Shown: piece by piece, positions 1 through 64,000 of the stretch
How positions within the stretch are numbered: position 1 is the stretch's first letter
Layout of the letters: the number at the start of each line of letters is the position of its first letter
Assembly (NCBI GenBank): GCA_951406725.2
Contig: OX597822.1
Coordinates: 103,292,001-103,356,000 of the forward strand
Length of the DNA stretch: 64,000 bases
DNA from: Octopus vulgaris
Taxonomy: Eukaryota
Direction of reading: 5' to 3'
Program-made: the position numbers and the translations under genes
The notes under the pieces: model-generated
The model's database searches: none
The model's input: the letters and a program-made list of their open reading frames with translations, nothing else
What the model was told of the DNA's origin: nothing

Positions 1-13692: not shown

Positions 13693-13939
13693 TGTACATG
13701 TAATGTATGTATGTATGAATGTTCACTTCTATTTGAATTCCTCCTCTGAATAGCTGGTTGTAAACAAAGCTAATAAAAACAATGTCACTTGTTGAATTTG
13801 AGAGAAATCTTGAATTATTTTTTATGTTGCGCTCATAGATTGAATTCATGACGTGCTTGTTTACCGTTTGTTTCTCTTTCTGAAAACCTTAGCCTTTGTT
13901 TTCAGATTATCACTAAAGTATTTGCGAAAGAAAAAAAAG

Positions 13940-14200
13940 AAAAAAAAAAAAGAATAAATGCAACAATTATCATTGGTATAACTATAAACATACAGAATCT
14001 GAAGGTTTCGAAGTAGTCGTCCATAGTTAACCTTTTATTCATTGATTTTTCAAAGAGATATTCATATCAGTAGGGCAGCTGACCTCTATGACTATACGTG
14101 CGCTATCTTGTTTGTCCTAAACAACAATATCCCCCCTGTTATGTTTACATTCGGTTGAAGTTTCCATAGTAATGTCTTACCAATGTTCATTATAAAGGAA
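13940..14200 (-). mobile_element. R4-like LINE endonuclease fragment (degenerate)
   Basis: NRGDIVV...VIEVSCPTDMNI. Nucleotide similarity to 22000-22150. Confidence 0.6.
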
Positions 14201-14244
14201 TTCTTTATACTTATGTATATGTACGTATGTATGTATGTATGTAT

Positions 14245-14430
14245 GTAGGGAGAGTTTACGAAAAAAACAAAAGACGAAGACAGGTGGTGTACAAAACAAA
14301 CAGATGTATTAGTATAACGCTCGGGAATTGAAAAAAGTCTTTTACGTTTCGAACCTACGCTCTTCTACAGAAAGGAACACTGAAAGAAACAAGGAGAGAA
14401 AAAATGTGTGTAGTGACTAACGATCTATCA
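14245..14430 (-). mobile_element. PLE pseudo-LTR family P1
   Basis: Reverse complement of 5262-5445 including the hammerhead-like motif. Confidence 0.8.
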
Positions 14431-14436
14431 TGTATG

Positions 14437-14500
<64 letters not shown>

Positions 14501-14806
14501 CGTGTGTATGTGTGTGCGTGAGTATTCCGTTTTTTTTTTTTACGTTAGAGGTATTGACTTTTCTAGCCGGATTCCATTCCTGACGATAATTTTTACGGGG
14601 ATTTTCCATGTAAGAGATAATTTATTTTACACTGATTCGAAGGCACGGGGCGCCCGGAAAAACCTTTAGACAAGAAACTGACTACATCATCGTCCATCGC
14701 ACTTTTTAAAATCGATTATAGATCTAAACAAACACAAGCACACATGCACACATACACATGTATGTATGTCTTATGAATGTATGTATCTATCTCTCCTCCA
14801 TCATCT

Positions 14807-14870
<64 letters not shown>

Positions 14871-14872
<2 letters not shown>

Positions 14873-15263
14873 TCTTTTACTCTTTTACTTGTTTCAGTCA
14901 TTTGACTGTGGCCATGCTGGAGTACCGCCTTTAGTCGAGCAAATCGATCCCAGGACTTATTTTTTGTAAGCCTAGTACTTATTCTATCGGTCTCTTTTTT
15001 TTGCCGAACCGCTAAGTTACAGAGACGTAAGCACACCAGCATCAGTTGTCAAGCGATGTTGGGGTGGGTGGGTCGGTGGACAAACACAAACACACACACA
15101 TACATATATACGACGGCCTTCTTTCAGTTTCCGTCTATCAAATCCACTCACAAGGCTTTGGTCGACCCGGGACTATAGTAGAAGACATTTGCTCAAGGTG
15201 CCACGCAGTGGGACTGAACCCGAAACCATGTGGTTGGTAAGCAAGCTACTTACCACACAGCCA
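14871..15263 (-). mobile_element. SINE family B
   Basis: Homology to other B copies. Confidence 0.9.
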
Positions 15264-15436
15264 CAAGAAAAACGATGGCTGTTATGAACTTCATTAGCTT
15301 ACAGCTGTTTGTGCTGTATGAGGCAGTGGACTCATAGCTGAGTGCCTGAATAACAACCTTTTACTTCATCGGAGCCTTGAGTATGAAGTGCACATTATTT
15401 GGGAAAAGAATTACATTTATGTATATGTGTGAGTAA

Positions 15437-15467
<31 letters not shown>

Positions 15468-15689
15468 TGTATGTATGTATGTATGTATGTATGTATGTAT
15501 GTATTTATGTATGTATGTATGTATGTATTTATGTATGTATGTATGTATGTATGTATGTATGTATGTATGTATGTATGTATGTATGTATGTATGTATGTAT
15601 GTATGTATGTATCTATCTATCTTTCTGTCTATAAGTACACATATGAAAGAAAACCACTCAACACCACTGGTTTTGACTGCCATGTATTT

Positions 15690-16235
15690 AGCAACAGTTT
15701 GACCGAACTCCATATAGCTTGGTGTGTTCATCTCATTAGATGTTCGGAGGCACCGAACATCTACTGAAACGGGCGTGTATATTCAAGAACCTTACATAGC
15801 AATGACAAGTACATGTTTTGCAAACAACTTGCACATGCAAGTGCTACCACCCGAAAGCTCCCCATACCGGAATCCAGCAAGTGTATGGGGTCATCAGGAG
15901 AAAATGCGCGCCGTTTCGGGGCCTACCTCTCGACGGCATCATTGCGCACCTCACTAATATGAGGCCCTGCTTGCTCGATCAACTGGTTGTCAAATAAAGC
16001 CCAATACTCTTCTAGCCATCGCTCATTGTCTCTTTTTAACCAAATCCAGTCGCTAGCCTTTTCCACGGTCGTTTGGATATCGTTCATTGTGGTATTTACT
16101 TTATGATGAGTCAGGCCTAACGACAAAGGCAATCGCCTCACACTGTGTCCAACAAATCCTCTACATCCGACTTCGATTGGAAAATGCTCCGCTTTCCAGC
16201 CTGCGTCTACACATTCCTCGAGGAGGTTTACATAA
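15690..16235 (-). mobile_element. HERO/NeSL-type REL non-LTR retrotransposon 3' end
   Basis: GWKAEHFPIEVGCRGFVGHSVRR...VEKASDWIWLKR, typical of the C-terminus of HERO-clade ORFs. Confidence 0.8.
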
Positions 16236-16309
16236 CGGTCAAACTTAGCGGTTCGGCAAAAGAGACCAATAGAATAAGTACTAGGTCAATCTTTCGAGCC
16301 CGTTACTGG

Positions 16310-16466
16310 ACGCAGCGTTACTCATTGTTGCCAGCTGAATGGACTGGAGCAACGTGAAATGAAGTGTTTTGCTCAAGAACACAACATGTCACTCGGTCCA
16401 GGAATCGAAACCACGATCTTACGATCATGGTGCTGACACTCTAACCACTAAGCCACGCGCCTCCAC
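16310..16466 (-). mobile_element. SINE family D-related 5' portion
   Basis: tRNA-like head GTGGAGGCGCGTGGCTTAGTGGTTAGAG...GGTTTCGATTCC plus TTCACGTTGCTCCAGTCCATTCAGCTG. Confidence 0.75.
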
Positions 16467-17072
16467 GTAGTCTTACATGTTATAATTTATTTCTGACAGC
16501 CAGCTCTAACTATTACTGCTAAATGTCCTGTATTATATGAATTCTCCTAATTAAAAAGATTTCAATATTTCCCATTTGAATTAATTAGAAATACTTAAGC
16601 TGCATTTCGGTTTGCATATCCAAGTAATTTCCACACCACACCGTCCAAAATATTGTAGTAATCACCATCAGCATTCAAAACATTGTGGATTTCGCCAAAA
16701 GCCGGCCACGAGAGAAGTTGTTGGATATCAATTTTCAATGCCTGATGTTAATGCTATTCAACTATGATAAGAGACAGCAATAGCTTAAGGCTGACGACTA
16801 AGAACAGGTGACCTAGTTCCATGTGAATACAACAATGACCAGACACCACCCTCTCCATTTTTTCTTTTCTTTTTCTTTTCTTTCCTCCTTTTCCCCATCT
16901 TCATTTACTTTGGCAGTTAACGTATTGGACTCTGACGAAGATAGAAGTCCAACAGCTGTGTTCACTGTATTTTCACTGAATCATGAACACACTCAAAATG
17001 TATATCAGAAACAGCTGTATAAAGTCCATCTTTATGCCTTTTTCTGATACACACACACACACATACACACAA

Positions 17073-17119
<47 letters not shown>

Positions 17120-17394
17120 CATAATTTAAAAAGAGGATATATTCTTTATAAGAATTTATCAAGTAGTTAGCGTGAAAAATTTATTAATTATTCCCTTTAA
17201 ATATATTCAATATAATATATAATATATATAGTATAATATAAAATAATATAATATCACATAACCAATGTTTAGAGCATTTTTCCGATGGCCAGATAACAGA
17301 AGAGATAGCGGCGTGGATTTCCACGGCATCCGAAACTCGGAGTTTTATCATGGCTACCGAATAATTGTCACATATTAAATTTACAGATACATAC

Positions 17395-17598
17395 ATGTTT
17401 GTGTGTCTGCGTTTTTTCCCCCATCATTGCTTGACAACAGATTCTGGCGTATTTCCATTCCCGTAACTTAGCAGTTCGGCAAAAGTGACCGATAGAATAA
17501 GTATCAAGCTTACAAAGAATAACTCCTTGGGTCGATTTGCTTGACTAAAGGCGGTGCTGCAGCATGGCCGTAGTCAAATGACTGAAACAAATAAAAGA

Positions 17599-17600
<2 letters not shown>
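17395..17600 (+). mobile_element. SINE family B 3' half
   Basis: Conserved B tail. Confidence 0.85.
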
Positions 17601-17650
<50 letters not shown>

Positions 17651-17654
<4 letters not shown>

Positions 17655-17828
17655 GTGAAACAAGGTGGAAAAAAGAGTACTCAAATACCAGTGGTAGAGT
17701 AATATGCTTTATTTAAAGCAGCAGAAAATTCAACAAAAACTGCTACTCTGAGTTTCCCGTTTCCGTTCGTCGGACAGTTTTTGCTCAGAGTAACAGGTTT
17801 GGTTGAATTTTCTGCTGCTTTAAATAAA

Positions 17829-17916
<88 letters not shown>

Positions 17917-18120
17917 TACGGAGTTGTACTTGCATAGCAAATGACCTGATCTGAGATCGTGGGCTGGAACGAAAACAATTGCAGCGTGGAAGGTGTTTAT
18001 ACGCCATTTTAAAAACCACACAAAACCGTTAGATTCACTTCAACATTTAAATTTAATTTGTCAAAATATTTTCATCGATTTGAGAGCGCGACCTGTTCAC
18101 AGACAAAATTCCGTGCTGCA
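17651..18120. mobile_element. PLE pseudo-LTR fragments in (TA)n
   Basis: 17651-17832 is an inverted-arm structure like 4351-4525. 17915-18120 carries a degenerate CTGTGA...GAAA motif on the minus strand. Confidence 0.5.
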
Positions 18121-18241
18121 TCTATATGTATACATATATACACATATATACATGCATGCATGCACACATAAATAGTACACACATATATATATACATACAT
18201 GCAGGCATGCATGCATACAAAACACATATATAGATAGATAG

Positions 18242-18790
18242 ATTTCTCGGCCTTTTCAAGCCTAACCAGGCTCATGGGCCCGGTTTCCCGGTTTCTGTGG
18301 CGTATGTGTTTCCCCCGAGCTGGACGGGACGCCAGTCCATTGCAGCGTTACTCAAGAAACAGGAAGAGAGAGAGAGAGTGAGAGAAAGTTGTGGCGAAAG
18401 AGTACAACAGGGGTTGCCACCCCGCCTGCCGGAGTCTCGAGGAGCTTTTAGGTTACGACGACGAGGGTTCCGGTTGATCCGATCAACGGAACAGCCTGCT
18501 CGTGAAATTAACGTGTAAGTGGCTGAGCACTCCACAGACACGTTCTCGGGGATATTCAGCGTGACACAGAGAGTGACAAGGCCGGCCCTTTGATATACAG
18601 GTACAACAGAAACAGGAAGTAAGAGTAAGTTGTGGTGAAAGAGTACAGCAGGGATCACCACAACCCACTACCGGAGCCTCGTGGAGCTTTAGGTGTTTTC
18701 GCTCAATAAACACTCACAACACCCGGTCTGGGAATCGAACCCGCGATACTCTAACCGCGAGTCCGCTGCCCTAACCACTGGGCCATTGCG
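18242..18790 (-). mobile_element. Chimeric SINE: C head + C2 tail fused to C body + V-domain-like tail (C3)
   Basis: Junction GTAACC|TAAAAGCTCC near 18450. CTGCAATGGACTGGCGTCCCGTCCAG resembles the V-SINE domain. Confidence 0.75.
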
Positions 18791-19242
18791 GCCGAGGCAC
18801 ATGCATATATACATACATAACACTTGTATGGTGCGATATATAGCTCACGTCACATAACCAATTTTTAGAGCTCAATATTCTGCTTCAGAGTTCTGAAAGA
18901 TCCGTCCATGAAGAGAAGTTGAATTTATTTCCCAAAATTCCTGCTGTAGTTCTCCATCGACCCAAAGAATACCAAGAAGCTGTCTTAGTCATTCTTTCCC
19001 GTTTAACAACTTAAAAAAAAAATAAATGAATATAAATAAAAACATCTACGATGGTCCCGTATTATTCACAGCAAATGATATTACATTATGGAAATAGTAT
19101 TTAAAAACCAATAGTCTATCTATAGTCTAAATATATTTCATAATCGTTTTCTACAACTGTGCGATGAATTAGTTTACCATCGTCACTGACAGAAGAGACA
19201 CACGAACATATGCGCACGCCTGTGTGTATATGCGTATGTATG

Positions 19243-19276
<34 letters not shown>

Positions 19277-19320
19277 TGTATATATGTATGTATATATATA
19301 ATGTATATATATATATAATG

Positions 19321-19363
<43 letters not shown>

Positions 19364-19535
19364 CATATATATATAATGCATATATATATATACATATATA
19401 TATAATGCATATATATATAATGTATATATAATGTATATATATATATATATATATATATACATACATTAATATATATATGTATCATATATATAAATATATA
19501 CTATATATATATATATACATACATTAATATAAATG

Positions 19536-19598
<63 letters not shown>

Positions 19599-20433
19599 AC
19601 AAATACATGTGTGTGTGTGCATGCGTTAGTGTGTATGAACTATATGTATGTGTGTGTATATATATATATATAAATATATGTACATATATGTAATATATAA
19701 CTACGCACACACACACACACACACTCAAACACGCAAACACTCAAACGCTCACACACTCACACATATATACAGGCAGCCATGCAGCTATGCACACATATTC
19801 ACATATTTATATCCGCATGCACACATACCACACACATGATATATGCTTGCATGCGCGGACACACACACACACAAGTACACACATATACATACAAACACGT
19901 TAAAAAACACATATCCACCTAGAAACTGTAATTGAAAATGTAAACTTATCATGAGAAACCTGCAAACTGCAGAACTTTCTGAATGGTTTCCTCCCACCCA
20001 ATGAAAAAGTGCCTTGGATTCTTTTTAGTAGCGCGGTTCACCTGTTGATGAACCATGCCTCAGGTGACCAGCTTCTTGAAAAAGACTGCCTACGAACCAA
20101 GATAGATATGCATCCTAAATTTACACGTTCGCCTTCAATTTACACGCATATTCATCTTAAAGCGCTCTGATAAAGAGCTATATGCGTCTACTGTCGATAT
20201 TCGCTCCTTGTAACTTCTGAAGCCTGTTACTATTCTTGAATGCTGACATATTTTTCGTATAGTTTATTGAATGAGAATTTTATAAAACCTTATCTTCAAA
20301 GTCTCATATAGGCCTTTAATGATATATCCATATATGCATCATACATACACGCATCCATTCGTACATGTATACATACATACTCACGTACATGCATGCATAT
20401 GTACATGCACATATATGTATATACATATATATG

Positions 20434-20522
<89 letters not shown>

Positions 20523-20559
20523 TTATACATAAACACGTGTATACGCATATATATTTCCG

Positions 20560-20687
20560 CTTAAGCGTCTCTATTGAAGAGCGTAGGCTCGAAACGTCAA
20601 AAACATTTTCAATGTTCCAGAGCGTTAAAGTAATACCTGCTTAGTGTTCCTTCACCTGTCTTCGTCTCTTGTTTTTCTGTAAATCTG

Positions 20688-20690
<3 letters not shown>
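20560..20690 (+). mobile_element. PLE pseudo-LTR family P1 fragment
   Basis: CTATTGAAGAGCGTAGGCTCGAAACGTC. Confidence 0.7.
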
Positions 20691-20779
<89 letters not shown>

Positions 20780-20856
20780 GTGAGAACAAGTGAGTACGTA
20801 CGCCGATATATGTATATATAAAAATATAAAAAAATGGAACAAAAACGCATTTAAAT

Positions 20857-20922
20857 GTTCCCAGATGTCCTTACAGTTTCGGGCAAATGTAACTGCCCGA
20901 AACTGTAAGGACATCTGGGAAC
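20857..20922. repeat. Perfect 29-bp inverted repeat with 8-nt loop
   Basis: GTTCCCAGATGTCCTTACAGTTTCGGGCA-aatgtaac-TGCCCGAAACTGTAAGGACATCTGGGAAC. Confidence 0.9.
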
Positions 20923-21101
20923 TTGACTGAAGAAAGAAGGACACGACCTGTCCTTTTTTTCTCTGTCCTTCTAATTGTTGTTTTTCCTGTCCGCCTTTGT
21001 ATCGTCTATTTGTCCGAATGTTTTATTGTCCTCTATTGCGCTTTTGTCCCGTTTATAAATATGTATGTATATAAACACATTAAACATGTGTATGTGGATA
21101 T

Positions 21102-21396
21102 ATCACGTGATCACGTGACCGACCAGACAATCAGATGTTGTTACACATCGCTGGTCACAATGCGTTCGCATTCTTTTAGCCTTCGAACGACGTCATCCCG
21201 CTGGCTAAGCGAGCAGGCCAACAGAAGAAAGAGTGGTGAAAGAGTAGAACAGGGATCACCACCCCTTGCTGGAGCCTCGTGGAGCTTTTAGGTGTTTTCG
21301 TTCAATAAACACTCACAACACCCGGTCTGGGAATCGAAACCGCGATCCTGCAACCGCGAGTCCGCTGCCCTAACCACTGGGCCATTGCGCCTCCAC
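21102..21396 (-). mobile_element. SINE family C, tail C1
   Basis: Homology to other C1 copies. Confidence 0.9.
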
Positions 21397-21579
21397 ATGT
21401 GGATATATATCTGTATGTAATTAGACACACGCGTGCGCACACACACACACCCACCCATGTATATATATATATTATTCAACCCACGCAACTAATGCAGTAT
21501 CAAATTAAAATAGGCATTTATATACTTAATGTTTGTACATCGTTGAGAGGTAAGTGCACCAATCATTATTAGTATAAAT

Positions 21580-21970
21580 GTGGAGGCGCAATGGCCCAGT
21601 GGTTAGGGCAGCGGACTCGCGGTCGTAGGATCGCGGTTTCGATTCCCAGACCGGGCATTGTGAGTGTTTATTGAGCGAAAACACCTAAAGCTCCACGAGG
21701 CTCCGGCAGGGAGTGGTGGCGATCCCTGCTGTACTCTTTCACCACAACTTTCTCTCACTCTTACTTCCTGTTTCTGTCGTACCTGTATTTCAAAGGGCCG
21801 GCCTTGTCACTCTCTGTGTCACGCTGAATATCCCCGAGAACTACGTTAAGGGTACACGTGTCTGTGGAGTGCTCAGCCACTTACACGTTAATTTCACGAG
21901 CAGGTTGTTCCGTTGATTCGGATCAACCGGAACCCTCGTCGTCGCAACCGACGGAGTGCTTCCCCACCCC
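21580..21970 (+). mobile_element. SINE family C, tail C2, full length with TSD
   Basis: TSD ATTAGTATAAAT at 21568-21579 and 21972-21983. Near-identical to 31381-31768. Confidence 0.93.
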
Positions 21971-22151
21971 CATTAGTATAAATGTGTGTATATCATTTGA
22001 AGACAGAAGGTGGAAGTTTCGAATCGGCTTTCCGCAGTCATTTTCTCTCTCTTAGTTTTTCGAAAAGATATTCACATCACCAAGGCAGCTGACCTCTATG
22101 ACAGAGCACACTTTTTCTTGTCTGTTCAAAACAATTATACCCGGCCTGTTA

Positions 22152-22534
22152 TCTCTCTCTATATAAACGGCAGTTTGTCTGTGCGTGTTTCTGTGTGTCT
22201 GTTTGCTTGTACCCTCACCCTGACCACGGCTTTCAACCGATTCTGATGAAACTTGACACGCACATAGCCTAATGTCATAATTCAAAACTAACGCAGCGAA
22301 AATTTTGAAAAGTTCCCCCAGTTCTGAACAAAATCGATAAATTCGACATGGGGTCGAGAATCATAAACACAAACCACAAACTGTCTAGGGGACGCAACTC
22401 TACCTTTTTTAATTAAAAAAAAAAATTACCATCATTTTTTTCCATTTTTTTGCTATTTTTTGGCTATAACTCTCTAAAAATGCTTTATAGTTATTTCCCT
22501 TACAAACCTGAGCAACGCCGGGCGATACTGCTAG
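22152..22534 (+). mobile_element. Non-autonomous Helitron
   Basis: 5' TC, 3' hairpin CCTGAGCAACGCCGGG then CTAG. Inserted between A and T without TSD. A paralogous empty site CTGTTATGTT lies at about 14136. Confidence 0.85.
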
Positions 22535-22988
22535 TGTTAAATACTTGGGAGAATCTGTTGTGAGAACGTTCTACCTATAGACCTCCCTGGTGTTGATGTC
22601 CATGTATGTATTCAATAACAGGGGTTGTCTTCCTGTTTATTACAAGACAGTCTTTTTTCGGATAGCATTGTATATTGTTATTAAGCAACATCATAGTACC
22701 ACGATGCCAGTTTTGCGCTGCTGCTGATCACATATGATATCTTCCACAGAAACGTAATCTGATCTTCATTTTCGATTGCATCCTGGTTGTCCAAGAGCTT
22801 CCCTGTGCCTTTTGTTTTTTTTAGGCATTTTGTAGCATTCCTCTGTTCTTGCAAATGCACAACCTTCGAAGTGTAATGTAAGGCAGCGTTCACGTATCCA
22901 AGAGAGGCTGTATTTCATTTTGATTCTACTATCGTCTTCGGGAAACATACCATTGCATTTTTTTTTTTGCTTTGGTATATTGAACGTT

Positions 22989-23592
22989 AAGGCGGCGAGT
23001 TGGCAGAAACGTTAGCACGCCGGGTGAAATGCTTAGCAGTGTTTCGTTTGCCGCTACGTTCTGAGTTCAAATTCCGCCGAGGTCGACTTTGCCTTTCATC
23101 CTTTCGGGTTCGATTAAATAAGTACCAGTTATGTACTGGGGTCGATATAATCGACTTAATCCGTTTGTCTGTCCTTGCTTGTCCCCTCTGTGTTTAACCC
23201 CTTGTGGGTAGTAAAGAAATAGGTATTTCGTCTGCCGCTACGTTCTGAGTTCAAATTCCACCGAGATCGACTTTGCCTTTTATCCTTTCGGGGTCGATAA
23301 ATTAAGTACCAGTTACGCACTGGGGTCGATATAATCGACTTAATCCGTTTGTCTGTCCTTGCTTGTCTCCTCTGTGTTTAACCCCTTGTGGGTAGTAAAG
23401 AAATAGGTATTTCGTCTGCCGCTACGTTCTGAGTTCAAATTCCGCCGAGATCGACTTTGCCTTTCATCCTTTCGGGGTCGATAAATTAAGTACCAGTTAC
23501 GCACTGGGGTCGATATAATCGACTTAATCCGTTTGTCTGTCCTTGCTTGTCCCCTCTGTGTTTAGCTCCTTGTGGGTAGTAAAGAAATAAGA
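22989..23592 (+). mobile_element. SINE family A1 trimer (one head, three ~180-bp bodies)
   Basis: Repeated junction AAAGAAATAG|GTATTTCGTCTGCC at about 23222 and 23407. Confidence 0.92.
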
Positions 23593-24401
23593 TATTGTAG
23601 TGGAAATCGTCTGTAGGATGTTGCTCTCTTCGGTTTTCAGTTCTAAGTTTCTGTATCTATTTTTGCTGCTCTTGTTCAGCAAGTGTTGTCTTAGAAAGAC
23701 TGCACTGGTCTCTCCACATCCTTCATCACTTCTTAACTAGAGCCAGTCTATATCACTGTTTTTGTGAAAACGTCCAGTTGGTGTCTGAATCTTGTGGGTC
23801 TTAATGTCTTTGCAGCAGATTTCCTCTACAGACCAGTCAAGTTTCCCAAATGTGGGAATCAGTACTGTCATTGCATATGAACTGTGGAATATTTTCTTAT
23901 CATAAGAGAAGAGTTCGACCTATAATTTGTTTTAAGTCTCGTAAAATATTCTCGAGTCACTCTGTCTCTTTTCACAGCACCTTCCTATAAGTTTTCATCT
24001 ATGTTCAGATATTTGTAGTTTTCTTTGTGTGGGACAGTGGCGATAGAGAGACAATTGATGTACAGGTTTTGGGTTAAGAGGAGGGGTTCAACGTTCAACA
24101 ATAAAATACAAACGTTTCTCTAGGCCAAATTCCATTCCTATGTCAGCTGAAAATGTTGTTAACTCTAGTTGTTTTATTTTGGTATTTTTAACATTTTTCG
24201 TATAAATCTTGAGATCATTCGCAAACAAATTATGTTACATTAGTATCTCTAGCAGTTGGCAACCCTAGCATGAAACCAGTTGATTTTTTATAGCAGGAAT
24301 GATATTGGACTGAATTCTAAACTAAACAGAATTACAGAAAGGTTCCTTCGAGTTTCGTTTAGAAATATTTATACCATCAGAGATGATCGTTCTGCTTTTA
24401 G

Positions 24402-24754
24402 TTATGTATGTATGTATGTATGTATGTATGTATGTATGTATGTATGTATGTATGTATGTATGTATGTATGTATGTATGTATGTATGTATGTATGTATGTA
24501 TGTATGTATGTATGTATGCATGTATGTATGTATGTATGTATGTATGTATGTATGTATGTATGTATGTATGTATGTATGTATGCATGCATGCATGTATATA
24601 TGTATGTATGTGTGTGTGTATGTGTGTGTATGTATGTATGTATGTATGTATGTATGTATGCATGTATGTATGCATGTATGTATGTATGTATGTATGTATG
24701 TATGCATGCATGCATGTATGTATGTATATATGTATGTATGTATTCATGCATGTA

Positions 24755-24831
<77 letters not shown>

Positions 24832-24924
24832 GCCTGTCTGTCTACCTGTCTGTCTGTCTATCTGTCTGTCTGTCTCTCTCTGTCTGTCTCTCTCTCTCTG
24901 TCTGTCTGTCTGTCTCTGTCTGTC

Positions 24925-25018
<94 letters not shown>
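24402..25018. repeat. Compound microsatellite (TATG)n-(TATC)n-(TGTC)n-(TC)n-(TA)n
   Basis: Directly visible. Confidence 0.97.
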
Positions 25019-25023
<5 letters not shown>

Positions 25024-26364
25024 ATGAATTAATTTGTATGTATACATATAAATATATGTAAATTATTACATACAATTCTAAACATAGACGCGAACAAATT
25101 TTATGACTAATCACGTTGTCAAAATTAATTATTGATGTAAATACTTTTAATGAAGTCGAAACATTTGCGCGATTTCTTCCTCAAAACTACGAATCATAAA
25201 CAACAAATGTTTATCTCAACATATTAATTATGATCAAAAGGTTATTTACCATAAACATTCATACATGTAATGAATGTATTCTATAGTATATACACGTGTG
25301 TAAATAGTAAGTCGTATAAAGATGTACGTTGGTAATTCTTTGGTCATAATATGATGTTATTATATTTGTCATCTATGAATAATATTTTTGACAAGGAAAT
25401 TACTTTATGGCTGGTCTCCAGTAATATTAATTACATGAATAATTAATATCTAATTTGGTCATTAAAAAATCATTGGAACTAAATGCTGATAACATTTCTT
25501 CATGTCTGGGCTTATATTTGAATGTCGCGATTAACTGTAATTACTTAATCACAATTAACAATTATGAGATTGAGTGGTTAATAGTGAAACATGCATCCTT
25601 CTAGATTAACAGCCCCAAAAGTTGTGATCTCGGACTATCTGGGAAATAAAACATCATATTAAAATCTTAAAGAAAGGAATAGAATTGATGAATTCCTGAA
25701 GACAGTTCCATTACGTTTTACTGAAGAAATTCCAACTACACATTGGCTAAAATAGTTAATCTCCACATTTTGAAATGAATTTGCGATACTATAAAATATG
25801 GACAAATGAAAAAGGACTTTCTGCTACTCATTAAAATTATAATGCTTGTCATCTTCCTTGTTTTAGTGTTTCTTACATCTATGATACTGATGGCATGGAA
25901 ATTCCACATGTTTTTGCATGTGAAAAAGGTGTATATCACGTGTACTGCATATTTTGTAATTGAACAGGTGAATGTCGCACGTTTCCAAAGATCTTTTGCC
26001 AACTAATGAAATCGAGGTGATTTATCAAATCACATGCACACACGCACACACACATATACATACATGCATAATGCATATACATATAAATCTATATACATAC
26101 ATGCATATATATTTGCATATATTCATCTCTCTCTCAATACACACTCATACATATATATGTATACGCTCATACATATAAATGTATATATGTCGATGAGAAT
26201 AAATATTGGCATATATATTTTTAGATATTCATGCTATATGCTTGTATATATGTACACACACATACAGATATAAGATTACCATGCATTATGTAACTTATTA
26301 TATTAATGCACTTTGTTACCGATAGCCATATCTTTTGTTCTGTCCGTGATTTTTAAACGAATTA

Positions 26365-26779
26365 GGTATTATTACACACATGTGAGTGAGAACACTTTGA
26401 GATATTTTTGGTATCTAACATATGTCAGATACTGCTAGCGCTGCTTCTGATTGGTCAATCCATGGTGATGACCCGAGGTCACGGTGACAGCGCTGCTTCT
26501 GATTGGTCAATCCATGGTGATGACCCGAGATCACGGTGACGGCACTACTTTTGTCATTCATAAGTTACAACTAAACGTGAAGAATTTAGTTATTGGGTTA
26601 ATAAAATATGGTCGTTTATTCGTGTGTAATAAATAAAATACCAAACTCATTCCCTATGGATACCGTATTTATTACAACTGTGGCTTGTAAACGTATCTAA
26701 CGAGCGAAAGCGAGTTAGATACGTTTACAAGCCACTCGTTGTAATAAATACGGTATCCATAGGGAATGAGTTTGGTATT
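26365..26779. mobile_element. Palindrome-containing non-autonomous element (possibly Crypton-like)
   Basis: 52-bp tandem duplication at 26437-26540 containing CTGATTGG. Hairpin with ~65-bp arms at 26637-26779 capped by GAGCGAAAGCGA. Confidence 0.55.
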
Positions 26780-27672
26780 CTCTATTTAGTCCACATGGCA
26801 AAATTCAGAGCAAAGAAAGGGACAAGATATTTGTGCACATGTGTTTTCTAAATATAGAATATAAAGAGATTTTAAAAATTTTTTATGGAAATGGTTAGGG
26901 TATGAAGCACTGTTTAGTAAAATAACTGTGGTGTTCCAATAGAAATTCAATAGAAATTGGATATCAAGAGAAAATAGAAGAAATAAAATAGGAGATTTAG
27001 AATTAAATGCCAAGAGAAAGTAATAACGATGAGAAATTTGGTATTTGAGGGAACTCTAAAGGAAGAACTGTTGTGGCATTGATTTGGTAGCCACAGAAAA
27101 TAACACGGTGTAATAAAATTAATATTTTTTCTTTGGCTGGTAAATGTTATTTACTAGTTTGCTTCAATCTAAAAGTCACAGGAAATGACTACTATTCCAT
27201 TCAGACTTTGCTTTTATGACCTGGACATCAATGCTTTGAAACTGACCTGTTTTCAATTACATTTTCGATAGATTCATCAATGAGTCGCTGAAGCTGAAAT
27301 ATCGCTATAGCAAATATTCTGCTCAATACCGGATATTTGCTTGTCAATTGCTTGACCTGAACTAGTTGATCATGTCCCTTAGTAGCTGACAATATGTGTA
27401 TCCCTGATCATGAGCAGGAGTAATAGGGAAGCGTCATAGCCATGTGTTGAGAGGGATTGTTTGGGGTTTGGATAAAAGAAAAGCAAAGTTTGAAGGAAAT
27501 GTTAGACATTTTTCATACTTTCTAGGGGCAAGCAAATGGGAAATAGCAGTTGTTACCGAAGGTCCAAAATCGTATTACTCAGTGTAATTTCTGTTGTAAT
27601 GAAAAGTATCTAAAATTTAAAGGGCTGATTGTATTTCGTAAAATGTATCTATTACCCCGAGTTTAAACTGAT

Positions 27673-28057
27673 ACTCTCTTTCTCTTTTACTCTTTTACTT
27701 GTTTCAGTCATTTGACTGTGGCCATGCTGGAGCACCGCCTTTAATCGAGCAACTCGACCCCAGTACTTATTCTATCGGTCTCTTTTGCCGAACCTTTAGG
27801 TGACGGAGACATAAACACACCAGCATCGGTTGTCAAGCCATGCTAGGGGGACAAACACAGACACACAAACACACACACACACACGCGCGCGCATATATAT
27901 ATATATATATACATATATACGACGGGCTTCTTTCAGTTTCCGTCTACCAAATCCACTCACAAGGCTTTGGTCGGCCCAAGGTGCCATGCAGTGGGACTGA
28001 ACCCGGAACCATGTGGTTGGTAAGCAAGCTACTTACCACACAGCCACTCCTGCGCCT
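27673..28057 (-). mobile_element. SINE family B
   Basis: Homology to other B copies, with two internal deletions. Confidence 0.9.
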
Positions 28058-28119
28058 GATATTAAACAAAATAAAATAGTCTACACAACTATAAATAACG
28101 GAAGTCCAAATAAAGATAT

Positions 28120-28494
28120 GATGTTGTAAAGGATAGGTCAGTGTCGTCAGGCTACAAGACAGGTCGTTGACACGACACACATTCTGTACTTATCTAATGC
28201 ATTCTGTTTCATTATGCTTTTGATAGTCTCCAGTGGGAATGTTTTGGTCCTCTTCCTCAAACAAGATGTTTTTAGTCTCATCTATAAGTCCAGAGTTTCT
28301 CACTCAGCGCTGTAATTTTTCTTTGCTTCTACACTGCCTTTTTTTTCTCAGGTATCAGTCATGTGCGGGGAGTACTCTTCCATTGTTGTAACATGGTTTT
28401 CTGTAGCTTCATTTTCAGTTGAGTTAAAAAAAAAAAAATTATCATTTCCCAATTTTTTGGGTTTGACAAATACATATAACTTTTGGTTTGACAA

Positions 28495-28562
<68 letters not shown>

Positions 28563-29270
28563 GACTAAAACAGCTAAAGTATTGATGCCATTCTTTCTTA
28601 TTTTGCATTTAACTCTGTTTCTTCTTTCTCCTCACGTTACCCTCAAGTTTTTTTAAGTTATATCCCTTAATGACAAAAAACCAAACAAACAAACAAACAA
28701 ACAAAACACCCCAAACCAAACTTTTTCTTCCGCTTTACTTGTTTTTGGTAGCTATTTGTATTAGTTTTCCATTGTTCTTTACAATATATATCTTACTGTT
28801 ATTATTTATTCTTGGTTTTCTAGTTCCAGAGGGTTCCTACATTCCTATATTCATGGTAAAAATAATCTTCAAATGAAGTCATTAGTTTTCTTTCTTTTTC
28901 CTCTCTCTACTCTTGCAATTTGTTGTGCATCTAGTTAAGATTATCAGAAATACCATTTTATTTTACAAGAACAGCTAGAGTACTGATACATATTACTACT
29001 TTATTTGAAAGTTTGCTGTTTTAAGTATTACTATAATGCGTCTGTAATATTCTCTCCTAAACTTTTCTTTCACGTGTGTATTGTTCAATGTCTTATTCAC
29101 TGATTCCACTGTTTAGATCTAATTTTCTTGCATCAATCTCTTTATCTAACATCTACTGGGCCTTCACTTCTTTCTCTGCAATTGTGTTATCGAATGTATT
29201 TGATAAGAATTTTATATCGATTTTTCTGTGTAGCAATGTGTCTAGTTGTTTGACATCTACCGTGTACATT
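28120..29270 (-). mobile_element. Highly degenerate R4/Dong-like LINE
   Basis: HVKEKFRREYYRRI...KT and SGLIDETKNILFEEEDQNIPTGDYQKH, compared with SGLKAETEGFLIAAQDQSLSTRNYQKH at 11.2 kb. Confidence 0.55.
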
Positions 29271-29585
29271 TATTGTCCGTATAAAAAGGACGGTTAGTTG
29301 TATCCGAATGCAAACTAATTTACCAAATTGTTTGTCGTCTCTGTGTTTAGCCCCTTGTGGGTGATAAAGAAATAGGTACATAATACCAAGTCATCCTCGC
29401 ATTTTATGTATCCTCTCTGATATCATTGGAGTTAAGGCTTTGTAAGCCGTAGAAGGGTAGATTATGGGTCTATAATGTTTAGGGTTTGTTTTTCCCTTCG
29501 TCTTGGAAGCTGATAATTTATGTACTTATTTGGATTCGAAGACTTATTCAACCCATTAAAGCAGGGAGACAAGGAGAGAGAAAGC

Positions 29586-29637
<52 letters not shown>

Positions 29638-29959
29638 AAGAGAATGAGTAAAAAAAAAGACTAATAACTGGGGAAAATGAAGACAAATTCTGGTTTCAGC
29701 AAGTCGAAATATTTTTGTGTGATTCATAGCGAAATTGTGTAGGCGTTGGTATAATATGCAGACTTCCATGCGTTGCACAACTGCATCTTGTTCAATCCTG
29801 AAACATTTACCAACTTAAACCAACGATATTGGGATGAAGAGTTCTCTTTTTTGAAGTGTTCTTCAGCTTTAGAATTTATTTCTGTCAGAGTGACGTAGAC
29901 GCCTGTGACGAGAAACCAATATAGATTCGAAAATCGATTAAGATTCTTCATCGTTTTTC

Positions 29960-30342
29960 TTTGGCATTGAAAGCTACACCAATGCCAGAACGGGACGACA
30001 CTGCATAGTGCCAAAGGTCCCAGCAATGCCATCGCGCTTCGGGATCAGTTACTGCAACAGCCTGGGTTTCAAGGCCCACAGCTTTTTAATATTCTCCCAA
30101 AGAGTCTGAGGAACTTGCACAAAGTAGATGTAGGGGTTTTTAAATCAAAGCTGGACCTCTTCCTGTCGAGAGTCCCAGATGAATCTGCCTCACGGCAAGA
30201 GGTGCAAATAAGGGTAGCTATATCAAACTCCGTTCTTCACCAAGTGCCACATATTAGAGGAGACTCTTAGTAATAACAGTGTAGCAAAACGGTGGTGCAT
30301 CCGCATGGCCACAGCTCTGAGCTGAAACTAGAGAAAAAAAAA
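29960..30342 (+). mobile_element. CR1/L2-group LINE 3' end with poly(A)
   Basis: RTGRHCIVP...YCNSLGF/GPQLFNILPKSLRNL...FKSKLDLFLSRVPDE, then a short 3' UTR and A-tail. Confidence 0.85.
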
Positions 30343-31134
30343 GGTCTGGGTATGACTTTAAACTGCATTCGGCACTGGGAATCTGGATCGGGAATTTAAG
30401 GGTTTTGAGGAGTGCGAAACCACCTCTTAGCCATTGTCATTCTCAGATCTATTCTGACCCAGAGTCTCAGCTATGAGCTGGTTAATTAGCATGTAAATAG
30501 AAACCAGCTGTGAATACGGGAATAAACAGTCCCAGACCAAATCACGTAACCATCTGAGCTAGGGTTACGTTGAAACCATGGGATGCAGCAAGGTAGATTT
30601 GAATTATTTCATTCATTGGCAAATATCACTTGATGCTAAGCGGACGAACAACCAACAGACTGTCGACGGCCAGGATGAACCATTTCAGTTTGCGTTAGTT
30701 TTAGTTTTGGGGTTAGTTTTCATCTGTAGTCATGGCATACGCGGATGAGACATTCAGCTTGCGAAAGACCAATATGACTTGTTGGTTCGGGCAAGTCTCC
30801 CGACCGGATGGTGGTGGTTGTGGTGGTGATGATGATGGGTGATGAGGATGACTCTTACATTATTTGCTCTGAGCTTCATATCATTTATGTATCGTTATCG
30901 TACGTAGATGTTAAGCTGGAGCGAAAGAATAAAAAAAAAAAAAGAATTTTTTTCGCGAAAGACGAAACCTTCCAAAAACGATCCTGTCAAACAAAGCACA
31001 AAACTTTACTTTACTAGTGCAGGTATTTTATTTTTTCATCTCTGTCATTCTTTTTAAGTGTAAAGGGTTACTCACGTATGATTTTAGAAATGCACGCATC
31101 AATCATCGTTGCAGGAAGTTATGTAGAGAGAAAT

Positions 31135-31352
31135 AATATTGGTTTCGAAATTTGGCACAAGACCAGTAATTTCGGGGGAGGGGAAAGCGGATTACATCAA
31201 CTCCAGTGATCAGCTGTACTATTTTTATCGATTCCGAAAGGATGACAGGCAAAGTCAACCTCGACGGAATTTGAACTAAAAACGTAAAGACGGACGAAAT
31301 GCCGTTAAGCACTTCGCCCTGTGCGGTAACGATTCTGCCAGCTTGCCGCCTT
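31135..31352 (-). mobile_element. SINE family A, tail A2
   Basis: Homology to 7605-7825. Confidence 0.8.
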
Positions 31353-31380
31353 AGATAGATAGATAGGTAGATGAAGAGAG

Positions 31381-31768
31381 GTGGAGGCGCAATGGCCCAG
31401 TGGTTAGGGCAGCGGACTCGCGGTCATAGGATCGCGGTTTCGATTCCCAGACCGGGCGTTGTGAGTGTTTATTGAGCGAAAACACCTAAAGCTCCACGAG
31501 GCTCCGGCAGGGAGTGGTGGCGATCCCTGCTGTACTCTTTCACCACAACTTTCTCTCACTCTTACTTCCTGTTTCTGTTGTACCTGTATTTCAAAGGGCC
31601 GGCCTTGTCACTCTCTGTGTCACGCTGAATATCCCCGAGAACTACGTTAAGGGTACACGTGTCTGTGGACTGCTCAGCCACTTACACGTTAATTTCACGA
31701 GCAGGCTGTTCCGTTGATTCGGATCAACCGGAACCCTCGTCGTCGCAACCGACGGAGTGCTTCCATCC
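31381..31768 (+). mobile_element. SINE family C, tail C2, full length with TSD
   Basis: TSD AGATGAAGAGAG at 31369-31380 and 31769-31780. Confidence 0.95.
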
Positions 31769-32042
31769 AGATGAAGAGAGAAAGAGAGAGAGAGAGAGAG
31801 GGGGAAAGAGAGAAAAAGAGTAAGAGAGGGAGGAAGAGAAAGCGAGAGATAGAGAGAGAGAATATTGTTTGACTGATTCATCGGAATGACTTCCCAGCAT
31901 TCTCTTACCTGTTTGTCACGTGATTATAAGTTACGTGGAATACTACAAGACTCAAAGCAAAGATGAATTCTTAATTAGAAAAACTGGTGTTGATCATCCA
32001 GTCTCTACGGGTTCTCATCTTTGTTGTCTTTTATTACCATTA

Positions 32043-32437
32043 GGCGCAGGAGTGGCTGTGTGGTAAGTAGTTTGCTTACCAACCACATGGTTCCTGGTTC
32101 AGTCCCACTGCGTGGCACCATGGGCAAGTGTCTTCTGCTATAGCCTCGGGCCGACCAAAGCCTTGTGAGTGGATTTGGTTGACGGAAACTGAAAGAAGCC
32201 CGTCGTATATATGTATATATATATATATATATATGTCTGTGTGTGTGTTTGTCCCCCCAAAATCGCTTGACAACCGGTGCTGGTGTGTTTACGTAACTTA
32301 GCGGTTTGGTAAAAGAGACCGATAGAATAAGTAATAGGCTTACAAAGAATAAGTACTGGGGTCGATTTGCTCGACTAAAGGCGGTGCTCCAGCATGGCCG
32401 CAGTCAAATGACTGAAACAAGTAAAAGATGTAAAAGA
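32043..32437 (+). mobile_element. SINE family B, full length
   Basis: tRNA-like head with A/B boxes, internal (TA)(TG) tract and conserved tail. Confidence 0.92.
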
Positions 32438-33911
32438 TTCTAATTCGCTTTACCGTGCATCGAACTGTTCTGATATGTTGACTTCGGTGAGATTTGAAAC
32501 CAGAGAGCAGAGATCTGAAACAAATACAGCTTTCATGACTTTACCAGCATGGCACCTTATCAGTCCCAACAGTTTTATATTTAAACAAAATATTTTTAGC
32601 AAACAGAAGAAATGTTGGGAATACTATCATCTGCTGATCTCTTGTCTTATATCTATTTTAAATTATCAGAATGGCGCCTATCATTTTCTCTTTATCTATT
32701 TCGTTCTTTCTATCACTCTCTCTTCTTCTTCTTCTACCTTTCATTCTCTCTTTTTTTTCTTTTCATTCCCTCCCCCTGTATTCGACTAAGTCGTGCTTAA
32801 CATTTCTAAAGATTTTAAGACAGGCTACCAATTAGCTATTAACTGTATTGTACTGACAAATATAATGTATTGATAATGTAATTGTATTTGTAACAAAGCA
32901 GCACAATTTTAAGTGTTAAAACGACTGAATTATGAAAAATGGAAGACAGTCATTCTTTAAATATATTTAAATATATTTTAAATATATTTTTTATTTTCAT
33001 AAACAATTAATCTCTTATTTATAATTCTAAAGATTATGTATAACGTCCTATAAAAATTAAAGATATCTGGAAGGCATTATTAATTTGTCAGGCAGGGTAA
33101 AGCCAGGGTGAATATATTAGTAAATTAATAAAATACGAAAGAAACTGGTGGAGTTTTGTGTCAGTATTTAATCACACAAAAGTGAAAAAAAAAAAAAAAA
33201 TGCAATGAATTTTATGCCGTGAAGAAGAAGAGGCGCCTGACATATCGGTTGGAATTGAAAATAGCATAAAAATAAATGGTTGCTAGAATTAATGATTCTG
33301 CATGTATGTCAGTATCCTATATCGGTTATATTACTTAATCTCCTCGATAAACATCTTTCTCGCATTTATTTAAGAGTTTAATTTCGAGTGAGATGAATTA
33401 CTTGTATAGTGTTTCATTTTATTCTGAATATTTCTACATTTTTGATTCTCACAAAACGTAATCTTCGATATTGATTCCTCAGTGTCTAATAGAGGATACC
33501 TAAGACACTGTAGTTGAGAGCGAATCGAATAATTCACGAAAGAATATATCGATTTCTTACATAGGCTCCAGATGACCGATTTTGTACGCGAATGGACTGA
33601 GGTTGGGCAATTCTGAGAGTATTGTTGTTGCATAGCTTCAGGTCAGCGTAGATCAGTAGACCTTATGATTATAAGCATTCCAGCCTTGACAGTCACAAAT
33701 GTATACAGAGACGCAATGACCGCATATATATATAACACTTAATCCGAGGTGTCTCTCTTTTCTAAGAAGACTGCGCGAAATTTGAGGGCAATTTGGACCC
33801 CACTTCTTGTAAATTCTGTCATTAGATTGAGGTCGTGCAATGTTCAAGTGTTTGTAAGCAGCATTAGAGACTTAAGAATCCAAAGAAACTCACTTTATTC
33901 AACAAGTCTCT

Positions 33912-34223
<312 letters not shown>

Positions 34224-34409
34224 TTATATGTCTAACTGAATATATACATTATACATACAAAGTGCTGTTACAGCCGTCAGCTTCAATCTCGTGAAATAAA
34301 TTGGCAAGTTAGTAATATATATATAATAGGATAAAAATCACGTTAATGTTTTTTATCAGGTAGTGAGCATTCTAGGCAATTTATGCATTAAATTAATAAT
34401 AATATACAT

Positions 34410-35497
34410 ATGTATATAATTATATTAAGGGAGCAAGGGCGAAAATCTTGATGTGCCGAGACATGGCTAATCTTATAATATACTCGTGGCTGTCGTGAGG
34501 GGATTTAAAATTGACTTATCTTGGCTCTATAAGTGCAAATATTTGTAAGTAGACGTGTGAACTTGCTTTGGGCGGTATGTACAATTATTTGTAGTTATAT
34601 TTCCCGTGTTTTGTGTTGACGAAGGAAAAAGCTTGTTTATGGTTTTAATCCAGATATTGGAACCAATTCATAATTAACGTGAGGTCTTTTTTAATATTCT
34701 TTCACTAGCCCGCTTTCAGACATGGGTATATTTATCAGGAGTTTTTGGTAGCATTTTGAAGGTCTCGTGCTGAAGATAGGTACTTTTCGTCCTTACACCC
34801 TTAATATAATTATATACGTATGTATATTATTATTATAATATAATATAATATAATAGAATATATATATATATACACATTCATAAATGAGGGTGAAAAATTA
34901 GATATTAATTTAATAATACCATCAGTTTAACACCAAGTGGCTTAGAACATAAAAACCAGGGAGACAATACAAATTTATACATAAATATAAGAGAGTTACC
35001 GTTAAGTGGTTAACTCTAGTGCTAAAAATAGCTCCTTATTCTGGTATAGCCACCGAAGTTGTTTCCACAAAGAAATAACATTACCTTCATCGTAAGGAAA
35101 GTGAAATACAACGAAAAGATAGATTAATGCTGAACAATTGTTTCTTTATCAATATAATATGCAATTATACTCACATATTTATCTATAAATCATCATCAGC
35201 ATTTGTCTTCGATACAATTTATTAGACCCTCACGAGCGTCAAATACCCATGCGGTCCAATCGATTGCATACATGGTTGTGATTTAGGTTCCCCGCCAAAA
35301 GCATGGTAAGGCTTAGTGGAAACGAATACTGCATATAATATTTACTGCAGTATCATTAAATTTATAAATTCATAAATGAGGGTGAAAAATTAGATATTAA
35401 TTTAATAATACCATCAGTTTAACACTAGGTGGCTTAGAATAAGGAGCTATTTTTAGCACTAAAGTTAACCACTTAACGGTAACTCTCTTATATTTAT
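34410..35497. mobile_element. Rearranged repeat modules with direct and inverted copies (probably PLE termini)
   Basis: Inverted 34413-34445 vs 34785-34816, direct 34876-34932 vs 35368-35424, inverted 34981-35042 vs 35436-35497. Confidence 0.5.
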
Positions 35498-35604
35498 GTA
35501 TATATATATATATATATATACCCATTTCTATTATGCACATTATTACGTCAATTAACCGTTGAAGTTTTGAAACACCAGCAAAAAATAGCTTGGAATAGGA
35601 ACTT

Positions 35605-35995
35605 TTTTGGCACGGGGAAACTTGAAGCAAACAAATCTATAAATAACAGCTAGAAAATGTTAGATTAAAAACCCCTTCGTGTAGAAAAAGAGTCGAAGGC
35701 TGTTCGAGGGACACGAACCCATATCCTCTGTATACATGTCAGACATTCTACCATTGGAGTAAAGTAATCCTTCGAAAATTTCCTATCCATTTAGAAACCT
35801 TATCCACACCAGGAAAAACTGTATGCTGTTGACGTCATAAGAATTTATGTTGACGTCATAAGAATTTATCGTGAAATAATTATTTTTGGAACGGTGAGAC
35901 TTGGGCAGTCATCAATTCTCTTTACCTAAAGAGTGTTCTAACTCAATAGTTACCCACTATTATTTATAGCTTTATTTGCTTCAAGTTTCTCCGTA
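35605..35995. mobile_element. MITE-like element with inverted repeats and internal tRNA-like sequence
   Basis: GAAACTTGAAGCAAACAAATCTATAAATA vs TATTTATAGCTTTATTTGCTTCAAGTTTC. tRNA-like segment on - at 35696-35774. Confidence 0.55.
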
Positions 35996-36302
35996 CTACA
36001 AAAAACAAAACAAAACAAAACAAAAAACGATTGAAGTCTTAATTCTATCGACGTAAAAAAAAACCTAAGAATATATTTTTGCTTCAGTAATTTTAATTTA
36101 GTTTTGTGAAATGATATAAATGATATCACGCTATATATTCATGTCTGTCCGTCTTTAATCTTTTAATTACACGTCTGAGCTGCACAGTTCTCGGAGCGAA
36201 ATATTGTTCTGCGGTATTAGTTTTACCATGATTAAGAACTTTCTACTTCCCGAGCGCTTAACCGGTGCTCAACTGTTGTGATAGCATCTTTTCATCTGTT
36301 AG

Positions 36303-36354
<52 letters not shown>

Positions 36355-36383
36355 ACGCATGCACGCACATACATAAATTCATA

Positions 36384-36421
<38 letters not shown>

Positions 36422-36523
36422 TATAGTGATACACACATATACATACTCTCATGTATGTATGTATATATATATACATATATATGTGCATGTAGTTATTAAC
36501 TTTCTTTTCCATCCAAGTATTTA

Positions 36524-36587
<64 letters not shown>

Positions 36588-36700
36588 GTAAAGAGTGAAA
36601 AAACGACAGAAGGCTTAAATGTTAAAAAATATATATATTTGCGTCAATATGTCTGAAGAATATTAGAAAATTAAAAAAAAAAAATTTTTCCCCTTATAAT

Positions 36701-36740
<40 letters not shown>

Positions 36741-36836
36741 CGGGAAGCTTTATGAAAATAAACAAAAGACGAAGGCAGGTGGAAAACAAACGAACAATTG
36801 TATTAGTATGGCGCTCAGGAAATATAAATAAAACAA

Positions 36837-36876
36837 GTCTTTAACGTTTCGAGCCTACGCTCTTCAACAGAAAGAT
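36837..36876 (-). ncRNA. Minimal type I hammerhead-like motif (3' pLTR)
   Basis: UCUUU-CUGUUGA-A-GAGC-GUAG-GCUC-GAA-ACGU-U-AAAGA. Confidence 0.65.
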
Positions 36877-37679
36877 ACACAGAGAGAGAAAAACACAGAA
36901 AGAAGGAGAGAAAAAAATGCGTGCAGTAGCTAACGAATCAACATGGCGATCTGATTTCGGCCAGAGGTCAAAGATCAAACATGAGACGCGAGAGCGAAAT
37001 AAGGGGAGATAATAGGGTTGAGGGACCAGCTAAAAGTGCGTGGGAGGGGTCTGGATGTGTATGTATAGGGTTGGTGTATGTATTAGTATGTATAAGGGTG
37101 TGTGTGTGTGTGTGTGTGTGTATGAGAGAGTATCAGTGCGTGGGATTGGTCTGGACGTGCGTATGTATGGGGTTGGTGTATGTATTAGTATGTATTAGTA
37201 TGTATTAGTACGTATTGGTATGTATAGGTGTGTGTGTGTGTGTGTGTGTGAGAGAGTATAAGTGCGTATGCGGGGTCTGGACGTGTGTATGTATAGGGTT
37301 GGTGTAAGTATTAGTATGTACTAGTATGTATTAGTACGTATTAGTATGTATTAGTTGGTGTGTGTATTAGTATGGCACATCATATGTGATGTGATGTGTA
37401 AAGTCATGTGGTGTAGTGAGGAGAAGAGGGGGAGGGGAGAAGAGGGGGAGAAGGGGAGGGGAAGAAGAGGGGGAGGGGAGGGTGAAGAGGAGAGGATGGG
37501 GAGAAGGAAGGGGAGGAGAGGGATGAAGGAGGAAAGAGGGAGAGGGGGAGAGAGGGAGTGAGGGAGCAGAGGGAAGAGGAAGAGGGAGGGAGAAAGAGGG
37601 AAGAAGGGAAGGGGAGTAGGGGTGAAAGGATGAAGGACTGAAGAAGTGGGGGTCGGGGGGAGAAAGGATAGGTGAGGAG

Positions 37680-38690
37680 GGGGAGAGGGGGTTAGATGAG
37701 GAGGGGGGAGAGTTGAGACCAAATGGCGTATAAGAGCGAAGAGAGAAGATTAATTCCTGTTCACGGCGCAAACGGGAATCCGGATGGCCTCTGTGTAAGG
37801 ACAAACCGAACACAGATAGGTGTTGCAAGGAGTGACCGGTGGAGCGGAAATGGCGTGAGACCGGTGTGTCGTTCGCAAGGTGGATGTCACGAAGGTGTTC
37901 CGCGAACCGGTCAGCCAAGCGGCGTCCCGTTTGTCCGATGTACAAGGAATTGCAGAGAGAGCAAGAGATGCAATAGATAATATTGCTGGAGGTGCAGGTG
38001 AAGGAGTGGATGATGGGATAGGGTCGATGGTGGGTGCTAGTGAGGCGGGTGGTGTTGGAGAGGTAAGGGCAAGTGCGGCAACGTGGGCGGGAGCAGGGGA
38101 ACGAGCCGGGTTGGGAGGTAGGGTCAGGGAAGGAGCTATGGACCAAAAGGTCTCGAAGGTTGTGGGCTCGTTTGAAAGAGGAGGAGGGGTCGGTTAGGGA
38201 AGAGGTGTGAAGTGGACGGGTCGGACTGGAGACGACGGAAAGCTCGAAGAATGGTGCGTTGGAGACGTAGGGTCGTGGGGTGGTAAGTGAGGGGAAAAGG
38301 GAGGCGGGAGACTACAGGGCGGGTTCGGGGAGAGAGAGCAGATACACGGTCCACGGACCGTGCTCTGGCAAGGGCGGTGTGGATAGTGGTGAGGGGGTAT
38401 CCACGTAGGGTGAAGTGGTGAGCCATACGTTGAGACTGAGTCTCAAAGTCATGGTCGTCACTACAGAGCCTACGTAGACGGAGGAATTGGGAATAGGGGA
38501 TGGAAAGCTTGGTGTGTTCTGGGTGGGAGGAAGAGAAGTTGAGGTATGAGTGTGAGTCTGTGTGTTTGTAGTGAATGGAGGTGGTAAGAGTGGAGTCAAG
38601 AATGCTAACCGAAATGTCGAGGAAGGAGACAGAGGTGTTGGAGATAGTGGAAGTGAAGTGGAGGGCTGGATGGAAAGATTGGACGAAAGA
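37680..38690 (-). pseudogene. PLE RT thumb/linker + GIY-YIG endonuclease (frameshift near 38180)
   Basis: SFLDISV...YKHTDSHSYLNFSSSHP...SIPYSQFLRLRRLCS, CSRPRCRTC, NIIYCISCSLCNSLYIGQTGRRLADRFAEH and REQELIFSLRSYTPFGLN. Confidence 0.92.
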
Positions 38691-38786
38691 ACGGGAAGCT
38701 TTATGAAAATAAACAAAAGACGAAGGCAGGTGGAATACAAACAAACAATTGTATTAGTATGGCGCTCAGGAATATAAATAAAACAA

Positions 38787-38826
38787 GTCTTTTACGTTTC
38801 GAGCCTACGCTCTTCAACAGAAAGAT
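38787..38826 (-). ncRNA. Minimal type I hammerhead-like motif (5' pLTR)
   Basis: UCUUU-CUGUUGA-A-GAGC-GUAG-GCUC-GAA-ACGU-A-AAAGA. Confidence 0.65.
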
Positions 38827-39274
38827 ACACAGAGAAGAAACACGGAAAGAAACAAGGAGAGAAAAAAATGCGTGCAGAAGCTAGCGAATCAAATACAAAT
38901 ATTCTATAATTATAGAAATAGGAGTTAAAAATTCTTTTTCTTCTACCGTAAGTCATGTTGAGTCATGTTGAGTCATTATTTGTCTTTTTGTCTACGTAAA
39001 AAAGTGTGTTACTGCCTGGGAGATTCTTACGGTATTAGAAAAGGAATTTTTAACTCCTATTTCTAAATTTGGGATGCGGTGAAGCAATTAGCTGACCCCT
39101 AATTATAATTATGTTTATAATTATAGAATATTTGTATAATTTTACTTATAAAGGTTATTTTAACCTACCGATTTACTTGGTAAAATTATTAACTAATTGA
39201 TTGATTAATTAATTTTACCCTTTTATTATTAATTATATATATATATATATATAAGTGAAAAATGTATAAAAAAA

Positions 39275-39317
<43 letters not shown>

Positions 39318-39585
39318 TATATATACAGGGTGTCCCCAAAAAATGTATACACATTTTAGATAATTGTAAAGTTAGTGTTTATTAAAATGCATTTCGTTTT
39401 CAAAATTTTATAGAATCTACAGACATTATTTTATTGTTTTGTACGCAGCTGTTCTTGCTCCTAAACGGACGCCCGTTCTACTCCTGGCACTGCTGACAAT
39501 GCGAAATAATGGAATCGCAAACATCTCGAAACAATTCGTTTGGCATTTGTGTGCATTCTCGCTCAGTGGCTGCTCTCAAATCAGC

Positions 39586-39788
39586 TGCTCTCTTTTACTT
39601 GTTTCAGTCATTTGACTGCGGCCATGCTGGAGCACCGCCTTTAATCGAGCAAATCGACCCCGGGACTTATTGTTTTGTAAGCCCAGTACTTATTCTATCG
39701 GTCTCTTTTTGCCGAACCGCTAAGTAACGGGGACATAAACACACCAGCATCGCTTGTCAAGCAATGGGGGACAAACACAGACACACAA

Positions 39789-39827
<39 letters not shown>

Positions 39828-39994
39828 CATATATACGACGGGCTTCTTTCAGTTTCCGTCTACCAAATCCACTCACAAGGCTTTGGTCGGCTCGAGGCTA
39901 TAATAGAAGACACTTGCCCAAGGTGCCACGCCATGGGACTGAACCCGGAACCATATAGTTGGTAGACAAGCTACTTACCACACAGCCACTCCTG
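39586..39994 (-). mobile_element. SINE family B nested in transposase
   Basis: Homology to other B copies. Confidence 0.9.
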
Positions 39995-40748
39995 CAGGTT
40001 TCATAGAGTAGACTTTGTCTTTTAGGTATCCCCATAAAAAAGTCTAGTGGTGTGAAGTCTGTTGAAACCCCTTCGTCCAATCCACCTGATTAGCAAGATC
40101 TCATCAAGGAAGGATCTAACATCACGATGGTAGTGTGGAGGTGCCCCATCTTACTGAAAGCAAAACTCACCATCTTTAAAGTCTTCTCTAATGCTTGGCA
40201 TGACAGACTGTTACAGCAAGTTCAAATAAACGGGACCAGTCACAATAGCGTCAACAAAGAATGGTCCAATTAATCCTCTTGATGATAAGCCACACCACAC
40301 TGTAACTCCTGAAAAATTAACATGGTGTTCCACCAGGACATGCGAATTCCCAGGTCCCCAGTAGGTGCAATTTTACCTGTTAATTGAGCCATTTGATTTG
40401 AATAAGGCCTCATCACTCCACACAATCTTTGTTGGAAAGTGTGCATCTTCTGCACATCGTGCAAAGTACCACTGGCAATACTGCACTCTTCGGTCTGGAT
40501 CATCATCATCATTAGTAGCATGGACTAATCTTGGAACGTAACGTTTCCATTGACAACACTTGAAAATGCGTTGGACAGACGATTTTGATATACCTATCTC
40601 ACGACTCGCTTGCCGCATAGATTTTCTTGTACATTGGCGATATGTTTCTAGCACTCCTTCTTGGTTTGTAGGGGTTGTCGATGTTCGTGGTCTTCCGGAA
40701 CGCTTCTTGTGAACATTCTGAACAGTTCCACTTCAAATTTATCATTAA

Positions 40749-41144
40749 CTAGCAGTATCGCCCGGCGTTGCTCGGGTTTGTTTCGACCCTTTAGAATTAG
40801 AATTTTTAAAAAGTAAAAATTTTGCATTATGTAGCTTGTTATTCTCTTTAATGAACATTTTTCTGGTTGAAATACACCGAAAAATGGCGACACAGCAGTA
40901 AAAAAATCGTAAAAAAATAGGGATTTTCATAGAAAAAAAGCACCTTTTTCATGTAAATAATTTCTGGTGTTAACATCGTCCGATTTGAATTTTTTCTTCT
41001 ACGGAATGAAGAGCAAACTTTCTTCTATCATACTCTCAATTTTGGTCAACTTGCACCGCAGGGTCTCGGAGGAGATAGTGTTAGTTGAAGGCTACCAAAC
41101 CTGCTATACACAGACAGATTCAGCTTTATATATATATATGTAGA
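40749..41144 (-). mobile_element. Non-autonomous Helitron nested in transposase
   Basis: 5' TC, 3' CAAACCCGAGCAACGCCGGGCGATACTGCTAG near-identical to the end of 22152-22534. A|T insertion; removal restores TQINDKFE. Confidence 0.85.
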
Positions 41145-41646
41145 TTTGCGTGTTGGTGGATCTGTTTGATACTACCTCCTAAACTGTCTTTGTACTTCAA
41201 CAGCGTTTTCACACATTCAGTAGCATTTTAGGATATATTCCCTTTATTAAAAGCTTAGTCTATCTGCCATCATCAATTCCACTGGGTTTCATCCGGAAAG
41301 AAAAAAAAAAAAAGCATCAATTGAGTTATCAACTGCTAAAGTGAGTATACACTTTTTTGGGACACACAAAAGTGACTGTCAAGGTAACCGTCATAATAAC
41401 GTTGATAGTGGTGTGTGTGGTTGAAGTGGAAGCAATGATAATGTTGCTGATGATGTTGGTGGTTGTGGTGGTGATGATAGTGGTAGGATAGTTGTGGTGG
41501 TGATTGTGATATGGTGGGAGTGGTGGTGGTGGTGGTGGTGGTGGTCGTCGTCGTCGTCGTCGTAGTGCTGCTCCTGCTGGCTTGGCGGAGGTCTGCGCTA
41601 TCCGAGTGCTTTTCTACTTATCATCATCATCATCATCATCATCATG

Positions 41647-41685
<39 letters not shown>

Positions 41686-41807
41686 ATTATTATTATTATT
41701 ATTATGCCACCGTGGTCGACTCCTTTCATCGTTTTGGGGTCGATAAAATAAGTATCAGTGAAGTACTGGGGGCGATTTAAAGCCTTATGCTTATAGTAAA
41801 GGGGATG

Positions 41808-41852
<45 letters not shown>

Positions 41853-42378
41853 GTTGTTGTTGTTGTTGATGTTGCTGTTACTGATGTTCACGTTGTTATT
41901 GCTATTGTTGCTTGCTAACAAGCAGCTCAGCATAAGATGGCAAGTGAAATTTTTTCCCGATCGGTTTGAGAAGCAGATCGGTAGCCAATGAAAGGGGTGG
42001 CTGCACCGGCACCCCGGCTACTGAGTTGACCAGCAGGGTGGAATGAAGCACCTTGTGCAAGGACGTCATACACTTGCGTCAGAAATTAATTAGCACTTCT
42101 CAAATTTCTACATTAAATAGTTTAAATCAATTAACCTATGAGCTGTTCAAAACGTCTTACGCGATGAGAAAACTTAGTATGGTGTGATTTCGGTCCTTGC
42201 GAGGCGCTACCTATATCTATTAAACAAAGGAAGATTTGTCTGCATCCGCACTCCAAGTTGTTGTTGCACTGCTATGTCAACATCATAAGGCTGTAGACTC
42301 TCAAACTGCTCTGCAAACAAAGTTACGTCATCGTTCTGCGCAACAGTGAACTCGCAACAAAGCAATAGTTCGAGATAT

Positions 42379-42397
42379 GGCCACTAGGTGACAGCAC
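42379..42397 (+). promoter_or_regulatory. CTCF-like motif
   Basis: GGCCACTAGGTGACAGCAC vs consensus CCASYAGRKGGCRS, one core mismatch. Confidence 0.35.
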
Positions 42398-42940
42398 ATT
42401 CCTTGAGTGAAGAGCAAATCAAGGGTGCTAATTAATTTCTGACGGTAGTGTACATCACCCAGGACCAGAATCGAACTTGTGATTGTGAGTCCAACAGCTT
42501 AACCACTGGTCCATGCATATGCCTTCGCACATGGTATCCGGTATAATGTTTATGAAAAACACATAATATAATATTTATAAGATATATATATTTTCGATAT
42601 AAAACTTGTAAAAGGAAAATAATGAAAAAAAATAAATTGCTAGCTGAATTCACTAATGTGGGAAGTGACAGTACAAAGCTTCAGCATGTGCGAGCGCACG
42701 TGTGTGTGTGTGTGCGTGTGTGCGTGTGTGTGCGTGCGCGCGTGTGTGAGTGTGTGAGTGTGTGGTGTGCAGTGTGTGTGCATTTGTGAGTGTGTGTGCG
42801 TGTGTGTGAGTATGTGTGTGTGTGGGGACACATTTTTGAATGATAATAAACAGATGATAAACTTCCTGCAAAACAATACATACATACATACATACATACA
42901 TACATACATACATACATACATACACACACACATATATATA

Positions 42941-43001
<61 letters not shown>

Positions 43002-43028
43002 GTGTATAAGTAGGCGTGTTTATGTGTA

Positions 43029-43065
<37 letters not shown>

Positions 43066-43660
43066 ACGCGCGCACACACCCACATACACATACACACACA
43101 TATAAAGGAAAATATATGTTGGAAATTTCCTTTGTTCGACGACGGAGTTCCAATCGTTAGATCAACTGTATTAACTTGTGACTGAGTATTCCACAGACAC
43201 AAGTATCTTTAACGTAATTCTTGGGCAGAATCAGTGTAATACAGTATTATGACAAGACTTGTATCTGTTGAATTACAGCCACAATCTAACCAACGGGCTT
43301 CTTTACAGTTTCCGTCTTTTCAAAAATATAAGATTCGTGGTTGTAGAAAATATCATTGCCCCAAGATGCCACGCAGTGGGATCGAACCCGGTACTTCATG
43401 ACTGGAAAGCAAACATTTAAACCATTTGTCTGTGTCTGTTACACGTGCGCACACATGCAGATACACACAGACACACACACACACACAAACACACAGACAT
43501 TTATCTGTGTGTATATATGTATGTGGGTTCTTTTTATCTTTACTATCTTTGGAAAGTTGTTTATTTTTTAGGTGGGTGTGTGAGGGATGGGGAAGTAGGG
43601 CGTAGGGGATAGGTGGAGATGCGTCATTGGTAATTAGGTCGGGGTTGTAGTTTTGTCGGA

Positions 43661-44042
43661 AACTGCAGCGGTCCTTCAGTTTTTCTAAGCTCTGTAAAAG
43701 AACACTGAAGGTTGGGCCTCCAACCAAGCCTTTGGCAATACCCTTAAATTCAGGAAATATTTGTGTGTCTGTTTGTTCCCACAACATCACTTGACAACCT
43801 ATGGTCGTGTGCTTACGTCCCCGTAACTTAGCGGTTCGGCAAGGGAGACCGATAGAATGAGTACTAGGCTTACGAAGAATAAGTCCTGGGGTCGATTTGC
43901 TCGACTAAAGGCGCGTGCTCCAGCATGGCCGCAGTCAAATGACTGAAACAAGAGAGCAAAAGAGCATGAGTAGGAGTACGTGTGTGTGTGTGTGTGAATG
44001 CACTCGCTCGTGTGTGTGTGTGTATGTGCGTGTGTATGTGTG
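43661..44042 (+). repeat. Copy 1 of ~380-bp duplicated composite (MITE fragment + SINE B tail + TG tract)
   Basis: Near-identical to 50927-51308. Confidence 0.9.
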
Positions 44043-44337
44043 GGTAGAAATTTTATGGTGGCGAGGGTTATTTTGGTGTGATGTAGGATTTAGCTTTTGT
44101 TTAGGGTTCAGCCAGCCTTAGAAATATATGGAAGCATATAAAATAACTTGCCAAATATAATAGGAAGCAACAAAAAGAAAAAACAAAAACAAGTAAAACA
44201 CAGTTCAATGAATGTTTTTCTTATAAAAGTTAATAAATATGGAAATTGTATAGAGTAGGCCTTTTGGTTGATGTCAAATTGTATATACACAAACGTTTGT
44301 ATATATACATATACATACATACGCACACAGACACGCA

Positions 44338-44424
<87 letters not shown>

Positions 44425-44435
44425 GTATCTATTTA

Positions 44436-44474
<39 letters not shown>

Positions 44475-44586
44475 ATCTATCTATCTATCTATCTCTCTCT
44501 CTATATATATACATGCATAAATACATACCTACATACATACATACATACGTACATACATACATATACACACACTTGCGCGCGCGCGC

Positions 44587-44628
<42 letters not shown>

Positions 44629-44990
44629 GAAAAATATTTTCAGAAAATAATTGGGTTTTTTTTAAAGAATTTCGGGAATGTGAGCTTCAATATTTACAGA
44701 AGAAGAGTCAATGCTCGTATTGTTGATTCTATATTTATATCACATTTCAAATGAATCTTCTAATTAAAGTTTTACTTATGGTTTATTGAAAATATATTTT
44801 GTGTTTTAGCCATTCCCTAATTACGTAAACAGATGTTATATACTCATGCACATATAAATACATGTATGAATGTGTGCATGTATGTATGTATGTATGTATG
44901 TATGTATCCATCCACCCATCCATCCATCTACCTACCTACCAACCTGCCTACCTACCCACCTGCCTACTTACCTCTCTGTCTGTCTATCTG

Positions 44991-45080
<90 letters not shown>

Positions 45081-45473
45081 CATCTACTCTGTTCTATGAT
45101 GTAAATAGCTTTGAAGCTCCTCTACATCAACAAACCTGTTCTGTTCCACCCTTTCTCTTACACTTTAACCCTTCATCTCCTAGCATAAAGCCGTCTCTTC
45201 CTCTATTATTGCCCACTTCAACCGAAATGGATCTTAATCTCACAAGCAGCATTGCAAATTCACTAGAACTGGTAACGCGAAAATATGCAATATACACTGT
45301 AAAGTGGGCGTTAGGAAGAGCGTCCAACCGCTGGATCCTTGCCAAAGTAGATATTGGAACACGATGCAGTCTTCAGAGTCATTGGATCCCATCAATGTCC
45401 ATTTAATGTCCATGTACCATCATGACACATGGACATAAAATGATGATGATATACATACGTATATAAATTCTGA

Positions 45474-45812
45474 GACCCCCTTCGGTCACGACACAGACCA
45501 TGGGATTGCACCTAGAAAGTTACCCTCCGAGGCACAAGTCCGGGCAAGGTTGTTTATGGAAGACCAGCAGTCGCCCATACATACTGACCACCCCTCTCCA
45601 CGCCACCAGTGTTATCCAAGGGAAAGGCAAAGGGGCCGATACAGCTTGGCACCTGTGACGTCGCAACTCAATTTCTACAGCTGAGTGAATTGGAGCAACG
45701 TGAAATAAAGTGACTTGCTCAAGAACACAACACACAGCTCGGTCCGGGATTCGAGCTCACAACCTCACGATCGTAAGCTCGACGCTCTAACCACTGAGCC
45801 ATGCGCCTTCAC
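45474..45812 (-). mobile_element. SINE family D
   Basis: tRNA-like head GTGAAGGCGCATGGCTCAGTGGTTAGAGCG...GAGCTCGAATCCC and tail GACCGAAGGGGGTC. Confidence 0.88.
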
Positions 45813-45937
45813 ATATACAGTGCATCTTGTATATACAAATAGACATATGACAGCTATTGTTAAGTTCAGAACTCTATGTAGATTATCATCGTCCTGTTTG
45901 CTTCTAGTGAATTTGGTAAGCAACTACTATGTATATA

Positions 45938-46264
45938 GTGAAGGCGCTTGGCTCAGTGGTTAGAGCGTCGGGCTCACAACCATGAGGTAGTGAGTTCAAT
46001 TCCCGGATCGAGCTGTGTGTTGTGTTCTTGAGTAGGACGCTTAATTTCACGTTGCCCCAGTTCATCAGCTGTAGAAATGAGTTGTGACGTCACTGGTACT
46101 GTATTGGTCTTTGCCTTTCCCTTGGATAACATCGGTGGCGTGAAGAAGGAAGGTCGGTATGCATGGGCGACTACTGGTCTTCCATAAACAACCTTGACCG
46201 GACTTGTGCCTCGGAGGTTAACATTCTAGGTGTAACTCCATGGTCATTCGTGACCGAAGGGGTC
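45938..46264 (+). mobile_element. SINE family D
   Basis: Inverted homolog of 45474-45812. Confidence 0.88.
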
Positions 46265-46456
46265 CTGTAGTTATGAAATACAGTACGAATATAGGAGAAA
46301 TTACGATCAATACCAGTTTTTTTAATCTTTTGCTCTTACGTTCGTCTCACCCTTTGGTTGCTTAGTATTCTGCATTGGATATTCCAAGGGCAACTGGATG
46401 CTTAACTGTAATGGATCATCAGGGAACACTTTATTGCATTATTTTACAGAGAAATA

Positions 46457-46672
46457 TAGCGGCAAGCTAGCAGAATCGTTACTACACTGGGCAAAATGTT
46501 TAGCGTCATTTCGTTTGTCTTTACGTTCTGAATTCAAATGCTGCAAAAGTCGACTTTGCCTTTCATCCATTTGGGGTTGATAAATTAAGTACCAGTTGAT
46601 TACTGGGGTCGATGTAAACAACTAGCCCCCCACCAGTAAAATTTCAGGCTTCATGCCTATAGCGGAAAGTAT
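46457..46672 (+). mobile_element. SINE family A, tail A2 (diverged)
   Basis: Homology to 7605-7825. Confidence 0.75.
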
Positions 46673-46841
46673 TAATTTACAGAGAAATATTGTCCGGAGA
46701 TGGATAGATGGCGAGAAATTTTTACAATTATCGTGAAAGGGAAACGGAAAGAAGGTTAAGGCAGGGAAAGATGGGAAGAGGTACGAAGAAACAAGTGAAA
46801 GGAACAGAGAAAAGACAAAGGAGTGTATAAACATAGAGAGA

Positions 46842-47160
46842 GAGGAGGAGGAGGAGGAGGAGGAGGAGGAGGAAGAAGAAGAAGAAGAAGAAGAAGAAGA
46901 AGAAGAAGAAGAAGAAGAAGAAGAAGAAGAAGAAGAAGAAGAAGAAGAAGAAGAAGAAGAAGAAGAAGAAGAAGAAGAAGAAGAAGAAGAAGAAGAAGAA
47001 GAAGAAGAAGAAGAAGAAGAAGAAGAAGAAGAAGAAGAAGAAGAAGAAGAAGAAGAAGAAGAAGAAGAAGAAGAAGAAGAAGAAGAGGAGAAGAAGAAGA
47101 AGAAGAAGAAGAAGAAGAAGAAGAAGAAGAAGAAGAAGAAGAAGAAGAAGAAGAAGAAGA
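46842..47160. repeat. (GGA)n-(GAA)n trinucleotide tract, ~320 bp
   Basis: Directly visible pure polypurine run. Confidence 0.98.
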
Positions 47161-47307
47161 GAGAAAGAATCAATATAGTTGTAATTAAAGAAAAAGGAAA
47201 GAATGGAAAGGCCGAACTAGACAATATGAAAAGGAGTAAGCAAAATAAATAAGTATATATATGTATATAATATATATATATATATATATATATTTATACA
47301 CACACAC

Positions 47308-47359
<52 letters not shown>

Positions 47360-47649
47360 ACACACACACACATATATGCAGAGACACACATATTCAAAAG
47401 CTTTTGCAAAAATTACTCGAGACATTTACATTAATTATAAAAAAAATTTTTCTAAAAGCCACTATTAAAAATTTTTCTCTTTTATTTAACAGAATGTCTT
47501 TAACTTTTGTGGAAGAAGTTATATAATGTGTATTTTACGTCTTGTGTGTATATTTTATGTGTAAGAGCTTTCGTTTTTCAACTTTTCAAACATACATGTT
47601 CCGAGCTCAAGCATAAAGAGGAAGTGGTTTGTTTGTAATGGTGAAGACT

Positions 47650-48131
47650 ATCTCTGGCTTAGGTTCGGATTTAGAATTTTTATGAAGTATTCTTCTCTTG
47701 TCTTTCGTAGTTAATCATTTTTCATCTTATACTTTGTAAAAGAAGAATGTTTAAAATTTTCCATATCTAGATGATTACCACCTCGAGCATTTCTAAGCGA
47801 TGAATCTTCCATTTGTTCTTTACACACGCGTACACGATTAGTTACTTTTCTTACTGTTTCTCCAATGTAATTATCACATTGTAGGAATGCGATGCAGTTG
47901 ATGTCATTTCTTTTTATGTTGCAATTTATGTTTGCATTCATTTTCAATTTCTTCACATTTTTGAATCTTTTGGTTGTTCTTTGCTCAATTATTTCACATG
48001 TCTCACAGCGAGGGTCTCCACAGTTTGTTACTTGTATTATTCCTTTCTCCGATGTGAATCTCGACTTTGTTAGAAGTCTCTTGAGATTTGGTGGTTGTTT
48101 TCGGCAGTTGATGATTTATAATTTTAAATTA
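47650..48131 (-). mobile_element. Penelope GIY-YIG remnant (3' part)
   Basis: RKQPPNLKRLLTKSRF, NYIGETVRKVTNRVR and LRKTREEYFIKILNPNL. Confidence 0.8.
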
Positions 48132-50237
48132 CAGAGTGCAACACTCAAAAAAGTACAAGAGATCTGTGGCCATTTTTATATGGAAAATAACATGGGAAAT
48201 CCATTTCTAGCCTTCTTTTTGTTGAATTAGGCAGGGTTTCTACAGAATTGTCACTCTATACCATTTTTGCCATTATTATTAAATAAAATTCTCCACCGTA
48301 TTGTAAAATGGGTTTCAACCCAGGGCTAGAGATTCAATGTGATTCAAAGCTTGTGTTTAATGTTATTTTTATCTTCCAGATCTTATTTGTTTTCAACAAT
48401 GAGTGCAAGATAGTGCAAAAATGATCCAAACAGATTCTGTTATATCTGTGAGTAATTGACTTTTGCTAAAGAAAAGCACAGTATTACACGCCATATCAAG
48501 AAAATATAGAAGGCATACTTCGATTGCTACTTAGGAGACCAGGTTAAGTAATGGGTTCCTCATGTGTGTTGCCTTACATGTGTGAAGACATTGGGCGCCT
48601 GGTATGAAGGAAATACGTTCACATGAAGTTTGGTGTGTCAATGATTTGGCGTGAGCAGAAAGATCACTCTAATGATTGCTGTTTTTGTCACCATGACTTT
48701 TCGGGCTGTACTCCAGCAAAGAAAAAGAAACACATTGTTTACCTAAATTTGCAATCAGCAATGCGCCCTGTAGAGCACTCAGAAAATTTATCTGTGCCCA
48801 AACCTCCAGATCAAGAAATGCAGAATTCCAGCAGTGCTGATAAACATTCCAGTGGTGAATGTGTGGAGTCCAATGATCCAGAAAGCGAGAATAAACCAAT
48901 AAAATTTTCTCAAGAGGTTCTAAATGACTTGTGCAGAGATCTCTATTTAACCAAAGAGAAAAGTGAGTTTCTGTCATCAAGGCTTCAAGTTCGTAATCTT
49001 CTTGAGAAAGGAGTGAAGATAACACTGTACACAAAACGTACAGAGGATCTGCTTGCATTATTCACCATGAAGGATGAATTTTGCTTTTGTAATGACATCA
49101 TTGAACTTTTTGAGCAATTGGAAATACTATATGATAAAACCAACTGGCGACTTTTCATAGATGCATCCAAGGACAGCATCAAAGCTGTTCCGTTACACAA
49201 TGGTAACACTCTGCCTTCTGTTCTCATAGCTTATAGCATAACCATGAAAGAATCATATAAAAATCTGAAAGAAATTCTAACAAGTATACAGTATGATGAC
49301 CAAACCTGGCATACTTGTGCAGATTTTAAGGTTGTGGTCATGCTTACTGGCCTTCAGCTTGGCTATACTAAATTTTGTTGCTTCCTGTGCTTATGGAATT
49401 CCAGAGCAAGAGCTGAATAGTATGTACGCATGGATTGGCCGATCCAAGATAAAATTGAGCAAGGAAAACACATCATGCACAAACCACTTGTGAAAAGTGA
49501 TAGAATTTTTTTTTACCACCTTCGCATATTAAACTTGGTTTGTTTAAGCAATTTGTGAAAGCCTTGGACAAGGATTCCTCCACATTTGCATATCTTGCAG
49601 AAAAGTTCCCTTCTCTGTGTCAAGGTTTCTTCACAGGTCCCAAAATTCGAAAAATTGTACTTGATGAAAGCTTCATCACACATCACAAAAGAAAAGAGAA
49701 TCTTGCCTTTGAGTCATTCAAGAAAGTTTGCGATAACTTCCTGGGCAATCATCGTATGTGCAAGTTGTGAATGATCTGCTGAGTCATTATCATGATATGG
49801 GATGTAACATGTCTCTAAAAGTTCATGTGCTTCACTCTCATTTGGATCTTTTTGCGGAAAATCTTGGTGATGTGAGTGATGATCATGGTGAAAGATTCCA
49901 TTAGGATATTTCAGTGATGGAGCGATGATTCAAAGGAAAATGGAACCCTGGCATGTTGGCAGACTACTTCTGGGGTATAAAAAAAGATCATACTCTCCAC
50001 AAGAGGCTTAGAAGGACAAACTTTTGTTTTGTTTTTGTAACTTTCAGTATTTGTAATATTTGTGTTCAATACGCAATATTATGCAGTATATTATAAAACA
50101 TATGGTTCATGGTACCGGAAAACGGTGCCTAATCTTGAGAAATAAAGGTCAGAATCAGAATCAGGACAATCTTTTGACCCATAAACAAGTCTTACTTAAA
50201 TTGTACTTTTTTTGAACCTGAAATTTGTTGCACGGTG
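48132..50237 (+). mobile_element. Chapaev3-like (CMC superfamily) DNA transposon, full length, inactivated
   Basis: Imperfect TIRs CAGAGTGCAACA..CAAAAAAGTACAA and TTGTACTTTTTTTG..TGTTGCACGGTG. TTA TSD at 48129-48131 and 50238-50240. Confidence 0.88.
48399..50025 (+). pseudogene. Chapaev-type transposase pseudogene
   Basis: CKNDPNRFCYIC, MIWREQKDHSNDCCFC, WRLFIDASKDSIKAV, ADFKVV...GYTKFCCFLCLW, HIKLGLFKQFVKAL, MSLKVHVLHSHLD and SDDHGERFH. Several stops and frameshifts. Confidence 0.9.
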
Positions 50238-50518
50238 TTATCTGTCGGAGATTGATTGATATAAAATTGGGTGGTATCGTTTCGCTGAATGTAGGATGTA
50301 GTTTCTAGGATTATGGGTGGCTACAAGTGGATTATCTGTATTTGTATCTGCATTTTCACCCTTAGCATGAGCGTCTCTTCGTAAGTATAAATTGGGATTT
50401 CTTTTACTTTGATTACAGCATGAGTTATTAACTTTTGGTGGATATTTCTGTTTTTGAAGGAACACGTCTAGTTCCACCAGTCGTTTCTCTCATCTGTTGC
50501 TATCTGTAACTATTGAGC
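50238..50518 (-). mobile_element. Penelope RT C-terminal remnant (5' part of the element split by Chapaev3)
   Basis: RLVELDVFLQKQKYP...PLVATHNP. Joins 48131 across the TTA TSD. Confidence 0.7.
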
Positions 50519-50519
50519 A

Positions 50520-50740
50520 TACGAGGGGTCGTTGAAAAGTTCCTGGCTTTATGTAAAAGAAAATATAAGAGAATTACTTAATTATGGTTTCATTCAACAT
50601 ATTCCCCTCTCACATTCATACACTTATTGCAGCAATCCTAAAGCTTTTCTAAGTCCCGTAAAAGAACTCGAAAGGTTAGGTCTCCAACAAGGCCTTTGGC
50701 GACACCCTTAAAAGCGGGAAATTTTTAGCCCCCACTCGTA
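50520..50740. mobile_element. mariner-type MITE
   Basis: TA-CGAGGGGTCGTTGAAAAGTTCC ... GGAAATTTTTAGCCCCCACTCG-TA. Confidence 0.75.
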
Positions 50741-50926
50741 TACATAGTCTGCCTCTTCGTCGGTTACGAGTGTCCCGGTTGATTCGATTAATGGAATACC
50801 CTGCTCGGGAAGTTAACGTTCGAGTAACTGAGTACTCCACGCACACGCGTACCCTTAACGCAGTTGTCAGGAAGATTCCGCGAGACACAGTATGTGACAA
50901 GACTGGTCCTTTTCAATTACACATAC

Positions 50927-51308
50927 AACTGCAGCGGTCCTTCAGTTTTTCTAAGCTCTGTAAAAGAACACTGAAGGTTGGGCCCCCAACAAAGCCTTTG
51001 GTAATGCCCTTAAATTCAGGAAATATTTGTGTGTCTGTTTGTTCCCACAACATCACTTGACAACCTATGGTGGTGTGCTTACGTCCCCGTAACTTAGCGG
51101 TTCGGCAAGGGAGACCGATAGAATGAGTACTAGGCTTACGAAGAATAAGTCCTGGGGTCGATTTGCTCGACTAAAGGCGCGTGCTCCAGCATGGCCGCAG
51201 TCAAATGACTGAAACAAGAGAGCAAAAGAGCATGAGTAGGAGTACGTGTGTGTGTGTGTGTGAATGCACTCGCTCGTGTGTGTGTGTGTATGTGCGTGTG
51301 TATGTGTG
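50927..51308 (+). repeat. Copy 2 of ~380-bp duplicated composite
   Basis: Near-identical to 43661-44042. Confidence 0.9.
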
Positions 51309-51317
51309 TGTGTGTGC

Positions 51318-51418
<101 letters not shown>

Positions 51419-51608
51419 ATACACCTTCGGAAATGAATTTTATTTCAATCATCTTTGTAGGTAATGGAGATGGACGAGCACTTTGGACACCACACCATGA
51501 GTAATTCAGCTTTAAACGTAAGTTGCCTTCCCGCAAATTTTAATATTTATCCCTGTCTCTCGCCTCTCTCTCTCTCCCACCCATTTTCTCCATTTCTCTC
51601 TTTCTTTC

Positions 51609-51653
<45 letters not shown>

Positions 51654-51778
51654 CTAAAAATTAGTTGTAAAAAAATATTACCTTTGTATGGTATTTTTTC
51701 CCATGCTGGCCATTTGATAATATCAATATTTAAATATCGATATTATCCTTATTTATAAATTTATATATATATATTTAT

Positions 51779-52209
51779 AGGCGTAGGAGGGGCTGTGTGG
51801 TAAGTAGCTTGCTTACGAACCACATGGTTCCGGGTTCAGTCCCACTGCGTGAAACCTTGGGCAAGTGTCTTCTACTATAGCCTCGGTCCGACCAAAGCCT
51901 TGTGAGTGGATTTGGTAGACGGAAACTGAAAAAAGCCCGTCGTATATATGTATCTCTCTATATATATATGTATGTGTATGTGTATATGTTTGTGCGTCTG
52001 TGTTTGTCCCCCCCCCCAACATCGCTTGACAACCGATGCTGGTGTGTTTACGTCCGCGTAACTTAACGGTTCGGCAAAAGATACCGATAAAATAAGTACT
52101 AGGCTTACATAGAATAAGTCCTGGGATCGATTTGTTCGACTAAAAGGTGGTGCTCCAGCATGGCCACAGTCAAATGACCGAAACAAGTGAAAGAGTAAAG
52201 AGTAAGAGT
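51779..52209 (+). mobile_element. SINE family B, full length
   Basis: Homology to other B copies. Confidence 0.92.
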
Positions 52210-52410
52210 ATATATATTGTGCATCTTACACACGGTCATACATGTGTAATGTTTTTGAGATTTATCATATGTGTTGGAATGGTTTCATTAATAAATGAAA
52301 AGCTATTGCAAAAGACGATGTGAAAAGGCAAGAGGAAAAATGTAAACACTACAAAAAAGAACATTCATTTAAACGATATCTATGCATGTGTGTATGTGTG
52401 TGTGTATGTA

Positions 52411-52493
<83 letters not shown>

Positions 52494-52557
52494 TTATCTA
52501 TCTATCTATCTACTTACCTATATATTTATCTATATCTAAATGTATGTATGTATGTAC

Positions 52558-52620
<63 letters not shown>

Positions 52621-52662
52621 ATAAATGGTGGGGTTGTGTTGACCGCACGTGGAGAAATGATA

Positions 52663-54474
<1,812 letters not shown>

Positions 54475-54499
54475 TACATACATATATATACATATATAC

Positions 54500-54544
<45 letters not shown>

Positions 54545-54640
54545 CACACACATATATATTTATATATATAGAGATAATGAAGTTAGTTTTAACATTCTGT
54601 CACGATATGTATAGTGAATTACTTAAGGACGCATCACACA

Positions 54641-54743
<103 letters not shown>

Positions 54744-55191
54744 AACAAAACAAAGCAAATTTAAAGTCAATGACTCCATCTAACATTCTTGCTGCTTATT
54801 TCATATTTCCATTCATTTTGTCTCAAAAAATATTTTTTGTGAACTTCATGTTGTCTTCTGAGATATATGCAAATTATATAAATTTTTTAACAAGGCGGAC
54901 GACTAAAGCCCACGTTTTCAGATTTAAATGTTGAATAACGTAGGATTGTGACGTTGATGCCTTTCTGATATACAATTGCTGTTTTTGTTGTGGTTTGTAA
55001 AGCTCTAAGTCGGCTCTGATCGTCAGATTTACAAGTCAAAATTGCTCTGGCTCCGATATACCCATCAGCTCATGTACGACAGATCACATTTGACCAGTGA
55101 GTCGCACGTCTCAATCTTTCTTTCTCTGTCAGTCTGTATGTCTGTGTGTCTGTCTATGTGTTTGTCTGTTTGTCGAGGTCTGTTTATTAGA

Positions 55192-55606
55192 GGGCGGCGA
55201 GCTGACAGAAACGTTAGCACGCCGGGCGAAATGCGTAGCCGTATTTCGTCTGCCTTTACGGCCTGAGTTCAAATTCCGCCGAGGTCGACTTTGCTTTTCA
55301 TCCTTTCGGGGTCGATTAAATAAGTACCGGTCACGCACTGGAGTCGATATAATCGACTTAATCCGTTTGCCTGTCCTTGTTTGTCTCCTCTGTGTTTAGT
55401 CCCTTGTGGGTAGTAAAGAAATAGGTATTTCGTCTGCCGTTATGTTCTGAGTTCAAATTCCGCCGAGGTCGACTTTGCTTTTCATCCTTTCGGTGTCGAT
55501 TAAATAAGTACCAGTTATGCACTGGGGTCGATTTAATCGACTTAATCCGTTTGTCTGTCCTTGTTTATCCTCTCTGTGTTTAGCCCCTTGTGGGTAGTAA
55601 AGGGAT
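55192..55606 (+). mobile_element. SINE family A1 dimer with TSD
   Basis: One head and two bodies. TSD AGGTCTGTTTATT at 55176-55188 and 55607-55619. Confidence 0.92.
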
Positions 55607-56199
55607 AGGTCTGTTTATTTGTCTCTATCTCTTCCTTTTGTCCTTCTCCTTTAAAGGCGATAGGAGTCTGGCTGTTATTTCCAGTTGGGCAAACAGCTGC
55701 ATAGAGGCTCACTCATTGTAACATAAATTGTTGATGCTTAATCCCAGATGAACTCTGAATGACTAATGATCAAAGAATTTCCAGCTGGGATCATTCCACT
55801 TTTATTGCAGGCAGTATATTTTAGCATAATGTCCTCCCACGTATCCTGTCTTTGTTTTGAAAAGGCCGATAGGATGTCAAGTGAGTGAGATTTGGCTGAT
55901 GTTTCTAAACAGCTGAGCCACCTTCTAAATGCTTACATCATCTTTAGGCTACGATGTACATTGTTGCTGCCATCTAGCCCCAATTCATCCTTCATTCAGC
56001 AGAACCTCAACCAGAAAACCATCTCGTTGTTGGAATGTAATCTTCCACATCATCATCGTAAAGTCACTAAGGAATGATTTGAGGTTGATTAAACAGCTAT
56101 TTTAGCAGGTCATGGGACCATGTAGAAGCTTACTTGTTGGCTTGCAATGCATCTATCTGAATCATTTTGACATAAAGTAGTCTTCTGCAATGTACATTG

Positions 56200-57345
56200 T
56201 TCTCTTTACTGTCCTTTTCTTTTTATAGAACACATCACAAATAACTAGAAGCGACTTATCTTGAAAATCGACAAAAAATTTGACATCCTGCTGTTATCAG
56301 TTACATATAGAAAAAAGCTTTAGCTTCAAGGACATTCATACTATTGTGGCTGCTACATTAGGAGTTGGCGCTCTAGTTTTATCAACATTGCAAAAATGGG
56401 CAGCAGAGTTTAGGTGGGGAAGGGAAAGTCTTGAAAATATCTCAAGGCCTAGACATCGTGCAAATGCCACCACTGACGAAAACATTGACTGTGTTCACCA
56501 CATGGTGAACACAATATATACATAAAAACAAATAGCCAATGCTATTAGCGTATCCCATGGGAGAGTAGAGACTGTTCTGCACAATAAATCTGGCACGACG
56601 AAGGGTTCTGTTCGGTGGTTGCCACGTCTTCTGACCCCTGGGCAAAAACGCACTAGGATGACCGCATCACACTGTTTGAGGTAGATCCAGCTGGTTTCCA
56701 CGAAAGTTTCCGAAGCCAGGATGAGTGTTGGCTTTATGACTTTGAGCCAGAGGCAAAGAGACAATCCATGCAATGGGAACACCACTCCTCACCTATTCCA
56801 AAGAAGGCCAAGGTCGTTTCATCTGCAGAGAAGGTGATGGTCTCAGTTTCTTGGGAGTGTTTATTGACTATCTTCAAAAGAGCCACACCACCAATGGAGT
56901 GTACTATGTCAACTTGCTGAGGCAGTTATGAAAGGCTGTCAAGACCAGACACTCAGGAAAACTGGCGAAAGGAATCTTGTTTCATCGGGACAATGTTCAA
57001 GCGTACACAAGTTCTTGGTTTAAATGGCTACTGCGCGTGACTGTGGCTTTGAACTGGGTGATCATCCTCCCTAATTCTGCTTTGATCCCATCTGACTATA
57101 ATCTATTCTCCAACATGAAAAAACACATGGCTTCGAACCAGTATCGCAGTGATAGTGACCTCATATCTGCTGTTGATGAGATTTCTTTGCCCAACAGGAT
57201 GAAATCTTATTCACCAATGGGTTCCAAGCAGTGCGACACCAATGGAATAAGTGTGTGGGTTGCAGGGAGGACAATGTTGAAAAATAAACCTCATTTGGTT
57301 ACATTCCATGAGAGCATCTTAGTCAGCCCATGAACTTTCAGCCGA
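56200..57345 (+). mobile_element. mariner transposase pseudogene
   Basis: STLQKWAAEFRWGRESLE, RWLPRLLT, AEKVMVSV, LFHRDN and PSDYNLFSNMKKH. Many stops and frameshifts. Confidence 0.88.
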
Positions 57346-57370
57346 TTCTCCTTTACGTGTATTGATGTGT

Positions 57371-57416
<46 letters not shown>

Positions 57417-57451
57417 TGTCTTTTCTTTCTCCTTTCTCTCTCCTTTTCTAT

Positions 57452-57883
57452 TACTCTTACTCTTTTACTCTTTTACTTGTTTCAGTCATTTGACTGCGGC
57501 CATGCTGGAGCACCGCCTTTAGTCGAGCAAATCGACCCCGGGACTTATTCTTTTTTGTAAGCCCAGTACTTATTCTATAGGTCTCTTTTTGCCGAACCGC
57601 TAAGTGACGGGGACGTAAACACACCAGCATCGGTTGTCAAGCAATGCTAGGGGGACAAACACAGACTCAAACATACACACAAATACATATATATACACAT
57701 ATATATATATACATATATACGACAGGCTTCTTTCAGTTTCCGTCTACCAAATCCACTCATAAGGCATTGGTCGGCCCGGGGCTATAGCAGAAGGCACTTG
57801 CCCAAGATGCCACGCAGTGGGACTGAACCCAGAACCATGTGGTTGGTAAGCAAGCTACTTACCACACAGCCACTCCTGCGCCT
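57452..57883 (-). mobile_element. SINE family B, full length
   Basis: Homology to other B copies. Confidence 0.92.
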
Positions 57884-58997
57884 ATTATGTCATAATCTGT
57901 GTTTATCTGTGTCATTTGCTTTCTTTCTGATCCGCACTCAAAACACTTATAAAATGCCTTGCCACCTACATGCACGCATGCATATTAGTGTGTGCATGCA
58001 TGAGTGTATATACGCATAATAAGCGTTGGGGGATTGGTTAGCAGTAGCGGAATGGGTCTAGAAATATCGGTTGCCAGGGGACTAAGGGGACTAAGGGGAC
58101 CCACTCGCAACTACAATGCTATCATTTAATTTTTATAACGAATAAAGAAACTTTTCAAAAATACGTAAATAGAAACAAAAAGATGCAATTCAAATGTATT
58201 TTTTTGGTGCTCTTGAAGTTGCGATTTTTGAAATTTTTTTTCATAATAGGAATCTTCATTGCCTAAAACGTGGGTTTCCATAAAAAAAATTTTTTTAAAA
58301 GGTGGGCGGAGAGAGGTTCCAGATTACATATACTCCAAGTGCGCCTATTTTTCAATAATTACAATGTACATGTATTGTGCATCTTACTGGCAGTATACAG
58401 TAATACCAATTGTAAATTCAGAATGAATGTTTAAATAAATACTTTGGTGAATATATATTATAGTGTGCTGCTATTTTCGACGTGTACTGTTATTTTGAAA
58501 ACGTTTACCTAAACTAAAAATAAGACCAATAAATCTATAAACTAATTTCATTATTTTAAATGAAGACATTTTACTGTCAATGAGATAATTTTGCCTTCTC
58601 ATGAAAATCACAGAATCGTATTCAGAACCATGTCGTCATACATATGCACCATTTGTTTGCTAGTTTGCTTTTTACGAAAGAGATTTGTTTCAAACAACCT
58701 GTTCATTTATTGTTTTTAATTAAACGAACATATGCCAAGAATTCTGTCACCACCACTTCGATTGCTAAAAATAAAGAATAAATTTACATGGTTTTAATTT
58801 CTCCTACATTTAATATTATACTTTCATCTATTATTCTTTTTTCTCTGCTCTTGCCATTATTTTTTTTATGAAACCCTTATAACATTTTCAAAATAGCAGC
58901 ATACTATGCTTTTGTGTAGGACATCCACAAAATGAGATAAGTGGACTGTTCCATTACGGATAAATAAGTAAACAGACACGAGGTAGGCTGTTAAAAA

Positions 58998-60705
58998 CAG
59001 TTATTTTGTCGTTCAGTTGCATTGGTTTGGTACACACGTGTTTTTGGCTGTCCTGGTGGAGCGACGTTTTCTCCCTTGTATAACGGAGGGGCGTCGAGCG
59101 AGAAATTGGGAGAAGCTGAGGTATTCTTCCCTAGAATGTGATTCGTCTGAGGAGGAATTAGTTGAATACTTAAACAAGATGGACAACGAAATGGGGAAGA
59201 GAAATTATGCAGCGGCAGCTAGAGAAAAAGAAGTTGAAGAAATGAAACTGGAAGAGCTGTGTGAGTTCAAGGAAATGATTGATGGGAGGAGAACGATATG
59301 AAGGTGTTCCCCCCCCCCCCAATATTAAAGGACAAGGAAGAAAGAAGTATTGTATACATAACTTACGCCAGAGCAACAAGAAAATTGAAGAGGTGTCGGA
59401 AGCACGGGTGGAAAAGGCACTGAGGTCAGTCTGACAGGAGATAGCATACCTTGCCAGAGGCCGAAAATTTGGAACGGTGGAGGTGCATTTTAGGGAGATA
59501 GCTACTGCCAGACTGTATTCGGCCACACGACTGAAGACAGATGAAGTGGTACTTCTACCCATGTACCTTGGGAGACATACTTCCAGGGTGCGAGTGGAAG
59601 GCATACCACCAGAAATGAATGTAGCCTGGCTGGTGGCTGCCATACTACTGGGCATGGAAGAGAAGGTGGTGCTTCTGCAGGCCACCAGAACGTCCCACAC
59701 GCATTAAAAGGGACAAACCATTGAAATGGTGGTACAGGTCGCGTAGGAGGTATTGGTAAAAATAGTCGAAAGTATCCGAGTGGAAAGGAGGTTTCCACAA
59801 TGATATAAATGTGGCGTGAAAGGTCACATTAAAGTGGAGTGTCCTCCACTACTAGAAAGGAACAAGGAGAGACAGGAGGAAAAAGTGGTTGGTGTTACAC
59901 TGCCTGTGGAGGAAGAAATACGGGAGGTGGAACCACAGAAGACAGGCACAAGTGTTGAGAAGGAGGAAGAATCAGACACCAGTTGGGAAATGGTGGAGAA
60001 AAAGAGCAGGAAGAGAAGGAAAAAGACACACAAGGTAAAAGATGACACCAAATCACATCCACACGGTCCTCACCCACACCCACTCTACCTCAACCACGCC
60101 CCACAGACACCAACTCTCCCCATGCCCAGCCTGAAAAAAAACTATGGCAAACACACAGGAGCCTCAAAACTACTCACCATCGCCCTGTAATGAAGAATTC
60201 ATATTAATGTACAATGGACAGATTGAGGAACTGGATAACGAAGTAAATTCGTTGGATGGAATAGTCAAGGTGGATATAGTCGGTGTAAGGGGGTCTGCCC
60301 GAGAACAATTATTGTGTGCTGATGGATCTGGAGAACCTGTGGAAGGTGCATAGGTATATAGCAAATTGTGATGTGAATGGTGGTCCAAAAAAATAGACAC
60401 CACACAATGCCGAAAAAAATAAGGTACGTGGACATTAAAAAAATATATAATATAGACATTTTGGGAAAAGAGAGGGATTAACTATTGCGTAAATAATTGT
60501 GTTCAAATGATATATCAAATTGGCTGTTACAAAGGGTGATGCAAATGGTGTTGCTACAAGTTCAATGAAGTCGCTCGGAGGCGGGGGCCGAGCGACTTCA
60601 TTTCATCCTTCATCCTATAATTTCATTCATTTCATTCGTTTCGTTTTTTGTCCCCACCATGTGCTGTCCCCTCTGTGTAAGACCTTTATGGCCATAAAAC
60701 AAAAA
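58998..60705 (+). mobile_element. ORF1-only L1/Tx1-like non-autonomous retroelement, unit 1 (degenerate)
   Basis: GRKFGTVEVHF...LLPMYLGRHTSRVRVEGIPPE, zinc knuckle (C>stop)YKCGVKGHIKVECP and A-rich tail. No EN/RT motifs seen. Confidence 0.7.
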
Positions 60706-60712
60706 GTGAAGA

Positions 60713-61515
60713 CAGTTATTTGTCAATCGTTGAGTGGTTTAATTTGTTGAAGGCTTCTGGCCAGGTACGTCGAACTACTAAAAATTGTTACTATTATTGT
60801 AAAATTTGTTGTGTTTTTTTTCAAAAGCACACAGCTTGTTTAGCAGGCTTGTGTTTTTATTGTATTTTCTCCCGTTCAGGATGAAAAGTAGGATGCCTGA
60901 AATGAACATTATATAGAAAGGGAGCGGTCGAAAGTGGAGTTAGCTCCTCCGGAGAAATTAACCAAAGACGTGAGAAGAAAAACAAAGTGCATCTTGGTAG
61001 ATAATCTGAAATATGAAACTTTAAAAAACACTTCAAATCGTATATTGATTCACTGGGGGTAGAGGTGAGGTTTGAAACCCTACCTCTGGTGGTGGAATTT
61101 AATGAACTAAAACCGTATTGAACAGTAATAACGTGAATGCTTGAGGATGGGGCTCTAACGATAGCGTTCATCCTCATTTATATATATTTTTTCTCTTTAC
61201 TACCCACAAGGGGCTAAGCACAGAGAGGGCAAACAAGGACAGACAAAGGGATTAAGTCGATTACATCGGTCCCAGTGCGAAACTGGTACTTTATTTATCG
61301 ACCCCGAAAGGATGAAAGCCAGAGTCGACCTCGGTGGAATTTGAACTTAGAACATAGCGGCAGACGAAATACCGCTAGGCATTTCGCCCGGCGCGTTAAC
61401 ATTTCTGTCAGCTCGCCGCCCTTTATCGTTTTATATTTTATGTCCCCTCGTGTATTGACTCTGTCTGTCCTTGCACCTCTATGTTTCGCCCCCTGTAGGC
61501 AATAAAGAATCAAAG
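60713..61515 (+). mobile_element. Short retroelement unit 2 sharing termini with units 1 and 3
   Basis: 5' CAGTTATTTGTC and 3' CTGTCTGTCCTTG...GCCCCCTGTAGGCAATAAAGAA. Confidence 0.5.
61192..61421 (-). mobile_element. SINE family A1 nested in unit 2
   Basis: Homology to 55192-55425. Confidence 0.88.
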
Positions 61516-61517
61516 AA

Positions 61518-63247
61518 GAGTTCTTTTGTCAAATCATTTGTGATTCAGTTGCTTGTTTGATATTTTATTGAGGGTTTACTCGCGCAAGACTGCCCATTGT
61601 TGGAACAATTGTGAAGTTGTTATATGTAGTCTGTTTGGCAGTTTTGTTTCTTGTGTTTTTTCCCCCATTTGGGGGTGAAAATTGGTTCCCATCTCAGTAT
61701 GGAAGTGGACACCACACCAAGCTATGCGACTGCCGCAGGAGCGGGAAAGAATGTTGCTGCCTCGTTCACCAGGATATGCTGGATGCATGTCAACAGTTTA
61801 TTCAGGAGGGGACAGCGTTGAAGGTAGCCCTTCCCGAAGAAAGTGTAGAATAGAAAAGGAAAAGAACCGTGGTCTACAGGACGCAAGCGACCTCATCGCG
61901 GAGGATAGAAGTGGCCTCTGAGAGAGACATAGAGAGATGCTTACTGCTGGTAATGGCGGAGGCAACCTTCATTAACAGTGGAAAGAAGTTCGGCACGATG
62001 GAAGTGCGGTTCGTCACCGAAGAAGAGGCAGTGAAGCACTCCACGAGAGTGTTAAGGTCGGTAGACTTAACACTGCCGACCTACATGGGAAGACGAAACG
62101 CGAGAATAAGAATCAGAAGGATTCCACCAGAAATAAAAGGAGTGTTGTTGGTGGCTGCCATTATGTTTGCCACCCAGGAAGATGCAAAACTAATGCATGT
62201 TGGAAGAACACAACATGTGAATTGATGGAGATATGACCTGGGAATCTTGCTCCAGGCCACACACTATGACCTCGAATAGTTGCCGTACGAGATTAGCATA
62301 CCAGAGGAAAATACGCTAAGGGTAGTAGTATAGGGAAGGAGACCAACTGCCACCTATGTGGACGCAGAGGACACATAAAGATTCACTGCCCCGACTACAA
62401 GCCACCCCAAACCTAGAGGAATGTGGCGGAGATCCAGGCTGAGAAGACAACGAAGCCCCAGACCGAAAACTCTATGGAGGAGCCGCTGAACGAAAAATCT
62501 ACGACAGAAACAAGGAGCGTTGCTGAAGATACGAGGAAAAAGGAGATAAAAGGTACCCCAACTAAAGAGGAAGAGAAAACACCCACAGAAAATAAACACG
62601 AAAACACCTATTCATGGACATATCACTCCCGTCCACAGAACTGAAAAACAAAAACATACCATTCAGTCCGGCCTAGCCGGACAGGTACTCAAAGATACAC
62701 ATGCTCACAGACACACATAAGCAAGAAAACACACACACAACCAAACCACTTAGGCCCCCACAGAAAACCAAACAAACAGCATACACAACATTTTATAACA
62801 AAAGCGTGAACATAGAGAACATGTTAACGAAATGGAAGAAAACAAGGGTAAAACCGCCTGCAGGGGATTTCCCCGTCAACAAAAAACGCGTCCTGTGGGA
62901 CTTGGAAAAAATATATAAAGTTAAAGACTTTTGGGTTTGATGTGGACCTCATAGGGCAGGACGTGGGGGTTGATACCCTGTCTCTAGCCTCTGAATACAG
63001 AGGTGAAAGCACTAAAAGTAAGCGACAGATATTTTAAAGTAAAACATTTTTAGATGAACTATGAAAAAAAAAAAAGATTTAAAAGTGCATTAAATGTAAC
63101 TGCTCGAGTAGCCATTGCATCCACACATCCATATAACACCACCTCATCAATTCATTCGCTTTATTTTTTTTCCCCGCTGCATGTTTTGTCTGTTCTTGTA
63201 CTATCCCATCTGTGTCGGGCCCCTAGTGGCTGATAAAGAAATAAAAG
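61518..63247 (+). mobile_element. ORF1-only L1/Tx1-like non-autonomous retroelement, unit 3 (degenerate)
   Basis: GKKFGTMEVRF...TLPTYMGRRNARIRIRRIPPE, CHLCGRRGHIKIHCP and tail TTGTCTGTTCTTG...GCCCCTAGTGGCTGATAAAGAAATAAAA. Confidence 0.7.
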
Positions 63248-63481
63248 TACACAATTAAGAACAGTGTCGAGCGAAGATACAATGATGGACTACATGCTGT
63301 GGATAATATTAAAATTCCTGTTGAAGAGCATTCGATCTATACGCAAGGGAAGGATCTAAAGGAGAGCATTAGAATTTTTTTTTTCCTGGGAAAAATTGAA
63401 AACGAAAAAAAAAAAATTTCTGTGATAAAATTCTGTCAAAATAATAGTTCTATGTTGAAGAAAATGGAAATTGAAAAATTA

Positions 63482-63527
<46 letters not shown>

Positions 63528-63807
63528 TAATAATAATGATAATAATAATAATAATAATAATTCTGTGTAATTTTTTTTGGGTGGGTGTTATGTAGGACAC
63601 CTCCAAAGTGAGATGTAGCGGACAGACACGACCTCGGCGAAGACAGTGGTCTTTGACGAGAAGCCAAAAGGAAAACATATACATGTACCAATTTTTATTT
63701 TATTTTAAATAATTGGTGGATATTTTTAAATAGTTTAATTGTACTGCAGACTTTACACATTGACAGATAATTCAAACGTACAAAACTTGTATCACATGCA
63801 ATACACT

Positions 63808-64000
63808 ATATTAAGAACAATCGTTTGAGTTCACTAGATGATTAAGCGAAAATGTCAATAACTGCTTCGGTATCCAATTCATCTAAGAATTCCTTTTCAA
63901 CGGATAGCAACATGTACGCTTCCAAGTTCTCCTCAGACAGCGAACTTCTTAGCCTTGTCTTTATAATCTTTAACTTTGAAAGTATCCTCACACATTGAAC
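63808..64000 (-). pseudogene. hAT (Tip100/ZMYM1-like) transposase C-terminal dimerization domain
   Basis: LSKLKIIK/RLRSSLSEENLEAYMLLSVEKEFLDELDTEAVIDIFA*SSSELKRLF. Confidence 0.8.

Follow-up and report, generated by a model that had tools for sequence, protein, structure and literature searches.

Probable ORF1-only retroelement copies that share their 3′ tail with SINE A1 form a head-to-tail trio in Octopus vulgaris

The locus considered here lies in a window of 64,000 nt from Octopus vulgaris (contig OX597822.1; the window is the whole stretch of DNA that was analysed), and it raises two questions: what kind of element combines an ORF1-like protein with the tail of a short repeat, and how did three such units come to stand nose to tail on one strand? 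About 11.6% of the O. vulgaris genome consists of SINEs (PMC13282606), whose partner LINEs are not named in the literature that we found. The three units, which have a common 5′ motif, are:

58999..60713, + strand: unit 1, 1715 nt, a decayed, probably ORF1-only element of a multi-copy family
60714..61518, + strand: unit 2, 805 nt including a SINE and about 570 nt without it, an internally deleted family member consisting of head, 5′ UTR, N-terminal ORF1 remnant, hairpin and tail
61519..63254, + strand: unit 3, 1736 nt, a decayed, probably ORF1-only element of a low-copy or older family

The preliminary description of this locus as three abutting same-strand units is borne out at these coordinates, and the head that it had reported as shared, AGTT(A/C)TTT(T)GTC, occurs on the + strand of the window at 58999, 60714, and 61519 only. 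The junctions are real, since contigs of other samples bridge them: the junction of units 1 and 2 (60708–60718) is contained in one contig in each of two out of four runs, and those between units 2 and 3 and between unit 3 and the right flank are spanned by contigs of runs X4 and X8, with 27–29 differences in about 1.97 kb. In contigs of other samples, position 59003 is C in four out of four runs, and position 60718 is C in two out of four, hence the resemblance among the unit heads is closer in relatives than in the window. The sequence on either side of the trio is ordinary and continuing, and does not form a chromosome-end array; inside the cluster, there is no head-to-tail junction of a SINE with a unit. 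Scanning the window with Rfam and ARAGORN yielded nothing, and no snRNA or tRNA target was seen.

The coding remnants of the units are as follows:

59191..60190, + strand: ORF1 remnant of unit 1 (family profile iE 1e-63) with stops and frameshifts, whose true C-terminus may lie further 3′; it comprises the NYAAAA start region, the pre-RRM motif at 59274, and two predicted RRM-like domains at about 59372–59790
about 59804..59845, + strand: CCHC knuckle of unit 1, its first Cys replaced by a stop, with a charged tail after it
60910..60984, + strand: pre-RRM ORF1 motif of unit 2 (25-column profile from 19 relatives)
61699..62940, + strand: ORF1 remnant of unit 3 (family profile iE 4e-68), its end approximate and resting on weak C-terminal likeness; it comprises the SYATAAG start region, the pre-RRM motif at 61794, two predicted RRM-like domains, and a charged region
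62348..62392, + strand: CCHC knuckle of unit 3

Units 1 and 3 had been said to encode diverged homologous proteins with a common set of motifs. Their homology is clear, as an alignment of the cores over 111 codons shows 37% identity (E 3e-18 within the window), and the motifs in question (KFGTxEVxF, LPxYxGRxxxRxRxxxIPPE, LVAAI) occur in them along with one CCHC knuckle each, but they carry ORF1 remnants rather than proteins, both ORFs being interrupted by stops and frameshifts. The pre-RRM motif of unit 2 scores highest among about 127,800 six-frame positions with 25 columns (21.6 vs. 11.6 for the next) and second with 30 columns, while its blastp E-values by themselves are not significant. 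The ORF1 family numbers 215 cluster representatives at E ≤ 1e-3 (P0111, being unaligned, was excluded from all profiles); of 30 relatives looked up, 16 are named to species: 15 octopod proteins and one plant protein, the latter without an aligned stretch; none is mammalian. Units 1 and 3 are broken copies from this large octopod protein family, whose members are predicted to have two RRM-like domains and one CCHC knuckle.

The region preceding the knuckle is predicted to be RRM-like, and the fold matches listed are RRM and ferredoxin-like domains. In the predicted fold of the relative P0009, pLDDT is about 90 or more for most of residues 80–280, and RRM proteins match it best (Foldseek E 8e-6; for the La RRM, Z 9.7, rmsd 2.4, 81 aligned); a single-sequence fold of the relative P0151 was set aside (mean pLDDT 45). 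A C-terminal ORF1 block appears conserved by eye in full-length relatives, and its likeness to units 1 and 3 is not significant. Structure and feature look-alikes, to be taken as leads only, include ZCCHC3 RBD1/2 plus CCHC (0.90), CCHC-type clusters, DUF4283, and PRE_C2HC. ZCCHC3-type proteins resemble the family in having two RNA-binding domains followed by a CCHC knuckle, but they are products of a host gene, which we take to be of retroelement origin, and neither ZCCHC3 nor RRM-type families nor Transposase_22 occur among the 25 of 34 Pfam families listed for 52 relatives. The predicted layout of two RRMs and a CCHC knuckle is that of type I ORF1 of non-LTR elements, in agreement with the L1/Tx1-like ORF1 proposed earlier; type I ORF1 (RRM plus CCHC) accompanies Tx1 in non-mammalian animals and is necessary for Tx1 without being specific to it (PMC5203782).

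The ORFs could instead be remnants of an LTR-element gag, or a family of host genes could have given rise to them as processed copies, since a CCHC knuckle is also found in retroviral nucleocapsid and in ZCCHC8, and the relatives P0009 and P0151, from two Octopus species, are intact ORFs with 93% identity. This is hardly credible, however, given that gag sequence matches are limited to the knuckle, that the fold is predicted to be two RRM-like domains, that no long terminal direct repeats surround any unit, and that host mRNAs would not be expected to have the tail of a SINE.

The absence of an endonuclease or reverse transcriptase before the tail, noted at the outset, holds: at E ≤ 1, no EN or RT family is found in the + frames of 60001–61202 and 62351–63252, and only about 900 nt separate the knuckle from the 3′ end. 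Similarly, no EN or RT Pfam match is present in the 29 scanned of 150 listed relatives. ORF1 and ORF2 are normally separate proteins, so it says little that none of 7324 candidates for fused ORF1-EN-RT proteins (1092–3115 aa) scored. No octopod DNA was found in metagenome and bacterial genome collections.

The summed contig depth of unit 1 in all nine bins is 14–83 times (run X1) and 10–72 times (run X4) that of a single contig; the corresponding values are 3–9 times for the 5′ bins of unit 2, and 1.5–10 (X1) and 1.8–14 times (X4) for unit 3. In run X1, five of the eight listed contigs of unit 1 overlap at 60336–60402, in its 3′ part, with 43–60 differences each vs. three in the same-locus contig, and represent five distinct paralogs diverged by 10–16%. 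Listed diverged contigs of the four runs combined bridge every position of 60085–60672 without a long insert, that is, unit 1-like contigs pass from ORF1 into the tail with no ORF2 between. A multi-copy, ORF2-less structure is therefore established for unit 1, while unit 3 is represented among the contigs listed by one paralog, with 101 differences over 61951–62452, in the ORF core only. Four of 22 Logan contigs are near 1.7 kb in size, which we do not take as a sign of element length. Contig loose ends and joints, among the rows listed, are those of the SINE only (3481 and 271 further rows).

These depths also bear on the possibility that the trio is one master locus, copied as a single read-through transcript or DNA segment. 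Such copying would agree with the single duplication around the whole trio, but is very unlikely, as a lone contig, with the depth of a single copy (50.3 in X4), covers the junction of units 1 and 2, and single contigs cover that of units 2 and 3, whereas unit 1 itself reaches 10–80×.

Units 1 and 3 are members of deep separate lineages (37% amino acid identity), yet they have almost the same 1.7-kb plan. In a 60-row tree, built from these two units together with 58 of 157 proteins covering the core, they are placed in different parts, with terminal branches of 0.26 and 0.25, respectively. The distance from head to pre-RRM motif is 275 nt in both, from head to KFGT 466 and 467 nt, from the second Cys to the end 903 and 897 nt, and the total lengths are 1715 and 1736 nt; the chance of the total-length match under a crude independent-deletion null is 0.046, a modest value. 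This matched layout suggests that ORF2 was lost before the two lineages split. Differences between units 1 and 3 at the three codon positions (0.44/0.42/0.65 over 109 codons) show that ORF1 was under purifying selection on the branches that separate the two. The earlier argument for selection on ORF1-only lineages is thereby only half valid, as it holds only if the loss of ORF2 preceded the split.

Alternatively, the units may be recurrent internal deletions of two-ORF L1/Tx1 elements, each lineage having lost ORF2 recently and independently, with ORF1 selected in autonomous parents. Precedents exist: HAL1 arose several times in mammals (PMC5753468), and dozens of Drosophila telomeric lineages lost ORF2 (PMC13534243). 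Unit 2 is itself internally deleted, and two-ORF parents could lie among the contig loose ends beyond the SINE rows listed. Nevertheless, we consider recurrent deletion rather unlikely because of the near-identical layout of units 1 and 3, neither of which retains an ORF2 remnant, and because several unit 1 paralogs share the ORF2-less form, which at least argues against a unique deletion.

The reading of the units as ORF1-only elements is further specified by their 3′ ends:

60627..60713, + strand: 3′ tail of unit 1 (pyrimidine tract, CTGTC...CTGTGT, ATAAA, A-rich end; leave-one-out 18.6 bits)
61426..61518, + strand: 3′ tail of unit 2 (leave-one-out 17.9 bits)
63147..63254, + strand: 3′ tail of unit 3 (leave-one-out 17.5 bits)
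61187..61422, − strand: full-length SINE A1, antisense, in the 3′ region of unit 2
60564..60602, + strand: stem-loop of unit 1 with a perfect 15-bp stem (z −3.88; 0 of 200 shuffles fold as well), a candidate recognition element
61142..61176, + strand: hairpin of unit 2, positioned like the stem-loop of unit 1 (z −2.62; 3 of 200 shuffles)

In leave-one-out testing, a model built from two unit tails recovers the remaining one in three out of three cases, at 17.5–18.6 bits; when the window was shuffled 20 times (Markov-1), the three-tail model scored 7.9 bits at best. A model of the SINE A1 tail alone scores 28.4 bits on unit 3, 27.3 on unit 2, and 10.0 on unit 1, the last being a weak match when set against the shuffle maximum of 7.9, which comes from a different model. 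The relationship of the unit tails to each other and to SINE A1 is thus beyond chance, and the tail models indicate homology between the 3′ ends of SINE A1 and of a LINE-type element, here one that is itself non-autonomous. In contrast, the small hairpin ascribed to the terminal tail is not significant (z from −0.95 to −1.43 in the unit tails, +0.26 in the SINE). A significant hairpin is located 140–160 nt from the end in unit 1 (z −3.9) and unit 2 (z −2.6), not in unit 3 (z −0.4); the 5′ ends of the units fold no better than shuffles. The SINE A1 copy in unit 2 is 85–90% identical to copies at 23039–23595, 55188–55605, and 1–194. As to the name of this SINE, its short motifs are absent from the searched supplement files of PMC4824008 and from the supplements of PMC5786205.

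Taking together the type I ORF1, the lack of ORF2, and the tail shared with a SINE, we support the HAL1-like interpretation in the sense of ORF1-only, non-autonomous elements: the units probably are decayed copies of 1.7-kb ORF1-only families with a SINE A1-like tail, copied by a separate ORF2 of the L1/Tx1 type. Having only ORF1 and a 3′ end in common with a highly abundant short repeat, they likely borrow the copying enzyme of a larger retrotransposon. A full-length partner class exists in octopus, as 13 recently active L1-Tx1 families are known in O. vulgaris, with 421 insertions, 2.29 Mb in total, about 5.4 kb each (PMC13282606, Table 1). Since no autonomous element with this tail or ORF1 was found, we infer the partner and its clade from the ORF1 type and the octopus repertoire; an L1/Tx1 partner seems ambiguous by ORF1, as ORF1 types are common to several clades and the look-alikes include PRE_C2HC (Jockey/I-type). 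Transcription of the elements would start from an internal promoter located at the AGTT head that they share, their RNA would be packaged by their own ORF1 protein, a foreign ORF2 protein might be recruited via the 3′ hairpin and tail, and target-primed reverse transcription would then leave an 11-nt duplication.

With an ORF1-type protein, no EN-RT ORF, a defined tail, and one 10/11 duplication around the trio, the units fit the class of non-autonomous LINEs that retain ORF1. HAL1 elements end in a plain poly(A), and Jockey-type gag has three knuckles; the units differ from HAL1 in the sequence-specific tail shared with a SINE, the predicted type I ORF1 (two RRMs plus CCHC), and the octopod host, and the trio differs from HeT-A in consisting of three units at an interior site within a flanking duplication, with a one-knuckle ORF1. 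HAL1 in the strict sense is a derivative of mammalian L1 found in mammals, and here 15 of the 16 named relatives are octopod and none mammalian. HAL1 is likewise non-autonomous, encodes ORF1p only, occurs as dispersed copies, and depends on a LINE ORF2 (PMC5753468, PMC5786205), but it stems from mammalian L1 and its ORF1 is of type II, Transposase_22 (PMC5203782). HeT-A and telomeric Jockey elements of Drosophila resemble the trio in that ORF1-only families from several lineages stand mixed, head to tail, in arrays, and such lineages can seed new ORF1-only families (PMC13534243). Ag-Sponge of Anopheles (CR1 clade) is also a bipartite LINE derivative with ORF1 present and no ORF2 (PMC5786205), although of another clade and in another host. 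In crocodilians, a Tx1-clade element, Tx1-Mar, mobilises SINEU with tandem insertions around a duplication and entry into other repeats; the text consulted (PMC4494074) contains no ORF1-only tier, and target preference, which is typical of many Tx1 members, is shown there, not for the octopus units.

How the trio arose can be approached from its edges and from other SINE A1 copies:

58991..59001, + strand: candidate left copy of the target-site duplication, 11 nt, TTAAAAACAGT, its last 3 nt overlapping the unit 1 head
63255..63265, + strand: candidate right copy, TTAAGAACAGT
22991..23592, + strand: SINE A1 array, one full copy and two 184-nt 3′ repeats, the tail joined to an internal site
55193..55611, + strand: SINE A1 array, a full copy and one 184-nt repeat, with a single flanking 14/15 duplication unlike that of the trio

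The outer pair matches at 10 of 11 positions (p 0.003–0.006; reached by 65 of 20,000 random window pieces and 124 of 20,000 shuffles), whereas each inner junction agrees with the same 8-nt pattern at five of eight positions (chance 0.22 each). One such duplication around the whole trio slightly favors a single template-jumping insertion, in which the reverse transcriptase would have run off the 5′ end of unit 3 RNA onto the 3′ end of unit 2 RNA, and then onto unit 1 RNA; the entry of SINE A1 into unit 2 would be a separate event. The three intact heads and the similar terminal branches of units 1 and 3 (0.26 and 0.25) also fit one event, and template switching by LINE reverse transcriptases is an accepted route (PMC4824008). 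On balance we lean towards one template-jumping insertion rather than sequential insertion at the same spot.

Still plausible, though less so, are ORF1-only families inserted three separate times at a preferred site, be it a short AAC/AGT-type motif, the head of a copy already in place, or a DNA-transposon repeat. All four trio junctions end in a similar A-rich stretch followed by AGT, and with the alleles of X4 and X7 junction 1 matches at six of eight positions (chance 0.045); the flanks are low-copy repeats; close copies become fewer from unit 1 to unit 3, unit 1, the most upstream, belonging to the family with most of them; and PMC4494074 describes tandem SINEU-3 copies that sandwich a duplication, as well as DNA transposons being targeted by Tx1. 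However, the outer pair, supposedly the oldest, matches best, and SINE A1 with the same tail occurs at unrelated sites, the trio being one locus seen. For the same reason, neither target specificity of the elements nor the suggestion of the preliminary description that members insert at each other's ends, taken as a general rule, finds support: the SINE A1 copies of the window lie scattered among flanks that are unrelated, and one of them has its own 14/15 duplication.

A wider reading, which we regard as speculative and rather improbable, is that of an old octopod radiation of ORF1-only elements, comprising dozens of deeply separated lineages that all keep to one 1.7-kb plan, free of ORF2 since before the Octopus/Argonauta split, whose ORF1 proteins would co-package RNAs of different families and the abundant SINE in shared particles, the borrowed reverse transcriptase jumping from RNA to RNA. 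Were it true, mixed head-to-tail arrays would be written at interior sites, HeT-A-like but away from telomeres, and the ORF1-only tier could be the source of the SINE tail or of its packaging protein.

The strategy of borrowing an enzyme while keeping ORF1, known in flies and mammals, appears to be undescribed in molluscs; we found no description of ORF1-only elements in cephalopods in the literature, although Repbase, Dfam, and the Zenodo library of PMC13282606 may already hold such families. An ORF1-only family with the tail of an abundant SINE provides a handle on the autonomous driver, which can be searched for through that tail. The family is also a natural test of two questions: why non-autonomous elements retain ORF1, which has been studied for the most part in mammals and at the telomeres of flies, and whether inter-family template jumping builds arrays in vivo. 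ORF1-only elements would escape RT-based LINE surveys, and current annotation labels the family proteins as uncharacterized or misnames them as host genes.

Two minor observations concern the surroundings and the SINE. Both flanks of the trio are low-copy repeats, and the go-back joint of SINE A1 (61373 to 61194) is present in 9–26 contigs per run in four runs.

The three abutting plus-strand units are a real feature of the window: they belong to octopod families of retroelements with a type I ORF1 only (that is, lacking the ORF2 with endonuclease, EN, and reverse transcriptase, RT), share their tail with an abundant SINE, and stand mixed head-to-tail.

58999–60713, plus strand: unit 1 (U1)
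60714–61518, plus strand: unit 2 (U2)
61519–63254, plus strand: unit 3 (U3)
61187–61422, antisense: SINE A1 inside U2
29328–29378: orphan 50-nt shared tail without a SINE body

As the preliminary description had it, the same-strand units have a common head, the motif AGTT(A/C)TTT(T)GTC being found at 58999, 60714, and 61519 and nowhere else on the plus strand of the window. Judging by sequence, their tails are related beyond chance, with leave-one-out scores of 17.5, 17.9, and 18.6 bits, compared to the top score of 7.9 bits for the three-tail model on 20 window shuffles. The tail is also common to SINE A1: in the window, non-unit matches of this model above noise are SINE A1 tails and the orphan tail, probably a strongly 5′-truncated insertion, and a model derived solely from SINE tails recovers U3, U2, and U1 (28.4, 27.3, and 10.0 bits, respectively). 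The terminal tail hairpin described earlier was not significant in the folding test; a stem–loop 140–160 nt before the 3′ end reached significance for U1 (15 bp, z −3.9) and U2 (z −2.6) and was weak for U3. U2 has the pre-RRM motif of the family, which a 25-column profile ranks first among ~127,800 positions and a 30-column one second; blastp alone does not separate it from random segments. The window is SINE-rich, and Rfam and ARAGORN gave no match anywhere in it.

The ORFs of U1 and U3 are broken and homologous (37% identity over 111 codons), and Pfam detects neither EN nor RT in the ~900 nt between the knuckle and the 3′ end of either unit, in agreement with the initial view of diverged homologous proteins and no EN or RT ahead of the tail. 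A phmmer search with the U3 core yielded 215 representatives at E ≤ 1e-3 among 1.84 billion; species were named for 16 of the 30 relatives looked up (10 Octopus bimaculoides, three O. vulgaris, one O. sinensis, one Argonauta hians, and one plant, the latter without any aligned stretch). Longer relatives consist of a SYA-type start, the core, one CCHC, and a charged region, and Pfam recognizes the knuckle alone, in 10 of 52 family members. The AlphaFold model of the relative P0009, made with 52 sequences, is confident over approximately residues 80–280; RRM proteins are its structural matches (lowest Foldseek E 8e-6; for La RRM, Z 9.7, rmsd 2.4, 81 aligned), and it has a second ferredoxin-like domain at 184–266. 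Look-alikes from the ESM Atlas, taken as leads only, are CCHC clusters, ZCCHC3 RBD1/2+CCHC, DUF4283, and PRE_C2HC. According to PMC5203782, an ORF1 combining RRM and CCHC is the type I form among non-LTR elements and is associated with Tx1 in animals other than mammals. The identity of the unit protein as a non-LTR ORF1 is well fixed, and its assignment to Tx1 only loosely. An LTR-element gag is highly unlikely, as retroviral gag sequences match the knuckle alone and the units are not bordered by LTRs. P0009 and another relative, P0151, are long uninterrupted ORF1s from O. vulgaris and O. sinensis, respectively (93% identity), one of them annotated as “EPM2A-interacting 1-like”; the family may be young, or a copy may have been retained. 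Three gene models (P0028, P0032, P0043) fuse an ORF1 piece to WD40, LDL-receptor class A, or astacin domains, and are likely annotation chimeras, possibly exonised insertions.

The ORF2-less form of U1 is a family, because distinct diverged contigs from runs of other samples overlap and bridge the end of ORF1 and the beginning of the tail. Five of the eight listed contigs of run X1 overlap at 60336–60402, with 43–60 differences each (~10–16%; three in a same-locus contig), and the listed diverged contigs of four runs combined bridge every position of 60085–60672. Summed contig depth, which is not copy number, is 14–83 (X1) and 10–72 (X4) times that of a single contig in all nine bins of U1, 3–9 times in the 5′ part of U2, and 1.5–14 times in U3, where one paralog is listed, over the core, making U2 and U3 candidate families. 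At the rate of 0.0036 per million years quoted in PMC13282606, distances between U1 paralogs would roughly correspond to 15–25 million years. SINE A1 dominates the contig loose-end and joint rows, among which two-ORF parents of these families may lie hidden. In a tree of 60 rows, U1 and U3 are placed in different regions, and they differ by 0.44/0.42/0.65 at codon positions 1/2/3; nevertheless, their layouts agree within a few bases (275/275, 466/467, 903/897, 1715/1736 nt; the chance of matching total length alone is 0.046 under a crude null), which argues for an ORF1-only plan inherited by both lineages.

Non-autonomous LINEs retaining ORF1 are a recognized class, in which PMC5786205 and PMC5753468 include HeT-A (Jockey), HAL1 (L1), and Ag-Sponge (CR1); PMC13534243 mentions dozens of Drosophila telomeric lineages that lost ORF2, with two to six families per ORF1-only clade. 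The octopod units work like HAL1 and HeT-A, yet belong to neither. For O. vulgaris, Table 1 of PMC13282606 gives 13 recently active L1-Tx1 families (~5.4 kb average per insertion), and PMC4494074 mentions Tx1-driven SINEs, tandem insertions, and transposon targets in crocodilians. Our literature searches returned no description of such ORF1-only elements from cephalopods, and their novelty is provisional, since Repbase, Dfam, the Zenodo library of PMC13282606, and the supplements of PMC9115989 may contain these families. Of the three tiers initially proposed to insert at each other's ends, ORF1-only elements and SINE A1 are present and share the tail; the autonomous Tx1 tier is inferred, as are its clade and any rule of targeting.

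The cluster is no assembly artefact, as runs carrying four organism labels provide contigs across it: U2/U3 and U3/right flank are spanned by near-identical ones (27–29 differences in ~1.97 kb; X4, X8), one contig each in X4 and X7, and none in X1 or X8, spans U1/U2, and one contig in four out of four runs spans the left junction. Neither are three abutting same-strand copies due to chance, since nothing else in the 64 kb matches the family profile. An 11-nt repeat surrounds the trio with 10 matches (58991–59001/63255–63265), a level reached by 65 of 20,000 random pieces and 124 of 20,000 shuffles. We lean towards one insertion event, in which template jumping between units would leave the outer duplication as the sole true one; the intact heads of all three units and the similar terminal branches of U1 and U3 also fit it. 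Sequential insertion, to our mind plausible if somewhat doubtful, would make the outer pair the oldest, and hence its best match counts against this scenario, whereas partial matches to the outer-repeat pattern at the inner junctions (five of eight positions, chance 0.22 each; six of eight, chance 0.045, at junction 1 with the X4 and X7 alleles) and the drop in close copies from U1 to U3 count against one event. The single-contig depth of the junctions makes copying of a master array unlikely.

SINE A1 itself forms arrays of a full copy and 184-nt 3′ repeats, with the tail joined to an internal site.

22991–23592: SINE A1 array
55193–55611: SINE A1 array
1–194: SINE A1 array

This joint recurs in 9–26 contigs of each of the four runs, so arrays form habitually across the genome, possibly by template jumping, by self-targeting via 3′ microhomology, or through a circular intermediate. 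The array at 55193 has a single outer 14/15 duplication, and, by eye, 10 out of 12 positions of the internal restart site agree with the unit heads. Strict target specificity is not supported, as the flanking sequences of the three SINE A1 copies whose two ends could be placed are unrelated.

The trio may lie inside a decayed DNA transposon. In its motif, the minus-strand translation of 63812–63997 is similar to a hAT transposase C-terminus; its sole Pfam match is C2185-like_N (E 0.1), and a PDB search gave none. Just left of the trio, a MITE-like element (58460–58907) has 18-nt inverted arms (94%), extendable to ~45 nt, and is covered by contigs at several times single-copy depth. A 27-nt direct repeat (81%, blastn E 0.48) on either side of the trio (58912–58938, 63588–63614), each copy followed by ACAGACACGA, possibly reflects chance or subterminal repeats of a host element. 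Other features of the window are as follows.

58086–58271: high-depth repeat (>100 times a single contig in X1), starting near tandem GGGGACTAA units
~10500–11560, minus strand: open reading frame between TAA repeats, presumably akin to the 3′-terminal part of a Dong/R4-type non-LTR element
~46780–47200: long purine run of GAA/GAG-type triplets
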